Source of the DNA: Novosphingobium sp.
GTDB lineage: Bacteria > Pseudomonadota > Alphaproteobacteria > Sphingomonadales > Sphingomonadaceae
DNA length: 64,000 bases
Reading direction: 5' to 3'
Assembly (NCBI RefSeq): GCF_031417815.1
Contig: NZ_JANOWI010000035.1
Span: 10,447 to 74,446, forward strand
Shown: positions 1 through 64,000 of the stretch, piece after piece
Position numbering within the stretch: position 1 is the first letter of the stretch
Layout of the letters: the number at the start of each line of letters is the position of its first letter
The notes under the pieces: generated by a model
Database searches by the model: none
What the model saw: only the letters and a program-made list of their open reading frames with translations
What the model was told of the DNA's origin: nothing
Translations under genes and position numbers: made by a program

Positions 1-33
1 CGCAGCGAGTTCGATCTGGCCGGGTTCAATCAT
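1..33 (-). CDS. 5' end of a gene running off the left edge (MIEPGQIELAA...), partial
   Basis: ATG at 33-31 overlaps the TGA stop (32-30) of the upstream minus-strand gene (ATGA coupling); frame open to position 1. Confidence 0.5.
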   Translation of the reverse strand, partial: MIEPGQIELAA

Positions 34-767
34 GTTGCGTCTCCCTGGGCCAGGACCGGGGTGCCGACCGGCGCGCTGGCTTCGCCGGTTTCGATCCGGA
101 TGGCGAGGTTAATCTCGGGAGCGGTAAATACGGGGTGCGAAGCATGCGTCAGTGCGCCCGGACCCACCGCGATTTCGCAACCAATTGTGGGCCTGGGCCA
201 AAACCAGCGCCGTGCCAGTTCGGCCAATCCGCCTGCAGCACCCGCGACGATCAGCCACACCCACCACGGCAACAGCCCCCAAGGCAAAGTGGGGCCATGT
301 GCCGGGCCGCTCAAGTCAGCCGGTAATGGCTCGGCAACCGGGACCGATGGTTGCGGCAGCGGCTCGGCAACGGTGGCAAGCGGGGTTGGCGTCGTACCCG
401 TCGCCGCGCTTGCTGCAGGTTCCACCTTGCCTGGCTGCGGGGCGAGGGTGGGTGAGGGACTGACAACACCGGCAGGCTTTGTGGTCGGCACCGGCCGCGG
501 CGTTGGTGCAGGATAGAGCGTCGGTACCGCGGTGGGTGTCGCAGTTGCCTGAAAGGTCGGGGTCGGGGTCGGGAACGCCGTCGGGCTGGGCTTGGGCTTG
601 ATCATCCCCTTGATCACCCCGATCACCTGCTCCGGCGACACCGTGGGCTTGGTCTGCGGATCGCGCGGCGGAGCGGTTGTCCCAGTATCGGTGGTTTGTG
701 CGGCCAGCGGTGCGGCCACCACCAGCGCTGCGGCAGCCAGGCCGACACCGGCACATCGATAATACAT
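30..767 (-). CDS. Secreted/membrane-anchored Pro/Thr-rich hypothetical protein
   Basis: Signal peptide (AGVGLAAAALVVAAPLAA-Q), long PT/PA-rich linker, TM segment (WGLLPWWVWLIVAGAAGGLA); start taken at MYYRC (767) rather than 815. Confidence 0.6.
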   Translation of the reverse strand: MYYRCAGVGLAAAALVVAAPLAAQTTDTGTTAPPRDPQTKPTVSPEQVIGVIKGMIKPKPSPTAFPTPTPTFQATATPTAVPTLYPAPTPRPVPTTKPAGVVSPSPTLAPQPGKVEPAASAATGTTPTPLATVAEPLPQPSVPVAEPLPADLSGPAHGPTLPWGLLPWWVWLIVAGAAGGLAELARRWFWPRPTIGCEIAVGPGALTHASHPVFTAPEINLAIRIETGEASAPVGTPVLAQGDAT

Positions 768-856
768 CGCAAAGCCCCCTCTGGCGTGCAGCCTAACACG
801 ATCTGCAACTGGCACAAACCTTGTGCGCTGCGGCTGCAGCCGCTATCGCGCCGGCG

Positions 857-2389
857 ATGAAACACGCACTGTCTGTCACTCGCCAACAAGACTTCGCCGC
901 CTGGTATCAGGAAGTTATCGCCGAGGCTGAAATGGCCGAAGAAAGCGGCGTGCGCGGCTGCATGGTGATCCGCCCGTGGGGCTATGGCATCTGGGAACGG
1001 ATCCAGAAACTGATGGACGCGCGGATCAAGGCGGCCGGCGTCGACAATTGCTATTTTCCGCTGTTCATTCCGCTGAGCTATTTCGCCAAGGAGGCCGAGC
1101 ACGTTGAGGGCTTTGCCAAGGAAATGGCTGTTGTCACCCATCATCGCCTGATTCAGGATGGCAAGGGTGGGCTGGTGCCCGATCCCGAAGCAAAACTGGA
1201 AGAACCGCTGATCGTGCGGCCAACCTCCGAAACCGTGATTGGCCAGGCGATGGCGCGCTGGATCCAGTCGTGGCGCGATCTGCCGATGCTGACCAACCAG
1301 TGGGCCAATGTCGTGCGCTGGGAGATGCGCACACGGATGTTCCTGCGGACCAGCGAATTTCTCTGGCAGGAAGGCCATACCGCCCACGCCGACAAGCCCG
1401 ATGCGATGGCCGAAACGCTGCGCGCGCTTGAAATGTACCGCGCGCACGCCGAGCAGGAACTGGCGATGCCGGTCTTCGCTGGCGAAAAGCCTGAGAACGA
1501 GCGCTTCCCCGGCGCAGTCGCCACCTATTCGATCGAAGCAATGATGCAGGACGGCAAGGCGCTGCAGGCCGGGACCAGCCATTACCTCGGCACTGGCTTC
1601 GCCGAGGCTGCGGGCATCCGCTATCAGGACCGCGAGGGCCAGCAGGCTCTGTGTCACACCACCAGCTGGGGCGTATCGACGCGCCTCATCGGCGGGGTGA
1701 TCATGGTCCACGGCGATGACGATGGCCTGCGCGTGCCGCCCGCAATTGCCCCGCACCAGGTGGTGATCCTGCCGATGCTGCGCGATGATCTCGGCGATGA
1801 AGTGCTGCTGGCGTACTGCGAAGCGCTGCGGGCGGCGCTGGCCGGGCAGAACGCGCTGGGCGAGCCGATCCGCGTGCTGCTCGACAAGCGCGCTGGCAAG
1901 GCCACGCAAAAGCGCTGGGGCTGGGTGAAAAAAGGGGTGCCGCTGATCCTCGAAATTGGCGGGCGGGATGCCGCTGGCGGACAGGTTTCGGTGGTCCGCC
2001 GTGACCGGCTCTACCGCGACGACGGCAAGGTCAACTTTGTCGGTCAGGATCGTGACCAGTTCCTCGCCCAGGCGGCGGCTGAACTGACGGACATTCAAAG
2101 CAGCCTGCTGGGCGAAGCCACCCAGCGCCGCGATGCCCAGATCAGCCGTGATGTATCCGATATGGCCGGGCTTGAAGCCTACTTCGCCGAAAGCAACCGT
2201 TACCCCGGCTGGGTCGAACTTGGCTGGTCGCGGCCCACCGGGGCGGCGCTTGATGCCGTGGTGCAAAAACTCAAGACGCTCAAACTGACAATCCGCAACA
2301 CCCCGATGGACGGCGCAGCGGTTTCAGGCACTTGCCTGCTCACCGGCGCGCCTGCCGTAGAGCGGATTTACGTAGCGCGGGCTTACTGA
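857..2389 (+). CDS. proS: Prolyl-tRNA synthetase, archaeal/eukaryote-like type
   Basis: DFAAWYQEVI..AE, VRGCMVIRPWGY, RPTSET, WANVVRWEMRTRMFLRTSEFLWQEGHT, QAGTSHYLG, TSWGVSTR; C-terminal ...VARAY. Confidence 0.95.
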   Translation: MKHALSVTRQQDFAAWYQEVIAEAEMAEESGVRGCMVIRPWGYGIWERIQKLMDARIKAAGVDNCYFPLFIPLSYFAKEAEHVEGFAKEMAVVTHHRLIQDGKGGLVPDPEAKLEEPLIVRPTSETVIGQAMARWIQSWRDLPMLTNQWANVVRWEMRTRMFLRTSEFLWQEGHTAHADKPDAMAETLRALEMYRAHAEQELAMPVFAGEKPENERFPGAVATYSIEAMMQDGKALQAGTSHYLGTGFAEAAGIRYQDREGQQALCHTTSWGVSTRLIGGVIMVHGDDDGLRVPPAIAPHQVVILPMLRDDLGDEVLLAYCEALRAALAGQNALGEPIRVLLDKRAGKATQKRWGWVKKGVPLILEIGGRDAAGGQVSVVRRDRLYRDDGKVNFVGQDRDQFLAQAAAELTDIQSSLLGEATQRRDAQISRDVSDMAGLEAYFAESNRYPGWVELGWSRPTGAALDAVVQKLKTLKLTIRNTPMDGAAVSGTCLLTGAPAVERIYVARAY

Positions 2390-2390
2390 T

Positions 2391-4649
2391 TTGGCGCGCG
2401 ATGCCAAACCCCAGCCCGGGCTGCCGACCCGCAAACAGATCCTTGAGTTCATCGCCAGCAGCGCCGAACCTGCCGGTAAGCGCGAGCTTTCGCGCGCCTT
2501 CGGGCTGAAGGGGCAGGAAAAGATCGCGCTCAAGGCCTTGCTCAAGGACATGGCCGATGAAGGCCTGATCGATGGCAACCGCAGTGCGTTCCACGCCATG
2601 GGCGGGGTGCCCAAGGTGACCGTGCTGCGCGTCACCGATATCGACGAAGGCGAAGCTGTGGCCGTGCCCGATGCCTGGTCGCCCGGTGATGCCACCGCGC
2701 CGCCGCGCATTCGCCTCCGTGAAAAAAAGGGCCGCGGCTCGGCGCTGCGAAAGGGCGACCGGGTGCTGGCCCGCACCGAAGAAACCGCCACCGGCTGGAT
2801 CGCCCACCCGATGAAAGTGCTGCCCGCGCACGCCGACCAGATCATGGGCGTGGTCGAGATCGACAAGGCCGGCAAGGGCTGGCTCGCACCGGTTGACAAG
2901 CGCGAGCGGCATTCGAGCATGATCGTCGATCTGGGCGGGGCTGAGGAAGGGCAGTTGGTGTTGGCCGAGCCGGTCGGCCGCAGCCCGCGTTCGGGCGTCA
3001 AGGTCACCACGGTGCTTGGCGATCCGCTCGCTCCCAAGGCGTTCAGCCTGATCGCAATTCACAAGCACGGCATACCGTTCGCGTTCAATCCCGAAGCGGT
3101 AACCGAAGCTGGAATTGCCGCGAAACTGCCGGTCAGTGCCGAAACCCGCGAGGATTTGCGCGCGCTGCCGATCGTGGCGATCGATCCCGCCGATGCGCGC
3201 GATCATGACGATGCGATCTGGGCCGAGCCTGACGGGCAGGGCGGTTTCCGTGCGCTGATCGCGATTGCCGATGTCAGCTATTATGTCCGCCACGGCAGCG
3301 CGCTCGATGGTGATGCCCGCAAGCGCGCCAATTCGGTCTACTTCCCCGACCGGGTGGTGCCGATGCTGCCCGAAGTGCTGTCGGCCGATGTCTGTTCGCT
3401 GAAAGCCGGGGCTGACCGCGCGGCGATGGCGTGCCACCTCGAATTCACTGCCGAGGGCAAGGTGACGTCATGGCGTTTCACCAGGGCAATTGTGCGAATT
3501 CACGAGGTTATCGCCTATGAAGAAGCGCAGCGCCGGATCGATGCAGGTGAGGGCGAAGGCCACCTGTACAACCTGTGGGCCGCCTGGCGCGCGCTGGAAA
3601 CGGCCCGCAAGGCACGCGATCCGCTGGCGCTCGAGCTGCCCGAGCGGCGGGTGCTGCTGGGCGATGATGGCAAGATCAAGGAAATAGCGCTGCGCGAACG
3701 GCTTGACGCGCACCGGGTGGTGGAAGAGTTCATGATTTCGGCCAATGTTGCCGCGGCCAAGGCGCTTGAAGCTAAGGTCGCACCGGTGGTCTACCGCCTG
3801 CACGAACCGCCCAGCCGGGAAAAGCTGACCGCGCTCAAGGATTACCTCGCAACCTTCGACAAGAAGCTGTCACTGGGCCAGGTGGTCACCCCCACATTGT
3901 TCAATCGAATGCTCAAGGATGTGGCAGATGAGTCTGAAAAGGCTTTGATTATGGAAGCGGTGCTGCGCAGCCAGACGCAGGCCTATTACGGCCCGCGGAA
4001 CATGGGCCATTTCGGTCTGGCGCTGGCCAGCTATGCCCATTTCACCTCGCCGATCCGCCGCTATTCGGATCTGCTGGTTCACCGCGCGCTGGTCGATGCC
4101 TATGGGCTGGAACAGCCCCGGCCCAAAGCCGATCTGCCTGCCACATCGGGGCTGGCTGACCGCGACCGGGCGGATCTGACCCGCGTTTCCGAAGCGATCA
4201 GCGATGCCGAGCGCCGCGCCATGTCGGCCGAACGCGAAACGATCGACCGCTACGTTGCCGCCTGGCTGTCATCGCGGGTGGGCGAAGTATTCGAATGCCG
4301 GATCACTGGCGTCCAGCGCTTCGGGCTGTTTGCAACGATCATCGGGCTGGGCGGTGATGGGCTGGTGCCGGTTTCGGTGCTGGGCGACGAACGCTTTTTC
4401 CATGATGAGAAAAGTAAGGTGCTGGAAGGCGAGCGGAGCGGCACACGCTTTGGTTTGGGCCACCGGATGAAGCTGCGCCTGGCCGAGGCCAATCCGCTGA
4501 CGGGTGCACTCAAATTCGAACCCGAGTTCGGTTCAGGATTGATGATAGAACCGCGCGGCAAACCTCTGCTATCGAAGCAGAAGGGGAAGCACATTGCCGG
4601 CCAGCGCGGACGCCCGGGCAATATCCGCCACCAGGGCCGGAAGCGTTAG
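2391..4649 (+). CDS. rnr: Ribonuclease R (RNB family, C-terminal S1 domain)
   Basis: IDPADARDHDDAI, IADVSYYV, SVYFPDRVVPMLP, HFTSPIRRYSDL; S1 domain near the C-terminus. Confidence 0.93.
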   Translation: MARDAKPQPGLPTRKQILEFIASSAEPAGKRELSRAFGLKGQEKIALKALLKDMADEGLIDGNRSAFHAMGGVPKVTVLRVTDIDEGEAVAVPDAWSPGDATAPPRIRLREKKGRGSALRKGDRVLARTEETATGWIAHPMKVLPAHADQIMGVVEIDKAGKGWLAPVDKRERHSSMIVDLGGAEEGQLVLAEPVGRSPRSGVKVTTVLGDPLAPKAFSLIAIHKHGIPFAFNPEAVTEAGIAAKLPVSAETREDLRALPIVAIDPADARDHDDAIWAEPDGQGGFRALIAIADVSYYVRHGSALDGDARKRANSVYFPDRVVPMLPEVLSADVCSLKAGADRAAMACHLEFTAEGKVTSWRFTRAIVRIHEVIAYEEAQRRIDAGEGEGHLYNLWAAWRALETARKARDPLALELPERRVLLGDDGKIKEIALRERLDAHRVVEEFMISANVAAAKALEAKVAPVVYRLHEPPSREKLTALKDYLATFDKKLSLGQVVTPTLFNRMLKDVADESEKALIMEAVLRSQTQAYYGPRNMGHFGLALASYAHFTSPIRRYSDLLVHRALVDAYGLEQPRPKADLPATSGLADRDRADLTRVSEAISDAERRAMSAERETIDRYVAAWLSSRVGEVFECRITGVQRFGLFATIIGLGGDGLVPVSVLGDERFFHDEKSKVLEGERSGTRFGLGHRMKLRLAEANPLTGALKFEPEFGSGLMIEPRGKPLLSKQKGKHIAGQRGRPGNIRHQGRKR

Positions 4650-5098
4650 CTCAGTCGCTCGATCGCTGCTTCGCTGAGCCCTGCGGGAATGACATAGAGC
4701 GGGCAGGGCAGTTGCCCCGCGGCGGCCGCGAAATGCGATACCAACGGGCCCGGTCCGCCATTGCTCGCCGCCCCCAGGACCAGCGCCGACACCTCGGGAT
4801 GTTCGGTGAGGTAATCGCGAATTACCGCCACACCCTCGCCTTGCTTGACCGCAATGACCGGCGGTTTTCCAGTTCCGCCCATCAGGCTTCCGGCTGCCGA
4901 AGTAACCAGGGCTTCAGCGCGCGCGCGGGCTTCTTCTTCGATCGTCGCCTGAATTCCGCCGAAGGCCACGAATTGCTGGCGCGGCACCAAGGCCAGCAGA
5001 TGGACCATACCGCCGGTACGCTGGGCACGGCTTGCCGCAAAACGCAGCGCAGTTGCAGCCTCCTCGGTCTCGTCCATGATCACCAGATATACGCGCAT
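4646..5098 (-). CDS. Universal stress protein (UspA-like)
   Basis: 150 aa; YLVIMDETEE..ALRFA N-terminus, LVLGA motif, PLYVIP end. Confidence 0.8.
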   Translation of the reverse strand: MRVYLVIMDETEEAATALRFAASRAQRTGGMVHLLALVPRQQFVAFGGIQATIEEEARARAEALVTSAAGSLMGGTGKPPVIAVKQGEGVAVIRDYLTEHPEVSALVLGAASNGGPGPLVSHFAAAAGQLPCPLYVIPAGLSEAAIERLS

Positions 5099-5228
5099 CC
5101 TCGCCCTTTCCCCGCCAGCGACGAAATATCTGCTACAAACCTATTCAGCGCAAGCATCTTGCCCAATGCCGACATTTTGGCCAGAGACGTAGCGTCAGAT
5201 TGCCGATCAACAAGGATCAGTCGCCAAC

Positions 5229-6461
5229 ATGCCGATTGCCATCAAGATGCCCGCACTTTCGCCAACCATGGAGGAAGGGACACTGGCCAAATGGCTGGTC
5301 AAAGTGGGCGACACGGTCCGTTCCGGCGATATCATGGCCGAGATCGAGACCGACAAGGCAACGATGGAATTCGAGGCTGTTGACGAGGGCACAATCATCG
5401 CAATCGCAGTGGCTGAAGGCACCGAAAGCGTCAAAGTCGGTACCGTTATCGCCACTTTGGCCGGAGAGGATGAGGATACCGCTGTGCCTGCGCCCAAGGC
5501 GTCCGCTGCAAAGCCCGAACCCGTTGCCGCAGCACCGATCACGATGAAGCCAGTTCCGGCTGCTCCTTCCCCCATCGGGGACCGCGTCGTCGCCTCGCCG
5601 CTTGCCAAACGGATTGCTGAGCAGAACGGCGTCGACCTGAAAGCGCTGAAGGGCAGCGGGCCGGGCGGACGGATCGTCAAGGCTGATGTCGAAAGCCAGG
5701 CGGGCAAGGCTTCCCCCACGCCTCTGGCTGCAGCGACCAGCGCACCAGCGCCCGCAGTGCCTGATTTCGGCATTCCTTACGAAGCCGAAAAGCTCAACAA
5801 CGTGCGCAAGACGATCGCGCGGCGGCTTACCGAAGCCAAGCAGACCATCCCGCATATCTATCTGACCGTCGATGTGCGGCTCGATGCGCTGCTCAAGCTG
5901 CGCGGTGAACTTAACAAGGCGCTTGAAGCAGATGGGATAAAGCTGTCTGTCAATGATCTTTTGATCAAGGCTTTGGCCAAGGCACTGATCCGCGTCCCCA
6001 AGTGCAATGTCAGTTTTGCTGGTGACGAATTGCGCAAATACGCGCGCGCCGACGTGTCGGTGGCGGTGGCAGCGCCTTCGGGTCTGATCACACCGATCAT
6101 CGTTGATGCAGCGGGCAAGGGCGTGGCCCAGATCAGCACCGAAATGAAGGCGCTGGCCGACAAGGCCCGCGAAGGCAAGCTGATGCCGCACGAATACCAG
6201 GGCGGCACGGCCAGCCTTTCAAACCTCGGCATGTTCGGGATCAAGCAGTTTGATGCGGTGATCAATCCGCCCCAGGCGATGATCATGGCGGTGGGCGCGG
6301 GCGAGCAACGGCCTTACGTCGTCGATGGTGCGCTTTCGGTCGCCAGCGTGATGTCTGCCACTGGCAGCTTCGATCACCGCGCAATCGACGGTGCTGATGG
6401 CGCACAATTGATGCAAGCGTTCAAGAGCCTGATCGAAAATCCGCTGGGTTTACTGGCCTGA
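5229..6461 (+). CDS. pdhC: Pyruvate dehydrogenase E2, dihydrolipoamide acetyltransferase
   Basis: Lipoyl domain [19 protein letters not shown]3-binding [21 protein letters not shown], catalytic SFDHRAIDG. Confidence 0.95.
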
Positions 6462-6610
6462 TCGAAGCCTCGTCGGCGTGTCTTGAAAACCACAGTGGGA
6501 AGTGAATTTTCGTTATTGACCATTGTCTTGCGCGTTACCCCCATTGGCGAGACCGGTTTATCGGATATACTGCCCCCACGCCACATTTTTGGGCGTTTTG
6601 AGGAGGGAAA

Positions 6611-7246
6611 ATGCGTAAAGTTCTTTTCGTCGCACTCGTTCTTGGGGCGGCTCCGGCCTATGCACAGGATGGCGATGCCAAGATCGGCGGTGCCCGCATC
6701 GAAGTGCGCGCCGGGATCGAACGCCCGAACCTGAGCGATACCCAAAGCGGCACGACCTATGTCGATACGCTGGGCTCGGGCGTAACCTATGGCGGTGAGC
6801 TGGGCTATGACATCCCGGTCGGCCGGAACCTGACGGTCGGCCCCTATGTCGGGATCGATGCCGGCGGTGCCGACAAGTGCGAGACCTATACCGACGTGGG
6901 GATCAACGGCACGGCCTGCTTCAAGGCCAACACCAACCTTACCGCCGGCGTCCGCGTCGCCTATGCCACGCCGAAGACCGAGCTTTATCTCGGTCTTGGC
7001 TATGACAGCTATGACCTTGATTTCTCGATCCGCGAGACCGCTGTGGTCGGCGGGGCAACCGTGTTCAGCTATGATAACAATGGCGCACGCGGCGGCCTCG
7101 ATGTGTCACTTGGCGCGAACTTCACCGTTGCCAGGAACGCCTACATCGGCGTCGGCATGAAGGTTGGCGAACTCGGCGAATTCGAGAACACCGGCTTCAG
7201 CCTGCAGCGCTTCCAGGGCCATCTCGCCCTCGGCCTGCGCTTCTGA
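6611..7246 (+). CDS. Outer-membrane beta-barrel protein (small porin/OmpA-TM-like)
   Basis: RBS GAGGAGG, signal peptide (..APAYA-Q), alternating beta-strands (GVTYGGELGYD), C-terminal ALGLRF ending in Phe. Confidence 0.85.
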   Translation: MRKVLFVALVLGAAPAYAQDGDAKIGGARIEVRAGIERPNLSDTQSGTTYVDTLGSGVTYGGELGYDIPVGRNLTVGPYVGIDAGGADKCETYTDVGINGTACFKANTNLTAGVRVAYATPKTELYLGLGYDSYDLDFSIRETAVVGGATVFSYDNNGARGGLDVSLGANFTVARNAYIGVGMKVGELGEFENTGFSLQRFQGHLALGLRF

Positions 7247-7254
7247 TACCCCGC

Positions 7255-7290
7255 GCTCCTGCGGCGGCGTGATCCGCCGCAGGAGCCTTT
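7255..7290 (+). terminator. 13-bp perfect GC hairpin after the OMP gene, short T tail
   Basis: GCTCCTGCGGCGG-cgtgat-CCGCCGCAGGAGC followed by CTTT. Confidence 0.6.
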
Positions 7291-7307
7291 GACTGCCAGG
7301 GAGCACC

Positions 7308-8717
7308 ATGAGCGATTACGACGTCATTATTCTGGGATCCGGCCCTGGCGGCTATGTAGCGGCGATCCGCTGTGCGCAGCTTGGTTTGAAGACGGCAATC
7401 GTCGAACGCGAAAACCTAGGCGGTATCTGTCTCAACTGGGGCTGCATTCCGACCAAGGCGCTGCTGCGTTCGGCTGAAGTGTTTCACAATATGAAACATG
7501 CTGCGGCCTATGGCCTGGCGGCGGACAACATCCGGGCCGATCTGGACGCGGTGGTCAAGCGCAGCCGCGGCGTGGCCATGCAGCTTAACCAGGGCGTCAC
7601 GCACCTGATGAAAAAGAACAAGATCGCCGTGCACATGGGTGACGGCACGCTGCTGGGCGGCGGAAAGCTTGAAGTGAAGGGCGAAAAGAGCAGCGCAACG
7701 CTCAGCGCCAAGCACATCATCGTCGCCACCGGCGCCCGCGCCCGCGATCTGCCGTTTGCGCCGGCCGACGGCAAGCGGGTCTGGACCTACCGGCACGCTA
7801 TGGTTCCGGGCGAGCTCCCGGGCAAATTGCTGGTCATCGGATCAGGCGCGATCGGCATCGAATTCGCCAGTTTCTACAATGATATGGGCAGCGAAGTTAC
7901 CGTTGTCGAGATGATGGACCGGATCGTTCCGGTGGAAGATGCGGATGTATCCGCGTTCCTCGAAAGAGCGTTGGCCAAGCAGGGCATGACCATCTTGACC
8001 GGGGCAGGGGTGGAGGCACTTGCAGTCACAAGCAAGGGCGTGAAGGCCAAGCTCAAGGGCAAGGACGGGGCGACCACGGAGCAAGACTTCAGCCATGTGA
8101 TCGTGGCGGTTGGCATCGTGCCAAACACTGAGAATATTGGCCTTGAAGCCGTTGGAATCAAATCTGAACGCGGCATTATTGCAATCGATGGGATGGGCCG
8201 GACCAATGTTGCCGGGATCTGGGCGATCGGCGATGTCACGCCGGGCCCGTGGCTGGCGCACAAGGCCAGCCACGAAGGCGTGATCGCTGCCGAAGCCATT
8301 GCCCAGGCGCTGGGGAACAAGGATGTCCATCCGCACGCGATGGACAAGCTTAACATCCCGGGCTGCACCTATTGCCATCCGCAAGTCGCCTCGGTCGGCC
8401 TGACCGAAGCCAAGGCCAAGGAAGCTGGCTACACGGTCAAGTCCGGCACTTTCCCGTTCATCGGTAATGGCAAGGCAATCGCGCTCGGTGAGCCCGAGGG
8501 CTTCATCAAAACGGTATTCGATGCCAAGACCGGCGAACTGCTGGGCGCGCACATGGTCGGCGCAGAAGTGACCGAGCTGATCCAGGGCTATGTCGTGGGC
8601 AAGACGCTTGAAACCACCGAGGCCGAGCTGATGGCCACGGTGTTCCCGCACCCGACGCTATCCGAAATGATGCACGAAAGCGTGCTGGCCGCCTATGGCC
8701 GGGCCTTGCATATCTAG
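7308..8717 (+). CDS. lpdA: Dihydrolipoyl dehydrogenase (E3)
   Basis: GSGPGGYVAAIR, redox disulfide GGICLNWGCIPTK, GSGAIGIE, HPTLSE. Confidence 0.96.
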   Translation: MSDYDVIILGSGPGGYVAAIRCAQLGLKTAIVERENLGGICLNWGCIPTKALLRSAEVFHNMKHAAAYGLAADNIRADLDAVVKRSRGVAMQLNQGVTHLMKKNKIAVHMGDGTLLGGGKLEVKGEKSSATLSAKHIIVATGARARDLPFAPADGKRVWTYRHAMVPGELPGKLLVIGSGAIGIEFASFYNDMGSEVTVVEMMDRIVPVEDADVSAFLERALAKQGMTILTGAGVEALAVTSKGVKAKLKGKDGATTEQDFSHVIVAVGIVPNTENIGLEAVGIKSERGIIAIDGMGRTNVAGIWAIGDVTPGPWLAHKASHEGVIAAEAIAQALGNKDVHPHAMDKLNIPGCTYCHPQVASVGLTEAKAKEAGYTVKSGTFPFIGNGKAIALGEPEGFIKTVFDAKTGELLGAHMVGAEVTELIQGYVVGKTLETTEAELMATVFPHPTLSEMMHESVLAAYGRALHI

Positions 8718-8751
8718 GCCCGCAAGGGATTTTCGGAATTAATTCGCACAC

Positions 8752-8770
8752 TTAATTGGCCATTTACCAT
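8752..8770 (+). promoter_or_regulatory. Candidate CtrA-like box upstream of the DUF11 cluster
   Basis: TTAA-ttggcca-TTTACCAT = TTAA-N7-TTAAC with one mismatch; an extra TTAA at 8739-8742. Confidence 0.35.
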
Positions 8771-8791
8771 TCGCTGTCAGTAGAACTGCGG

Positions 8792-10774
8792 ATGGGATCG
8801 CTAGGCGAACATAAACCCGGTCGGCTGCTGGGCCTGAAGCGGATGGCGTTTGCGCTGTTTGCGCTGATGGGGCTTGCCTTGAGCGCTAGCCAGCCGGCGT
8901 CTGCGCAGACCGTCACCCGCTATACCAACAATACCGCCAGCGCGACGAACGGGATCAACAACACTGCAACGCCGTGCTCCAACACACTGAAGCGCACCTT
9001 TGCCGTCGGCACGAGCTACATCGTAAGCGATGTGAACATCGGTGTGCTGCTAACGCACACGGCGCGCGGCGATCTTACGATCACGCTGGTTTCACCAAGC
9101 GGAACGCGCGTGGTGGTTTCAAACCAGGTCGGCGGGACGAAAAACAATTTCAACGCCTTGCTTGATGACTCTGCCGGTACGGCGATCACCGCCTATACCT
9201 TCAACGACACCATCACCGCAGTGCCGCCCTACAACCAGACCCTGCGCCCCAGCAACGCGCTGAGCGTTTTCAACGGCGAACAGGCAGCTGGCACCTGGAC
9301 GCTGGAACTGTGCGATTCGGTTTCGGCGGACAGCGGCACCTTCGACCAGGCCGATCTCTATCTGACCGCGGCCGCGACCAATTATGCTGATCTCTCGCTG
9401 GCGCAGAGCGTGAGTTCAACCACGCCCAACGACCGCACCACCATCACTTACACGCTAACCGTAGCCAATGCCGCAACATCGCCGCAAACCGCCACGGGCG
9501 TGGTGGTGCGCGATCTGCTGCCCAGCGGGGTGATCTTCATCAGCGCCAGCGGCGCGGGAACTTACAATTCGGCAACCGGTGACTGGGCGGTCGGCACATT
9601 GGCTCCTGGCGCCAATGCAGCCCTGACGATCACGGCGACCGTGGCCGCGGGCGACACGGAAAGCGTAGCCAACGCCGCCGAAATCACGGCTTCATCGCAC
9701 ACCGATCCCGATTCAACCCCTAACAACGGCGTGACCGGTGAAGACGACTACGCCAGCACGACGTTCACCGTAGTGGTCAGCCGCAGCGCCGGAACCGCGC
9801 CCACATTGACCTGCTCGGCCGGCACCGGGCAGTTCGATTGGGACAGCCAGGCCTGGACCGCAGGCGCAACATCAGGAAGCTACACCGTCACCGGGGTCGG
9901 AACGGTCGGCTTTGCGATTACCAATCCAAACGGCATATTCCTGAACAACGCGACGTACGGCGGGCAATCACCGGCCAAGCAGACCGCGGTTACAGGCGGG
10001 CTCGGCACAGCGCAGAACTCGCTCGAGCAACTGGTCGACTTGAACAACCAAAGCGCCACGGTTGATACCACGATCACGCTGGGAACCGCAGTTCCAGGCG
10101 CGCAGTTCACGATCTTCGACGTCGATTTCAACACCAACCAGTTTGCCGACAAGGTCACTGTGACTGGCTACCTCAATGGAAATGCAGTCACACCAACGCT
10201 CACCAACGGCACCGCCAATTGGGTCTCAGGCAACAGCGCCTACGGCGATGCCTTATCGAGTGACATCCAGGCCAATGGCAACGTTGTGGTCACCTTCAGC
10301 AGCGCGATCGACAAGATTGTGATCAACTATGGTAACCACAGTTATGCACCAACCAACCCTGGCCAGCAGGGTGTGGCGCTGCACGATATTACCTTCTGCA
10401 AGCCGGTGACCAGCATCAGCGTGACCAAGGTCAGTTCGGTGCTGAACGATCCTGTCAACGGCACCACCAATCCCAAGGCGATCCCCGGCGCGGTGGTCGA
10501 ATATTGCATTCTGGTATCCAATACCGGCACCAATACCCTGAGCAATATCGCTGCGACAGATGCCCTGCCAGCAAACTTCACCTTTACCGCGGGGACGATG
10601 ACATCGGGCATTAGCTGCGCGGCCGCGACCACGGCCGAGGATGATAACAATACCGGAACCGACGAGTCCGATCCTTTTGGCGCGGCAATCAGCGGCACGA
10701 GTTTGACCGCAAGCGCCGCCTCGCTCAGTGCCTCAAGCGGTTTCGCGCTGAAATTTCGCGGCACGATAAACTAG
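8792..10774 (+). CDS. Secreted multi-domain protein: proprotein-convertase P-domain, complete DUF11 domain, central beta domain, C-terminal truncated DUF11 (putative tip adhesin)
   Basis: Signal peptide ..SASQPASA-Q (start 8792 or 8843); P-domain motif THTARGDLTITLVSPSG..GTWTLELCD; DUF11 ADLSLAQ..TYTLTVAN..VVVRDLLP..ESVANAAEIT; C-terminal SVTK..PGAVVEYCILVSN..ATDALP..LKFRGTIN*. Confidence 0.8.
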   Translation: MGSLGEHKPGRLLGLKRMAFALFALMGLALSASQPASAQTVTRYTNNTASATNGINNTATPCSNTLKRTFAVGTSYIVSDVNIGVLLTHTARGDLTITLVSPSGTRVVVSNQVGGTKNNFNALLDDSAGTAITAYTFNDTITAVPPYNQTLRPSNALSVFNGEQAAGTWTLELCDSVSADSGTFDQADLYLTAAATNYADLSLAQSVSSTTPNDRTTITYTLTVANAATSPQTATGVVVRDLLPSGVIFISASGAGTYNSATGDWAVGTLAPGANAALTITATVAAGDTESVANAAEITASSHTDPDSTPNNGVTGEDDYASTTFTVVVSRSAGTAPTLTCSAGTGQFDWDSQAWTAGATSGSYTVTGVGTVGFAITNPNGIFLNNATYGGQSPAKQTAVTGGLGTAQNSLEQLVDLNNQSATVDTTITLGTAVPGAQFTIFDVDFNTNQFADKVTVTGYLNGNAVTPTLTNGTANWVSGNSAYGDALSSDIQANGNVVVTFSSAIDKIVINYGNHSYAPTNPGQQGVALHDITFCKPVTSISVTKVSSVLNDPVNGTTNPKAIPGAVVEYCILVSNTGTNTLSNIAATDALPANFTFTAGTMTSGISCAAATTAEDDNNTGTDESDPFGAAISGTSLTASAASLSASSGFALKFRGTIN

Positions 10775-10924
10775 GATCAAGTTATTCAATCGTGTAAAAT
10801 TATAACTTTATACGGCTAACTTCACGCGTTAGAAAAATCTCCCAATGCAATCGGTTGCAAGGGCAAACCCCTATTGGCTTGTTTCTGAAATATAAGTCTT
10901 TTCTGCGCAGCGGTTTTGCGGTTT

Positions 10925-10944
10925 GTTAACTCGATTGCGTTAAC
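10925..10944 (+). promoter_or_regulatory. Candidate regulator site GTTAAC-N8-GTTAAC at the end of an AT-rich intergenic region
   Basis: GTTAACtcgattgcGTTAAC ending 9 nt before the ATG at 10954; 10775-10953 is markedly AT-rich. Confidence 0.3.
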
Positions 10945-10953
10945 CACGCAGGC

Positions 10954-11940
10954 ATGAAAAACCAAATCGCCCTGCGTGCCGCATCCGGCACCGTCGCCTT
11001 CGTCTCGGCCTGCATGGTCGTCTTGCCGGGCACCGCCCATGCCAGCGGCGTTGCCGCCGGGACGTTGATCCAGAACACGGCTTCGGCCACCTACACCTCT
11101 GGCAGTGCCAGCGGCACGGTCAGTTCGAACACCGTCACCGTCAAGGTCGACGAGCTGCTCGACGTGGCTGTGGCCGGGCTGACGAGCACGCCTGCCGTCG
11201 CCGGATCGAGCAACGTGGTGCTGATCTATTCGGTGACCAATACCGGCAACGGCCCCGAGGCCTTCGACATCGCCGTGAATGCGGCAGTGGCGGGGAACGA
11301 TTTCGACGCCGTGGTCCAGCAGGTCGTGATCGACAGCAACGGCAACGGAACTTACGACCCCGGCATCGATACGGTGCTGGCTACCGGATCACCCACGCCG
11401 GCGATCGCTCCCGATGCCGCGCTGGCGGTGTTCGTGATTGTCAGCCTGCCCGGCACGGCGGCCGATGGCGACACCAGCCAGGTCCAGCTGACCGCGACCT
11501 CAACCACCGGATCGGGCACACCCGGCACAGTCTTTGCCGGCCAGGGCGATGGCGGCGGCGATGCCGTGGTCGGATCCTCAACGGCGACGCAATCGGACAA
11601 CGACGCGCTGATCGCCAGTCTGGCCAGCGTTGCGCTGACCAAGGCGGCCAGCATCGTCGATCCTTTCGGCGGCAGCCAGCCGGTTCCCGGCGCGGTGGTT
11701 ACCTACACGCTTACCGCCACGGTCAGCGGCACCGGTCAGGCCGATAGCCTGCACATCACCGACGTGATCCCGGCAGGGACCGCCTATCAGGCCGGCACCC
11801 TGACGCTCGACAGCGCAGCGCTGAGCGATGCGGCCGATACCGATGCCGGTGAAGCATCGCCGAGCGGGATCGACGTTAACCTTGGCACCGTAGCCGGGGG
11901 CAGCACCAAAACCGTCAAATTCAACGTCAAGATCAACTGA
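10954..11940 (+). CDS. Secreted DUF11-family protein, putative pilin A
   Basis: Signal peptide ending AHA; mature N-terminus SGVAAGTLIQNTASATY..SSNTVTVKV; C-terminal LTKAAS..PGAVVTYTL..ITDVIP..VKFNVKIN*. Confidence 0.8.
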   Translation: MKNQIALRAASGTVAFVSACMVVLPGTAHASGVAAGTLIQNTASATYTSGSASGTVSSNTVTVKVDELLDVAVAGLTSTPAVAGSSNVVLIYSVTNTGNGPEAFDIAVNAAVAGNDFDAVVQQVVIDSNGNGTYDPGIDTVLATGSPTPAIAPDAALAVFVIVSLPGTAADGDTSQVQLTATSTTGSGTPGTVFAGQGDGGGDAVVGSSTATQSDNDALIASLASVALTKAASIVDPFGGSQPVPGAVVTYTLTATVSGTGQADSLHITDVIPAGTAYQAGTLTLDSAALSDAADTDAGEASPSGIDVNLGTVAGGSTKTVKFNVKIN

Positions 11941-11951
11941 GGTAACACGCC

Positions 11952-12425
11952 ATGAAGCGCATCCTTATCGCCACCCTTGGCTCCGTGCTGATTGCCACGG
12001 CACCCGCCGTGGCCGCCGCCCAGACCAATCCTGTCGAGCTGATTGGCGATGTGAAAGTCGACAAGGTAGTTGTTGAAAACGGGAAAGAAAAGCACGTTCT
12101 GGTCGAACCGGGCGTGGTTGTCCCGGGCGATGCACTGCTGTTTACGACGACGTACCGCAATGCCGGGGCCACCCCGATCAAAGACTTCGTGGTCACCAAC
12201 CCGCTGCCCGATGCCGTCCAGCTTGCGCCGCAGGGCGCTGATCAGCTGGTCGTTTCGGTCGATGGCGGCAAGACTTTTGGCAAGCTGACGACACGGCGCG
12301 TTACCGGCAGCGATGGGGCGCCGCGCGCCGCGGTGGAAGCCGATGTAACGCACATTCGCTGGGTCCTGCCGGTGCTGGCGCCAGGCGCGTCGGGCGCACT
12401 TTCCTATCACGCCATCGTCCGCTGA
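11952..12425 (+). CDS. Small secreted single DUF11-like domain protein (putative chaperone/cap)
   Basis: RBS GAGG; signal peptide; VVPGDALLFTTTYRNAG..FVVTNPLP..IRWVLPVLAPGASGALSYHAIVR*. Confidence 0.8.
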   Translation: MKRILIATLGSVLIATAPAVAAAQTNPVELIGDVKVDKVVVENGKEKHVLVEPGVVVPGDALLFTTTYRNAGATPIKDFVVTNPLPDAVQLAPQGADQLVVSVDGGKTFGKLTTRRVTGSDGAPRAAVEADVTHIRWVLPVLAPGASGALSYHAIVR

Positions 12426-12496
12426 CACGGACTGAACCGCCACGACACGCGGGCGGATAATAACGCGGGTCGCAATCGATTACGAGGATAACAATA

Positions 12497-13552
12497 ATGA
12501 ACAGGGTCAACAGATTGCTTGGAACGGCGGGCGCCGCGGCGCTCATTGTCACAAGTGCCAGTCCTGCTCTGGCAGGCGGGACCACTGCGGGAAGCACGAT
12601 CACCAACACGGTGTCCGTGAATTACCAGGTGGGCGGCGTTGCACAGACCGCAACGGGCGCTTCGAATACCTTTACGGTCGACCGCAAGATCAACCTGACG
12701 GTTGCCGAAGTGGGCACCACCACCACGCAGGTGTCACCGGGACAACTGGCCGCGGTGACCACCTTCACGGTGACCAACACTTCGAACGCCGTGCTCGATT
12801 TCGCGCTGGCCGCTGCGCAGCAGAGCGCCGGACCGGGTGCGCATTCGAACACCGACAACTTCGACGTTTCGAACGTCAAGGTCTATGTCGATAGCAACCT
12901 TAACGGCAGCTACGATGCTGGCACTGACCTTGAAGTCAGCTATCTTGACGAACTGGCAGCAGACGCCAGCAAGACTGTCTTCGTGGTTGCCGATGTTCCG
13001 CTTGGCCGCCTCTCCGGCGATGTTGCCGCAGTTACGCTGACCGCAACCGGGCGCGAAGGCGGCGGCGCGGCTGCGCAGGGCGCGGCACTGTCCGAAACCA
13101 CCGGAGCCAATACCTCCGGCATGGATACTGTCTATGCTGATGGCGCTGGCGCAACCGACGGTTCGCGCGATGCGGCCTACTCGGCCAAGGATGACTATAC
13201 CGTCCTTGCAGCGGCGCTGACGATCAGCAAGCTCAGCCGGGTGATCTCGGATCCGTTTAACGGCACCACCAATCCGAAGGCGATCCCGGGCGCGACGATC
13301 GAATACTGCATCGTCGTGAGCAACGCGGCCGGCAGTGCGACGGCGAACACCGTGGCCATCTCTGACCCGCTGCCCAGCACGGTCACCTACGATGGCGGCG
13401 GTGTGTTCATCAACGGCACGGTCACTTCGGGCCTCTGCAACACCGATGGCACCAATGGCGGTTCGCATGCTGCGGGCACGGTCAGCGGAACGCTTTCGAG
13501 CGTCGCGGCGAGCGAAACCAAAACGCTGCGCTTCCGCGCGACGATCAACTGA
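12497..13552 (+). CDS. Secreted DUF11-family protein, putative major pilin B
   Basis: RBS GAGGA; signal peptide ending PALA; mature N-terminus GGTTAGSTITNTVSVNY..ASNTFTV; C-terminal TISKLS..PGATIEYCIVVSN..ISDPLP..LRFRATIN*. Confidence 0.82.
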   Translation: MNRVNRLLGTAGAAALIVTSASPALAGGTTAGSTITNTVSVNYQVGGVAQTATGASNTFTVDRKINLTVAEVGTTTTQVSPGQLAAVTTFTVTNTSNAVLDFALAAAQQSAGPGAHSNTDNFDVSNVKVYVDSNLNGSYDAGTDLEVSYLDELAADASKTVFVVADVPLGRLSGDVAAVTLTATGREGGGAAAQGAALSETTGANTSGMDTVYADGAGATDGSRDAAYSAKDDYTVLAAALTISKLSRVISDPFNGTTNPKAIPGATIEYCIVVSNAAGSATANTVAISDPLPSTVTYDGGGVFINGTVTSGLCNTDGTNGGSHAAGTVSGTLSSVAASETKTLRFRATIN

Positions 13553-13561
13553 ACGAGGTGC

Positions 13562-13593
13562 GGGGCGGCATGACCTGAACGGTCTGCCGCCCC
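13562..13593 (+). terminator. GC-rich stem-loop between pilin B and the large outer-membrane protein (attenuator or mRNA stabiliser; no U-tract)
   Basis: GGGGCGGCA-t-GACC-tgaac-GGTC-TGCCGCCCC. Confidence 0.5.
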
Positions 13594-13615
13594 CTACCGC
13601 AACACCCAAGGGTCG

Positions 13616-16600
13616 ATGGGCGTTTTCCGGCAAATCGGTGTACTCATAGCAGCGCTGGCAGCGCTGCTTTTGTGCGTGCCGTTTGCCCAGGCGCAAACCA
13701 TCACCAATACCGCCGCCGCGCAGTGGAGCGAAGGCGGCCAGAATTTCACCACGCGTTCGAACATGGTCTCGATCACGCTGGCCCAGTCGCAGACGCTGCT
13801 GACCACTTACAAGCCGCTAACTGGCGGGCAGAACTATGGTTACACTGCGGCGAGCTGCGGCGGCAGCACCGTCATCGTACCGGGCGCAACTGCCACTGGC
13901 ACCTCGATCGCGTCGCTGACCCAGACCAGCACGATCCGCGTTGGCGAAGCGCTGTTCTTCAGCCTTTCAGCGCCTTCGGCCAATCTTGACCCGGCGGCGG
14001 TCGACACCCTGGTCGCGACCATCACCACCCAAAGCGGCGACCGCGAAGTGCTGACGATCCGCGAAACCGCGATCAACAGCGGCATGTTCATGGGTGCGAT
14101 CCCGACCCGCGCGATCCCGCCGCAGCCGGTGCAGGGTGATTGCCGCCTCAGCCTGCGTCAGGGCGAAGACATCACCGTCGCTGTTGCCGCAACGGCCAGC
14201 GGCTCGGCCATCGCCACAGCGCAAGTCGACGTACTGGCCGATCCTTATGGCATGGTCTTCGACAGCGAAGACGGACAGCCGGTGAGCGGCGCCCGCGTGA
14301 CTTTGGTCGACGCGCTGACCGGCGCGCCGGCCCGCGTTTTTGCCGATGACGGTGTGACGCCGTGGCCCTCTACCGTCATTTCAGGCCAACCGATTACCGA
14401 TGGGGCCGGCAATGTCTATCCGATGGCACCGGGCGAATACCGCTTTCCGCTGGTTGGCCTGGGCCGTTATCGCCTGGTGGTCGAACCGGCCGCGCCTTAT
14501 ACCGCGCCATCGGCCAAGACCCCGGCCCAGCTGGCGGCGCTGCTTCGTCCCGATGGCAATACTTTCGAGATTGTCGACGCATCGTTCGGGGGAACACTGC
14601 AATTGGCAGGTGCCACCGCGGTGCGGGTTGACATTCCGCTCGATCATCCGCCGTTGGGCGTCACCGTTACCAAGACGGCATCGCGCGCTGTGGCCTTGCC
14701 GGGCGATGTGGTGTTTTACACCGTCACGATCCGCAATCCCGATACGATCAGCGCCAAGCGTACCGTTACCCTGGCCGACAACCCATCGCCCACGCTGCGG
14801 TTACGGCCGGATTCGGTGCGGGTTGACGGCGTTGCCAACCCCGGTGCGGTACAAGCCTCGCCAGATGGCCGCACGCTGACCTTGCAACTTGGCGATATCG
14901 CTGCCGGCGATTCGCGCACCGTCAACTATGCCATGACCATCCGCCCCGATGCCCCAGCCGGCACCGCGCTTAACAAGGCAACCGCTACCGATGCCGCCGG
15001 TCGCAGCGCCACCGCCGGTGCCACGGTGCGGATCGAACGGCAGGATATTGCCGCACGGGTAACGATCATCGGCCGGATTACCGACGGCGGATGCGCGGCC
15101 GATGGCCGGCACAACCCGGTGCAGGGTGTGCGCGTCGTGCTGGAAGACGGTAGCTTCGCCATCACCGATGCCGATGGCCGTTATCACTTCGAAGGCGTTG
15201 TGCCGGGCACGCACGTTGTCCAGGCGCAGCAAAGCACGCTGCCGCAGGGCGGACGCTTTGCCGATTGCAGCCGCTCCACCCGCAGCGCAGGCAGCGCCAG
15301 CTCGCGCTTCGTGATGGCCCGCGGCGGCATGCTGGTGGCCGCGGATTTCAGTGCGAACCTTTCTCATGAAGGCAGCGTAACTGCATCAAAAGCTGCAGTT
15401 AAAATCGCATACGACCCGATTGATGGTTTGCCGATTGCCAATCCAGTTGGTGCAGCTCCGGCACTTGCACCGCGTACCATTCAGGATCCCGCCTCGCTTG
15501 AGCGCGAGCAGCGCCTTTCCGCTGGTGCGGAAACCGATTGGTTCGCCAAGGGTGATGGCCCCAATGCCTTCCTGTTCCCTGCGCCCGATCACAACCCGCG
15601 TGCGCCGGCGATCCGCGTGGTGATCCGCCACCGCGTCGGCCAGACCGTTGATCTGACGATCGATGGCAAACCGGTCGAAAAGCTGTCTTACGAAGGCGCG
15701 CGCCCGGCACCGGGCGGGGGCTATGCTGTTTCGATCTGGCGCGGCATTCCGCTGCCGGGCGAGCAGACCCGCCTGACGGCTGTGGTACGCGATGCAAACG
15801 GCGTCGAAGTTTCGCGGCTGACCCGCACAGTCTATTATTCGGCCAGCCCGGCGCGGATCGAATTCGTGCCCGCTCAAAGCAGCCTGGTGGCCGATGGCAA
15901 GACCCGGCCGGTGCTGGCGCTGCGTATTCTCGATCACAACGGCCGCCCGGTCCATGCCGGCCTGTCTGGTGAGTTTTCGCTCTCCGATCCTTACGAAAGC
16001 GCAGATGCGCTCGATGCGATGCAGCAGCGTCAGCTGGTCGGGGCGGGGCGTCAGGCGCCGCGCTGGCTGGTCAAGGGCGATGACGGCATGGCCTATGTCG
16101 AGCTTGCCCCGACCATGGTCAGCGGCAAGCTCAAGATGGAATTCAACTTTTCCGATGGCCAGCAGCGCCGCCGCCAGGAACTGGAGACCTGGATTGCGCC
16201 GGGCGACCAGCCGTGGACCGTGGTCGGCCTGATCGAAGGCACCGTCGGCAAGCAGACTGTGGCCAGCCAGATGGAGCGTACCGGCCAGTTTGACAGCGAT
16301 CTGGGCGACCGCGCCCGCACCGCCTTTTACGTCAAGGGACCAGTGGGCGAAGGCTTCCTGGTCACTGGCAGCTATGACAGCGCCAAGCAGCGCGACGATG
16401 CGGTGCTGCTCGGCACGATTGATCCGCGGTCCTACTACACCGTCTTCGCCGACGGTTCGGACCGCCGCTTCGATGCTGCCAGCCGCGACAAGTTCTACGT
16501 CCGGGTTGAGAACCGCGGCTTCTATGCACTGTATGGCGATGCCACCAGCGGGTTCGACCAGACGCAGCTTGGCCGCTATCAACGCACCGCGACCGGCTTC

Positions 16601-18727
16601 AAGACCGAGTTCGAAGCGGGCGGCGTGCACCTGCAGGGCTTTGCCGCCAAGGTTTCCAGCACGCATCGCCGTGACGAATACCAGGGCGGCGGGATCTCGG
16701 GCCCCTACCGCCTGTCGAGCCGCGCGATCGTGCCGGGCAGCGAAGTGGTGGCGATCGAAGTGCGCGACCGGTTCCGCAGTGAAGTGATCGTCTCGCGCCG
16801 CACGCTGGTGCGCTATGTCGATTACGATGTGGATCTGCTTTCTGGCACGATCACCTTCAAGGAACCGATCCTCAGCCGCGACGACCAGCTCAACCCGCAG
16901 TTCATCGTGATGGACTACGAAGTTGATGGAGGCGCGGGCGGCGGTGAATGGAATGGCGGGCTGCGCGCCGATGCTACTTTCGCCGATGGCGCGGTACGTC
17001 TGGGCGCCACCGCGATCACCGACACCAGCGCCAATGGCGGTGCCCGCACCGATCTGGTCGCGGTCGATCTGCGCGCCAAACTTGACCGGAACACCGAACT
17101 GCGCGCCGAAGCCGCACGCAGCTACAACGATGGCCGCCACGCCGATGCCTGGCTGGTCGAACTGGAGCACCATTCAGGCAAGGTCGATGTACTCGCCTAT
17201 GTCCGCCAGGCTGCAGACGATTTTGGGCTTGGGCAAAGCAGCGGAGCCGAACTTGGCCGCCGCAAGGTCGGCGTCGACGCCCGCTATCGCATTACCCCGG
17301 ACCTGTCGGTCGCAACCAGCGGCTGGGTTGATGACAGCCTGACCGACGGTTCGCGCCGCATAGCGGTGCAGACCGGGCTCACCTGGCACACCCAGGACGC
17401 CGACGCGCGGGTCGGCGTCACACACTTCGACGATACGCTGGCCGACGGCACCAAGACCAACGCAACGGCGCTCGATGCCTCGGTTGCTCGCCGCTTTTTC
17501 GACAACAAGCTTGAGCTAAGTGTAGCCACCAGTTTTGCCATCGGCGGCTCTGGTTCAATTGACTTGCCCGAACGCCATCGTTTTTCGGCGCGCTATGCCG
17601 TGACGTCCGACATCAAGGTCGTCGGCACCTATGAGATCGCGTTCGGCGACAATATCGATGCGCGCACCGGCCGGATCGGCATCGAAGCCACACCGTGGAC
17701 CGGCGGCCGGTTGACCACCGCAGTGGGCCAGCAGCAGATCGGCGAGCTAGGCAAACGCAGCTTCGCCAATTTCGGGCTGACCCAGTCGATCGCGGTGACC
17801 AAGAACCTCACGCTCGATGCCACGCTCGATTCGAGCAAGACCATCGGCGGGTTCGATCCGGCGCGCCTGATCAATCCCGATCACCCCGCATCAAGCGGCG
17901 GAACGATCGGTGAAAACGGAACTATCGCCGAAGACTACACCGCGATCACGCTGGGCGGTTCGTGGCGTCAGGAACTGTGGAACGCCACTGTGCGCGGCGA
18001 ATGGCGCGAAGGCGATCTGGCCACCCGCAAGGGCGCGACCTTTGGTGTGATCCGCCAGCTGGGCGATGGCCAGATGGTCGGCGGCGGCTTCACCTGGACC
18101 CGCGCCGATGCCGCGGCCGGACTTATGAGCCAGGTCATGGAAGGCTCGCTTGCCTTGGCCAGCCGCCCAGCCGAGAGCGATTTCGCGTTCCTGGGCAAGT
18201 TGCAGTTCCGCTCGGACATCGTCCACGGCGCTGTCGCCGGTGAGGCTGGCCCGGCCGGGCGCGGCGCGCTGCTGGTTGATGGCGATGCCCGTTCCGACCG
18301 GATCGTGTTCAGCCTTTCGGGCGATTGGACGCCGCGCCGCCGGGTTGATGGCGAATGGGTGCAGCGCGACAATCTGGGCTTCTTCATCGCTGCGCGGCAC
18401 AATTTCGATGCTTTCCAGCAATACGATATCGCCGGCACCACTGTGCTGGGCGGGCTCGACGCGCGTTTGGGGCTGGGCGATCACCTCGAACTGGGCGGTA
18501 CCGGCACGGTCCGTTACAGCCTGACCGACAAGACCGCGATCTTCTCCTATGGTCCGCAGATCGGCCTTTCGCCAACCAAAGACGTGCTGCTGCTGGTCGG
18601 CTACAACGTTACCGGGTTCCGCGATCCCGATTTCTCGGGCGCGCGCCAGACCGACGAAGGCGTCTATGCCACGATCAAGATCAAGTTTGATGCCGAGAGC
18701 TTCGGCTTCCTCGGGCTGGGCCAATAA
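13616..18727 (+). CDS. 1703-aa outer-membrane protein: N-terminal Ig/SdrD-B-like and complete DUF11 domains, C-terminal predicted beta-barrel (putative anchor/export platform)
   Basis: Signal peptide ending FAQA; mature N-terminus QTITNTAAAQW..RSNMVSITL; DPYGMVFDSEDGQPVSGARVTL; VTKTAS..PGDVVFYTVTIRN..AGTALNKATAT; ITDADGRYHFEGVVPG; C-terminal half rich in amphipathic beta-strands ending in aromatic residues. Confidence 0.8.
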   Translation: MGVFRQIGVLIAALAALLLCVPFAQAQTITNTAAAQWSEGGQNFTTRSNMVSITLAQSQTLLTTYKPLTGGQNYGYTAASCGGSTVIVPGATATGTSIASLTQTSTIRVGEALFFSLSAPSANLDPAAVDTLVATITTQSGDREVLTIRETAINSGMFMGAIPTRAIPPQPVQGDCRLSLRQGEDITVAVAATASGSAIATAQVDVLADPYGMVFDSEDGQPVSGARVTLVDALTGAPARVFADDGVTPWPSTVISGQPITDGAGNVYPMAPGEYRFPLVGLGRYRLVVEPAAPYTAPSAKTPAQLAALLRPDGNTFEIVDASFGGTLQLAGATAVRVDIPLDHPPLGVTVTKTASRAVALPGDVVFYTVTIRNPDTISAKRTVTLADNPSPTLRLRPDSVRVDGVANPGAVQASPDGRTLTLQLGDIAAGDSRTVNYAMTIRPDAPAGTALNKATATDAAGRSATAGATVRIERQDIAARVTIIGRITDGGCAADGRHNPVQGVRVVLEDGSFAITDADGRYHFEGVVPGTHVVQAQQSTLPQGGRFADCSRSTRSAGSASSRFVMARGGMLVAADFSANLSHEGSVTASKAAVKIAYDPIDGLPIANPVGAAPALAPRTIQDPASLEREQRLSAGAETDWFAKGDGPNAFLFPAPDHNPRAPAIRVVIRHRVGQTVDLTIDGKPVEKLSYEGARPAPGGGYAVSIWRGIPLPGEQTRLTAVVRDANGVEVSRLTRTVYYSASPARIEFVPAQSSLVADGKTRPVLALRILDHNGRPVHAGLSGEFSLSDPYESADALDAMQQRQLVGAGRQAPRWLVKGDDGMAYVELAPTMVSGKLKMEFNFSDGQQRRRQELETWIAPGDQPWTVVGLIEGTVGKQTVASQMERTGQFDSDLGDRARTAFYVKGPVGEGFLVTGSYDSAKQRDDAVLLGTIDPRSYYTVFADGSDRRFDAASRDKFYVRVENRGFYALYGDATSGFDQTQLGRYQRTATGFKTEFEAGGVHLQGFAAKVSSTHRRDEYQGGGISGPYRLSSRAIVPGSEVVAIEVRDRFRSEVIVSRRTLVRYVDYDVDLLSGTITFKEPILSRDDQLNPQFIVMDYEVDGGAGGGEWNGGLRADATFADGAVRLGATAITDTSANGGARTDLVAVDLRAKLDRNTELRAEAARSYNDGRHADAWLVELEHHSGKVDVLAYVRQAADDFGLGQSSGAELGRRKVGVDARYRITPDLSVATSGWVDDSLTDGSRRIAVQTGLTWHTQDADARVGVTHFDDTLADGTKTNATALDASVARRFFDNKLELSVATSFAIGGSGSIDLPERHRFSARYAVTSDIKVVGTYEIAFGDNIDARTGRIGIEATPWTGGRLTTAVGQQQIGELGKRSFANFGLTQSIAVTKNLTLDATLDSSKTIGGFDPARLINPDHPASSGGTIGENGTIAEDYTAITLGGSWRQELWNATVRGEWREGDLATRKGATFGVIRQLGDGQMVGGGFTWTRADAAAGLMSQVMEGSLALASRPAESDFAFLGKLQFRSDIVHGAVAGEAGPAGRGALLVDGDARSDRIVFSLSGDWTPRRRVDGEWVQRDNLGFFIAARHNFDAFQQYDIAGTTVLGGLDARLGLGDHLELGGTGTVRYSLTDKTAIFSYGPQIGLSPTKDVLLLVGYNVTGFRDPDFSGARQTDEGVYATIKIKFDAESFGFLGLGQ

Positions 18728-18787
18728 GGACTGGCGCGGACGCGAAGTCTGGGCTTTACTCCCGCAAAACAGAGGGAGTGGAGCACA

Positions 18788-19315
18788 ATGTCAGACAATA
18801 CCGCCGCACCAGCGGCCGAAGTGCCCGGTAAAGTCGCCGGGCTCGCTATTACCGCAATCGTCCTGGTCGTAATCGTCGCCTGGATTGCGCTGTGGATCGG
18901 CGCGCTGAAGTTCACCGATACCACGCTGGTCGGCGGGTTCATGCTGCTGTGGTACTGGGCCAACAACGAAGCGATGGAAATCAAGCGCCTGCCCGCTGCG
19001 ATTATCGGTGCGCTGGTCGGTGTGTTTCTGGCCTGGTTCGTCGTCTACGCCACAATGACCTGGGGCACGAACGGCACGATTGCCGGCGTGTTGCTGATGG
19101 TCATCGCGCTCTATGTCGATGTGATCAAGGCGGTGCCGCTGGCGGTGAATACCTCGACCATGCTGTTCCTCACGCTCGCCGCAGCACCGCTGATCCAGCT
19201 CAAGGTGAACTGGACCGAGCTAGCCTTGAGCATCGTGATCGGTGGCATTTTCTTCGCGGTGCTGATCGAAGGCATCAAGCGGCTGGCAGCAAAGGCTGGC
19301 GGGGCGGCGGCCTGA
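18788..19315 (+). CDS. Multi-pass inner-membrane protein (DUF1097-like, tentative)
   Basis: 175 aa, about five to six hydrophobic segments, GGFMLLWYW motif; family assignment from recall only. Confidence 0.6.
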   Translation: MSDNTAAPAAEVPGKVAGLAITAIVLVVIVAWIALWIGALKFTDTTLVGGFMLLWYWANNEAMEIKRLPAAIIGALVGVFLAWFVVYATMTWGTNGTIAGVLLMVIALYVDVIKAVPLAVNTSTMLFLTLAAAPLIQLKVNWTELALSIVIGGIFFAVLIEGIKRLAAKAGGAAA

Positions 19316-19331
19316 ACGGGGAGGAACTGCA

Positions 19332-19724
19332 ATGCGCATTATCAAAATTCTGGCCGCTGCGGCGGTCTTGCAGCTTTGTCTGGCCCAGCCCGCACTGGCC
19401 GATGAACCCAACTGGGTCCGCGTCACCAACAGCGACAATGGCGAGAGCGAACACTGGATCGACAGCACCTCGCTCAAGCGTAAGGGCGATCTGGTCAGCT
19501 ACCGCGAACGCGCCGAAATCAACGATAGTGATACCGACTGGGCAAGCGTGATCGCCTTTTCGCAGATCAACTGCAAAACTAGCATGGTCCACCCGGTACA
19601 ACTGAACATCACCTACACCAACGGCAAGTCTGAGACGGTCGACAATCCCGATCCCGAAGACTGGAACGCAATCGAGCCGGATTCGGTCGGATCGGACATC
19701 CGCGACTACGTCTGCAAGAGCTGA
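19332..19724 (+). CDS. Small secreted protein resembling the surface-adhesin E family
   Basis: RBS GGAGG, signal peptide (AQPALA-D), W..V..S....HWIDSTSLKRKGDLV..INCKT..DYVCK with a Cys pair. Confidence 0.6.
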   Translation: MRIIKILAAAAVLQLCLAQPALADEPNWVRVTNSDNGESEHWIDSTSLKRKGDLVSYRERAEINDSDTDWASVIAFSQINCKTSMVHPVQLNITYTNGKSETVDNPDPEDWNAIEPDSVGSDIRDYVCKS

Positions 19725-19736
19725 ACCGCCGGCAAT

Positions 19737-19826
19737 TGGCGGACAGGGTGGGATTCGAACCCACGGTGAGCTTTCACCCACGGCGGTTTTCAAGACCGCT
19801 GCCTTAAACCACTCGGCCACCTGTCC
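19737..19826 (-). tRNA. tRNA-Ser (anticodon TGA)
   Basis: Reverse complement GGACAGGTGGCCGAGTGGTTTAAGGCAGCGGTCTTGAAAACCGCCGTGGGTGAAAGCTCACCGTGGGTTCGAATCCCACCCTGTCCGCCA: anticodon loop CTTGAAA, long variable arm, T-loop GTTCGAATC, encoded CCA. Confidence 0.97.
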
Positions 19827-19900
19827 TTGCCAGCGCCGCTAGCCGGTTTGATTGCATGCGGCAATTCCCGAATCGCACAGCCTGTGCGACAAGCGACGTC

Positions 19901-20965
19901 ATGAGCCTGCTGCGGACCATCCGACTTGCCACGCCCCTGGGCATCGCCGCCGCGCTGTTTTCTGCGCCGCAGGGCGGGGCACAGGTGGCCGCGCCCGTCG
20001 TTCAGACGCTGCCGGCGGGGCAGGGGCTGGATTTTTCGGGCTATCTCCAACTGGTCGAGGCCAAGGCCCGGGCGCAAGGGGTCAGCCAGCCGACGATCGA
20101 GCTGATGACGGCGGGGCTGACCTATAATCCCCGCGTGGTGCAGCTTGATCGCGCGCAGCCTGGCAGCAATCCCGGGTCGCCGCCGGCCTTCTGGGCCTAT
20201 TACCGCAGCCACGTCGATGCCGCGCGGATCAATGGCGGACGCAGTGCCATGGCGGCCAATCGCGCGGTCCTGCCGCGGATCGAGGCGCAATACGGCGTAC
20301 CCGCCAAGATGCTGTTCGCGATCTGGGGGAAGGAATCGTTCTATGGCCGCGTCAAAGGCGATTTCGATCTGGCCCGCTCATTGGCCACGCTCGCTTATGA
20401 AGGGCGCAGGCGCGAACTGTTCGAGGGCGAGCTCATCGCGCTGATGCAGATGGCACAGCGCGGCGTTCCGCGCGCCAAGATGGTGGGCAGCTGGGCCGGG
20501 GCGTTTGGCAACCCGCAATTCCTCCCCAGCATCTATCTGCGCATTGCCCGCGACGGTGATGGCGATGGCTTCGCCGATATCTGGAGCAGCAGCAGCGATA
20601 CCTTGGCATCGATCGCCTACTACTTTCAAGATGCCGGATGGCGGGCGGGCGAACCGTGGGGGGTGCGCGTCAGTGCCCCGGCCGGGCTCGATCGCAGCCA
20701 GTTTACCGAACGACTGGAATCACCAAGCTGTCCGCGCGTCCACGCCCGCCATTCGGTGTGGAAGACGGTTGGCGAATGGAAAACGCTTGGCGTCACCCCG
20801 CGTGCGCCGATCGCCGACAGCACCATGGCGGTGCTGTTTGAACCCGACGGCCCGGAAAATGGTTCCTTCCTGTTAACCGGGAATTATCGGGTGATCCTGC
20901 AATATAACTGCTCGAACTACTACGCACTGTCCGTGGGGTTGCTTGCAGATGAGATTGCCCGTTAA
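19901..20965 (+). CDS. Lytic murein transglycosylase (MltB/Slt35-like)
   Basis: AIWGKESFYG, LATLAYEGRRRELF, GSWAGAFGNPQFLPS, DGDGDG EF-hand-like loop, YNCSNYYAL. Confidence 0.9.
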   Translation: MSLLRTIRLATPLGIAAALFSAPQGGAQVAAPVVQTLPAGQGLDFSGYLQLVEAKARAQGVSQPTIELMTAGLTYNPRVVQLDRAQPGSNPGSPPAFWAYYRSHVDAARINGGRSAMAANRAVLPRIEAQYGVPAKMLFAIWGKESFYGRVKGDFDLARSLATLAYEGRRRELFEGELIALMQMAQRGVPRAKMVGSWAGAFGNPQFLPSIYLRIARDGDGDGFADIWSSSSDTLASIAYYFQDAGWRAGEPWGVRVSAPAGLDRSQFTERLESPSCPRVHARHSVWKTVGEWKTLGVTPRAPIADSTMAVLFEPDGPENGSFLLTGNYRVILQYNCSNYYALSVGLLADEIAR

Positions 20966-21905
20966 CAGCCGCCTGCCGCTTGCGGCACTGTTCCTGCTTG
21001 CCGGCTGCGGGGGCGGCGCGCCGTTTCAGGACACGTCGCTTGCGGGCCAGTCGCCCTATGGACCGGCGGGGGATTATCCAGTGGTGGTCGGCCCGGCCTA
21101 TTCGGTCGGCGGCGTTACCTACAGCCCCAGTGATACGATGAATTATGATGTGGTCGGCCGCGCCATTGTCGGCAGCGTCGGCGCCGGGGTAACCGCAGCG
21201 CACCACACCCTGCCGCTGCCAAGCTATGTTGAACTGACCGCGCTTGATACCGGAAAGACCATTCTGGTGCGCGTCGAACGGCGCGGGCCGATGAACGCCA
21301 ACAATGTGATCGAACTTTCGCCAGGTGCGGCAGCCCAGCTTGGCATTGCGGGTCAGCCGCGCGCGCCGGTGCGTGTGCGCCGCGTCAATCCGATTGAACC
21401 GGAACGTGCCGTGCTGCGCATGGGCGAGGCTGCACCCGCCCGGATGGATACGCCCAAATCGCTGCTGACTGTGCTGCAGCGCAAGCTCGATAGCCAGGAA
21501 GGCGTTGTGCGTCCGGTGGTTGAACCGGCACCTCCGCCTGCGCCGACTCCGGCTGCAACCGTTGCGCCGAAACCGAAACCGGCTCAAAGCCCGGCACCCA
21601 AACCTTCACCCAAGCCTTCGCCGAAGCCGGCCCCGACGCCAACCCCGGTTGCCGCGCCGAAGCCTGCGCCAACGCCCGCGCCTGCCATTGCGCCGCGCGG
21701 CCGCTACTATATCCAGGTCGGGACGTTCTCAAACCAGGTCAATGCCAAAGCCGCGGCGGCGAAGACCGGCGGCACGGTGGTGCAATCGGGCAAGTTCTGG
21801 CGCGTGCGGATGGGGCCTTATGCCAACGATGCCCTGGCCAAGGCCGCCTTGGCGAAAGCCCGCGCGGCAGGCTATAGCGACGCCCGAATCCAAAGCGCGA
21901 ACTAG
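20949..21905 (+). CDS. rlpA: Septal ring lytic transglycosylase RlpA-family lipoprotein with SPOR domain
   Basis: Lipobox LLAGC; TAAHHTLPLPSYVELT..RVERRGP; Pro/Lys linker; SPOR YYIQVGTFS..WRVRMGPY. Confidence 0.85.
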   Translation: MRLPVNSRLPLAALFLLAGCGGGAPFQDTSLAGQSPYGPAGDYPVVVGPAYSVGGVTYSPSDTMNYDVVGRAIVGSVGAGVTAAHHTLPLPSYVELTALDTGKTILVRVERRGPMNANNVIELSPGAAAQLGIAGQPRAPVRVRRVNPIEPERAVLRMGEAAPARMDTPKSLLTVLQRKLDSQEGVVRPVVEPAPPPAPTPAATVAPKPKPAQSPAPKPSPKPSPKPAPTPTPVAAPKPAPTPAPAIAPRGRYYIQVGTFSNQVNAKAAAAKTGGTVVQSGKFWRVRMGPYANDALAKAALAKARAAGYSDARIQSAN

Positions 21906-21944
21906 GCGGCTCGCCTCGCTCGTGCCAGCGGCGCGGGGGCAGGC

Positions 21945-23117
21945 GTGAATACCAGATTATTGGCGACGTTGTGCCTGCTGGCCCTGCCCGGGCTGGCACC
22001 GGCCATGACGGTGCAGATACCCGATCCTCCGCGGTGGACGAACCTGCCGCTTCAGACGCAGGCACCAATCGCGCTTCTGGCCGACCTTGGCGCCGGACAG
22101 ATCCTGTTTGCGCGCGATGCCGACAAGCGCCTGCTTCCCGCCTCAATGACCAAGGCGATGACCGCGCTGGTGGCATTCGATTTGATCGAGAACGGCAAGC
22201 TTGACGAAGCGGCGGTGGTTACTATTCGCCCCGAAACCGCGAACCGCTGGGCGGGCAAGGGCGCCACGCTCAACCTGCGGCCTGGCGAACAAGTCCGCAT
22301 CGGCGACCTCTTGATGGGCACCACCACCGTTTCGGCCAACGACGCAGCGGTCGCGCTGGCTGAGGCCGCCAGCGGCTCGGTCGATGGCTTTGTGGCGCAG
22401 ATGAATGCGCGGGCGCTGGTGCTGGGCATGAAGGGCAGCCATTTCGCCAATCCCAACGGCATGCCAGATGGCGGCGCGACCTATGTTACCGCCAACGACT
22501 TGGTGCGGCTGGCCACCGCGCTGATCAAGGATCACCCGGCGCTCTACGCCCGATACTTCGGCAAGAAGACGATGGTGTGGCACGGTGCGCGGATGATAAG
22601 CCACGATCCCTTCGCCGGGGTGCTTCCGGGGGCTGACGGGATCAAGTCCGGCCACACCCGGGAAGCAGGGTTCAATTTCCTCGGCGCGGTTGCGCGTGAT
22701 GGCCGCCGGTTGGTCGTGGTGATCGGCGGCGCACCGTCCGAACCGGCCCGCGCCGCCGCTGCCATGGCGCTGGCCGAATGGGGCTATTCCGCATGGCGTT
22801 CAGCGGCTTTCCTCCCCGCTGGGACTGTGGTCGGTGCGGCCCGGGTGCAGGGCGGCAACCAGCGGACGGTGCCGCTGGTCGTTCCGCACGCCTACGCGCT
22901 GGCTCTGCCGCGCGGGCAACAGCCCAGCGTAACCGGGCGGGTCATTTACACCGGCCCGTTATCGGCGCCGTTCGAAGGCGGCAGACAGGTCGGCCGGTTA
23001 GAGATTAGCGTGCCCGGGCAGCCAGTCCATAGCCTGCCGCTCGTCGCGGGCAACGCGGTCAGTCCGGCGGGGCCAATCGACAGGATCGTCAATGCCCTGC
23101 TAGGGCTGTTCGCATGA
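21945..23117 (+). CDS. dacA: D-alanyl-D-alanine carboxypeptidase (PBP5/6)
   Basis: PASMTK (SxxK), SAN (SxN), GIKSGHT (KxG), C-terminal PBP5 domain. Confidence 0.88.
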   Translation: MNTRLLATLCLLALPGLAPAMTVQIPDPPRWTNLPLQTQAPIALLADLGAGQILFARDADKRLLPASMTKAMTALVAFDLIENGKLDEAAVVTIRPETANRWAGKGATLNLRPGEQVRIGDLLMGTTTVSANDAAVALAEAASGSVDGFVAQMNARALVLGMKGSHFANPNGMPDGGATYVTANDLVRLATALIKDHPALYARYFGKKTMVWHGARMISHDPFAGVLPGADGIKSGHTREAGFNFLGAVARDGRRLVVVIGGAPSEPARAAAAMALAEWGYSAWRSAAFLPAGTVVGAARVQGGNQRTVPLVVPHAYALALPRGQQPSVTGRVIYTGPLSAPFEGGRQVGRLEISVPGQPVHSLPLVAGNAVSPAGPIDRIVNALLGLFA

Positions 23118-23740
23118 GCCAAGGAAAATTCATTGCCTTTGAAGGCGGGGAAGGGGCGGGCAAGAGCACGCAGGCGCGGCTGCTGGCCGATGCGCTGGCG
23201 GCGCGCGGGGTGCCTTGCGAAATCACCCGCGAACCTGGCGGCACGCCGGGCGCAGAGGCGATCCGTGTCTTGCTGCTTGGCACCGAGGGTGAAGGTTGGC
23301 ACCCGCGCGCCGAAGCGCTGCTGTTTGCGGCGGCGCGCTCGGACCATGTCGAACGGCGGATTGTCCCCGCGCTGCAGGCCGGGCGCTGGGTGATCTGCGA
23401 TCGCTTCGTCGATTCAAGCCGTGCTTATCAGGGCGGGGCAGGGGGTCTGTCCGATGCCGAAGTGATGGACCTGCACCGCATCGGCAGCCACGGCCTGTTG
23501 CCCGATCTGACCGTGCTGGTCGAAGTCTCGCCCCAGGTTGCCGCGCTGCGCGCCCGCGTGCGTGATGGCGATGCGCCCGACCGGATCGGCGGACGCGGTG
23601 CCGGCTATCATGCCAAAGTCGCCGCCGCCTTTGCCCGGCTTGCCGATGCGGATCCATCGCGCTTTGCACGGATCAATGGCGATGGAGCTGCCGAACAGGT
23701 CGCCGCCGCGGTGCTTGCCGTCATCGAGCCGCTGCTGTGA
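23114..23740 (+). CDS. tmk: Thymidylate kinase
   Basis: FIAFEGGEGAGKSTQ, TREPGGT, ICDRFVDSSRAYQG. Confidence 0.95.
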   Translation: MSQGKFIAFEGGEGAGKSTQARLLADALAARGVPCEITREPGGTPGAEAIRVLLLGTEGEGWHPRAEALLFAAARSDHVERRIVPALQAGRWVICDRFVDSSRAYQGGAGGLSDAEVMDLHRIGSHGLLPDLTVLVEVSPQVAALRARVRDGDAPDRIGGRGAGYHAKVAAAFARLADADPSRFARINGDGAAEQVAAAVLAVIEPLL

Positions 23741-24696
23741 CCGCGCTGCCCGGCCACGACGACGCCTGGCGTGAATGGCACGCGGCGATAGGATCGGCGC
23801 GCATGCACCATGCCTGGATGCTTGTCGGCCCCCGGGGGATCGGCAAGGGGGCTTTTGCCCGTCTGGCCGCCGCCCAGCTGGTGGCCGAACCCGGCGCAAG
23901 ACAGCCATCGGTCGAAATGCATCCCGATATCCTCATCCCCGAGCATCCGCCCGAAAACAAGGATGAGGCAAAAAAGCGCGAAGATGGGCAGGATTACCGC
24001 CGTAAGCGCTCTATTCCGATCGACGAAATCCGCACCGTCCAGCATCGTCTGACGACCCGGCCGACGCTCGGCAGCCGCCGCGTCGTGATCCTCGATCCGG
24101 CTGACGATCTTGAGAAGAACGCCGCCAATGCGCTGCTCAAAAGCCTCGAGGAACCGCCGGTCGGCACCTTCTTCCTGCTCGTCACGCACCGCCCCGGGCG
24201 GCTCTTGCCGACAATCCGGTCGCGCTGCCGCATGCTGCGCTTTGCCCCGCTGACCGATGCCGAGGTTGACCGCGTGCTGCGCGAAACCGCGCCGCAGGCC
24301 GATGCTGCTGCACGCGCGGCTGCGGTTGCCGCTGCCAAGGGTTCGCCCGGCGCGGCGCTCGAATTCGTCATGCAGGATCTTGGTGCGCTGCACGCATTGA
24401 TGCTGCAACTGGCGGCCGAAGGCGACGATCACTTTGCGCTGCGCGGTGCCTTGGCCGAAGAACTTGGCACCCGGCCCGATCGCGAGCGGCAGCAGGCCAC
24501 GATTGACCTGGCCTGTGCGGTGGTCTCCGCAGGGCTGGGGCAGGACCGCCGCCGCGATGCCCGCGCGATCGCCGCACATGGCGAACTGATCAAACTTTCG
24601 GGGCAATTGCCCACCTATAACTTCGATCCGGGGCTCGTGGCGATGGAAATAGGAGCCTTGCTGGCATCGCTCGCCATGCCTAGAGAGACGGCTTGA
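23737..24696 (+). CDS. holB: DNA polymerase III subunit delta'
   Basis: HHAWMLVGPRGIGK, HPD, AANALLKSLEEPP, LLPTIRSRC; conserved tmk-holB-metG order. Confidence 0.92.
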   Translation: MTALPGHDDAWREWHAAIGSARMHHAWMLVGPRGIGKGAFARLAAAQLVAEPGARQPSVEMHPDILIPEHPPENKDEAKKREDGQDYRRKRSIPIDEIRTVQHRLTTRPTLGSRRVVILDPADDLEKNAANALLKSLEEPPVGTFFLLVTHRPGRLLPTIRSRCRMLRFAPLTDAEVDRVLRETAPQADAAARAAAVAAAKGSPGAALEFVMQDLGALHALMLQLAAEGDDHFALRGALAEELGTRPDRERQQATIDLACAVVSAGLGQDRRRDARAIAAHGELIKLSGQLPTYNFDPGLVAMEIGALLASLAMPRETA

Positions 24697-24724
24697 TCCC
24701 GCTTTGGAAAGACCAGAAACGGCC

Positions 24725-26302
24725 ATGGCCGAGCCTTTTTACATCACCACCGCCATTTCCTATCCCAATGGCAAACCGCATATCGGCCACGCCTATGAAG
24801 CAATTGCCGCCGATGTGATCGCACGCCACCAGCGGATGCAGGGGCGCGATGTGCGGTTCCAGACCGGAACCGACGAACACGGCCTCAAGATGGCACAAAA
24901 GGCGCGCGAACTGGGCCAGACGCCGAAGCAACTTGCTGATGAAATGTCGCAATATTTCATTGATATGTGCGACAATCTCAATGTGTCGTACGATGTTTTT
25001 CAGCGCACCACCGAAGCGCGCCATCATGCCGCCAGCCAAGAATTATGGCGACGGATGGAAGCCAATGGCGATCTCTATCTCGATCGCTACGAAGGTTGGT
25101 ATTCGGTTCGCGACGAAGCCTATTACGACGAAAGTGAACTGATCGAAGACGCGGGGAGCGAGAAGCTCTCGCCGCAAGGCACGCCGGTCGAATGGACAGT
25201 CGAGGAATCGTGGTTCTTCCGCCTGTCGAACTATGCCGAACGCCTGTTGAAGCTCTACGCCGAGCAGCCCGATTTCATCCGCCCGGATAGCCGCCGCAAT
25301 GAAATCATGCGGTTCGTCGAAGGCGGTCTGCGTGATCTTTCAGTGTCGCGGACCAGTTTCGACTGGGGTGTCAAGGTGCCGGGCAGCGGCGCATCTGGAG
25401 GCTCCGAGCACGTAATGTACGTGTGGGTCGATGCACTGACCAATTACCTCACCGGCCTTGGATTCCCAGACGAAAACAGCGATTTTGCGCGGTATTGGCC
25501 GGCTGACCTGCACCTGATCGGCAAGGATATCACCCGCTTCCACACGATCTACTGGCCAGCTTTCCTGTGGAGCGCCGGAATCGACATTCCGCGCCATGTG
25601 TTCAGCCACGGGTTCCTGCTCAATCGCGGCCAGAAGGAATCCAAGTCGCTTGGCAATGTCACCGATCCGATCGACCTTGCGGAGCGGTTTGGCGTCGATG
25701 TGCTGCGCTATTTCCTGATGCGCGAAGTCGCCTTCGGGCAGGACGGCAGCTATTCACCGGAAGCAATTGTTTTGCGGGCGAATGCAGAGCTCGCAAACAG
25801 CTTTGGAAATCTGGCGCAGCGGTCCCTCTCGATGATCTTCAAGAACCTTGGTGGTGTTTTGCGAAGCGATCTGGATGCAAGCGCGGCAGACACTGAACTG
25901 GAGAGTACCGTTCGTGCAAACATCGGCACGCTGGTTTGGAACTTCGATTCTCTTTCGTTCAGTGACGGGATCGAAGCGTGGATGCGCGCAGTTTTTGCCT
26001 GCAATCAATATGTTGATGACCAAGCGCCTTGGGCACTACGCACGAACGATCCTGAGCGCATGACAGCGGTGCTGATGACACTGTTTCGCTGCGTTCGTGA
26101 CCTGGCAATTGCAATTCGCGCTGTAGTTCCGGACGCTGCTGACAAGTTGCTCGATCAACTTGGGATAGCTGCCGATCAGCGCGATTTTGCTGCGTTGAAT
26201 GATCCTAACTGGTTCGTCCGCTTGGTCGCCAGCGGATTTACGGTAACGCAACCTGTTGGTATATTTCCTCGGCTTGAACTTTCGGTGGAGGACGCGGGCT
26301 GA
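24725..26302 (+). CDS. metG: Methionyl-tRNA synthetase
   Basis: YITTAISYPNGKPHIGHAYE (HIGH), GTDEHG, GKDITRFH, KESKSLGN (KMSKS-like). Confidence 0.96.
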   Translation: MAEPFYITTAISYPNGKPHIGHAYEAIAADVIARHQRMQGRDVRFQTGTDEHGLKMAQKARELGQTPKQLADEMSQYFIDMCDNLNVSYDVFQRTTEARHHAASQELWRRMEANGDLYLDRYEGWYSVRDEAYYDESELIEDAGSEKLSPQGTPVEWTVEESWFFRLSNYAERLLKLYAEQPDFIRPDSRRNEIMRFVEGGLRDLSVSRTSFDWGVKVPGSGASGGSEHVMYVWVDALTNYLTGLGFPDENSDFARYWPADLHLIGKDITRFHTIYWPAFLWSAGIDIPRHVFSHGFLLNRGQKESKSLGNVTDPIDLAERFGVDVLRYFLMREVAFGQDGSYSPEAIVLRANAELANSFGNLAQRSLSMIFKNLGGVLRSDLDASAADTELESTVRANIGTLVWNFDSLSFSDGIEAWMRAVFACNQYVDDQAPWALRTNDPERMTAVLMTLFRCVRDLAIAIRAVVPDAADKLLDQLGIAADQRDFAALNDPNWFVRLVASGFTVTQPVGIFPRLELSVEDAG

Positions 26303-27078
26303 TGCTGATCGATTCCCACTGCCACCTTGAATACAAAGGCCTGGTCGAGGATCAGCAAGGCGTGCTGGCCCGCGCGCGCGCCGCCGGGGTGGGGGGCTTC
26401 CTCTCGATTTCGACCCGCCAGAGCGAATGGGACCAGGTGATCAACACGGCCGAGCGCGAAGCCGATGTCTGGGCCTCGGTCGGCATCCATCCGCACGAAG
26501 CCGATGGCCACGCCGATCTGGGCGAAGCCGCGCTGCTGGCGGCGACAGATCACCCAAGGGTCATCGCGATCGGCGAAACCGGGCTCGACTATTATTACGA
26601 TCATTCCGATCGCGAGACCCAGAAGGCCCTGTTCCGGCGGCATATATCGGTCGCGCGCGAAACCGGATTGCCGCTGATAATCCACACCCGTGATGCCGAG
26701 CAGGATACTGCCGCGATCCTGGCCGAAGAGATGGGGAAGGGCGCGTACCCCGCCCTGATCCACTGCTTTACGGCCTCTGCAGACTTTGCCGCCAAAGTGC
26801 TTGAATTGGGCCTTACGATCTCGCTTTCGGGCATCGTGACCTTCAAGAATGCCAAGGACTTGCAGGCGATTGCTGCGCATCTTCCCGAAGACCGAATTCT
26901 GGTCGAAACTGATGCGCCGTTTCTGGCACCGGTGCCGCACCGTGGGCGGGTTTGCGAACCGGCCTTTACCGCCGATACCGCGCGCTTTGTGGCGGGACTG
27001 CGGGGAGTTTCGCCCGAAGCGCTGGCCGAGACGACCACGCGCAATTTCGCGCGGTTGTTCTCAAAGGCAGCCCTGTGA
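26302..27078 (+). CDS. TatD family hydrolase
   Basis: IDSHCHL, GIHPHEA, AIGETGLDY, IIHTRDA, IHCF, ETDAPFLAP. Confidence 0.93.
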   Translation: MLIDSHCHLEYKGLVEDQQGVLARARAAGVGGFLSISTRQSEWDQVINTAEREADVWASVGIHPHEADGHADLGEAALLAATDHPRVIAIGETGLDYYYDHSDRETQKALFRRHISVARETGLPLIIHTRDAEQDTAAILAEEMGKGAYPALIHCFTASADFAAKVLELGLTISLSGIVTFKNAKDLQAIAAHLPEDRILVETDAPFLAPVPHRGRVCEPAFTADTARFVAGLRGVSPEALAETTTRNFARLFSKAAL

Positions 27079-27842
27079 AGGTTCTGCTGCTGGGCAGTGG
27101 CACGTCTACCGGGGTGCCGCGCGTCGGCAACGATTGGGGTCTGTGCGATCCTGAGGAGCCAAGGAACCGCAGGACACGCGTCTCGATCATGGTTGAAAAT
27201 GCCGCCGGTGCGCGCCTGCTGGTCGATACTTCCACCGATTTGCGCATGCAATTGCTGGCCAACGAAATCGACCGGATCGACGCGGTGTTCTGGACTCACG
27301 AGCACGCCGACCACTGCCATGGAATCGATGATCTGCGGGTGCTGCGCTATGGCCGCGCCGGACCGATCCCGGGCTTTGCCCACAGCGAAATCGCCCGGAT
27401 CCTGCGCGGCCGGTTTGGCTATGCTTTTGCCGGTCAGCACGGTTATCCGACCTTGATCGAGCTGGATACGCTGGACCGGCTGCGGATGTTCGCAGGCTTT
27501 GGCGTGCGCCATTGCCAGATGCCGCATGGACCGAGCGAAACAACGGCCTATCGATTCGATTGTGACGGTACATCAATTGGTTATGCGACAGACTTCAGCC
27601 AGATTACCCCGCAGATGATCGATCTTTTCAGCGGCGTGGACGTGCTCGTCACCGATTGCCTGCGCCGCGATCCGCATCCAACGCACGCGCATCTGGCGAT
27701 GTCGCTGGAATTGATCGAAGCCACTCGCGCGCGCCAGGGCATTTTGACGCACCTCGACAAATCGCTGGACTATGCCACGCTGCAAACCGAAGTGCCGGCG
27801 CATGTCCACGTCGGCTATGATGGGCTGGAGATCGCGGCATGA
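27075..27842 (+). CDS. MBL-fold metallo-hydrolase (PhnP/YcfJ-like)
   Basis: GTG start overlapping the tatD stop; LGSGTSTGVP, THEHADHCHGIDDLR. Confidence 0.9.
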   Translation: MKVLLLGSGTSTGVPRVGNDWGLCDPEEPRNRRTRVSIMVENAAGARLLVDTSTDLRMQLLANEIDRIDAVFWTHEHADHCHGIDDLRVLRYGRAGPIPGFAHSEIARILRGRFGYAFAGQHGYPTLIELDTLDRLRMFAGFGVRHCQMPHGPSETTAYRFDCDGTSIGYATDFSQITPQMIDLFSGVDVLVTDCLRRDPHPTHAHLAMSLELIEATRARQGILTHLDKSLDYATLQTEVPAHVHVGYDGLEIAA

Positions 27843-28024
27843 TGACCACCGCAGCAGTCGTGATGCTGATTGGCGCGCTCGGTTCGTTGGCGCTCAGCTG
27901 GCGCGGCATGCGCGCCAGCGTCGGGCGCACCGGATGGAGCGGACAGAAGCAAGTGCAGATGGCGTTCATCTGGCTGATCATCATCGGCGCGCTGACCGTC
28001 CTGATCCAGCGTTTTGGCGCATGA
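27839..28024 (+). CDS. Small two-TM membrane protein (61 aa)
   Basis: ATGA overlap with the upstream gene; two hydrophobic helices; hairpin downstream. Confidence 0.6.
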   Translation: MMTTAAVVMLIGALGSLALSWRGMRASVGRTGWSGQKQVQMAFIWLIIIGALTVLIQRFGA

Positions 28025-28052
28025 GGGGCCTTTCGGGCCCCCTCAGTATTTA
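28022..28052 (+). terminator. Imperfect hairpin ending the tmk-holB-metG-tatD operon
   Basis: TGAGGGGCC-tttcg-GGCCCCCTCA (one bulged C) followed by GTATTTA. Confidence 0.5.
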
Positions 28053-28077
28053 ACATAATATATATTATCAATCTGAT

Positions 28078-28872
28078 ATGTCCAAAACCCCAGTTCCCCC
28101 TCTTGCTCGATTGCTGGCGATCATGGCCCGGCTGCGCGATCCGCAGCGCGGCTGCGAATGGGACTGCGCCCAAAGTTTTGCCACGATCGCGCCTTACACG
28201 ATCGAGGAAGCCTACGAGGTTGCCGATGCGATCGCTCGCGGCGACATGGCCGCACTCAAAGGCGAACTGGGCGATCTGTTGCTGCAGGTCGTGTTCCATG
28301 CCCGCATGGCTGAGGAAGCTGGCCTGTTCACATTTGCCGATGTGGCCGCCGCCATCAGCGCCAAGATGGAAGCCCGCCATCCGCACATTTTTGGCGATGC
28401 GCCAGATCTTGGCCAAAGCCGCGAAGAGCGCTGGGAACGTCTCAAGGCCGACGAGCGCGAGGCCGAGGGCGCCATCGGCGCGCTTGATGGCGTTGCCCTC
28501 GCCCTTCCCGCCTTGATGCGCGCCGAAAAACTTCAGAAACGCGCGGCGCGGCAGGGTTTTGATTGGCCCGATACGGCCGGTCCCGCGGACAAGCTGGCCG
28601 AGGAAATCGGCGAACTGGTTCAAGCAGGAACGCAAGCAGAACGCACCGAAGAGGCCGGCGATATGCTGTTCGCAGCCGTCAACGTTGCTCGCGCCTATGG
28701 TGTTGCTCCGGAAGACGCGCTGCGCGCTGCCAATACCAAATTCGAGCGGCGCTTTCGGGCGATGGAAGCATTGGCCGCGACCAGCGGACAGGATTTCGCT
28801 GCACTGACGCTCGATCAGCAGGAAGCGCTGTGGCAAGCGGTCAAGGCGTCAGAGCCGGGAAAAACGCCCTAG
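28078..28872 (+). CDS. mazG: Nucleoside triphosphate pyrophosphohydrolase MazG
   Basis: LRDPQRGCEWD..Q, TIEEAYEV, ELGDLLLQVVFH, QKRAARQGFDW, EEAGDMLFA. Confidence 0.93.
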   Translation: MSKTPVPPLARLLAIMARLRDPQRGCEWDCAQSFATIAPYTIEEAYEVADAIARGDMAALKGELGDLLLQVVFHARMAEEAGLFTFADVAAAISAKMEARHPHIFGDAPDLGQSREERWERLKADEREAEGAIGALDGVALALPALMRAEKLQKRAARQGFDWPDTAGPADKLAEEIGELVQAGTQAERTEEAGDMLFAAVNVARAYGVAPEDALRAANTKFERRFRAMEALAATSGQDFAALTLDQQEALWQAVKASEPGKTP

Positions 28873-30150
28873 TTCACGTGGTTCGAGCCGCACATCGAGG
28901 GCACGAAGCGGCCCGCGTTCATCCTCCCCGGCATCATTCTCGGCCACCACCTCACCGTGGGCGTGAAGCCAGGCAAGTCTTTGACCGTCGCTCACCGGTA
29001 CAAGGAAGCTGTGTATCAGCGCGCCCTGCGTCAGCAGCTTGCTGACCGCTTCAAGCAGAGCATCGCACCCTACCCCGGTCAGCGCCGAAACCGCCACGAC
29101 CGGTGCCTCGGGCCGCGCTGCGATCTGCTCGGTCAACTCGGCCGCGCGCTCATCCCCAAGCAGGTCCCATTTGTTCCAGGCCTCGATGATCGGCACCATG
29201 GGCACTGCGCCCTCTTCCTCGGTCAGGCCAAGCTCGCCCAGCACTTCGAGCACCATGCGTTTCTGCGCGGCGGTATCGGGATTGGCGATATCGCGGACGT
29301 GGACGATCACGTCGGCAGCGGTCACTTCTTCCAGCGTCGCGCGAAATGCCGCCACCAACTGCGTCGGCAGGTCGGAAATGAACCCCACAGTGTCCGACAG
29401 GATCGCCTTGTCCACCCCCGGCAGACGGATCCGCCGCATGGTGGGATCGAGCGTGGCAAACAGCAGGTCTTCGGCCATCACCGAAGCCCCGGTCAGCCGG
29501 TTGAACAATGTGGATTTTCCGGCGTTGGTATAGCCGACCAGCGCGATTACCGGCCACGGCGCCTTTTCACGTCGGCTGCGGTGGAGGCCGCGGGTGCGGC
29601 GGACCTGATCGAGCTCGCGCCGCAATTTGGCCATCCGGTCACGGATCAGGCGGCGGTCGGCCTCGATTTGGGTTTCACCCGGGCCGCCCAGGAAGCCAAA
29701 TCCGCCGCGCTGGCGCTCAAGGTGGGTCCAGCTGCGCACCAGGCGCCCGGCCTGGTAATCTAGGTGCGCCAGTTCCACCTGCAAGCGCCCTTCGGCGGTT
29801 GCCGCACGTTCGCCAAAAATCTCGAGGATCAGCCCGGTCCGGTCGATAACCTTGCGTTTGAGCTTATCTTCCAGGTTGCGCTGCTGGATCGCGGTCAGCG
29901 CGCCATCGATGATTACTAGCCCCGCGTCTTCCATATTGCAGGCGACATCGATGTTCTGGATCTGGCCTTCGCCAAACAGTGTGCCAGCCCGCGCCTCGCG
30001 GATCGGGATCGCCATGGCATCGACCACGACGAGGCCGATCGCCAGTGCCAGCCCCCGGGCCTCTTCAAGGCGCGCGGCGGTATCAATGCCCGATCCGCCG
30101 CGTACCCTGAATTCCGGATACACGATTACCGCCCGCGCCCCGCGGGTCAC
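28849..30150 (-). CDS. hflX: Ribosome-splitting GTPase HflX
   Basis: VIDRTGLILEIF, GGPGETQIEADRR, GYTNAGKST, FATLDPT, DTVGF, NKWD. Confidence 0.95.
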   Translation of the reverse strand: MTRGARAVIVYPEFRVRGGSGIDTAARLEEARGLALAIGLVVVDAMAIPIREARAGTLFGEGQIQNIDVACNMEDAGLVIIDGALTAIQQRNLEDKLKRKVIDRTGLILEIFGERAATAEGRLQVELAHLDYQAGRLVRSWTHLERQRGGFGFLGGPGETQIEADRRLIRDRMAKLRRELDQVRRTRGLHRSRREKAPWPVIALVGYTNAGKSTLFNRLTGASVMAEDLLFATLDPTMRRIRLPGVDKAILSDTVGFISDLPTQLVAAFRATLEEVTAADVIVHVRDIANPDTAAQKRMVLEVLGELGLTEEEGAVPMVPIIEAWNKWDLLGDERAAELTEQIAARPEAPVVAVSALTGVGCDALLEAVSKLLTQGALIHSFLVPVSDGQRLAWLHAHGEVVAENDAGEDERGPLRALDVRLEPRELGRFSRL

Positions 30151-30176
30151 CTCGCCATCGGTTTGTTCACCAAAGA

Positions 30177-30740
30177 TCAGTCTTCGTCGCCTTGGTCGGC
30201 CTCTCCGGTCAGATCGACCGGCGTGACGGGCTGGATCGTAGAGACCGCGTGTTTGTAGGCCAGCTGCACATAGCCTTCGCGTTCGAGCAGCATGCAGAAC
30301 AGGTCATAGGCGGCAACGCGGCCTTGCAGCATCACGCCGTTGACCAGGAACATGGTGACCTGCACCGCGGCCTGGCGCACGCTGGAGAGAAAAACGTCCT
30401 GCAGCAGGCGGACCTTCTTGCCCCCTTCCGCGGCGACGCCGAACATGTCGGCATCGATCGGCTGACTGGGCATGATTGTAGAAATAGCATGCTTGTAGAC
30501 CAGCTGTGACTGGCCATCGCGGCGCAGCAGGATCGAAAAATTGTCAAACCAGGTGATGATGCCTTGCAGCTTTACGCCCTTTACCAGGAACATGGTCACC
30601 GGGACCTTGTTCTTGCGCAACAGGTTGAGGAACTGGTCCTGCAGGTTCTGCCCTTTTGCGCCAACGCTAAGCGGCTGAATGGGAACAGGTTCTGCTTTTT
30701 CTGGACGCGGACGGGCGCTGAGCGTGCCTGGGGACATCAT
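30177..30740 (-). CDS. hfq: RNA chaperone Hfq with two tandem Sm domains
   Basis: Two copies of LQD.FL..R....VTMFLV.GV.LQG....YKHA.ST; RBS AAGGAG before ATG 30740. Confidence 0.93.
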
Positions 30741-30879
30741 TGGCTCCTTCTTGTTGGCGGGACGGCTTGGGCCGTCCCGCATGCTGGCAAGAACGCATTC
30801 TGCGCTTGCCGGGTTTCAATTCGGCGAAACTACCCGAGCATCCGGTCCCGTGTAAACGGCATAATGCGCCAAATTTGCA

Positions 30880-32283
30880 TCAGCCGTGCGTATCGAACTC
30901 GTCGTCCAGTTCGTCCTCGCGGCGGTCGGCCATGCCCAGCAGCTTGAGTTTGCGGTGCAAGGCCGATCGTTCCATCCCGATAAAGCTGGCCGTGCGTGAG
31001 ATATTGCCCGAAAAGCGCCGGATCTGGACGCGCAGGTATTCCCGCTCGAAGTTCTCGCGCGCCTCGCGCAGTGGCACCCCCATCAGGCTTGGCAGGCCAT
31101 TGCCGTTGCCAACCCGGCCCGACAGAATTTCGGCCGGCAGCATATCGGCCTCGATCCGCCCGACCCGCTCACGCGGGGTCAGGATGATCGTGCGTTCGAC
31201 CATGTTGCGCAGCTGCCGCACATTGCCCGGCCATTCATAACTTTGCAGTGCGGCCAGCGCCTCGGCGCTGACTTCAGGCGGCGGAATGCCCTGATCAGCA
31301 GCAAAGCGAGCGAAAAAGTGATCGACCAGCATCGGGATATCGTCGCGCCGTTCGGCCAACGAGGGGATCGTCACGGGGACCACGTTAAGCCGGTAAAACA
31401 GGTCTTCGCGAAAGCGCCGCTCGGCAATTTCGCGTTCCAGATCGCGCGAGGTGGACGAAACCACCCGCACATCGACCCGGATCTGGCGCGTGCCGCCCAC
31501 CCGCACGATCGACTGTTCGGTCAGCACCCGCAAGATTCGCGCCTGGGTGGAAAGCGGCATGTCGGCCACTTCATCGAAGAACAACGTGCCGCCATCGGCC
31601 ATTTCCAGCAGCCCCGCGCGGACCAGCTTGCCGCCGGCTTCCTCGCCAAACAGCTCCTGTTCAAATCGTTCGGGCGTGATCCGCGCCGAATTGACCGTTA
31701 CGAAAGCGGCATGCGCGCGCGGGCTCCAGCTGTGCAGCAGCCGCGCGGCCACTTCCTTGCCCGAACCGGCCGGGCCAGCGATCAGCAGGCGGCTGCCGGT
31801 ATTGGCAACCCGCTTCAGCGTGGCGCGGACCTGGTTGATCGCGCTCGAATTGCCGGTGAATTCGTCCGAGGTGACGAAACCTTCGCGCAGCCGAGCATTT
31901 TCGCGCCGCAACCGCTCGGTCTCGGTGGCGCGGGCGACCAGCAGCAGCAGACGTTCCGCCTCGAACGGCTTTTCGATGAAATCGAGCGCGCCGCGCCCGA
32001 TTGCCGAAACCGCGGTATCGATGTTGCCGTGACCGGAAAAGATGATCACCGGCAGTTCGGGTTCACGGCTCTTGACCGCGTCGAGCACTTCGAGCCCGTC
32101 CATCGGGCTGCCGTGAAGCCACACGTCGAGCAACACCAGGCTTGGCCGGCGCTCGTCTATCATCGCAAGCGCGGTGGTGCTGTCGCCGGCCGTGCGGCAT
32201 TCATAGCCCTCGTCGCTCAGCACGCCCGCCACCAGATCGCGAATATCGCGTTCATCGTCGACGATCAGGATATCAAGCGCCAT
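30880..32283 (-). CDS. ntrX: Nitrogen assimilation response regulator NtrX
   Basis: Receiver + AAA+ + HTH (GMERSALHRKLK); GAFTGA motif absent as expected for NtrX; lies downstream of ntrY. Confidence 0.92.
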   Translation of the reverse strand: MALDILIVDDERDIRDLVAGVLSDEGYECRTAGDSTTALAMIDERRPSLVLLDVWLHGSPMDGLEVLDAVKSREPELPVIIFSGHGNIDTAVSAIGRGALDFIEKPFEAERLLLLVARATETERLRRENARLREGFVTSDEFTGNSSAINQVRATLKRVANTGSRLLIAGPAGSGKEVAARLLHSWSPRAHAAFVTVNSARITPERFEQELFGEEAGGKLVRAGLLEMADGGTLFFDEVADMPLSTQARILRVLTEQSIVRVGGTRQIRVDVRVVSSTSRDLEREIAERRFREDLFYRLNVVPVTIPSLAERRDDIPMLVDHFFARFAADQGIPPPEVSAEALAALQSYEWPGNVRQLRNMVERTIILTPRERVGRIEADMLPAEILSGRVGNGNGLPSLMGVPLREARENFEREYLRVQIRRFSGNISRTASFIGMERSALHRKLKLLGMADRREDELDDEFDTHG

Positions 32284-32304
32284 TGTATCGTACCTCGATC
32301 ATGT

Positions 32305-34518
32305 TCATTCGGCGGCCTCGCTACCGCGCTGCCCGTCCAGCGGATCGCGGGCGAAGCGCAACGTCACGACCGTTCCATCGGGATCGCCCGGGGTAAAGAT
32401 CATTTCCCCGCCGTGTTCCTCGACAATCTTGTTGACGATCGCGAGGCCCAGACCGGTGCCCTTCTCGCGCGTCGTCACATAAGGTTCGACAATCCGCTCG
32501 CGGTCTTGCGGCAGGCCGGTGCCGTTGTCGGCTATGGTGACCACGACATCCTCGGCAGCACCTTTAAGCCGGACCGCGATCCGCCCGCGGAAACCATCGT
32601 GCTCGGCTTTGGCCCTGGCTTCGACTGCTTCGGCGGCGTTCTTGAGCACGTTGGTCATCGCCTGACCGAATTGATGCCGATCGCAGGCAATGATCCCGAT
32701 GTCGGCATCGGCGGCAAAATCATAATTGATATCAGGATGCGCCACTTCCTGAAGGAACAGCGCCTGGCGGGCCAGATCGACTGGGTCCTCGCCGCGGAAC
32801 AACGGTTTGGGGAGCCGCGCGAACGAGGAGAATTCATCGACCATCCGGCGCAGTTCGCCAACCTGGCGGATGATCGTGCCGGTCAGTTCCTCAAACAGCC
32901 CCGAATCGGTGGTAAGCTGCTTGGCATAGCGCCGCTTGAGCCGTTCGGTGGCGAGCTGGATCGGGGTCAGCGGGTTCTTGATTTCGTGCGCGATACGGCG
33001 CGCCACATCGGACCAGGCGGCCTGGCGCTGATCGAGCAGCTGCCGGGTGATATCCTCAAACGTGATCACGCTGCCGGTGGCCGAGGTGCTCGATCGTACG
33101 GCCAGCGTCAAAAGATCGTTGCCCTTGGCATATTGCACGATCCCGCCCTGCTCGCCGGTTTCAGCCAGCGCGGCAATTTGCGGGGCCAGCGAGCCCAGCG
33201 AGCGTCCGATCGGCGCATCGGCGCCGCGTTCAAGCAACAGCTTTTGCGCCGAGCCGTTCATCAGCTGGATTGCCCCCTTGGCATTGGTGCTGACCACCCC
33301 GGCGGTCACCGATTCCAGCACCGCTTCCATGAAGGCGCGGCGCTCATCAAGCTGCTGGTTGGCGCCCAGCAAGGCCTGGTTCTGGCGTTCCAGTTGCTGC
33401 GTCATGCGGTTGAACGCACGGTTGAGCAGGCCCACCTCGTCTGCCCCGAACCGGCCTTCCACCCGCATTGAAAAATTGCCCGCCCCCACTTCGCGCGCGG
33501 CGTCGACCAGATCGTAGAGCGGCTTCACCTGCCGATCGGCAAAGCGCAGCGCAAACCACACCGCCAACCCGACCAGCGCCAGACTGGCGACGAACAGATA
33601 GACGTTGAAGCGGAGCTGCTGGATCCGGGTTTTCTGCTTCACCTCGTCATAGGCGCGCACGATGTTCTGGGCATAGCCGCCGGAAAGCAGGTCGCTTTTG
33701 CGAACTGTGTAAAGGTAGATCCCGGCGCGCCGGTCGATCGGGGTCACCGCGCGGATCATGTTGTCGCTCGATGAAACCGAAATGTTCTCACCCTTGTCGA
33801 GCTGGCGCAGCACGTCGCTCGAGATCTCGGAGAGCGGGGCATCACCGCGGGTGAACGCGGCCTTGTCGATCCCGCCATCGGCGCGCTTTTGCAGGATGGT
33901 GGATTCGTCAATCTTCCGGTGGAGCACCTGGTACAGGTAATAGTCCTGGAATTCGGGGCTGCCGAACGGAACCGTGCGCAGTTCTTCGCCAAGGTCCGCC
34001 GCCATGGCGAGCGATTCGTATTCCATGTCGCGCTTGGTCTGATCGTAATAACCGCGCGCCAGCTGATTGGCGTTTTCAAGCAACCCACGCGACTTGTCCG
34101 AGAACCAGAATTCGTAGCCCGACTGGAACAGGAACGAAGCGAAAATCACCACCAGCAGCGTCGGCACCGCGGCAATCAGTGAGAACAGGAACACCAGCCT
34201 GACATGCAACTGGCCGCTGCGTCCAACCTGTTCGGCCGCACGCTGCAGCGCCAGCCGACGGCCCAACAGGACGAGGATCGCCATGGCCGGGACCAGCGTG
34301 CCAAGCAGCAATGAAGCAGCCACTTCGCTCGGCAGCAGGCGGCCATCGGTGGAACGCTCGGTGATCTGGGTCCAGGTCAGCGCGGTCATGCCCAGAAACG
34401 CCAGAACTGATACCAGTTCGAGAACGGCAAACAGGTTCGAGCGCCGCGCAGCCACCTGCAATTGTCGCCAAAGGCGGGGCCATGTACGCCGGCGGTCGAG
34501 GACATTCGATTGAGACAT
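32305..34518 (-). CDS. ntrY: Sensor histidine kinase NtrY
   Basis: TM segments, [35 protein letters not shown]. Confidence 0.92.
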   Translation of the reverse strand: MSQSNVLDRRRTWPRLWRQLQVAARRSNLFAVLELVSVLAFLGMTALTWTQITERSTDGRLLPSEVAASLLLGTLVPAMAILVLLGRRLALQRAAEQVGRSGQLHVRLVFLFSLIAAVPTLLVVIFASFLFQSGYEFWFSDKSRGLLENANQLARGYYDQTKRDMEYESLAMAADLGEELRTVPFGSPEFQDYYLYQVLHRKIDESTILQKRADGGIDKAAFTRGDAPLSEISSDVLRQLDKGENISVSSSDNMIRAVTPIDRRAGIYLYTVRKSDLLSGGYAQNIVRAYDEVKQKTRIQQLRFNVYLFVASLALVGLAVWFALRFADRQVKPLYDLVDAAREVGAGNFSMRVEGRFGADEVGLLNRAFNRMTQQLERQNQALLGANQQLDERRAFMEAVLESVTAGVVSTNAKGAIQLMNGSAQKLLLERGADAPIGRSLGSLAPQIAALAETGEQGGIVQYAKGNDLLTLAVRSSTSATGSVITFEDITRQLLDQRQAAWSDVARRIAHEIKNPLTPIQLATERLKRRYAKQLTTDSGLFEELTGTIIRQVGELRRMVDEFSSFARLPKPLFRGEDPVDLARQALFLQEVAHPDINYDFAADADIGIIACDRHQFGQAMTNVLKNAAEAVEARAKAEHDGFRGRIAVRLKGAAEDVVVTIADNGTGLPQDRERIVEPYVTTREKGTGLGLAIVNKIVEEHGGEMIFTPGDPDGTVVTLRFARDPLDGQRGSEAAE

Positions 34519-34583
34519 CGTTGCGCAAATACAACACTTGTGTTGCGGATATGCAAGGCAATTCGCCTTGCGCCACGCTCGCC

Positions 34584-35990
34584 TCAGCGCTGAATTTCGA
34601 CCGGATCGATCGCCAGATCGGTCAACCGCTTGCGCAAGGTATTGCGATTTATGCCCAGCAACCGCGCTGCCTGAAGCTGGTTGCCGGCGGTTTCGCGCAG
34701 CGCATGGATGAATAGCGGCCGCTCGAAGGCAGCCAGCGCCGCATCATAGAGCTCGCCCGCAGGTGGCCGCGCGCCATGCCACCAGCTGGCCACCGCGCTG
34801 TCGAGCGTGGCACCTGTGGCTGGGCCTGCCGCCTGCTCCGCGCGTTCGGCCAGAAACGGTTCGAGCGCAGCCGCATCGATTTGCTCTTCGCGCATCAGCA
34901 GCGCGAGGCGGTAGATGAAATTGCGCAGTTCGCGCACGTTGCCGCGCCACGGCTGGCGCGCCAGCATTTGCGCCGCACCATCGTCAAGCCGCCGCCTGGG
35001 CAGGCCCTCATCCGCCGCCTGATACAGAAAATGGCGCGCCAGCGCGGGCACATCGTCGGCCCGCTCGCGCAGGGCCGGGAGCGTGATCGGCACGACGTTG
35101 AGCCGGTAGAACAAATCCTCGCGGAACGTGCCCGAAGCAATCATCGGGGCCAGATCGCGGTTGGTGGCGGCGATGATCCGCACATTGACCGCAATCTCTT
35201 CGCGCCCGCCGACCCGGCGGATCCGGCCCGATTGCAGCGCCCGCAGCAACCGGGTTTGCGCCTCGAGCGGCATATCGCCGATCTCGTCGAGAAACAGCGT
35301 ACCACCATCGGCCTGCTCGAACTTGCCAGTGTGGCGTGCCACGGCGCCGGTAAAGGCGCCCTTCTCGTGCCCGAACAACTCGCTTTCGATCAGGTCCGCC
35401 GGGATCGCGGCCGTGTTGACTGCCACGAACGGCCCGGCCTTGCGTTGGCCCAACTGGTGGATCGCTTCGGCGACCAGTTCCTTGCCGGTACCGCTTTCGC
35501 CCAGCACCAGCACGGTCAGATCGTTGCGCAGCACCCTGGTAATCATCCGGTAGACCGCCTGCATCGGCGCGCTGCGTCCGACCAAAGGCAGGCCGGCAAC
35601 CGGCACGTCATCGGCCCCTGTCCCGCGTCCTTCGGCGTTGCCCACGGCCTGGCGCACGGTGCGGGCCAGTTCGTCTATGTCGAACGGCTTGGGGAAATAT
35701 TCGAACGCGCCGGTATCGCTGGCGCGCACCGCCGTATCGAGCGTGTTCTGCGCCGAAAGGATGATGATCGGCATGTCTGGCGCAGCAGCGCGCACCGCGC
35801 CCAGCGTCTCGATCCCGTCACCATCTGTCAGCATCACATCGGTAACCAGCGCCGCAAACGTGCGCGCATGCAACAGCCGGTCGCGTTCAGCCACGCTATC
35901 GCAGTGAGCAACTTCAAAGCCTTCTGCCTCAAGCGCGGCGGTGATCACCAGCGCGATCGAGCGATCGTCCTCAACCAGCAGCACGCTCAT
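34584..35990 (-). CDS. ntrC: Nitrogen regulation response regulator NtrC
   Basis: Receiver, GESGTGKE, ESELFGHEKGAFTGA, FIS-type HTH GINRNTLRK. Confidence 0.94.
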   Translation of the reverse strand: MSVLLVEDDRSIALVITAALEAEGFEVAHCDSVAERDRLLHARTFAALVTDVMLTDGDGIETLGAVRAAAPDMPIIILSAQNTLDTAVRASDTGAFEYFPKPFDIDELARTVRQAVGNAEGRGTGADDVPVAGLPLVGRSAPMQAVYRMITRVLRNDLTVLVLGESGTGKELVAEAIHQLGQRKAGPFVAVNTAAIPADLIESELFGHEKGAFTGAVARHTGKFEQADGGTLFLDEIGDMPLEAQTRLLRALQSGRIRRVGGREEIAVNVRIIAATNRDLAPMIASGTFREDLFYRLNVVPITLPALRERADDVPALARHFLYQAADEGLPRRRLDDGAAQMLARQPWRGNVRELRNFIYRLALLMREEQIDAAALEPFLAERAEQAAGPATGATLDSAVASWWHGARPPAGELYDAALAAFERPLFIHALRETAGNQLQAARLLGINRNTLRKRLTDLAIDPVEIQR

Positions 35991-37075
35991 GCCGCCTGCT
36001 CCTTGATCGCGGCCCGGCGGGGATCAGCGATCGGCAGGTGGACGCGGAAATGGGTCAACCCTTCGCCCTCGTCGCGGTCATGCGTAATCCGCCCGTTCAT
36101 GTCGAAGACCAGGCGGCGGACCAGCGCCAGGCCCAGCCCCTGACCGCTCTTCTTCGAGGTAACGAACGGCTCAAACACATGGTCGCGCATGCCCGCCGCG
36201 ATCCCGGGCCCATTGTCGCTGACGCGCAGTTCGATCGGCAAGCGCACCGGCGTGCCATCGCTGGCCCGGTGCAATTGCAGCCCGCTGGCAAAGCGGGTGC
36301 GCACGGCTATCCAAGGCTTGTCTGACGCAGCGGCCGCTTCAACCGCGTTGGACAGCAGGTTGATCATCACCTGGACCAGCGCATCGCCGTTGCCCAGCAC
36401 CGAAGGCAGCGAGGGGTCGAATTCCTCGATGATCACCGGAGCCTTGCCGCTGGCCTCGATCACACTGCGCGCGCGGCGCACGGCTTCGTGGAGGTTGCAG
36501 GGCGACAGCGCCGGGACCGAGCGGCGGGTGAGCGACTGCATCTGGTCGATCAGCTTGGCGATCCGATCGACCTCATCGGCGATCAGGCCGGTCAGCGCCA
36601 GATCGCTGCCTTGCAGCTTGCGCCCCAGCAATTGCGCCGCGCCGCGAATCCCGGCCAGCGGGTTCTTGATTTCATGCGCCAGCACTTCGGGCGCGCGGAT
36701 CGGGCGGTCCTCGCCCGAGCCCTGCGTTTCGCGCATCGCTTCGGCCCCGCCAATGTCGTGTAGGCTCAGCACTTGCCAGCCCGCGCGATCGATCAGCGGC
36801 GCGAGCGTAACGTCCACCTTGCGCCGGCCCTGCCCGACGACGGAGATGCTGGTTGCACGCGCCGAAAGCTGGGCATCGTCCTCCCCCAACCGTTCGGACA
36901 GGCGGGTTTCGTCAAATTGCAGCACTTCGGCCAGCGGACGCCCGCTTAGCCGCCGAAACGATTGGCCCAGTAGATGCTCGGCTGCGGGATTCGCGGCTGC
37001 GATCACTTGCCCCGGAGCCAGCAGCACTACCCCCAGCGTCAGGCTGGCAAGCTGGCGCTGCGTATCGCCGTTCAC
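35987..37075 (-). CDS. ntrB: Nitrogen regulation sensor kinase NtrB
   Basis: [32 protein letters not shown]. Confidence 0.92.
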
Positions 37076-38088
37076 GCCGCGGCCCTGCTCAGGAACGGGG
37101 TGTAAAAGATGTGCAGACGGCGCACCACTTCTTCGGGATCGTCGATGAAGTTGACCTGGTTGCGGAACGCCGCCGATCCGGGCAACCCGCGGGTGTACCA
37201 GGCGAGGTGCTTGCGTGCCATCTTGCTGCCGGTTTCGCGGCCATAGTGTTCAAGCATCATCTGATAGTGTTCGAGCACCAGCGCGAACTGCACATCGATA
37301 TCAGGATCTCCCAGCTGCTGCCCGGTATCCAGCCAGTGCATTACCTGCGCCAGCAACCACGGCCGACCATAGGCACCGCGCCCGATCATCAGCCCGTCCG
37401 CGCCCGATTGCGCGAGCGCCTTGGCACTGTCCTCGATGGTGCAGATATCGCCGTTGACGATCACCGGAATCGAGACCGCATCTTTGACCGCGCGCACGAA
37501 CGCCCAGTCCGCCTCGCCCCGGTACATCTGGTTGCGGGTGCGGCCGTGGACGGTGATCATCTGCGCGCCCAGATCCTGAGCGATCCGCGCCAGTTCGGGG
37601 GCATTGAGGCTATCGTGGCACCAGCCCATCCGCATCTTGACTGTAACCGGCACCTTGACCGCCTTGACCGTCGCCGCGATCAACGCCGTGGCAAGCGGAA
37701 TATCGCGCATCAGCGCCGAACCGGCATCACCGTTAACCACCTTCTTCACCGGGCAGCCCATGTTGATATCGATGATCGCCGCGCCGCGATCTTCAACCAA
37801 CCGTGCCGCTTCGGCCATCTGCACCGGATCGCAGCCGACCAGTTGCATCGAGACCGGGTCTTCGGCCGGATCCCACATCGCCTTCTGCAGCGATTGCCGC
37901 GTTTCGCGAATTGCAGCCGGGCTGGCGATCATCTCGGTAACGTTGAGGCCTGAGCCGAAGCGGCGCACGAGGCGGCGGAACGGCAAGTCGGATACGCCGG
38001 TCATCGGCGCAAGGATCACCGGGCAATCAATCTGGACGGGGCCGACCTTGATCGGGGCCAGTGCCGGAGGAACAGGAAGGACGGTCAT
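37072..38088 (-). CDS. dusB: tRNA-dihydrouridine synthase DusB (NifR3)
   Basis: [42 protein letters not shown]. Confidence 0.94.
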
Positions 38089-38159
38089 GACATCTGCCTA
38101 AAATTTGGGCAGCGCATAGGGAATTGCGCGGCGCAGGGCAAGTCTATACCGGCAGGGTG

Positions 38160-39311
38160 ATGGCTCACCCCCTTTCCCCGCCGATTGGAGCAGCCGCCAT
38201 TATCGTAGCGGCCGGGGCCGGATCGCGCGCCGGGCAGCCGCTGCCCAAACAGTTTGTGCCGTGGCAGGGTAAACCGTTGCTGCGCCACTGCGCGGAACGC
38301 TTTGCAGCCGAGGGTTTCGCGCCAATTGTGGTGGCAATTCCCGAAGGCACGGATGAAATCGCAGCCCAAGCGCTAAGGGGCCTGCCCGGCATCCGGTTTG
38401 TGACCGGCGGCGCGACGCGGCAAGCTTCGGTTCGCGCTGCCCTTGAAGCCCTCGCGGGCGAGGCAATCCACACTGTCTTCATCCACGATGCCGCACGGCC
38501 AAAAGTCCCGCTGCCTGTCGTCGCCCGGCTTACCGATGCGCTGATCGCTCACGACGGCGCTATCCCGGTCTTGCCGGTGGTCGATTCGCTGGCCCATGCC
38601 GATGGCACGGTGATGGGCGCCCCTGCCTGCCGCGATCAATTGCGCCGGGTGCAAACCCCCCAGGCCTTCCGCTATGACGCGATCCTTGCCGCGCACCGGG
38701 CCTGGGATGGCGAACCGGATGCCGGCGATGATGCGCAAGTTGCGCGGGCCGCGGGGATCGAGGTAGCGCTGATCGAAGGAGACGAGAGCTTGCACAAGGT
38801 TACCACTGCAGCCGATTTCACCGGCGGCCTGGTGCCGCTGCGGATCGGCACCGGCTATGACGTTCACCGTCTTGCTGAAGGTGAGGAACTGTGGCTTTGC
38901 GGCGTCAAGATCGAACATAGCCATGGCTTGGCCGGCCACAGCGATGCCGATGTGGCAATTCACGCGCTGGTCGATGCGATCCTTGGCGGTCTGGCGGATG
39001 GCGATATCGGCCAGCATTTCCCGCCCAGTGATCCGCAGTGGCGCGGCGCGCGTTCGGACCGGTTCCTCGCCTATGCGGTCAAGCGTGCCGCGTTATTGGG
39101 TTACGCAATCGGCAATGTCGATCTGACGATCATTTGCGAGGCACCCCGGATTGGCCCCCACCGCGATGCCATGCGCACGCGGCTGGCAGAGGTGATGGGG
39201 CTTTCCATCAATGCGGTGAGCGTGAAGGCGACCACGACCGAGCGGCTCGGCTTTGCCGGGCGCGGCGAAGGCATTGCCGCACAGGCGGCCGTAACCTTGC
39301 TGGCCAGCTGA
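38160..39311 (+). CDS. ispDF: Bifunctional IspD/IspF
   Basis: AAGAGSR..PKQF, IHDAARP, RVQTPQAF; RIGTGYDVH, GHSDADVAIHALVDA, SVKATTTE. Confidence 0.95.
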   Translation: MAHPLSPPIGAAAIIVAAGAGSRAGQPLPKQFVPWQGKPLLRHCAERFAAEGFAPIVVAIPEGTDEIAAQALRGLPGIRFVTGGATRQASVRAALEALAGEAIHTVFIHDAARPKVPLPVVARLTDALIAHDGAIPVLPVVDSLAHADGTVMGAPACRDQLRRVQTPQAFRYDAILAAHRAWDGEPDAGDDAQVARAAGIEVALIEGDESLHKVTTAADFTGGLVPLRIGTGYDVHRLAEGEELWLCGVKIEHSHGLAGHSDADVAIHALVDAILGGLADGDIGQHFPPSDPQWRGARSDRFLAYAVKRAALLGYAIGNVDLTIICEAPRIGPHRDAMRTRLAEVMGLSINAVSVKATTTERLGFAGRGEGIAAQAAVTLLAS

Positions 39312-39388
39312 CCAGCGCGGTTAAAGCTCTGGAAATGTCGGCCGTTCCAAGGCATGCCCGGTTTCAAACTTTACAAAGGCTTCCTGCA

Positions 39389-39910
39389 ATGATCGCCAAG
39401 ACCCTGTTCCGCTCTGCCGGCGTGCTGGCATTGATCGCCTCGGCCCAGTTGACCGCAGCGCAGACCAAGCAATGTTTGAGCGAAGGCGACGTGCGCGGGC
39501 TGGTGGCCTATGCCCTGCCTTCGGTGGCCGAAACGGTGGTTGAACGCTGCGCCGGCCGCTTGCCTGCCAATGCCTATCTCAACACGCGTGGCCCCAAGCT
39601 GGTGACCGAACTGCGCGGCGGCCAGAGCGCCGCCTGGCCCGCCGCGCGCGAAGCGATCATCAAGATTTCGGGTGATGACGACAAGGCGGAAATGTTCCGC
39701 GCGATGCCCGAAGCGATGGTCGGGCCGATGATGGAACAGATGATCGCAGATAAGTTCGCCAACGATATCAAACTCGAAAACTGCAAGGATATCGACCGCG
39801 TGCTGAGCACAATGGCACCGATGCCCGCGGCAAACATCGTCGATATGTTTACCGCAGTCGTGATGATCGCCGGGCGCGACGACAAGAAACTGCAGACCTG
39901 CGCAGTCTGA
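39389..39910 (+). CDS. Secreted hypothetical protein with four Cys
   Basis: Signal peptide MIAKTLFRSAGVLALIASAQLTAA; typical codon usage; ORF-track start at 39038 is inside ispF. Confidence 0.65.
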   Translation: MIAKTLFRSAGVLALIASAQLTAAQTKQCLSEGDVRGLVAYALPSVAETVVERCAGRLPANAYLNTRGPKLVTELRGGQSAAWPAAREAIIKISGDDDKAEMFRAMPEAMVGPMMEQMIADKFANDIKLENCKDIDRVLSTMAPMPAANIVDMFTAVVMIAGRDDKKLQTCAV

Positions 39911-39924
39911 TCGCCATCCAACCC

Positions 39925-40419
39925 ATGGACACCCTCCTTCCCTCAGACCTGATCGCCGCTGCCGCCCGCGTGATTGAAACCAATCGCGCGGCGGGGCGGA
40001 TGGTCGCCTTGGCAGAAAGCTGCACCGGCGGGCTGGTCGCCGCCGCCTTGACCGAGATTGACGGATCTTCGGCCGTGCTCGATCGCGGCTATGTGACTTA
40101 TTCGAACGAAGCCAAGCAGCAGATGCTGGGGGTTTCGGCGGACATTATCGAGACTTTTGGTGCAGTCTCGATCGCCACGGCATGGGCCATGGCGCAAGGC
40201 GCGCTGCTACGCAGCGGAGCCGATGTTGCCGTGGCGATCACGGGGATTGCCGGGCCAGGCGGCGCTACACCGGGCAAACCGGTTGGTACGGTGGTCTTTG
40301 CCCGGGCGCTGCGCGGATCGGACGAGATCCTGACCGACCAGGTGGTGTTCGAAGACAATGGCCGCGCCGGGGTGCGGCTTCAGGCGGCGCTGATGGCGCT
40401 CGAACTGCTGCTGCCGTAA
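39925..40419 (+). CDS. CinA C-terminal domain protein (NMN deamidase PncC-like)
   Basis: AESCTGGL, VTYSNEAK, GAVS..A.AMA.G, ITGIAGPGG..KPVGTV. Confidence 0.9.
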   Translation: MDTLLPSDLIAAAARVIETNRAAGRMVALAESCTGGLVAAALTEIDGSSAVLDRGYVTYSNEAKQQMLGVSADIIETFGAVSIATAWAMAQGALLRSGADVAVAITGIAGPGGATPGKPVGTVVFARALRGSDEILTDQVVFEDNGRAGVRLQAALMALELLLP

Positions 40420-40841
40420 AGCCTGTCGGCGCGCTTTTCGAAGGCTTCCACCATCTTGCGGAAGGCGCGATCAAAATACTGCCCGGCCAGCGCTTCAAAC
40501 ACCGCATTGCGGAACGTGAAATCGACCCGGAACTCGATCTCGCAGCCGCCGCCTTCAAGCGGACGGAAATGCCATACATTGTCGAGATCGCGCATCGGAC
40601 CATCGATGTAGATCACTTCGATCCGGTTTGGACGATCCTTGATCACGCGCGAGGTGAATTTTTCGCGCAGCGCGTTGAACCCCACCAGCAGATCAGCGAT
40701 CATTTCGGTGTCGCTGTCCGAACGGACCCGCGCGCCGACCACCCACGGCAGGAATTCGGAATAGTGCGCGACATCGGCCACCAGATCGAACATCTGCTGC
40801 GCGCTGTAGGGCAGCCGCCGAACTTCGTGGATCCCCGGCAT
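40380..40841 (-). CDS. RatA/Coq10 START-domain protein
   Basis: YSAQQMFDLVADVAHYSEFLPW, FTSRV, WHF, AFEKRA; follows lipA. Confidence 0.88.
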   Translation of the reverse strand: MPGIHEVRRLPYSAQQMFDLVADVAHYSEFLPWVVGARVRSDSDTEMIADLLVGFNALREKFTSRVIKDRPNRIEVIYIDGPMRDLDNVWHFRPLEGGGCEIEFRVDFTFRNAVFEALAGQYFDRAFRKMVEAFEKRADRLYGSSSSSAISAA

Positions 40842-41773
40842 CAGCTCCGCCCGGCAGCCCGATCAGCCTGCGCTGCACGCGCCGCGCGCATCGCCTTGAA
40901 ATCGTCGCCGGCGTGATAGCTCGAGCGGGTCAGCGGACTGGCGGCGACTTGCAGAAAGCCTTTGGCGCGGGCAATCGCGCCATAGGCGTCGAACGCTTTG
41001 GGGTTGACGAATTCGATCACCTTGGTGTGCTTGGGCGTGGGCTGGAGATACTGCCCCATAGTCAGGAAATCGATTCCGACCGTGCGCATGTCGTCCATCA
41101 CCTGGTGCACTTCAAGGCGCTGCTCACCCAGCCCCAGCATGATCCCGCTCTTGGTGAAAACCAGCGGATCATGGGCCTTCACTTCCTCGAGCAGCCGCAA
41201 CGAGGCGTAGTAGCGCGCACCCGGACGGATCGTGGGATAAAGCCGCGGCACGGTTTCCAGGTTGTGGTTGTAAACGTCGGGCCCCGCCGCCATGATCGCC
41301 TCGACCGCCGCGCGCATCTTGCCGCGAAAATCGGGAGTCAGGATTTCAATCGTGGTGCCAGGCGTGTTGGCCCGCAGCGCATTGATCACCTTGACGAATT
41401 GCCCTGCCCCGCCATCGGGCAGATCATCGCGATCAACCGAGGTGATAACAATATGCTCGAGTCCCAGCTTGGCCGCGGCAATCGCCACGTGTTCGGGCTC
41501 CAGCGGATCGACCGCGCGCGGCATCCCGGTCTTGACGTTGCAAAAGGCGCAGGCCCGTGTGCAGACATCGCCCAAGATCATCACCGTGGCGTGCTTTTTG
41601 GTCCAGCATTCGCCGATGTTGGGGCAAGCCGCTTCCTCGCACACCGTGTTGAGCCCCAGATCGCGCATCAGCTTGCGCGTTTCGCCATAGCCCTGGCTGG
41701 TCGGGGCCTTGACCCGGATCCAGTCGGGTTTGCGCAGGCGTTCGGGCTGCGGGGCTGAGGACAGGTCGTTCAT
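40841..41773 (-). CDS. lipA: Lipoyl synthase
   Basis: [22 protein letters not shown] radical-SAM motif, HNLETV, RSSYHA. Confidence 0.97.
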
Positions 41774-41838
41774 GCCGTCCAGATAGTCGTAAGGGACAAG
41801 GGTTGCCAGCCGGAATTTGCAGCGCCAAAAGCGCGGGT

Positions 41839-42492
41839 ATGAGCGAACAAGATTCTGTCGGATTCGAACGCCTGATTGAAGGCTACCGCCGCTTCCGCGC
41901 CAATGGCTGGGTGCCCAATCACGAACGCTGGGCTACCTTGCGCGAAGGCCAGTCACCCGATGTGATGGTGATCGCCTGCAGCGATAGCCGGGTTGATCCG
42001 GCGCAGATCTTTGATGTCGATCCAGGTGAAGTGTTCGTGGTGCGCAATGTCGCGGCCATGGTGCCGCCGTTCGAGACAACGCCCGGACACCACGGGGTTT
42101 CGGCCGCACTCGAATTCGCGGTCCAATTCCTCAAGGTCAAGGAGGTGGTGGTGATGGGCCACGGCATGTGCGGCGGTTGCAAGGCCGCGCTCAGCCAGGA
42201 AATGCTTGGCACCGAGCCTGGCCAGGGCGGTTTCATCGCCGATTGGATCGCCATGCTGGACGAAGCCCGCGAACGCGTGGTGGCGCAGCACGGTACCCAG
42301 GGGCGCGCGGCGGAACAGGCGATGGAGCTTGAAGGGGTCAAGGTCAGCCTGGCCAATCTGCGCACCTTCCCGTGCGTGCGGAGCAAGGAACGCAGCGGCG
42401 AACTGCGTCTGACCGGCGCGTTTTTCGCCATATCGGACGGATTGCTGCACGTGCTGGACGAAACCACCGGCGCGTTTTCGCCCACCGTCTAG
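41839..42492 (+). CDS. Beta-class carbonic anhydrase
   Basis: [21 protein letters not shown]. Confidence 0.93.
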
Positions 42493-42501
42493 GCAAACAG
42501 A

Positions 42502-42527
42502 AAGGGCGGCACCGCGATGCCGCCCTT
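42502..42527. terminator. Probable bidirectional terminator between convergent genes
   Basis: AAGGGCGGCA-ccgcga-TGCCGCCCTT; minus strand continues TTCTGTTT. Confidence 0.7.
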
Positions 42528-42552
42528 CCCCGTGTCATAATGACTGTCTGGC

Positions 42553-43968
42553 TTACTTGCCGGCCACCTTGTGCCTCGTCTGGACCGTCCACAGCTGGGC
42601 GATCGGCGCGCGCGCATCGGTGACCTTGGCAAAGGCATCGAGCGCTTCGGCATATTTCGCCTGATCATACAGCACGATCCCGAGCCGCAGATAGGCGCGG
42701 CCCGCATCAACACCCGGCATGGTCAGCGCAAGGCGGTACATCGCCTCAGCCTTGTCAGCCATGCCGTGGCTGAGGAATGCGTCACCCGCGCTCAGCGCGG
42801 TCTTGGCATTGCCCTTCGGACCCCTCGCATCGCGTTCCTGCACGACCAGCAGATTCTTGTCTTCAGCCAGACGGCCCTGCGCCAGGGCCTGCACCTTGGC
42901 CACAGTCGACATGCCGGCATCGGTCGCGATCTCGGTTGCCGGAGTGATCATGCCCGACTTGATGCCCAGATCGACTACCCGCAGCACTTCGGCCGGCAGG
43001 CGGTTCGGGCTGGCATAGACCATATAGTCAAGGTAGTTGTCGGCTTCGGTAAAGCTGCCCGTGCGGTCACGCAGGCGCAGCAGGTCGATCTTGTCCGAGG
43101 TGGTGTACTTGTTGATCAGGGTGACCACGTAGATTGCCCGATCCCAGTTCTGCTTGGTCGGATAATAGGTGACCAGATCACCCGCAATCAGGTTGGTTTC
43201 ACCGGTCAGCTTGTTGTTGAACGCCTGCACCAGGCCATTGTCGATCCAGTATTCGGGCGTCGCCGCAGCGTTGCGGACGGTCGCATCGTGCAGCAGCTTG
43301 AGGCCAAGCGGGATCTGCTTGTCGAGCAGGTAAGCATTGGCAAGATAGAATTCCGATTCGTCCTTGGTGTAGCCGCCATCGACCGCGAGTTTGATTTCGC
43401 GCTGCGCGGTTGCCATATCGCCCATGTCCATGGCCATGCGGCCCAGCGTGTAGCGCACCAGAGCAACGTTTTCGGCAGGCAGCGCGCCGCTATCCAACTG
43501 CAGCTGCAAGCCGGCCTTCTGGGCATTTTTGTCGATTGCGACATTGCCATAGTTGACCAGCAGCTGGCCTGAAACGAGCTTGTCGTCGCCATTGCTGCCT
43601 GCGGCGATCGCCGCATCGATCAGCGCCTTTTCGGGCTGGAGCAGCACCTGCAGCGCAGCTATCTGCGTTGTCATGTCAGCAACGGCGGCCTGGCGTTCTG
43701 CCTTGGTCTTGGCGGCATTGGCACGGGCCTGGGCATCGACGACCTTCTGGCGCTGTGCGGCAACGTCGGGCCGCTTGACTGCGGCTTCGAGTGCCTTGGC
43801 AGCCGGGATGTAAAGCTTGACGAACTTCTCGGTTGGCTTGAGCTGCGGACCCTTGGGGGCTTCCTGCTTCTTGTCCTTGGCATCAGCCGCGCTGAAGCCG
43901 CCAACCGCCACGCCAAGCGACAACGCCACGGCCATCGCACTGCGCGCAAAAAACTTGGCTCGAACCAT
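42553..43968 (-). CDS. Secreted alpha-helical TPR-like protein
   Basis: Signal peptide (..GGFSAADA-K), Ala/Lys-rich helices, TPR-like end (AYLRLGIVLYDQAKYAEALDAF); GAGGAG RBS favours start 43968. Confidence 0.7.
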   Translation of the reverse strand: MVRAKFFARSAMAVALSLGVAVGGFSAADAKDKKQEAPKGPQLKPTEKFVKLYIPAAKALEAAVKRPDVAAQRQKVVDAQARANAAKTKAERQAAVADMTTQIAALQVLLQPEKALIDAAIAAGSNGDDKLVSGQLLVNYGNVAIDKNAQKAGLQLQLDSGALPAENVALVRYTLGRMAMDMGDMATAQREIKLAVDGGYTKDESEFYLANAYLLDKQIPLGLKLLHDATVRNAAATPEYWIDNGLVQAFNNKLTGETNLIAGDLVTYYPTKQNWDRAIYVVTLINKYTTSDKIDLLRLRDRTGSFTEADNYLDYMVYASPNRLPAEVLRVVDLGIKSGMITPATEIATDAGMSTVAKVQALAQGRLAEDKNLLVVQERDARGPKGNAKTALSAGDAFLSHGMADKAEAMYRLALTMPGVDAGRAYLRLGIVLYDQAKYAEALDAFAKVTDARAPIAQLWTVQTRHKVAGK

Positions 43969-44256
43969 CGAAATCATCTCCTCTGCGACCCAAAAGGCGT
44001 GGCACCATTGCCGCACGATCCAGGCGGATACCTCGGCTTTGCCATAGGCGCTGGAGCGCCCATTTGGCAACAGGTTGGCGCACTAGGGCCGGGGCCGTGA
44101 ACGGTGATTGAATGTGTTCAGTGCTGCGCGTTCAGAATGCTGCGGCGAGGTGTGGAAAAAACACGCCTGACGGGGCCTTTTGGTGGCCTTGCCGCAACGC
44201 TTGGCCTAGAGCGGGCAAACGCCGATTTCCACTCTTGACGAAGCGAACCCACCCGC

Positions 44257-47010
44257 GTGAGCGACGATACCGAAATTCCAGAATCGATCCCTGAACCCAC
44301 TGGTCCGATGGGCGATTTCTTGCGCGTCGACATCGTCGACGAGATGAAGACCAGCTACCTCGATTACGCGATGAGCGTGATCGTGGCGCGCGCCCTGCCC
44401 GATGTGCGCGATGGCCTGAAGCCGGTCCACCGCCGGATCTTGTTCGCCGCGCAGGAAGGCGGCATGGTTGCCGGTCGCCCCTATCGCAAAAGCGCCAAGA
44501 TCGTGGGCGACGTGATGGGCAACTATCACCCGCACGGCGATAGCGCGATCTACGATGCGTTGGCGCGGATGACGCAGGACTGGTCGATGCGGCTGCCGCT
44601 GATCGACGGTCAGGGTAACTTCGGCTCGATGGATCCCGATCCGCCGGCCTCGATGCGCTACACCGAAGCACGGCTGGCGCGGGTCGCCAATTCACTGCTC
44701 GACGATCTCGACAAGGACACCGTCGATTTCACTGACAACTACGATGGTTCGCGTCAGGAACCGACAGTTCTGCCAGCGCGTTTTCCCAACCTGCTGGTCA
44801 ACGGCGCGGGCGGGATCGCGGTGGGCATGGCGACCAACATTCCGCCGCACAACCTGGGCGAAGTGATCGACGGCTGCCTTGCCTATATGGACAACCCGGC
44901 GATCACCTCGGACGAACTGATCGAGATTATCCCCGCCCCCGATTTCCCCACGGCACCGCTGATCCTGGGCACGGCCGGCGCGCGCAGCGCCTATACCACC
45001 GGGCGCGGTAGCGTGATCATGCGCTGCCGCCACGAGATCGAACAAGGCCGCGGCGATCGCGAGTCGATCATACTGACCTCGATCCCCTACCAGGTCGGCA
45101 AATCGGGCCTGGTCGAAAAGATCGCCGAGGCCGCCAAGGACAAGCGGATCGAAGGCATTTCGGATATTCGCGACGAATCGAGCCGGCTGGGCGTGCGCGT
45201 GGTGATCGAACTGAAACGCGATGCCACGCCCGAAGTGGTGCTCAACCAGTTGTGGCGCAACACCCCGGCGCAGTCGAACTTCCCGGCCAACATGCTGGCG
45301 ATCCGCGGCGGCCGCCCCGAAACGCTGATGCTGCGAGATTTCATCGCGGCCTTCATTGCCTTCCGCGAAGAAGTCATCACCCGGCGCACCAAGTTCGAAC
45401 TGAACAAGGCGCGAGACCGGGCGCATATTTTGCTGGGTCTGGTGGTTGCCGTCACCAACCTCGATGAAGTGGTGCGGATCATCCGCGGTGCGCCCAATCC
45501 GGCGGCGGCGCGCGAAGCCCTGGTGCAGCGCGAATGGCCGATTGGCGAAATTGCGCAGTACATCCGCCTGGTCGAAGCGATCGAACCGACCGCCGATCAG
45601 GACGGCGGCACCTACCGGCTGTCCGAAGCGCAAGTGAAGGCAATCCTCGAGCTGCGCCTCCACCGCCTGACCGCGCTGGGCCGCGACGAGATCGGCGGCG
45701 AGCTCAAGGTGCTGTCCACCGCGATTGAAGGCCATCTGGCGATCCTGGGCGACCGGGCCAAGCTTTATGCCGTGATGCGCGAAGAGCTGGTGTTGATCCG
45801 CGAGGCCTATGCCACCCCGCGCCTGTCCGAAATCACCGCCGCCGCCGACGGAATCGACGATGAGGACCTGATCGAGCGCGACGAGATGGTCGTCACCGTC
45901 ACCATGGACGGCTATATCAAGCGCACCTCGCTCTCCACCTTCCGGGCGCAGAACCGGGGCGGCAAGGGCCGCGCCGGGATGGCGACCAAAGACGAGGACG
46001 TGGTGACGAGCATGTTCGTCACCTCCACCCATAATCCGGTGCTGTTCTTCTCCACCGCCGGTAAGGTCTACCGCCTCAAGGTGTGGAAGCTGCCCGAAGG
46101 CGGACCGACCACACGCGGCCGTCCGATCGTCAATCTGCTCCCGGCGCTCGACAAGGACGAGACGATCCAGACCGTGCTGCCCCTGCCCGAGGACGAGGCC
46201 GAATGGGCCAAGCTTTCGGTGGTGTTCGCCACCGCCAAGGGAAGCGTCCGGCGCAATTCGATGGAACTGTTCACCAACGTCCCCAGCAACGGCAAATTCG
46301 CCATGCGCTTTGATGAAGACAGCGCTGACCGGCTGATCGGCGTGGCCTTGCTCGAAGCCAGCGACGATGTGCTGCTCGCCACCCGCGCGGGCAAGGCGAT
46401 CCGCTTTGCCGGCGATGACGTGCGCGAATTCCAGAGCCGCACCTCCACCGGGGTGCGCGGCATGACGCTGAAGGGCGATGACGAGGTAATCAGCCTCTCG
46501 ATCCTCCACCGCGTCGGCACCAGCAGCGAAGAGCGCGAGGAATACGTCAAATACGCGCCGTGGAAGGGTGAAAAGGAAGGCGATCCTTCGATTGCACCCG
46601 AACGCATGGCCGATCTTGCCGAACGCGAACAGTTCATCCTCACCGTCTGTGCCAATGGTTACGGCAAGATGAGTTCAGCCTATGAATACCGCCGCACCGG
46701 ACGCGGTGGCCAGGGCATCACCAATATCGACAATATCGCCCGCAACGGCCTGGTCGTGGCCAGCTTTGCGGCTACCAAAAGCGACCAGCTGATGCTGGTG
46801 ACCGATCAGGCCAAGCTGATCCGCCTGCCGCTTGGCTCGATGCGGGTAATTGGCCGCAACAGCGCCGGGGTCAGGCTGTTCAACGTGGCGGACGAGGAAC
46901 ATGTCGTATCGGCAGTACGGCTGGCCGAAACCGAAGGCGGCGATGATGACGATGAAGCGGAAGGCGCTGCGGAAGGCGGCCCGGCCGAACCGGACCCCAC
47001 GGCGCAGTGA
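44257..47010 (+). CDS. gyrA: DNA gyrase subunit A
   Basis: [43 protein letters not shown], GyrA-box QNRGGKG, acidic tail. Confidence 0.97.
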
Positions 47011-47855
47011 TGGCGCTTGAGATCGTCCCTTCGGGTCAGGCATGCGGTGCGCGCGTGACCGGGGTCGATCTTTCGGCGCCGCTCGATCCAGCCGCCATTG
47101 CGGCAATCCGTTCGGCCTGGCTAGAACACCACGTACTGGCCTTTCCTGGCCAGTTCCTGTCGGACGATGCCCTCGAACGTTTCACGCTCGCCATGGGCGG
47201 GTTTGGTGAAGACCCGTTCTTCGCCCCGATTGCCGGACGCCGGCACATCGCCGCGATCCGGCGCGAGGCGGACGAGCAATCACCATTGTTTGCCGAGAAT
47301 TGGCACACCGATTGGTCGTTTCAGGCGCGGCCGCCATCGGGCACTTGCCTCAACGCGGTCGATATCCCGCCACTTGGCGGCGATACGCTTTACGCCAACC
47401 AGCACATGGCGTGGGAAGCACTCGCGCCCGCGCGGCAGGCCGAATTGACCGATCTGATCGCGGTCCATTCCGCCCGCCTCGCCTATGCGCCTGACGGCAG
47501 CTATGGCACCAAAGACAAGGGCCGCAGCATGGACATTCGCCCCAGCGAAGCGGCGCTGGCCACGCAAGCCCACCCACTTGTTCCGGCCCATCCCGAAACC
47601 GGACGGCGCGGATTCTATTCGTCGCTGGGTTACATCGTCGGGATCGAGGGCATGGCCGACAGCACGGCAATGCCGCTCCTGATGGAATTGGCCCAGTGGC
47701 AAAGCGATGCACGCTTTGTCTATCGCCACCGCTGGGAACCCGGGATGCTGGTGATGTGGGACAACCGTTCGGTCCTCCACAAGGCCACCGGCGGTTATGA
47801 AGGCCATCGGCGCGAGTTGCACCGCACCACTATTGCGGCGTGGAGCGAGTCCTGA
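47007..47855 (+). CDS. TauD/TfdA family Fe(II)/2-oxoglutarate dioxygenase
   Basis: NWHTDWSF (HxD), GGDTLYA, WDNRSVLHKA; start overlaps the gyrA stop. Confidence 0.9.
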   Translation: MMALEIVPSGQACGARVTGVDLSAPLDPAAIAAIRSAWLEHHVLAFPGQFLSDDALERFTLAMGGFGEDPFFAPIAGRRHIAAIRREADEQSPLFAENWHTDWSFQARPPSGTCLNAVDIPPLGGDTLYANQHMAWEALAPARQAELTDLIAVHSARLAYAPDGSYGTKDKGRSMDIRPSEAALATQAHPLVPAHPETGRRGFYSSLGYIVGIEGMADSTAMPLLMELAQWQSDARFVYRHRWEPGMLVMWDNRSVLHKATGGYEGHRRELHRTTIAAWSES

Positions 47856-48495
47856 GCTCACCCACCACCCCGGTGCAGATCAGGAATTGCCCGAAATAGT
47901 AGAGCGGCCAGATCAGCAGCCCGGGCACCACGCTTTCGGCCAAGGCCCCCAACCGCGCAAAAATCAGCAGGTCGCTGATTACGAACATGACCGCCCCCAA
48001 GCCCACCCGGTAACGCGGGAACGTGCTGGTCCAGGCGCTTGCCGCCATGGCCGCAAGGCCCAGCGCGTAAAATGCCACGCCGGGTGCCCCGGCACGATCC
48101 GCTGGAAGCTGGAACGCGATCAGCGGAACCAGCAACACCAGGGCCAGCGCCAGCGCTTGCTGGCTGCCACTCAAGCTTGCCCGGCGGTGCCGCCAGTAGA
48201 GCTGGACCGCGATCAGATGACCGGCCAGAAATGCGAGCGCGCCCCAGACGATATCAAGCTCGATCAGCACATCGCCCAGCGCGCCAAACGCCATGACTGC
48301 GGCAATCTGAGTGGCATCGCGGCCTGCATGCCGAGAGAGGGCATAAGCGGCCAGAAACGCCGCCCCGGCGCCCTTGATCGCCCATTCATAAAGATCAGGC
48401 AGCGCGCTTCCGGCGATAAAGAAATAGCCGATCCCCGCCACCAGGCTGGCCAGCAGCCACGGGCGCTTTTCGATCAGCGCCCGGCGCGGCATCAA
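47830..48495 (-). CDS. Lysoplasmalogenase-like membrane hydrolase (YhhN family)
   Basis: Multi-TM; [33 protein letters not shown]. Confidence 0.85.
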
Positions 48496-48968
48496 ACGAA
48501 CGCGATCTTTTCAACCACGTAGAACCGGTCACCCGATGGCACGGTTACTTCGATTTCGTCTTCCACCCGGCGTCCGATCAGCGCCCGGCCCAGCGGCGAA
48601 TTGTAGCTGATCCGGCCGATCTTGGCGTCGGCTTCATAGGGGCCGACAATCTGGTAGGTGACCGGCTTTTCGGCATCGTCGAGCAAGGTCACGGTCGCGC
48701 CGAAGATTACCTTGTCGCCCGAAAGTGAAGTCGGATCGACGATCTGCGCCCGGCTGACCTTGTCCTCCAGATCAGAAATGGCCATTTCGACATGGCCCTG
48801 GCGTTCCTTGGCGGCGTGATATTCGGCGTTTTCCGACAGGTCGCCGTGCGCGCGCGCTTCCTCGATCGCGTCGACGATCAACGGGCGTTCCACGCGCAGC
48901 GCCTTCAATTCGGCAATCAGGCGTTCATAGCCTTCCGCCAGCATCGGCAGCTTTTCGACACTTGCCAT
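48492..48968 (-). CDS. greA: Transcription elongation factor GreA
   Basis: [30 protein letters not shown]. Confidence 0.96.
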
Positions 48969-49075
48969 CGTACTCATCCTCCTGCCGCGCCCCGGATTCA
49001 GCGACTGGAATCCTGCCCCCGTGCCAATGCAGCTACGGGCCAGTCCAGTCGCGAATGGAGGGAAAGCGCGATTGA

Positions 49076-52000
49076 TCAGGTACTATAATAATCCTGCAGC
49101 GACCGCACTTCAAGCTTTGCATTTCGCAGTGCAGCAATGGCCTGTGCGGCTGCCACCGATGCCGCTGCGGTGGTATAGTACGGCACCTTGCCGGTCAGCG
49201 CCGATCCGCGGATCGATTGCGAATCTTTCAGGCTCTGCCAGCCTTCGGTGGTGTTGAAGATCAGCGCCACATCGCCGTCGATGATCCGGTCGACAATGTG
49301 CGGGCGCCCTTCGGCCACCTTGTTGACCAGTTCGACCGGCAGGCCAGCTTCGGCCAGATAGCGCTGCGTACCGCCGGTGGCGATCACGGTGAAGCCCAGA
49401 TCGATCAATTGCCGCACCGCCGGCAGGATCACGGTCTTGTCGCTGTCCTTGACCGAAACGAAGACCACGCCGCCGTCGGGTAGCCGCGTTCCGGCTCCCA
49501 ATTGCGATTTGGCAAAGGCAATCGGGAAAGTCGCGTCGATCCCCATTACTTCGCCAGTGCTCTTCATTTCGGGCGAAAGCACCGGATCGACCCCGGGGAA
49601 GCGCGCGAACGGGAACACCGCTTCCTTGACCGCCATATAGGGCAGATCGCGCTTGAACGGCGGGAAGGTATCGAGCTTTTCGCCCGCCATCACCCGCGCC
49701 GCGATCTTGGCCACCGGCTGGCCGATCGCCTTGGCGACGAACGGCACGGTGCGGCTGGCGCGCGGGTTGACCTCGATCAGATAGACATCTGTGCCCTTCA
49801 CCGCGAACTGGATGTTCATCAGGCCTTTGACGCCCAGCGCCATCGCCAGCAGTTCGGCCTGGCGCTCCATCTCGGCGATGATTTCGGCGGGCAGGCTGTA
49901 GGGCGGCAGGGTGCAGGCGCTGTCGCCCGAATGGATCCCGGCTTCCTCGATATGCTGCATCACGCCCGCGACCACGACCTGCGTCCCGTCGCACAGCGCA
50001 TCGACATCGCATTCCACCGCATCGCGCAGATACTGGTCGATCAGCACCGGGCTATCGCCTGAAACCGACACTGCGGTAGTGATATAATCATCGAGCTGCG
50101 CCACCGAATCGACGATTTCCATCGCCCGGCCGCCCAGCACGTAGCTGGGCCGCATCAGCACCGGGAAGCCGATCCGGCCCGCCACCGCGACCGCTTCATC
50201 GCGGCTGCGGGCGATGCCGTTTTCGGGCTGCTTGAGCCCCAGATCATTGACCAGCTTGGCAAAGCGTTCGCGGTCTTCGGCCAGATCAATCGCATCGGGC
50301 GAAGTGCCCAGGATCGGGATCCCAGCATCTTCCAGCGCCTGCGCCAGCTTGAGCGGAGTCTGCCCGCCAAACTGCACGATCACGCCGACCAGTTCGCCAT
50401 TCTGCTGTTCCACCCGCAGAATTTCGAGCACGTCCTCGCCGGTCAGCGGCTCAAAATAGAGCCGGTCGGAGGTGTCATAATCGGTCGAAACCGTTTCCGG
50501 GTTGCAGTTGATCATGATCGTTTCATAGCCCGCCTCTTCCAGCGCGTAGCAGGCGTGGCAGCAACAGTAATCGAACTCGATCCCCTGCCCGATCCGGTTG
50601 GGCCCGCCGCCCAGGATCACGATCTTCTTGCGGTCAGAGGGCATCGCCTCGCACTCAGGCTCGCCAAACAACGGGCCTTCGTAAGTGGAGTACATATACG
50701 GCGTCACCGCCTCGAATTCGGCGGCGCAGCTGTCGATCCGCTTGAACACCGGATGCACACCCAGCCTGGTCCGCAGCGCGCGGACCTCAGCCTCGGTGGT
50801 CGCCCCGGCCATCGCTTTCAGCGCATCGTGAAGCAGGCCTGAGCGCCGCGCGGCAAGCGTTTCGCCCAGCCCGCCAGCCACGCCCACGCCGCGCACCGCC
50901 AGCACGGCAAGGCGCTTGTCGGAAAAGCCCATTGCCTTCAGTCGCCGCAGCCCCGCTGCGTCGTTGGGCAGGCCATCCTCCATGATCGCGGCTTCTTCGG
51001 CGACGATTTCGGCAATGTGACGCAGGAACCAGGGATCGAAACTGGTGATCGCCTGAACATCCTCGATCGAAAAGCCCTCACGGAACGCTTGGGCGATAAT
51101 CAGGATGCGGTCGGGGGTCTGCTTTGACAGCGCCTCGATCACCGCCTCGCGCCCGCGCCCTTCAAGGCTGAGCATGCGATTGAAGCCGTCGAGCCCGGTT
51201 TCCAGCCCGCGCAGCGCCTTCTGCAGCGATTCCTTGAAGTTGCGGCCGATCGCCATCACTTCGCCGACCGATTTCATCGCGGTGGACAGCAGCGGTTCGG
51301 CGCCCTTGAACTTTTCAAAGGCGAAGCGCGGGATCTTGGTGACCACGTAATCGATGCTGGGTTCGAACGAAGCCGGGGTCGCCCCGGTGATCTCGTTGGT
51401 CAGCTCGTCGAGCGTATAACCCACCGCCAGCTTGGCCGCGACGCGCGCGATCGGGAAGCCGGTGGCCTTGGAGGCGAGCGCGGACGAACGCGAAACCCGC
51501 GGGTTCATCTCGATCACGATCAGGCGGCCGTCCGCCGGATTGACCGCGAACTGCACGTTCGATCCGCCGGTCTCCACCCCGATCTCGCGCAACACCGCGA
51601 TGCTGGCGTTGCGCATGATCTGGTATTCCTTGTCGGTCAGCGTCAGCGCAGGCGCGACCGTGATCGAATCGCCGGTGTGGACCCCCATCGGATCGACATT
51701 CTCGATCGAGCAGATGATGATGCAATTGTCCTTGCGGTCACGCACCACTTCCATCTCGAACTCTTTCCACCCCAGCAGGCTCTCTTCGATCAGAACTTCC
51801 GTGGTTGGAGAGGCATCGAGGCCAGACTTCACAATCTGCTCGAACTCGGTCTTGTTGAACGCGACCCCGCCACCGGTACCGCCCAGCGTGAAACTCGGCC
51901 GGATGATCGAGGGCAGCCCGGTGCGTTCGAGCACTGCGAAAGCCTCGTCAACATTGTGCGCCACGCCGCTGCGGGCGGACTCAAGCCCGATCTTGTCCAT

Positions 52001-52405
52001 CGCCTCGCGGAACCGCTGGCGGTCTTCGGCCTTGTCGATCGCATCGGCATCGGCGCCGATCATCTGCACGCCGTACTTTGCCAACGTGCCATCATTGAAC
52101 AGCGCCAGCGCGGTATTGAGCGCCGTCTGCCCGCCCATCGTCGGCAGCACCGCATCGGGACGCTCTTTGGCGATGATCGCGGCGACCACTTCAGGCGTGA
52201 TCGGCTCGATATAGGTCGCATCGGCCATGTCCGGATCGGTCATGATCGTGGCGGGGTTGGAGTTGACGAGGACCACCCGGTACCCCTCCTCCTTCAGCGC
52301 CTTGATCGCCTGGGTGCCGGAATAGTCAAACTCGCAGGCCTGCCCGATAATGATCGGACCAGCGCCAATGACGAGGATCGAGGAGATGTCAGTGCGTTTG
52401 GGCAT
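49076..52405 (-). CDS. carB: Carbamoyl-phosphate synthase large subunit
   Basis: [24 protein letters not shown], duplicated ATP-grasp domains, MGS domain. Confidence 0.98.
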
Positions 52406-52410
52406 TTAGA

Positions 52411-53166
52411 CTAACCGATTCCATATTGTTTTAGCAGCAGGTCGAGAAGCTTTGATGCAGCCAACGCGATTGCAGCGCCACCGTAACGTTCAACCAACAT
52501 TTTCAAACCAACGACAAGCGTTAACTCCAGACTTCGGATTGAAAATATTCCAGCCCTTATGAGCTCACGACCAGCTTTCAGTCGACCAATAACTAGCTCG
52601 CGAAGCCCGTCTTCGCCTGATATTGAGTTCTCTGGTTCAAGAAGTTCCAAAACCTCTTCAATTGGTGACTCAATTTCTTGCTGCTGATTATGCAAAAGGC
52701 TTACGATGCGATCAGAAGCCGGCACGCCAACCGCCGCGTTTAAGGGTTCGTTGTTCGCGTCGCTGTCTGCATCAAAGACCCAGCCTAGTTCTCTACCAAC
52801 ATTTTGGAGAGCAACTAAATCGGCATTTCCTCCGAGTTGGAAAAGCAGTGAGCCTTCTTCGTCTACATTACGAAAATGCGCGACCAATCCTTGTTGACCG
52901 GAATTAACCAACCGACACCAAGTGCCTGTATAATTATTTCCCTTGGTTTCAAATGCTTGAGTAGACAAAAGCCAATCGACAACCTGTTCGACATCGCTTT
53001 CAAAGCCCTTCTCAAAGCCACTTTCGAGCAAAACATGCGAGAAATCGTTGATTAGATCAATTCGAGCTTTCTCAAGACTTTTCCAGTCATATCCGATGTT
53101 GTTGGAAAAAATATCCCAACCCATTCTCAGAACGAGAATAGCCCGAAGATTATTGTGAGCGCTCAC
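52411..53166 (-). CDS. Low-GC hypothetical protein inserted between carA and carB
   Basis: 251-aa ORF; sampled 60-mers at 37%, 38% and 53% GC; GTG start overlaps the carA TGA; stop 5 nt before the carB ATG. Confidence 0.7.
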   Translation of the reverse strand: MSAHNNLRAILVLRMGWDIFSNNIGYDWKSLEKARIDLINDFSHVLLESGFEKGFESDVEQVVDWLLSTQAFETKGNNYTGTWCRLVNSGQQGLVAHFRNVDEEGSLLFQLGGNADLVALQNVGRELGWVFDADSDANNEPLNAAVGVPASDRIVSLLHNQQQEIESPIEEVLELLEPENSISGEDGLRELVIGRLKAGRELIRAGIFSIRSLELTLVVGLKMLVERYGGAAIALAASKLLDLLLKQYGIG

Positions 53167-54329
53167 CCCAACATCCCCACAAACCGCTCAAACAGATAGA
53201 AGCTATCCATCGGTCCCGGCGATGCCTCAGGGTGATACTGCACCCCGAACGCGCGCTTGCCTTTGATCGAGATCCCGCAGTTTGAGCCATCGAACAGCGA
53301 CACGTGCGTTTCCAGCACCCCATCGGGCAGCGCGGCGTTGTCCACCGCGAAGCCGTGGTTCATGCTGGTGATCTCGACCACGCCGTCTTCGAGCCGCTTG
53401 ACCGGATGGTTCGCGCCGCGGTGGCCCTGGTGCATCTTGGTGGTCTTGGCACCGGCGGCGAGGCCGAGCATCTGGTGGCCGAGGCAGATCCCGAACACCG
53501 GCACATCGCGCTCAAGCAGGCCCTGGATCACCGGCACTGCATAGACCCCGGTCGCCGCGGGATCGCCCGGGCCGTTAGACAGGAACACGCCCGCCGGCTT
53601 CAGCGCCAGCACCTCGTCCAGCGGCGTATTGCCCGGCACCACCGTGACTTGCGCTCCGGCCTTCACCAGATTGCGGAAGATGTTGTCCTTGGCCCCAAAA
53701 TCCATCGCCACCACGTGCGGGCGCGGGCTGTGCGGGCTGCGGGCATAGCCCTTGCCCAGCGTCCACACGCCGCCCTGCCATTCTTCATTGGCCCCGCGTG
53801 AAACTACACGCGCAAGGTCCATGCCTTCCAGCCCCGGCCAATCCTGCGCGCGCTTGATCAGCGCGGGAATGTCGAACTTGCCGTCGGCCGCGTGGGCGAT
53901 CACCGCGTTAGGCGCGCCTGACAGGCGGATGCGGCGGGTCAGCGCGCGGGTGTCGATGCCCGACAGCCCGATCTTGCCTTTGGAGGCCAGCCAATCGCCA
54001 AAGGTGCCAGCGCTGCGGAAATTGCTGGGCACGGTGAAGTCTTCGCGCACCACGCAGCCGACCGCGCCATCGACATGGCTTTCGACGTCGTCCTCGTTCA
54101 CCCCGACATTGCCGATGTGCGGGAAGGTGAAGGTGACGATCTGCCCGGCATAGCTGGGATCGGTCATGATCTCCTCATACCCGGTCATCGCGGTGTTGAA
54201 GCAGACTTCGCCCACCGCGGCGCTTTCTGCGCCAAATCCCTTGCCCCAGGTGACCTGGCCGGTGGCGAGCACGAGGACTCCCGTCGCACCCTGCGGTTGG
54301 GGTGCATACGAAGGGGCGGCGTCAGCCAT
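53163..54329 (-). CDS. carA: Carbamoyl-phosphate synthase small subunit
   Basis: GEVCFNTAMTGY, LSNGPGDP, FGICLGHQ, QYHPEASPGP. Confidence 0.97.
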   Translation of the reverse strand: MADAAPSYAPQPQGATGVLVLATGQVTWGKGFGAESAAVGEVCFNTAMTGYEEIMTDPSYAGQIVTFTFPHIGNVGVNEDDVESHVDGAVGCVVREDFTVPSNFRSAGTFGDWLASKGKIGLSGIDTRALTRRIRLSGAPNAVIAHAADGKFDIPALIKRAQDWPGLEGMDLARVVSRGANEEWQGGVWTLGKGYARSPHSPRPHVVAMDFGAKDNIFRNLVKAGAQVTVVPGNTPLDEVLALKPAGVFLSNGPGDPAATGVYAVPVIQGLLERDVPVFGICLGHQMLGLAAGAKTTKMHQGHRGANHPVKRLEDGVVEITSMNHGFAVDNAALPDGVLETHVSLFDGSNCGISIKGKRAFGVQYHPEASPGPMDSFYLFERFVGMLG

Positions 54330-54485
54330 TTTGGGGGCGCTCCGGTAACGGGATTCCAGCGATGTTGCTAAGGCTCGGCGGCTAAACCCCTTCCCCCCCA
54401 GCGTCAACCTTTGAAAAGCCGAAATACCCGGCTAGGGAGGCGACTATCCCCAAGCGCATCGCTTTTCACGAGGAAACACCCAAAA

Positions 54486-54938
54486 ATGCTTCGCGACACG
54501 ATCAAGGCCGCCCAGATTACTGCGATGAAGGCGGGCGACAAGCCGCGGCTGTCCGCCGTCCGGCTGATCATGGCCAAGCTGAAGGACAAGGATATCGAAC
54601 TGCGCACCGCCAAGTCTGTACCCGATGACGATGTGCTGGTCACCGATGTGCTGCAGAAAATGGCCAAACAGCGCCGCGAATCGATCACCATGTTCGAACA
54701 AGGCGGACGCCAGGAACTGGCCGATGTCGAGAAGGCCGAACTGGCGGTGATCGAGGAATTCATGCCGGCGCAAATGGGCGAGGACGAGACGAAGGCCGCG
54801 ATTGCGGCGATCATCGCGGAGCTCGGCGCGCAGGGCATGAAGGACATGGGCAAGGTTGTGGCCGAACTGAAGGCGCGGCACGGGAGCCAGCTCGATATGG
54901 GCAAGGCCAGCGGGCTGGTGAAAGCGGCTTTGAGCTGA
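54486..54938 (+). CDS. GatB/YqeY domain protein
   Basis: AMKAGDK.RLS.VRLI, KQRRESI..F..GGRQELAD.E..E, GMKDMGKV. Confidence 0.92.
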   Translation: MLRDTIKAAQITAMKAGDKPRLSAVRLIMAKLKDKDIELRTAKSVPDDDVLVTDVLQKMAKQRRESITMFEQGGRQELADVEKAELAVIEEFMPAQMGEDETKAAIAAIIAELGAQGMKDMGKVVAELKARHGSQLDMGKASGLVKAALS

Positions 54939-54959
54939 AGTTCGTTCCTGAAATCAAAT

Positions 54960-54990
54960 GGGGCCCTGCCGGAAATCCCGGCAAGGCCCC
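54960..54990. terminator. Hairpin between convergent yqeY and the small membrane gene
   Basis: GGGGCCCTGCCGG-aaatc-CCGGCAAGGCCCC (one mismatch). Confidence 0.6.
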
Positions 54991-55011
54991 GTTGTAATGG
55001 CTTGAAACCGC

Positions 55012-55365
55012 TTAGCTCGAAGCGCCGCCAGCCAGGCCTTTGACCGCACCGATGGCCCGCATGACCATCCGGATCGTCACGGCAACACCGAAAGCACCGG
55101 CGGCCACGAGAGCGAAACCGCCAAGCATCGCCCCAAGCTGGGTGCCCAGCATCGGCAACGCAGCCATCGCAGCGCCCGCAACCGGCAATGCAAGTGCGGC
55201 GACACCAATCCGAATTACCATATCATCGGTGGTTGAAATCCCGGCAATCATCCCGAGCACCAACAGCACAAGCGCCACGTTGAGCCCTTCCATTGGCATG
55301 AACGCGGTCACGATAGCCAAGAGCGTGGCCAGCGCAGCTGCCAGCCCGGTTACTTTGGTAAGCAT
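55012..55365 (-). CDS. Small multi-TM membrane protein (117 aa)
   Basis: Almost entirely hydrophobic; RBS GGAGGGAAG upstream; divergent from dnaG. Confidence 0.7.
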   Translation of the reverse strand: MLTKVTGLAAALATLLAIVTAFMPMEGLNVALVLLVLGMIAGISTTDDMVIRIGVAALALPVAGAAMAALPMLGTQLGAMLGGFALVAAGAFGVAVTIRMVMRAIGAVKGLAGGASS

Positions 55366-55601
55366 CTTCTTCCCTCCTGTTATTATCAGGGGCGATCCCG
55401 GAAATGCTTTTGTCTAAGTGTTTGATTTTCGCCGAGCCACCCCCGCGACCCGAGATGGAGACTAGTTGTATTCACACAAAAGGGAAGGTTTAATTACCCT
55501 ACGGAATCCATGGCTTACGCGCAGTCAAGAACCGGGGACAAGCCTGTGGGACGATTTCACGCGAGGTTGAGGCGTGCGGCCTCAACGGCTAGACAGGCAC
55601 C

Positions 55602-57466
55602 ATGTCCCTCTCTCCCCAATGGCTTGATGAACTGCGCGCGCGGGTTACGCTTTCGGGGGTCATTTCGCGCACCACGCGGCTGACCAAGGCGGGGCATGAG
55701 TTCAAGGCCTGCTGTCCGTTCCACAACGAGAAGAGCCCCAGCTTCACGGTCAACGATCTGAAGGGGTTCTACCACTGCTTTGGCTGCGGCGCGCATGGCG
55801 ATGTGATCCGCTGGATGACTGACCAGCGGGGCCTTTCGTTCATGGATGCGGTCAAGGAACTGGCCAGCGAGGCCGGAATGGAATTGCCCGCGATGGACCC
55901 GCGCGCGGCGCAAGAGGCGGAAAAGCGCGACAGCCTGCACGATGTGATGGCCGCCGCGCAAGCGTGGTTTGCCGAGCGGTTGACCTCCAGCGAGGGCGAC
56001 AAGGCCCGCGCCTATCTGGCCACGCGGGGGTTCAACCAGCGGACAGTGGAACGCTTCGGGTTCGGCTATGCGCCGGAAGGGCGGCAATCGCTGAAAGCCG
56101 CACTCAGCCAGTTTCCCGAAGCGATGCTGATCGAGGCCGGCCTGCGCATCGCGGTGGAGGACAAGGAGCCCTATGACCGGTTCCGCGGCCGCCTGATGCT
56201 GCCGATCGAGGATGCGCGCGGGCGGGTGATCGCATTTGGCGGGCGGATCATTGATGCCGCCAAAACTGATGCACCCAAGTATCTGAATTCGCCCGATACG
56301 CCGCTGTTCGACAAGGGCCGCACGCTTTACAACCTGCACCGCGCCGGCCCGGCCTGCCGCCAGAGCGGGCGGATTGTGGTGGTCGAAGGTTATATGGACG
56401 TGATCGCGCTGGCCGCTGCGGGGATCGAGGATGCGGTCGCCCCGCTGGGCACCGCGCTGACCGAGCGGCAGCTGGAAATGCTGTGGCGGCTGACCGAAAA
56501 TCCGGTGCTGTGCTTCGATGGTGATGTCGCCGGGCAGCGCGCCGCGATGCGCGCCGTTACTCGCGCGCTGCCGCTGCTGCGCCCGGCGCACAGCCTCAAG
56601 ATCGTGCATTTGCCGCCGGGGCTCGATCCCGATGATCTGATCAGGCGCGATGGCACGGCGGCGATGGAAGCAGCGCTGGCCCAGCCGCAAGACCTTTTGG
56701 GCTTGCTGTGGCAGCACGAGCGCGATGCCGTCCCCCTCGCCTCGCCCGAGGACAAGGCCGGGCTTAAGGCCCGGCTGATGGCGCAAGTCGATACGATTGC
56801 CGATCGCGATATTCAGGCGCTTTACCGGCGCGAGCTGTCCGAGCGCTTTTCCGCTTTCGCTTTTCCGCCGCGTGAACAGCGTGAATGGAAGCCCGCCCGG
56901 CCCGGTCAGCGCGGCGTGCCCGCCCCACGCCGCAGCGATCCTGCGCAGACCGCGCGGCTGCGCAAAAGCGCCGGTTCGCGCGATGCGCTGGGAGCCGCGG
57001 TGCTGGCCGGTTTGATCCGCTATCCGGCAGAACTGGCGCGCCATGCCGATGTTCTGGCCCATGCCGAACTGGCCGATCCGCGTTATGGCGCGCTGGTTGA
57101 TGCGGTTGATAGCGGCGAAAGCCTTGAATCCGGGCACTTGCGCACCATATTGGCCGCCCGGGGACTGGCATCTCCGGCTCCGGATGACTATGCGGCGCTG
57201 CGCTTCGGCTTTCTGGCTGATGATGCACCGCCCGAACAGGCCCAGGCAGATCTTGCCGCTGCGGTCAGTTTGCTGGTCGAGCGGCCCGCGCTGGAAGCAG
57301 CACTGGCCGAGGCGACCCGGCGGCTCGAACGGGACATGTCGGATGGAGCCTATGCAGAACAGCAGCGGCTCTTGAAGAGAAAGCTGGAATTCGAATCGCG
57401 CTTGCGGCACATGGCCAGCGCGCGTGCGGGGGCTGAACAAGCGGCTCCTGCCAAACCAATGGCGGA

Positions 57467-57470
<4 letters not shown>
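55602..57470 (+). CDS. dnaG: DNA primase
   Basis: [18 protein letters not shown] zinc finger, [27 protein letters not shown]. Confidence 0.97.
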
Positions 57471-59494
<2,024 letters not shown>

Positions 59495-59505
59495 GGTTGT
59501 GAACG

Positions 59506-59934
59506 ATGCAAATCCAGGATTCTTCGTTCAAACCGCGTAGTTCGGAATATTGTAAGAGCTCGATCGGGGCAATCGCGTTGTTTGCTATTCTCTTCGCATT
59601 GGCTGCGTGCTCTTCGAGTGAACAAACTACCGCTGACAAACTTAAGCTTGCGGTGGCATCTAAGATGAAGGACCCTGAGAGCGCTCGATTCACGCGACTA
59701 AAGTTCGGTCACTTCACCTTGTGCGGCGAAGTAAACAGCACAAACTCCTTTGGCGCGTACGCAGGAGCAGAGCGATTTTCGGCGACCAGTGACTTCGTGC
59801 ATCTGAGAAGCGAATTTGTCGAAAGAGACGCTGCGCTTGAGGGAAGCCCGGCCAGCTCTGAATGGAAGCATGGAACCGAGGGATTTGATCGGTTCTGGGA
59901 TGCGTGTCAGCGCGACGGAAAGCCCGTCGAGTAG
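59506..59934 (+). CDS. Hypothetical lipoprotein, lower GC
   Basis: Lipobox LAAC; MKDPESARF..CGEVNSTNSFGAYAG motif; about 50% GC in a sampled 60-mer. Confidence 0.65.
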   Translation: MQIQDSSFKPRSSEYCKSSIGAIALFAILFALAACSSSEQTTADKLKLAVASKMKDPESARFTRLKFGHFTLCGEVNSTNSFGAYAGAERFSATSDFVHLRSEFVERDAALEGSPASSEWKHGTEGFDRFWDACQRDGKPVE

Positions 59935-59946
59935 GTCCTCGCGTCA

Positions 59947-59970
59947 TAAACAGGGACAGTCCCTATTTAA
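59947..59970. repeat. REP-like palindrome copy 1
   Basis: TAAACAGGGAC-A-GTCCCTATTTAA. Confidence 0.85.
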
Positions 59971-60007
59971 CTCTCACCCTGCGCATTGCCTCGCACCACT
60001 TCGCCCG

Positions 60008-60031
60008 TTAAATAGGGACTGTCCCTATTTA
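60008..60031. repeat. REP-like palindrome copy 2 (inverted relative to copies 1 and 3)
   Basis: T-TAAATAGGGAC-T-GTCCCTATTTA; 11-bp perfect arms. Confidence 0.88.
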
Positions 60032-60043
60032 TGAGGCCTGCCC

Positions 60044-60703
60044 TTGCCACGCACTTCCCGCATCGTCGTTCCGGGCGTTCCGCACCACATCACACAGCGA
60101 GGCAATCGCCGGATGCTGATCTTTTTTTCGGACCATGACCGGGTTTATTATCTCGACGTGCTCACCAAAGCCTGCGCCGCACAGAGCGTTATATGCCTCG
60201 CCTGGTGCCTGATGGACAACCACATCCATCTGATCCTGAAGCCGCCAACCGCCGATTCTCTGCGGGCTGCACTGGCCAGCGCTCACACCAAATATGCGCA
60301 ACATGTCAACTTGCGGCAGGGATTGAGCGGGCATCTGTTTCAGGGGCGCTATGCGAGTTACGCGATGGATGACGCGCATTTGATGATGGCGGTGCGTTAT
60401 GTTGAAAACAACCCGGTAAAGGCAGGCTCGGTTGCTAAAGCTGAAGACTGGCGCTGGTCGAGCGCGCGGGCGCATATCTTTGGTGAGGATGATGGTCTGA
60501 CAAACGTAGCGTCGATTGGAGATCATGTCTCTAACTGGCGCGCCTATCTGGCCGATGGCGTCGAAGCCGCAGACCGCGACGAGGCGGTTGAGGCGGCAAT
60601 GCGATCCGGGCGGCCGCTCGGTTCAAAAGAATGGACGGCGCAGCTTGTCCCACCGTCCAGGCCGAGAGGGCGTCCAATTAAAATAGGGACAGTCCCTATT
60701 TAA
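60044..60703 (+). mobile_element. HUH/Y1 tyrosine transposase, RAYT (REP-associated)/IS200-like
   Basis: PHHITQRGNRR, CLMDNHIHL (HUH), AVRYVENNPVKAG (catalytic Tyr + NP), WRWSSA; flanked by palindromes. Confidence 0.88.
60680..60703. repeat. REP-like palindrome copy 3, encoding the transposase C-terminus and stop
   Basis: AAAATAGGGAC-A-GTCCCTATTTAA = KIGTVPI*. Confidence 0.88.
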
Positions 60704-60814
60704 CAGGCATCTCGCCAAGATCACCAAATTTAACGCTCGTCATGCTGGCAATGCGGCGGGGCGGGGATTAAGGCTGCGGCGACGATTCTCACCACTCGCC
60801 GGATCTGCCAACCC

Positions 60815-61252
60815 ATGCGCATCGCCATTGCTTCCGATCACGCCGCTTTCGACTTGAAGGCCGAACTGCGCGATTATCTGATCGGCCTGGGCCATGAGGT
60901 GGCCGATTTGGGCCCAGAGACCGCCGACCGCGTCGATTACCCCGATTTTGGCTACAAACTGGCCGCGGTGATTGCCGATGGCACCGCTCAATTCGGCGTG
61001 GCGCTATGCGGCAGCGGGATCGGGATTTCGATTGCAGTCAACCGCAATCCGGCTTGCCGCTGTGCGCGGGTTGACGATCCCTATTCCGCCGCCCTCGCCC
61101 GCGAGCACAACGATGCCAACTGCATTGCGATGGGCGCGCGGCTGACCGGGGTCGATATGGCCAAGGCCTGCCTAGACGCCTTCCTTTCCACACCCTTCGG
61201 CGGCGGCCGCCACGGCCCCCGGGTCGACAAGCTCTCAAACCCTTCCTGCTGA
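60815..61252 (+). CDS. rpiB: Ribose-5-phosphate isomerase B
   Basis: [34 protein letters not shown]. Confidence 0.95.
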
Positions 61253-61265
61253 GGAGCCCACTCCT

Positions 61266-62576
61266 GTGACTACCACTCTTGACGCTGCTCCGGTCCGTTC
61301 TGCCGGGTTCTTCACTACCCACCTGGCCGAAGCCGATCCCGATGTGTACGCCGCGATTCAGAACGAGCTTAACCGCCAGCGCCACAATATCGAGCTGATC
61401 GCAAGCGAGAACATCACCAGCCTTGCCGTGCTCGAAGCAACCGGCTCGGTCTTCACCAACAAGTACGCCGAGGGCTACCCGGGCAAGCGCTATTACGGCG
61501 GCTGCGAATATGCCGACGTCGTCGAAAACCTGGCGATCGAGCGGGCCAAGGCGCTGTTCGGCTGCCAGTTTGCCAACGTCCAGCCCAATTCGGGCAGCCA
61601 GATGAACCAGGCGGTGTTCCTAGCGCTGCTCAATCCGGGCGATACCTTCATGGGGCTCGACCTCAATTCGGGCGGGCACCTCACCCACGGCAGCCCGGTG
61701 AACATGAGCGGCAAGTGGTTCAACCCGGTGCCTTATGGGGTGCGGCAGGACGACGAACAGATCGATATGGACGCGGTCGCCGCCCTGGCCCGTGAACACA
61801 AGCCCAAGCTGATCATCTGTGGCGGCACCGCCTATTCGCGGATCTGGGATTTCCAGCGCTTCCGTGAAATCGCCGACGAAGTAGGCGCTTACCTGCTCGG
61901 CGATATTTCGCATTTCTCGGGGCTGGTCGCGGGCGGCGCGCACCCCTCACCCTTCCCGCATTGCCACGTGGTGACCTCCACCACCCACAAGAGCCTGCGC
62001 GGGCCTCGTTCGGGCGTGATCCTGACCAACGACGAGGATCTGGCCAAGAAGCTCAACTCGGCTGTGTTCCCTGGCCTTCAGGGCGGCCCGCTGGTCCATG
62101 TGATCGCGGCCAAGGCGGTGGCGTTCGGCGACGCGTTGAAGCCGGAATTCAAGGCCTATGCCGCGCAGATCGTCAGGAACGCCCGTGCGCTCGCCGCGTC
62201 GCTGACGGACAATGGCCTGCGGATCGTTTCGGGCGGCACCGACAACCACCTGATGCTGGTTGACCTGTCAGCCAAGAACGTCACCGGCAAGGCTGCCGAA
62301 AAGGGTCTCGACCGGGCCTGGCTGACCTGCAACAAAAACGGCGTGCCGTTCGACACCCGCTCGCCCTTCGTTACATCGGGGATTCGCCTCGGTACTCCGG
62401 CCGGCACCACCCGCGGGTTTGGCGAGGCCGAGTTCACCCAGGTTGGCCAGCTAATCGCCGAAGTCGTTGACGGCATGGCCCGCAACGGCGATGAAGGCGA
62501 CGGTCAGGTCGAGCAGAAGGTGCGCGACCGCGTGGCAGCGCTGTGCGAGCGCTTCCCGATCTATCCGGAGTTGTAA
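61266..62576 (+). CDS. glyA: Serine hydroxymethyltransferase
   Basis: [50 protein letters not shown]. Confidence 0.98.
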
Positions 62577-62577
62577 G

Positions 62578-62778
62578 ATGAGCGAAGATATCGTCCAGGA
62601 CGCCAAGGCCGAACTCAGCGGCATGGCCAAGCAAGGGGTGCGTCACCCCTCGACCAAGCCGGTGCTGGGCGGTCTCGCCGCCGGCGCCTTGGCCGGGGCT
62701 CTGCTCCCGGGCCTCAGCCTGCTGGCCGGCGCAGTGATCGGCGGCGGTGTCATGTTTTACAAGAGGTTGCGCCCGTAA
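62578..62778 (+). CDS. Small membrane protein with a Gly-zipper-like helix (66 aa)
   Basis: ATG one nt after the glyA stop; GGLAAGALAGALLPG..GAVIGGG; stop abuts the nrdR start. Confidence 0.65.
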   Translation: MSEDIVQDAKAELSGMAKQGVRHPSTKPVLGGLAAGALAGALLPGLSLLAGAVIGGGVMFYKRLRP

Positions 62779-63240
62779 GTGCGTTGTCCATTTTGTGCGC
62801 ATGATGACAGCCAGGTAAAGGATTCGCGCCCTACCGAAGACAACACCGCGATCCGCCGCCGCCGTCAGTGTGACAGCTGCGGCGCGCGCTTCACCACGTT
62901 TGAACGGGTGCAGCTGCGCGAGATTACCGTGGTGAAATCGGATGGCTCACGCGAAAGCTTTGATCGCACCAAGATTGAACAGTCGGTCGCGTTGGCCTGC
63001 CGTAAACGCGGGATTGCACAGGAACGGCTCGATCAGCTGGTCTCGGGCGTCCAGCGCCAGATCGAAACATTTGGCGAAAACGAAGTCGCCGCCAAGGCGA
63101 TCGGCCAGATGGTGATGGAAGGGCTGCGCGGGCTCGATTCCGTCGCCTACATCCGCTTTGCCAGCGTCTACCGCGAATTTACCGAAGCCAGGGACTTTGA
63201 GGAATTTGCCGGAAACGTGCGCGATATCGGGCAAGAGTAG
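62779..63240 (+). CDS. nrdR: Transcriptional repressor NrdR
   Basis: [31 protein letters not shown] cone, [11 protein letters not shown]. Confidence 0.97.
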
Positions 63241-63247
63241 CCGGAAT

Positions 63248-64000
63248 ATGGCTTACGCCTTCGTAACCTACATGCTCCACTGCGGCGACGGGTCCTATTA
63301 CGTAGGGCATACTGAGGAACGCGAGCTTGAGCGCAAGCTCGTGCAGCACCAGGCCGGGACGCTCGACGAATATACCGCCACACGGTTGCCGGTGGTGCTG
63401 GTCTGGTCAACGCCGTTTGTGGACCGCGACGCGGCCTTCGCGGCAGAGCGGCGCCTGAAAGGCTGGACCCGCGCCAAGCGTGAAGCGCTGATCGCCGGTG
63501 ATCAAACCCTCGCGGCCCAGCTTGAAACCATGGCGCCAATCTCGCGGGTGGCCGCAGATCAGGCACCCGCCATCGAACTGGTCAATCCGCCGGTGATCGT
63601 GCTCGTCCGCCCGCAACTGGGCGAGAATATCGGCAAGGCGGCGCGCGCCATGCTCAATTTCGGGCTAAGCGAAATCCGGCTGGTCGCACCGCGCGATGGC
63701 TGGCCCAACCCCAGCGCCGGCCCGTCCGCCGCGGGAGCCAATGTGGTGCTGGAAAAGGCGCAGGTGTTTGACACTCTGGCAGAAGCGGTGGCGGATTGCG
63801 CGCATGTCTATGCCACCACGGTGCGCAAACGCGGGGTGACCAAGCCGGTCGTTACCCCGCAGCAGGCGGCGCTGGCGATCCATCGCGAGCCTGGCCGGTC
63901 GGCATTGGTCTTCGGTCCTGAACGCAGCGGTCTGGACAGCGACGATGTTGCTTTGGCCCGCGCGATCCTGACGGTGCCGATCAATCCTGAATTTGCCTCG
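63248..64000 (+). CDS. GIY-YIG nuclease domain fused in frame to a TrmJ/TrmH (SPOUT) RNA methyltransferase; partial, runs off the window
   Basis: Hand translation from ATG 63248 has no stop to 64000: MAYAFVTYMLHCGDGSYYVGHT..AERRLKGWTRAKREALIAGD..PVIVLVRPQLGENIGKAARAMLNFG..LVFGPERSGL..VPINPEFAS. Confidence 0.88.
   Translation, partial: MAYAFVTYMLHCGDGSYYVGHTEERELERKLVQHQAGTLDEYTATRLPVVLVWSTPFVDRDAAFAAERRLKGWTRAKREALIAGDQTLAAQLETMAPISRVAADQAPAIELVNPPVIVLVRPQLGENIGKAARAMLNFGLSEIRLVAPRDGWPNPSAGPSAAGANVVLEKAQVFDTLAEAVADCAHVYATTVRKRGVTKPVVTPQQAALAIHREPGRSALVFGPERSGLDSDDVALARAILTVPINPEFAS

Follow-up and report, generated by a model that had tools for sequence, protein, structure and literature searches.

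We find that a five-gene operon (A-B-C-D-E, all on the (+) strand, positions 8756..18727 of the window, meaning the whole 64,000-nucleotide stretch of Novosphingobium sp. DNA analysed here) is best read as encoding the components of a fibre or stalk on the cell surface, which would be assembled from a CLIPPER/DUF11 (CnaA-like) isopeptide domain naturally divided in two and be covalently locked, a reading to which we give a probability of about 0.55. The C-termini of A, B and D consist of a DUF11/CLIPPER domain that ends just after strand F and retains its Lys and catalytic Asp, and the mature N-termini of B, D and E, directly after the signal-peptide cleavage site, consist of the missing hairpin with the Asn (Table 1). 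Since Lys and Asp are found on the C-terminus of one protein and Asn on the N-terminus of another, the proteins probably dock into each other and become covalently locked. In the genome, A and an orphan are acceptors only, B and D are donor and acceptor at once, E is a donor only, and C is a disabled, acceptor-like protein.

Table 1. Features of the operon in window coordinates, with the codons of the Lys, Asp and Asn residues
Feature	Position (nt)	Strand	Residues and remarks
Protein A, 672 aa	8756..10774	+	alternative true start at 8792 or 8843 possible
A, C-terminal truncated DUF11 acceptor	about 10394-10771	+	K558 codon 10427 (SVTK); D602 codon 10559 (ATDALP)
Protein B, 328 aa	10954..11940	+	donor-plus-acceptor subunit
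B, donor hairpin	11044-11157	+	N41 codon 11074 (IQNT)
B, truncated acceptor	11602-11937	+	K230 codon 11641 (ALTK); D270 codon 11761 (ITDVIP)
Protein C, 157 aa	11952..12425	+	signal peptide and one acceptor-like DUF11 domain
Protein D, 351 aa	12497..13552	+	donor-plus-acceptor; best-conserved such subunit
D, donor hairpin	12575-12694	+	N37 codon 12605 (ITNT)
D, truncated acceptor	13190-13549	+	K245 codon 13229 (TISK); D290 codon 13364 (ISDPLP); Cys271-Cys314 pair
Protein E, 1703 aa	13616..18727	+	signal peptide, donor-only N-terminus, Ig-like stalk, beta-rich C-terminal part
E, donor N-terminus	13694-13795	+	N31 codon 13706 (ITNT)
E, complete DUF11	14646-15055	+	whole triad in one chain: K353 (codon 14672), D388, N453 (codon 14972)
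E, beta-rich last ~850 residues	16163-18724	+	

The gene order B-C-D-E is intact in 68 of 80 Sphingomonadales loci, which are all those with a contig long enough for four genes (the count takes in two loci in which C and B have changed places and one in which a frameshift splits E), and contig ends truncate the remaining 12. This order is also seen in one 'Deltaproteobacteria' MAG and in other classes of Pseudomonadota. The proteins of this type are labelled only 'DUF11 domain-containing' or 'hypothetical' in public records.

The truncation of the acceptors is sharply defined. In B the Pfam DUF11 match covers only profile positions 11-84 of 114 and ends at the last residue, the TIGR04226 match to D alone (positions 17-105 of 123) likewise ends at the last residue of the protein, and 129 of 137 D-family members stop at the identical alignment column. 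Appending the N-terminus completes the profile: the TIGR04226 score of D rises from 18.9 to 34.2 with its own N-terminus (positions 17-122 of 123) and to 33.6 with that of B, and the score of B rises from 25.9 to 40.3 with its native N-terminus, so that with native N-termini the cut-off of 30 bits is passed and coverage extends to 122 of 123, while the reversed and shuffled append controls scored 24.5 and 21.2. On an HMM of the intact domain of E, the B donor raises the score by about 10 bits (z = 5-7, 0-1 of 100 shuffles as good) and the D donor gives z ~3 (2 of 100 shuffles as good). The N-terminal segment of E gives no significant gain on this HMM (z ~0), and E is counted as a donor because of its similarity to the donors of B and D. 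A junction of the same kind occurs in a natural tandem pilin fusion (P0122), which reads '...FSVTVN', 8 residues, 'IANT...' across the units and scores 40.6 bits with TIGR04226 over positions 17-123 of 123.

Among the 12,216 ORFs of the genome, the donor-hairpin HMM picks out just three proteins, D at 62.5 bits, B at 55.9 and E at 39.1, and the match that follows them has an E-value of 0.85. Full-length matches to the acceptor HMM that end at the C-terminus are confined to A, B, D and the orphan on another contig; in E and in a 1282-aa protein of contig C30 the matches are only weak, internal ones of DUF11 type. It could be argued, in keeping with the sparse public annotation, that these are ordinary secreted DUF11 repeat adhesins that do not assemble, with truncated ends and a shared N-terminal motif as incidental traits of the family or artefacts of gene calling. 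We disfavour this reading and consider it highly improbable in view of the shared end column, the confinement of the donor motif to three proteins of the operon, the completion of the profile by the appended N-terminus and the operon order kept across classes.

The original prediction proposed that the triad of a CnaA-like (RrgB-D2-type) domain is split between polypeptide ends, and the codons it assigned to Lys, Asp and Asn all prove exact. When the sequences are aligned with hmmalign to the intact domain of E, D388 shares its column with the acceptor Asp, N453 with the donor Asn and K353 with the Lys of B, so the split residues occupy the same profile columns as the intact triad; the mature N-terminus stands in for the F-G loop of the E domain, and an AGT motif is common to both. 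The proposed presence of a complete DUF11 in E with K353, D388 and N453 in cis is likewise confirmed: TIGR04226 matches this domain over positions 4-119 of 123 with 32 bits (cut-off 30), and 67 homologues show no change at K353 or D388 and at least 90% conservation of N453. The folds nearest to the model of this E domain are 9IFR (TMt 0.67) and the Gram-positive isopeptide pilins BcpA, RrgB, EbpB and SpaA.

Conservation of the three residues among homologues had been put forward as a check and is strong, at 92-96% each in 137 diverse D-type homologues (Asn in 130, 95%; Lys in 126, 92%; Asp in 132, 96%), with all three jointly present in 118 of the 137 at identities of 38-72%. The other proteins agree, with N41 in 75/78, K230 in 78/78 and D270 in 77/78 relatives of B, Lys and Asp each in 24/24 relatives of A, and N31 in 65/68 relatives of E. 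One triad residue is missing in 19 of the 137 D homologues (Lys replaced by Arg in 8, Asn by Ser in 5), which indicates that non-covalent variants exist. The C-terminal Asn of the '..TIN' ending was considered as a bond partner and rejected, being present in just 57/137 and not conserved.

Protein C offers a natural comparison. Its domain likewise ends after strand F, with the same end column in 74/74 relatives, and hhalign aligns it with the acceptors at a probability of 89.5% up to the last residue, but its triad is disabled, with TNP in place of TD.P. The Asp column holds Asn in 72 of the 74 relatives, and the Lys column holds K in 37 and R in 29. As the truncated fold is kept while the Asp is replaced, we suggest that the Asp matters for the function of A, B and D. 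No locus of sufficient length lacks C, which from its sequence is a candidate for a chaperone or cap that would hold donor hairpins non-covalently.

These observations bear on whether a bond is formed at all. Donor strands could be exchanged between chains non-covalently, as in chaperone-usher pili, with Lys, Asp and Asn kept only because, as a polar cluster in the interior, they stabilise the complemented fold. Besides the family members with Arg for Lys or Ser for Asn, this would agree with the many DUF11 domains that lack the bond residues according to the CLIPPER survey (PMC12617251), and with the N35A oligomers of BsaA, which are SDS-stable until heated, so that strand exchange alone can be very stable (bioRxiv 10.1101/2024.11.04.621531). 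We nevertheless regard it as unlikely, since the triad is 92-100% conserved whereas the rest of the domain has drifted to ~40% identity, since it lies in the columns of a crystallographically proven family (PMC12617251), and since the replacement of the catalytic Asp by Asn in 97% of C proteins would be puzzling if the role of the Asp were purely structural. Of the autocatalytic intermolecular cross-links originally predicted, the split triad and the complementation between chains stand, and no sortase was found in the genome; the Lys-Asn covalent bond between chains is what we infer from them.

Complementation between chains is well supported, since the existence of acceptor-only and donor-only proteins means that at least some of it takes place between chains. 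For B and D, which carry both halves, an alternative is that they are closed two-domain monomers, in which the DUF11 domain is circularly permuted, with the hairpin N-terminal and the middle domain inserted before strand A; the isopeptide would then be an intrachain staple, and joining would be limited to the acceptor-only adhesins and E, with an E-A conjugate instead of a fibre as the product. AlphaFold often self-complements pilins, and its monomer model of D is indeed compact (pLDDT 97.5, pTM 0.87) with the protein's own hairpin confidently docked at pLDDT 93-97, so that a closed form of B and D is possible, but monomer predictions cannot separate a closed from a swapped form. In a mean-field DCA of 448 sequences, residues 41-45 of the donor strand of D covary with positions 243 and 239 of strand A and with 287 and 283 of the Asp strand; these couplings hold ranks 59-172 among 60,031 pairs, their strand register is ambiguous, and they fit self-complementation equally well. 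The covariation also indicates that residues 183-228, earlier taken as a linker, pack on the middle domain (an Ig-like domain bearing a DxNxNGxxD loop), so the stretch that joins the hairpin to the middle domain and the one that leads on to strand A both appear short, and a closed monomer is sterically plausible; a 'closed' monomer has a precedent in TafA, as reported in the tafi paper (PMC11821415). We still find this alternative quite unlikely, because it leaves B and D without an evident role despite their strictly conserved operon order, leaves the disabled acceptor C unexplained, and does not account for the tandem fusion, in which the hairpin follows strand F of the previous unit after a loop of exactly the canonical 8 residues.

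A consists of a signal peptide, a proprotein-convertase P-domain (P_proprotein, residues 91-201), a complete DUF11 without the Lys (residues 212-324), a central beta domain and the truncated acceptor, where the acceptor HMM covers residues 552-672 up to the last residue; the donor HMM does not match A. Among A-like proteins in the 80 loci, 31/35 have the acceptor and 0/35 the donor, and the 646-aa orphan likewise has Lys and Asp and lacks the donor. We presume that A is a distal, acceptor-only adhesin and that D forms the fibre shaft. In E, the C-terminal region has 25 amphipathic beta segments by a crude count, against 15.9 ± 3.1 in shuffles (z ~3), with no TM helix and no relative in Pfam or PDB, and the N-terminus, which was foreseen as floppy in a monomer model, came out at pLDDT 82-90 with four short strands, a result that speaks against the fibre reading. 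E is presumed to be an outer-membrane anchor and possibly a pore.

In the assembly we propose, A, B, D and the orphan adhesin would be exported by Sec, and C would bind donor hairpins reversibly in the periplasm and so block premature or self-locking. The hairpin of one chain would enter the open domain of another by donor-strand complementation, restoring the buried Lys-Asp-Asn site, which would react unaided with loss of ammonia to give an interchain Lys-Asn isopeptide bond. Because of the donor and acceptor parts list, the fibre would have a polarity, with A or the orphan distal, B and D in the middle and the donor-only E proximal, tying the chain to its own large C-terminal beta-rich, probably outer-membrane, domain. 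We further infer that B and D pair between chains and that D homopolymerises; the product may be a long polymer or a defined four-piece stalk, and the membrane barrel of E, its export route and the role of C are put forward on the same footing.

No published description of such a split-domain surface fibre was found in the searchable literature, but several known systems share parts of the design. DUF11/CLIPPER is a proven isopeptide domain, with a crystal structure (9IFR) showing Lys715-Asp748-Asn806, and the CLIPPER survey treats intramolecular bonds only (PMC12617251). By profile match the domains of the operon belong to this family of CLIPPER/DUF11 (PF01345) and RrgB-D2-type (TIGR04226) domains, and their triad, with Lys on strand A, Asp, and Asn on a late strand, falls in the same columns; the internal copy in E is a complete member. 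The acceptors of A, B and D, by contrast, break off within the F-G loop, the strand with the Asn is found at the N-terminus of another polypeptide, and the bond, if formed, would thus link two chains. For the Clostridium perfringens protein BsaA it is proven that subunits exchange donor strands and are then 'locked' by an Asn-Lys isopeptide bond between chains (bioRxiv 10.1101/2024.11.04.621531); there too the Asn is on an N-terminal strand, the acceptor holds the Lys and an acidic catalyst, and the reaction is autocatalytic and sortase-free, but BsaA is a non-homologous, Gram-positive homopolymer of TasA-type fold without an outer-membrane component, and its secretion is linked to SipW and type IV pili. 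The archaeal thread Saci_0406 also combines donor-strand complementation with a proposed covalent subunit link, but the bond there runs from the alpha-amine of the N-terminus to an Asn in subunit n+2, and the protein has neither a Pfam domain nor a Lys-Asp-Asn triad (PMC9715654).

Chaperone-usher fibres (Fim, Pap, archaic Csu/CupE) are wholly non-covalent (PMC13721041). They resemble the operon in having Ig-like subunits that lack the final strand and are filled by the N-terminal extension of the next, an acceptor-only tip adhesin, and genes in the operon for a small Ig-like helper in the periplasm and for a large protein of the outer membrane. Here, however, two strands are donated instead of one, the anchor is donor-only, covalent locking is predicted, and PapD and usher profiles find neither C nor E; the sole usher and sole PapD chaperone of the genome are on another contig, away from the operon. 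SpyTag/SpyCatcher derives from a CnaB domain with a Lys-Asp bond, and the likeness to it drawn in the original prediction is apt as a functional analogy, the residue set here being of the CnaA-like Lys-Asn kind. In SpyTag/SpyCatcher, SnoopTag/SnoopCatcher and DogTag/DogCatcher, similarly, a peptide or hairpin with one residue docks into a truncated Ig-like domain with the other two and ligates spontaneously (PMC6539128, PMC8878318). These engineered pairs are Gram-positive adhesin domains cut in the laboratory, whereas the cut in the operon appears to be natural, to fall at gene boundaries and to be used for assembly.

The operon belongs to a Novosphingobium-type genome, the name that its closest homologues bear. 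Its five genes have the same orientation, and all five products carry Sec-type signal peptides: the P-domain protein A, the subunits B and D, the small protein C and the giant protein E. The only Pfam and NCBIfam domains found in them belong to the DUF11/CLIPPER clan, apart from a P-domain (A) and CarboxypepD_reg (E), and no usher, PapD, sortase or peptidase match was obtained among the five. A promoter and terminator scan of the region gave no signal above chance. A dihydrolipoamide dehydrogenase gene lies upstream of the operon.

Positions of the operon, its proteins and other features mentioned in the text
Feature	Position	Strand	Length	Remarks
Operon, five genes	window 8756-18727	+		
A		+	672 aa	P-domain; presumed adhesin
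B		+	328 aa	donor and acceptor
C		+	157 aa	
D		+	351 aa	donor and acceptor
E		+	1703 aa	donor
Complete internal DUF11 of A	window 9389-9727			residues 212-324
DxNxNGxxD loop of D	window 12890-12928			residues 132-144, DSNLNGSYDAGTD
Cys pair of D acceptor	window 13307-13438			Cys271 and Cys314
Genes 3' of E	window 18788-23117			small membrane protein; small secreted protein; three cell-wall genes (lytic transglycosylase-like, RlpA/SPOR-like, D-Ala-D-Ala carboxypeptidase)
Orphan acceptor protein	contig C15:62920-64860 (locus L096:4921-6861), outside window	-	646 aa	secreted; GVTK, ATDSLP, end '..LYRVTVR'; without donor
Chaperone-usher pair	contig C44:34499-37327, outside window	-		Usher PF00577, 47.8 bits; PapD_N, 30 bits

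We find that A, B and D end in an incomplete domain, here called the acceptor. DUF11 (PF01345, cut-off 24.6 bits) is matched by A with 107 bits, by B with 27.3 bits and by the C-terminal domain of D alone with 29.4 bits, and TIGR01451 (cut-off 24) scores above threshold in A, B, D and E and just below it, at 23.2, in C. In the three acceptors the profile matches stop at position 84 of 114 (DUF11) or 105 of 123 (TIGR04226, 'RrgB_K2N_iso_D2, isopeptide-forming domain'); each match extends to the very C-terminus of its protein and lacks the Asn column. Only the internal copy in E has the Lys, the acidic catalyst and the Asn in one contiguous domain of one chain. It scores 32 bits against TIGR04226 (cut-off 30, positions 4-119 of 123), and all 67 E homologues examined retain K353 and D388, with N453 kept in at least 90%. 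The original prediction had described this complete DUF11 of the 1703-aa protein with its triad in cis, and we recover it there; each coordinate it gave is the exact codon of the residue named. Its observation that elsewhere the triad is split between subunits is borne out in that the split is real and conserved and occupies the same columns as a proven isopeptide triad.

A also has a complete internal DUF11 domain, which probably forms no isopeptide bond since a Gln replaces the reactive Lys (LSLAQS). The acceptor of D contains a pair of cysteines, Cys271 and Cys314, which are Cys in 109/137 and 115/137 homologues and show a DCA coupling of 2.02. A has an equivalent pair and B has no Cys there; in D and A the two residues probably form a disulfide, by which the open acceptor would be stabilised.

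For B and D, four tests at the level of sequence were positive, and by these the N-terminal segment, or donor, is the missing piece of the cut domain. The TIGR04226 score of the D C-terminal domain was 18.9 bits alone, 34.2 bits (positions 17-122 of 123) when the mature N-terminus of D was added and 33.6 bits with the N-terminus of B, while reversed and shuffled control chimeras gave 24.5 and 21.2 bits. The C-terminal domain of B rose from 25.9 to 40.3 bits in its chimera, and Pfam DUF11 coverage grew from 84 to 98-109 of 114 in the chimeras. A second chimera test used an HMM built from the intact domain of E alone, with 100 shuffles per case. Here the B donor gained ~10 bits (z = 5-7, equalled by 0-1 of 100 shuffles) and the D donor ~7 bits (z ~3, equalled by 2 of 100), and the N-termini of E and A gave no gain. 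When sequences were aligned to this HMM with hmmalign, the acceptor Asp aligned with D388, the donor Asn with N453 and the Lys of B with K353. In the same alignment the mature N-termini (GGTTAGST-ITN, SGVAAGTL-IQN) fill the F-G loop of E (PDAPAGTA-LN), with an AGT motif common to both, and because they take the place of that loop we locate the cut site within it. P0122, a metagenomic protein of 696 aa, has two pilin units naturally fused head to tail, and across their junction ('...IRFSVTVN-ASQAPNTS-IANTGSVAY...') a whole isopeptide domain is restored (40.6 bits against TIGR04226, positions 17-123 of 123).

In another protein, P0168 (734 aa), a D-type donor and middle domain are joined to an A-type adhesin body. 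Two further candidates were ruled out: the terminal Asn of '..TIN' is not the in-chain partner, because this residue is Asn in 57/137 homologues (42%), and the N-terminal 'RYTNNT' of A is not a donor, with z ~0 and no donor-HMM match in A or in 35 A-like proteins.

The family of D comprises 2,609 clusters at 50% identity (E <= 1e-3). Poor conservation of the three residues in homologous clusters had been named as a finding that would speak against the original prediction, and we find the triad strongly kept: among 137 full-length representatives of D (38-72% identity) Asn37 is present in 130, Lys245 in 126 and Asp290 in 132; 118 have the complete set, and in 129 the C-terminus falls at one common alignment column. 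In a set of 80 Sphingomonadales loci, B keeps its Asn in 75/78, Lys in 78/78 and Asp in 77/78 cases, A its Lys and its Asp in 24/24 each, and E its donor Asn in 65/68. The order B-C-D-E is found in every one of these loci where the contig is long enough for all four genes; the position of A is variable or the gene is absent. Cultivable bacteria with the operon include Novosphingobium arvoryzae KCTC 32422, N. fuchskuhlense FNE08-7, Sphingomonas gilva ZDH117 and Sphingopyxis soli BL03. Like operons occur in further Pseudomonadota classes, and a 'Deltaproteobacteria' MAG has the identical A-B-C-D-E order and residues. The spread is patchy: of 401 genomes sampled across the phylum, 16 have a match. 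An alternative is that donor and acceptor pair without a covalent bond, as a recent broad review describes for Gram-negative donor-strand fibres, which it gives as entirely non-covalent (PMC13721041). Such pairing would leave the joint retention of Lys, Asp and Asn to be accounted for, and we consider it unlikely.

Triad substitutions occur in 4/80 loci (L004-L083), all four with the full set in D. In three of them the donor Asn of E is Ser, and in two of these three the donor Asn of B is lost as well (Ser or Thr), one of the two having Asn in place of the catalytic Asp of B; in the fourth locus the donor Asn of B is Ser and that of E is retained. These substitutions may represent a lineage-specific loss of some covalent joints.

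Whether the donor completes its own chain or another one is the main uncertainty of our reading. Searched genome-wide, the donor HMM matches D, B and E only, and full-length acceptor-HMM matches that end at the C-terminus are confined to A, B, D and the orphan acceptor protein, the few remaining matches being weak, internal and of DUF11 type. The A-like proteins of the 80 loci have an acceptor in 31/35 and a donor in 0/35 cases, with Lys and Asp invariant, and E has a donor and no incomplete domain. As some proteins thus have only an acceptor or only a donor, the sequences imply that the tip and base proteins at least (A, the orphan and E) must pair with another chain. The three classes, with acceptor alone, with both parts and with donor alone, would furnish a polar chain with its tip, shaft and base, and the orphan, whose gene is remote from the operon, is perhaps another tip adhesin that this fibre can use in place of A.

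B and D possess both parts and could instead complement themselves. In the AlphaFold model of mature D (pLDDT 97.5, pTM 0.87) the hairpin is ordered (strands 8-15 and 27-34, pLDDT 93-97), but a monomer model of this kind cannot tell the closed from the swapped form. The monomer model of the E N-terminus, at pLDDT 82-90, lacks the expected floppiness and leans slightly against our reading. Mean-field DCA on D (448 sequences, Meff 256), which recovered known contacts such as Cys271-Cys314, couples the donor strand with two others, strand A (V41-I243, V45-A239) and the strand that bears the Asp (N42-A287, V45-A283); the couplings rank 59-172 among 60,031 pairs. These couplings argue, independently of homology, that the hairpin complements the C-terminal domain, while leaving its chain of origin undefined; parallel and antiparallel registers score equally, so that the register is ambiguous. 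Covariation between proteins (B, D and E donors with A, B and D acceptors, 80 loci) gave isolated, non-robust values of z ~5, there being too little variation. We regard self-complementation of B and D as improbable, and favor exchange between chains for these subunits also.

Sequence searches of the PDB with D and with the D chimera gave no match, and Foldseek with the D model returned only generic tandem Ig matches (TM 0.2-0.4). The middle domain of D has a conserved DxNxNGxxD loop that looks like a calcium-binding motif and supplies residues to some of the most strongly covarying pairs (D132-D140, N134-T143, N136-T143).

In hhalign the acceptors match protein C right to its C-terminus (probability 89.5%), and C is therefore cut at the same place. 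Its Asp column is Asn in 72/74 relatives, and its Lys column is Lys or Arg. C would fit the role of a chaperone or cap to which donor hairpins bind reversibly. That a conserved, disabled acceptor carries Asn at this site also suggests a functional need for the Asp in the three acceptors A, B and D. The N-terminal 454 residues of E model as a stalk, with BcpA (E ~1e-10), RrgB, EbpB, SpaD and SpaA, as well as the CLIPPER structure 9IFR, as the closest solved folds. No relative was found in Pfam, or in the PDB with single sequence and profile, for its last ~850 residues, which lack a TM helix and contain 25 period-2 amphipathic segments versus 15.9 ± 3.1 in shuffles; an outer-membrane barrel is plausible for this part.

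We suggest that the subunits are secreted separately and would polymerise, D with itself included, when two chains together reconstitute the CnaA-like isopeptide domain that is naturally split between them; a covalent Lys-Asn bond would then form spontaneously at each junction. Through the donor-only N-terminus of E the fibre would have a covalent attachment to the cell, and the dedicated 'dead' acceptor C (Asp to Asn) would serve as chaperone. We give this mechanism as a whole a probability of roughly 55%. More tentatively, and with somewhat less than even confidence, we propose that these operons represent a widespread, undescribed pilus class of outer-membrane bacteria, which uses neither sortase nor chaperone-usher machinery, rebuilds a split CnaA-like domain with a Lys-Asn bond per junction, is tied to the cell via E and has C as chaperone. 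Should the bond form, pili would be polymerised covalently outside the sortase systems of Gram-positive bacteria too, and a new assembly principle, a split-domain click chemistry, would apply to a family of >2,600 clusters at 50% identity that ranges over Sphingomonadales, other Pseudomonadota classes and the 'Deltaproteobacteria' MAG. Thousands of 'DUF11 domain-containing' and 'hypothetical' proteins would then have a function, and protein ligation would gain evolved, probably partner-specific hairpin/domain pairs. The pilus class, if real, would be a rich natural source of tag/catcher pairs that are orthogonal to one another, and C, a natural decoy that does not react, could inspire ways to control ligation reactions.

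DUF11 has been renamed CLIPPER, and crystallography has demonstrated an intramolecular Lys-Asp-Asn isopeptide in a Gram-negative adhesin (PMC12617251). In the literature searched, including a 2026 review, we found neither a split CLIPPER domain nor a covalent donor-strand fibre in outer-membrane bacteria. Unlike the subunits of sortase-assembled pili, A, B and D have no C-terminal LPXTG sorting signal, their chains finishing with strand F ('..TIN'), and sortase (PF04203) is absent from the genome (95.8% complete), in agreement with the sortase-free assembly originally predicted. Of the donor-strand scheme of chaperone-usher pili, the incomplete fold and a matching N-terminal hairpin are present, and pairing between chains is implied for A, the orphan and E and presumed for B and D. 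C and E have no PapD-like (PF00345) or usher (PF00577) match; the only usher and PapD_N in the genome are unlinked to the DUF11 operon. A covalent link has been proposed for archaeal threads (PMC9715654). For the Gram-positive BsaA, which has a TasA-type fold, mutagenesis established donor-strand exchange followed by a between-chain Asn-Lys lock (bioRxiv 10.1101/2024.11.04.621531). Fibres of the BsaA/TasA type differ in having the signal peptidase SipW in the operon, where this operon has no peptidase gene, and in their TasA/camelysin-type fold, as here the only Pfam matches are to the DUF11 clan and the models resemble CnaA/CnaB pilins. At the level of sequence the layout of the reactive residues is nevertheless alike: the Asn sits on an N-terminal donor strand, and the acceptor contributes the Lys together with an acidic residue.

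Follow-up and report, generated by a model that had tools for sequence, protein, structure and literature searches.

The question raised by this locus is what a single protein of 1703 amino acids (P0001) does when it begins like a pilin and ends in what looks like an outer-membrane barrel: does it anchor a fiber, export it, or both? The window, i.e., the whole stretch of 64,000 nucleotides of Novosphingobium sp. that was analyzed, had been described in a first-pass annotation, which proposed a large beta-barrel able both to secrete fiber subunits and to tether the fiber via its donor strands. The present analysis indicates that P0001 is probably the cell-proximal subunit of a widespread surface fiber and perhaps also its portal. 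Two in-frame TGA stops lie immediately 5' of the ATG of the P0001 gene, and hence no alternative upstream in-frame start is available. The gene is single-copy in this genome. Because the whole architecture of P0001 is seen again in hundreds of homologues, it is far beyond chance. Its features are as follows.

13616..18727, + strand: open reading frame of P0001, 1703 amino acids, ATG start
13616..13696, + strand: Sec-type signal peptide, residues 1-27, MGVFRQIGVLIAALAALLLCVPFAQAQ, from the translation
13697..13780, + strand: donor hairpin, residues 28-55, TITNTAAAQWSEGGQNFTTRSNMVSITL, i.e., TITNTAAAQWSE-GG-QNFTTRSNMVSITL
13790..14239, + strand: domain 1, approximately residues 59-208, conserved, containing DREVLTIRETAINSGMFMG / GDREVLTIRETAINSGMFMG
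14240..14650, + strand: first CarboxypepD_reg/SdrD_B-like Ig domain, residues 209-345 (PF13620)
14654..15037, + strand: complete CLIPPER/DUF11 domain, residues 347-474 (PF01345, TIGR04226)
15056..15352, + strand: second CarboxypepD_reg/SdrD_B-like Ig domain, residues 481-579 (PF13620, SdrD_B)
15353..15592, + strand: Ala/Pro-rich linker, residues 580-659, by composition
15593..16201, + strand: two pre-barrel beta-sandwich domains, residues 660-745 and 746-862 (AF2 pLDDT 84-92)
16217..16684, + strand: N-proximal barrel part, residues 868-1023, about 6-7 strands (AF2 DSSP)
16685..16894, + strand: inserted small beta domain, residues 1024-1093, GGGISGPYRLSS...DYDVDLLSGTITF... (AF2 pLDDT 80-88)
16895..18688, + strand: main barrel, residues 1094-1691, 32 long amphipathic strands (AF2 DSSP)
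18689..18727, + strand: C-terminal tail DAESFGFLGLGQ, a predicted helix, and stop codon

The barrel gene is preceded by four further genes of the same operon.

8756..12425, + strand: remaining operon genes, encoding P0003, P0004 and P0005
12497..13552, + strand: pilin P0006, 351 amino acids, upstream of P0001, with a donor N-terminus of its own

The first gene encodes P0003, a tip-like protein of 672 amino acids that has a proprotein-convertase P-domain, a DUF11 domain and an acceptor end only; P0004 is a pilin and P0005 a small single-domain protein. P0006, which probably accepts the P0001 hairpin, terminates in a truncated DUF11 domain with the final residues ...RFRATIN. This gene order recurs in loci of Sphingomonadales and also in the distant genome L094. 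In all 67 loci with enough upstream DNA, one to three genes for donor-plus-acceptor pilins were found directly upstream of the barrel gene, with a median gap of 28 nt between pilin and barrel genes, and upstream pilin genes were also present in genomes with barrels of just 31-35% identity. Pfam and NCBIfam searches with all five cluster proteins returned only DUF11-type and P-domain matches, and neither a chaperone nor an usher was detected in the cluster. A promoter/terminator scan gave nothing exceeding shuffled expectation. Elsewhere, the genome encodes two secretins and one usher, and pilins could thus leave the cell by another route.

The N-terminus of P0001 starts with a signal peptide that has an AxA site and is cleaved between AQA and Q. 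The h-region and the AQ/T junction are common to orthologues; the Cys is not conserved, and hence there is no conserved lipobox. The mature protein begins with a conserved segment of 28 amino acids with the pattern TITNTA...SNxVxI, which corresponds to strands beta8 and beta9, the last two of the CLIPPER/DUF11 domain, including its Asn. N31 of P0001 is accordingly positioned as the candidate isopeptide Asn, and the hairpin Asn is invariant among the 29 orthologues listed. A short hairpin motif was found in 217 of 237 long homologues, the N-termini of P0001-type proteins fell on those of the pilins in a MAFFT alignment, and the top BLASTP segment between P0001 and P0006 aligned donor to donor. 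When scored against the DUF11 HMM, the P0006 acceptor alone gave 29.6 bits over profile positions 9-84 of 114, and the acceptor joined to the P0001 donor gave 35.9 bits (+6.3) over positions 9-108. Eleven control segments placed on the same acceptor (reversed donor, seven shuffles and three other segments) gave 28.8-33.4 bits, i.e., -0.8 to +3.8 relative to the acceptor alone; the gain from the real donor was modest, about 5 bits over controls. AF2 modeling of a natural P0006-P0001 TGA read-through fusion, based on an alignment that combined pilins trimmed of their donors with nine natural in-frame read-through sequences, formed the hairpin as two strands of 12 and 14 residues, with moderate pLDDT (66-73) compared with the linker (39-60). 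Foldseek with this fusion model retrieved only generic tandem-Ig matches. At the level of sequence, the N-terminal hairpin of P0001 is the same two-strand segment as the donors of the pilins, and it matches the two strands missing from the truncated pilin domains. The donor-like N-terminus proposed in the first-pass annotation was thereby corroborated; its plural donor strands were not borne out, as each chain has one N-terminal hairpin.

Between hairpin and barrel lies a series of Ig-like domains, each of which the first-pass annotation had listed. Domain 1, with the family consensus GDxExLxLxETGxxTGxF, was located as described and is conserved family-wide, and gave no Pfam match at E<=10 in P0001. 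Both expected SdrD_B/CarboxypepD_reg-like domains were recovered: residues 481-579 scored 33.0 bits against PF13620, above the cut-off of 32.3 (SdrD_B, 24.8 bits), and residues 209-345, with the family consensus DPFGxVFDSxTGxPVxGAxVT, scored 28.9 bits (E 1.5e-6), just under the same cut-off. The complete DUF11 domain was also found, with a match at residues 350-459 that exceeded the gathering threshold of PF01345 (26.0 versus 24.6 bits) and scored 32 versus 30 with TIGR04226; as a fragment, it gave 33.4 bits over profile positions 2-99. Its residues K353, D388 and N453, spaced by 35 and 100, can be compared with the triad K715/D748/N806 of 9IFR, spaced by 33 and 91, and its PDB relatives are LPXTG pilin domains with the xTDNPS motif in common. 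Residues 347-474 are thus, judged by profile and motif, a full member of the CLIPPER/DUF11 domains of fibrillar adhesins (9IFR; Costa et al. 2025, PMC12617251), with a Lys-Asp-Asn triad and a putative isopeptide bond. The further Ig-like segments proved to be the two pre-barrel beta-sandwiches of the AF2 model, of which the second is weakly Big_1/Invasin_D3-like, with a match at residues 745-787 (Invasin_D3, E 4.5e-4; Big_1, E 8.4e-3; both under cut-offs). As the annotation had stated, P0001 has no OmpA_C-like peptidoglycan-binding domain (PF00691) according to Pfam. Four of 11 distant homologues do carry this domain, in one to three copies in the three examined, where it follows the second CarboxypepD_reg domain and precedes the pre-barrel domains, i.e., the position of the linker in P0001.

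The C-terminal module, anticipated as roughly 800 amphipathic beta residues, comprises about 825 (868-1691). It is all-beta, with about 40 long amphipathic strands of 10-17 residues by AF2 DSSP; alternate residues are hydrophobic and polar, giving the strands two faces. The AF2 model that includes this module has a mean pLDDT of 80.2 and a pTM of 0.76, and Foldseek retrieved 146 matches at E<=1e-3, the best 50 of which were all outer-membrane barrels. The largest of these barrels ranked first, none being close: the leaders were SlpA (30 strands), MtrB (26), TonB-dependent receptors (22), SprA (36) and LptD (26). The region is therefore predicted with good confidence to be a very large membrane-type beta-barrel, in agreement with the large barrel first proposed. 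Turn and loop statistics over 345 homologues showed the classic alternation of outer-membrane proteins. Within residues 1094-1691, one alternate set of connections is 2-6 amino acids long and length-invariant, except for a variable 14-residue turn (1571-1586), and the other set contains nearly all of the long and variable loops; within residues 868-1023, tight turns on one side stand opposite excursions of conserved length (21, 38 and 13 amino acids). The barrel is predicted to have about 38 strands (36-40 possible), the strand parse giving 39 unless the first short strand (868-878) is excluded. The final strand ends ...GVYATIKIKF and is followed by the 12-residue tail. The features expected of a BAM-dependent outer-membrane barrel are thus present (signal peptide, amphipathic strands, short turns and long loops, terminal IKIKF). 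Mean-field DCA on the 345 homologues (Meff approximately 250) gave indel-edge artefacts as top signals, and adjacent strands reached only z 1.6-5.6.

A small beta domain, residues 1024-1093, interrupts the barrel. The connection that contains it is 69-72 amino acids long in 345 of 345 homologues (sd 0.2), it gave no Pfam match, and it was assigned to the periplasmic side by the turn/loop statistics. It is a candidate plug or gate. The N-proximal barrel part and the insert are common to other barrel proteins of 1,100-1,430 amino acids.

The module, which always occupies the C-terminus, represents a large family that is unannotated and forms about 2,580 clusters when grouped at 50% identity. One homologue (P0125) bears the NCBI name "TonB-dependent receptor", with no domain match behind the name. 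Pfam has no model for the 825-residue module, and, with more than 1,280 residues each, the members are too long to be in AlphaFold DB; the family has therefore been overlooked so far. No description of the system was found in the literature on DUF11 with pilus or donor strand, on TIGR01451, or on CLIPPER with intermolecular or outer membrane.

These data bear on the two functions differently. The role of P0001 as an anchor is well supported. That its barrel may serve as an export pore is a reasonable inference, because no other outer-membrane component is conserved, a very wide lumen is predicted for the barrel, and OmpA domains occur in homologues. Taken together, we give about even chances to P0001 being the basal subunit and only dedicated outer-membrane component of a split DUF11/CLIPPER fiber, with the barrel as portal. 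On this mechanism, the barrel would be inserted by BAM, and the N31 hairpin would complete the C-terminal domain of the last pilin, e.g., P0006 (K245, D290), in a joint possibly locked by a Lys-Asn isopeptide bond. The tip P0003, the pilins P0004 and P0006, and P0001 would thereby be joined into a single collinear N-to-C chain that terminates in a membrane barrel. The first barrel strand most likely starts in the periplasm. Because the hairpin is continuous with this periplasm-starting barrel, and because homologues have a periplasmic OmpA domain in mid-chain, polypeptide would have to cross the barrel lumen, which would make the barrel act as a portal. The occupant may be the Ig-domain stalk of P0001 itself or the proximal pilins, the insert and pre-barrel domains would gate the wide lumen, and assembly would, as in chaperone-usher pili, be driven by the energy of folding and cross-linking.

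The donor, barrel and synteny evidence would fit equally well if P0001 were an anchor and nucleator only, exporting its own stalk like an autotransporter and displaying the hairpin, with pilins and tip leaving the cell otherwise, e.g., by a type II secretion system, and pilins polymerizing outside on the hairpin, like curli on CsgB or TasA on TapA. The two secretin genes are in favor of such an arrangement, as is a donor/acceptor polarity that permits growth either away from the cell or from the base. However, about 38 strands and a conserved insert would be superfluous for self-export, 12 strands being sufficient for autotransporters; of 301 genomes sampled in the phylum, only 27 have the barrel, and it always occurs with its pilin genes; and free extracellular subunits would diffuse away. 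We consider this arrangement rather unlikely, although it is the likeliest of the rivals. Less probable still is an envelope tether or lattice, in which the Ig-like domains and DUF11 proteins would be periplasmic and link the barrel, a large channel, to peptidoglycan or to each other, in the way that SlpA and OmpM connect outer membrane and wall. The top Foldseek match is indeed the 30-strand tether/porin SlpA, OmpA peptidoglycan-binding domains occur in homologues, and the chlamydial DUF11 protein OmcB is envelope-associated. Nevertheless, P0001 itself is without an OmpA domain, the first gene product, with its P-domain and its acceptor end only, has the make-up typical of a distal adhesin, and a polymerizing pilin pair with a cap-like small protein is hard to explain in a periplasm of about 25 nm. 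A nutrient-uptake channel like a TonB-dependent receptor that merely adjoins adhesin genes, as the name of P0125 and the presence of such receptors among the Foldseek matches might suggest, is effectively refuted and very improbable, since P0001 matches neither PF07715 (Plug) nor PF00593 (TonB_dep_Rec), the TM scores are only 0.13-0.15, and both the pilin-type N-terminus and the strict synteny would be left unexplained.

With the basal-subunit and portal reading, a close parallel is found in chaperone-usher pili, in which, as proposed here, donor strands at the N-termini link Ig-like subunits by complementation, the tip subunit is without a donor, and a donor-bearing last subunit (the terminator/anchor PapH) ends the fiber; the outer membrane offers no ATP in either case. 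The usher (PapC/FimD), like the predicted P0001 barrel, is an outer-membrane barrel that has periplasmic domains and a small beta domain interposed early in the strand order: as a plug between strands 6 and 7 in the usher, and after approximately strand 6-7 in P0001. In contrast to the 24-strand usher, P0001 has about 38 predicted strands and unites the barrel and the last subunit in one polypeptide, and the element that it would donate, a hairpin of two strands from a CnaA-like CLIPPER domain, may be locked covalently. As the first-pass annotation had remarked on motifs, P0001 does not resemble PapC: there was no match to PF00577 (E<=0.01 for P0001, E<=10 for fragments), although the profile detects the true usher of the genome, encoded elsewhere (G000:C44, 47.8 bits). 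The cluster is also without a PapD-like chaperone (Pfam, NCBIfam). FimD (9fy9_D) ranked 47th in Foldseek (E 4.3e-5, TM 0.15-0.19), no better than unrelated barrels.

Autotransporters (type Va) and intimin/invasin (type Ve) likewise combine an Ig-like stalk and an outer-membrane barrel in one chain, with a segment expected inside their own barrel lumen, and in inverse autotransporters a Big_1/Invasin_D3-like domain adjoins the barrel, as it does here. They differ in having 12 strands, and the known ones are not extended by separately encoded subunits; P0001 gave no Pfam Autotransporter or IAT_beta match and has about 40 strands in the model. The giant single-chain barrels SprA (the T9SS translocon), SlpA (Deinococcus), LptD and MtrB are the best structural matches, with TM scores of 0.12-0.31, identities of 7-10% and no homology by sequence search. 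SprA conducts proteins and depends on plug and cap proteins, and MtrB sheathes another membrane-spanning protein. The match to SprA is that of a generic barrel only (6h3j_A, E 1.9e-6, TMq 0.18, 7% identity), and the cluster, with DUF11-type proteins only, offers no T9SS context; P0001 has no SLH domain, and its match to SlpA is structural only. SprA, with 36 strands, was cited in 2026 as the largest known barrel, and the modeled P0001 barrel may be larger.

In the adhesins described, the CLIPPER domain and its isopeptide bond lie inside one chain (PMC12617251), whereas in this system the domain appears, from sequence comparison, to be split between two gene products. Donor-strand fibers with intermolecular isopeptide bonds have been reported for Sulfolobus threads (PMC9715654) and Clostridium perfringens BsaA (PMC11580942), which, as proposed here, "exchange and lock" by placing an N-terminal segment into the sheet of the neighbor, where it is fixed by the isopeptide bond. 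They differ in being from an archaeon and a Gram-positive bacterium with no outer membrane, in having other folds (BsaA is TasA-like), and in lacking a barrel among their subunits. Type V pili of Bacteroidota (FimA/Mfa1, anchored by FimB/Mfa2) polymerize by strand exchange and have a dedicated outer-membrane anchor subunit, both of which are proposed here; their anchor, however, is a lipoprotein pilin, proteolytic priming is required, and the folds are unrelated. We tentatively suggest, as a proposal somewhat less likely than not to hold, that P0001 belongs to a novel class of platforms for assembly at the outer membrane. Its barrel, with about 38 strands as against 36 in SprA, would itself be the last pilus subunit and would have its own N-terminal stalk or the proximal pilins in its lumen, and its hairpin would be fixed in the split CLIPPER domain of the last pilin by a spontaneous Lys-Asn isopeptide bond, giving a covalent pilus that is free of sortase, chaperone and usher and widespread in Pseudomonadota.

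If true, this would add a further widespread way for Gram-negative bacteria to build and root fibers, non-homologous to chaperone-usher, type IV, type V and curli systems, and would unite three principles hitherto seen apart: donor-strand complementation, self-catalyzed isopeptide locking (a natural tag/catcher pair) and the joining of stalk and barrel in the manner of an autotransporter. Among single-chain beta-barrels, this one would rank with the largest or be the largest, and a barrel of this size raises the questions of how BAM folds it and how its pore stays shut. The split CLIPPER pair may also become a tool for protein ligation.

The giant gene encodes 1,703 residues and is the last of five closely spaced, co-directional genes; its ATG start is unambiguous, because two in-frame TGA codons lie just 5' of it.

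Genes of the operon (window coordinates)
8756-10774 (+), P0003, tip-like protein with a proprotein-convertase P-domain and two DUF11 domains
10954-11940 (+), P0004, pilin
11952-12425 (+), P0005, small single-domain protein
12497-13552 (+), P0006, pilin, directly before the giant gene
13616-18727 (+), the giant gene

The cluster is flanked by lpdA on one side and housekeeping genes on the other (small membrane protein, tRNA-Ser, lytic transglycosylase, rlpA, dacC, tmk, holB, metG). GC content is uniform (~0.62-0.65) and neither an integrase nor a compositional break was seen, so nothing points to an island; the nearest relatives are Novosphingobium and other Sphingomonadales. The tRNA-Ser gene (anticodon TGA; 19737-19826, -) lies ~1 kb 3' of the operon.

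The giant protein has a Sec signal peptide (cleavage AQA|Q), and its mature chain opens with TITNTAAAQWSEGGQNFTTRSNMVSITL; the putative donor is the N-terminal hairpin at residues 28-55.

Domains of the giant protein after the donor (residues; Pfam bit scores against cut-offs)
59-208, conserved domain with GDREVLTIRETAINSGMFMG, unmatched in Pfam
209-345, CarboxypepD_reg-like domain, 28.9 bits, under the cut-off of 32.3
347-474, complete DUF11/CLIPPER domain, 26.0 against 24.6 (TIGR04226, 32 against 30)
481-579, CarboxypepD_reg domain, 33.0 against 32.3
580-659, Ala/Pro-rich linker
660-1703, C-terminal part, nothing significant in Pfam; sub-threshold Invasin_D3/Big_1 at 745-787 only

All sequence elements listed in the first-pass annotation, from the donor-like N-terminus to the C-terminal amphipathic strands, were thus recovered, the last as strands whose faces alternate between hydrophobic and polar when hydropathy is averaged over the family; Pfam detected no OmpA domain. 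In the DUF11 domain, K353, D388 and N453 are spaced like the isopeptide triad K715/D748/N806 of the solved CLIPPER domain (PDB 9IFR).

Following the signal peptide, the motif [IV]xNxA...W...SNxV is found in the 29 Sphingomonadales orthologues examined; 217 of the 237 long homologues have its short form, many of them at only 30-37% barrel identity. The pilins P0004 and P0006 have similar N-termini: MAFFT, unprompted, placed the giant proteins' N-termini on those of the pilins, and the sole similarity in BLASTP of residues 1-345 against P0006 was donor to donor. The C-terminal DUF11 domains of P0004 (...KFNVKIN*) and P0006 (...RFRATIN*), the putative acceptors, end at profile position 84 of 114. 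When the P0006 acceptor was scored against the Pfam DUF11 profile with and without appended segments, the real donor gave the top score among 12 segments.

Split-domain scoring of the P0006 acceptor (DUF11 profile)
Acceptor alone: 29.6 bits, profile 9-84
With giant-protein residues 27-58: 35.9 bits, profile 9-108
With the reversed segment: 31.0 bits, profile 9-95
With 7 shuffles: 28.8-33.4 bits, profile end 85-103
With 3 other giant-protein segments: 30.0-32.5 bits, profile end 86-96

Because P0006 and the giant gene share a frame and are parted by two TGA codons only, a read-through product could also be folded (table 4; P0006 62-351, 22-aa spacer, signal peptide and residues 28-64), using an alignment that included nine natural paired rows from other genomes. 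In this model (pLDDT 85, pTM 0.71), the putative donor folds into a pair of strands, 12 and 14 residues long, at pLDDT 66-73, with the spacer at 39-60. The intervening 63 nt (13553-13615) hold these two TGA codons as their only stops; the in-frame arrangement occurs at 10 of 29 orthologous loci compared, near the chance expectation of one in three, and shows no sign of biological meaning.

The first-pass annotation had proposed a large barrel, and structure prediction and Foldseek support this. An AlphaFold2 model of residues 655-1703, built from 59 rows of 29-88% identity, reached a mean pLDDT of 80.2 and a pTM of 0.76.

Elements of the AlphaFold2 model
660-745 and 746-862, two beta-sandwich domains
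868-1691, ~40 strands of 10-17 residues each
1024-1093, small beta domain interrupting the strands (the insert)
C-terminal end, final strand ...YATIKIKF, then a 12-residue tail

Foldseek returned 146 PDB matches at E<=1e-3, and the best 50 of these were outer-membrane barrels, bar two low-TM ApoB100 matches. The leaders were SlpA (30 strands, E 4.6e-10), MtrB (26), FepA and FhuA (22), SprA (36, E 1.9e-6) and LptD (26), FimD ranking only 47th; TM-scores were 0.12-0.31. The predicted fold class is therefore clear, an outer-membrane barrel without a close structural relative.

Topology was derived from the lengths of all inter-strand connections in 345 homologues, independently of model coordinates. 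From residue 1094 onward, one alternate set of connections is near-invariant at 2-6 residues (sd 0.0-0.8), except for a variable 14-aa turn at 1571-1586, and the other set comprises nearly all long or variable loops (<=66 residues, sd <=7). This is the canonical pattern, with tight turns on the periplasmic side and variable loops at the surface, and the alternation amounts to 32 strands C-terminal to the insert. If the C-terminus is taken as periplasmic, strand 1094-1104 begins at the periplasmic face, and the 70-aa insert, whose connection spans 69-72 residues in 345/345 sequences, would lie on the periplasmic or lumenal side. Ahead of it are 6-7 further strands, with tight turns probably facing outward and the long excursions, each conserved in length (21, 38 and 13 aa), toward the periplasm. 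An even strand count and a periplasmic N-terminus lead to 38 strands, with 36-40 possible; covariation analysis for barrel closure gave a noisy signal. Standard geometry for the predicted 38 strands gives, by our own calculation, a C-alpha diameter of ~7 nm; folded Ig-like domains would fit through such a pore, which would have to be gated. According to a preprint of 2026, SprA (36 strands) is the largest known barrel and proteins >1,280 residues were left out of AlphaFold DB, which is why structure surveys missed the family.

Searching with the 844 C-terminal residues (860-1703, module included) matched the representatives of 2,580 clusters at 50% identity; for 1,011 of these the E-value was <=1e-30. 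Among 301 genomes sampled from the phylum, 27 carry the module. It is C-terminal in complete proteins, which reach ~2,770 residues, and the architecture of the giant protein is conserved from N to C. At each of the 67 loci with sufficient upstream DNA, one to three donor-plus-acceptor pilin genes directly precede the giant gene, an arrangement unchanged in genomes where barrel identity falls to 31-35%; in one of these (L094) the genes again run tip, pilin, small protein, pilin, giant. Pfam/NCBIfam found no chaperone-like or usher-like gene among the cluster proteins. In 4 of 11 distant homologues, one to three OmpA peptidoglycan-binding domains occupy the linker position, which places the mid-chain of those proteins in the periplasm.

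These features suggest a collinear chain running from the tip down to the membrane, as if a single fibrillar adhesin had been cut up: P0003 would contribute an acceptor only, the shaft subunits P0004 and P0006 donor and acceptor, and the giant protein, as last subunit, a donor only, fused to the barrel. The barrel most likely begins in the periplasm, with the donor continuous with it; given the periplasmic mid-chain of the homologues, a surface fibre would need polypeptide through the barrel, either the giant protein's own stalk or proximal pilins. A portal role is hence likely, as distinct from secretion of free pilins through the barrel; elsewhere the genome encodes two secretins and one unrelated usher. 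We consider the combined reading, basal subunit plus portal, to stand at about an even chance. That the giant protein acts as anchor or nucleator only appears doubtful, and a periplasmic tether is improbable. A transporter is very hard to credit.

The proposed fibre shares its subunit polarity with chaperone-usher pili, which also provide a precedent for donor-strand exchange; Sulfolobus threads and BsaA are precedents for "exchange and lock" isopeptide fibres, and autotransporters for stalk-barrel fusion. The working principles thus have precedents, and our literature search found no description of the combination or of the barrel family. The giant protein failed the membership tests for usher, autotransporter, inverse autotransporter, TonB-dependent receptor and SprA, and the internal CLIPPER domain is the only part of it that belongs to a named family. 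The first-pass annotation had seen no likeness to a PapC usher by recognisable motifs.

Other barrel proteins, 1,100-1,430 aa long, have no more than residues ~866-1173 in common with the giant protein and follow large SdrD_B/DUF11 adhesin genes, one adhesin having an OmpA end. At L097, L098 and L099 (G140, G135 and G123), such barrel proteins of 1,093-1,432 aa overlap only the first ~300 module residues, around the insert, each gene following a large SdrD_B/SpaA/DUF11 adhesin gene; the L099 adhesin ends in an OmpA domain, and the L098 barrel protein starts Big_1-like and ends ...FLRLRFKFDEDLF, as in the giant-protein family. Stalk and barrel can thus be encoded apart, and the architecture at these loci looks related to the fused one, in "split" form.

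G188, from the family of the window's genome, carries two full-length giant paralogues (C1:270856-273372 and C1:469721-472243; 57% and 55% identity to the query barrel), so some genomes have two such systems. Orthologues in gammaproteobacterial bins (L027 and L044, Woeseia/Woeseiaceae MAGs; L019, a "Marinomonas" MAG) have 54-55% barrel identity, as close as many Sphingomonadales, which points to horizontal transfer or mis-binned contigs. Outside the window, its own genome also encodes an orphan secreted 646-aa protein (C15:62920-64860, -; end ...SFAVLYRVTVR), whose last 130 residues show 41% identity to the P0003 acceptor end and which could be an alternative tip plugging into the same fibre, and an orphan 191-aa paralogue of P0005 (C43:103375-103950, -; 35% identity), whose end, ...ITYSAIVR, is much like the ...YHAIVR of P0005.
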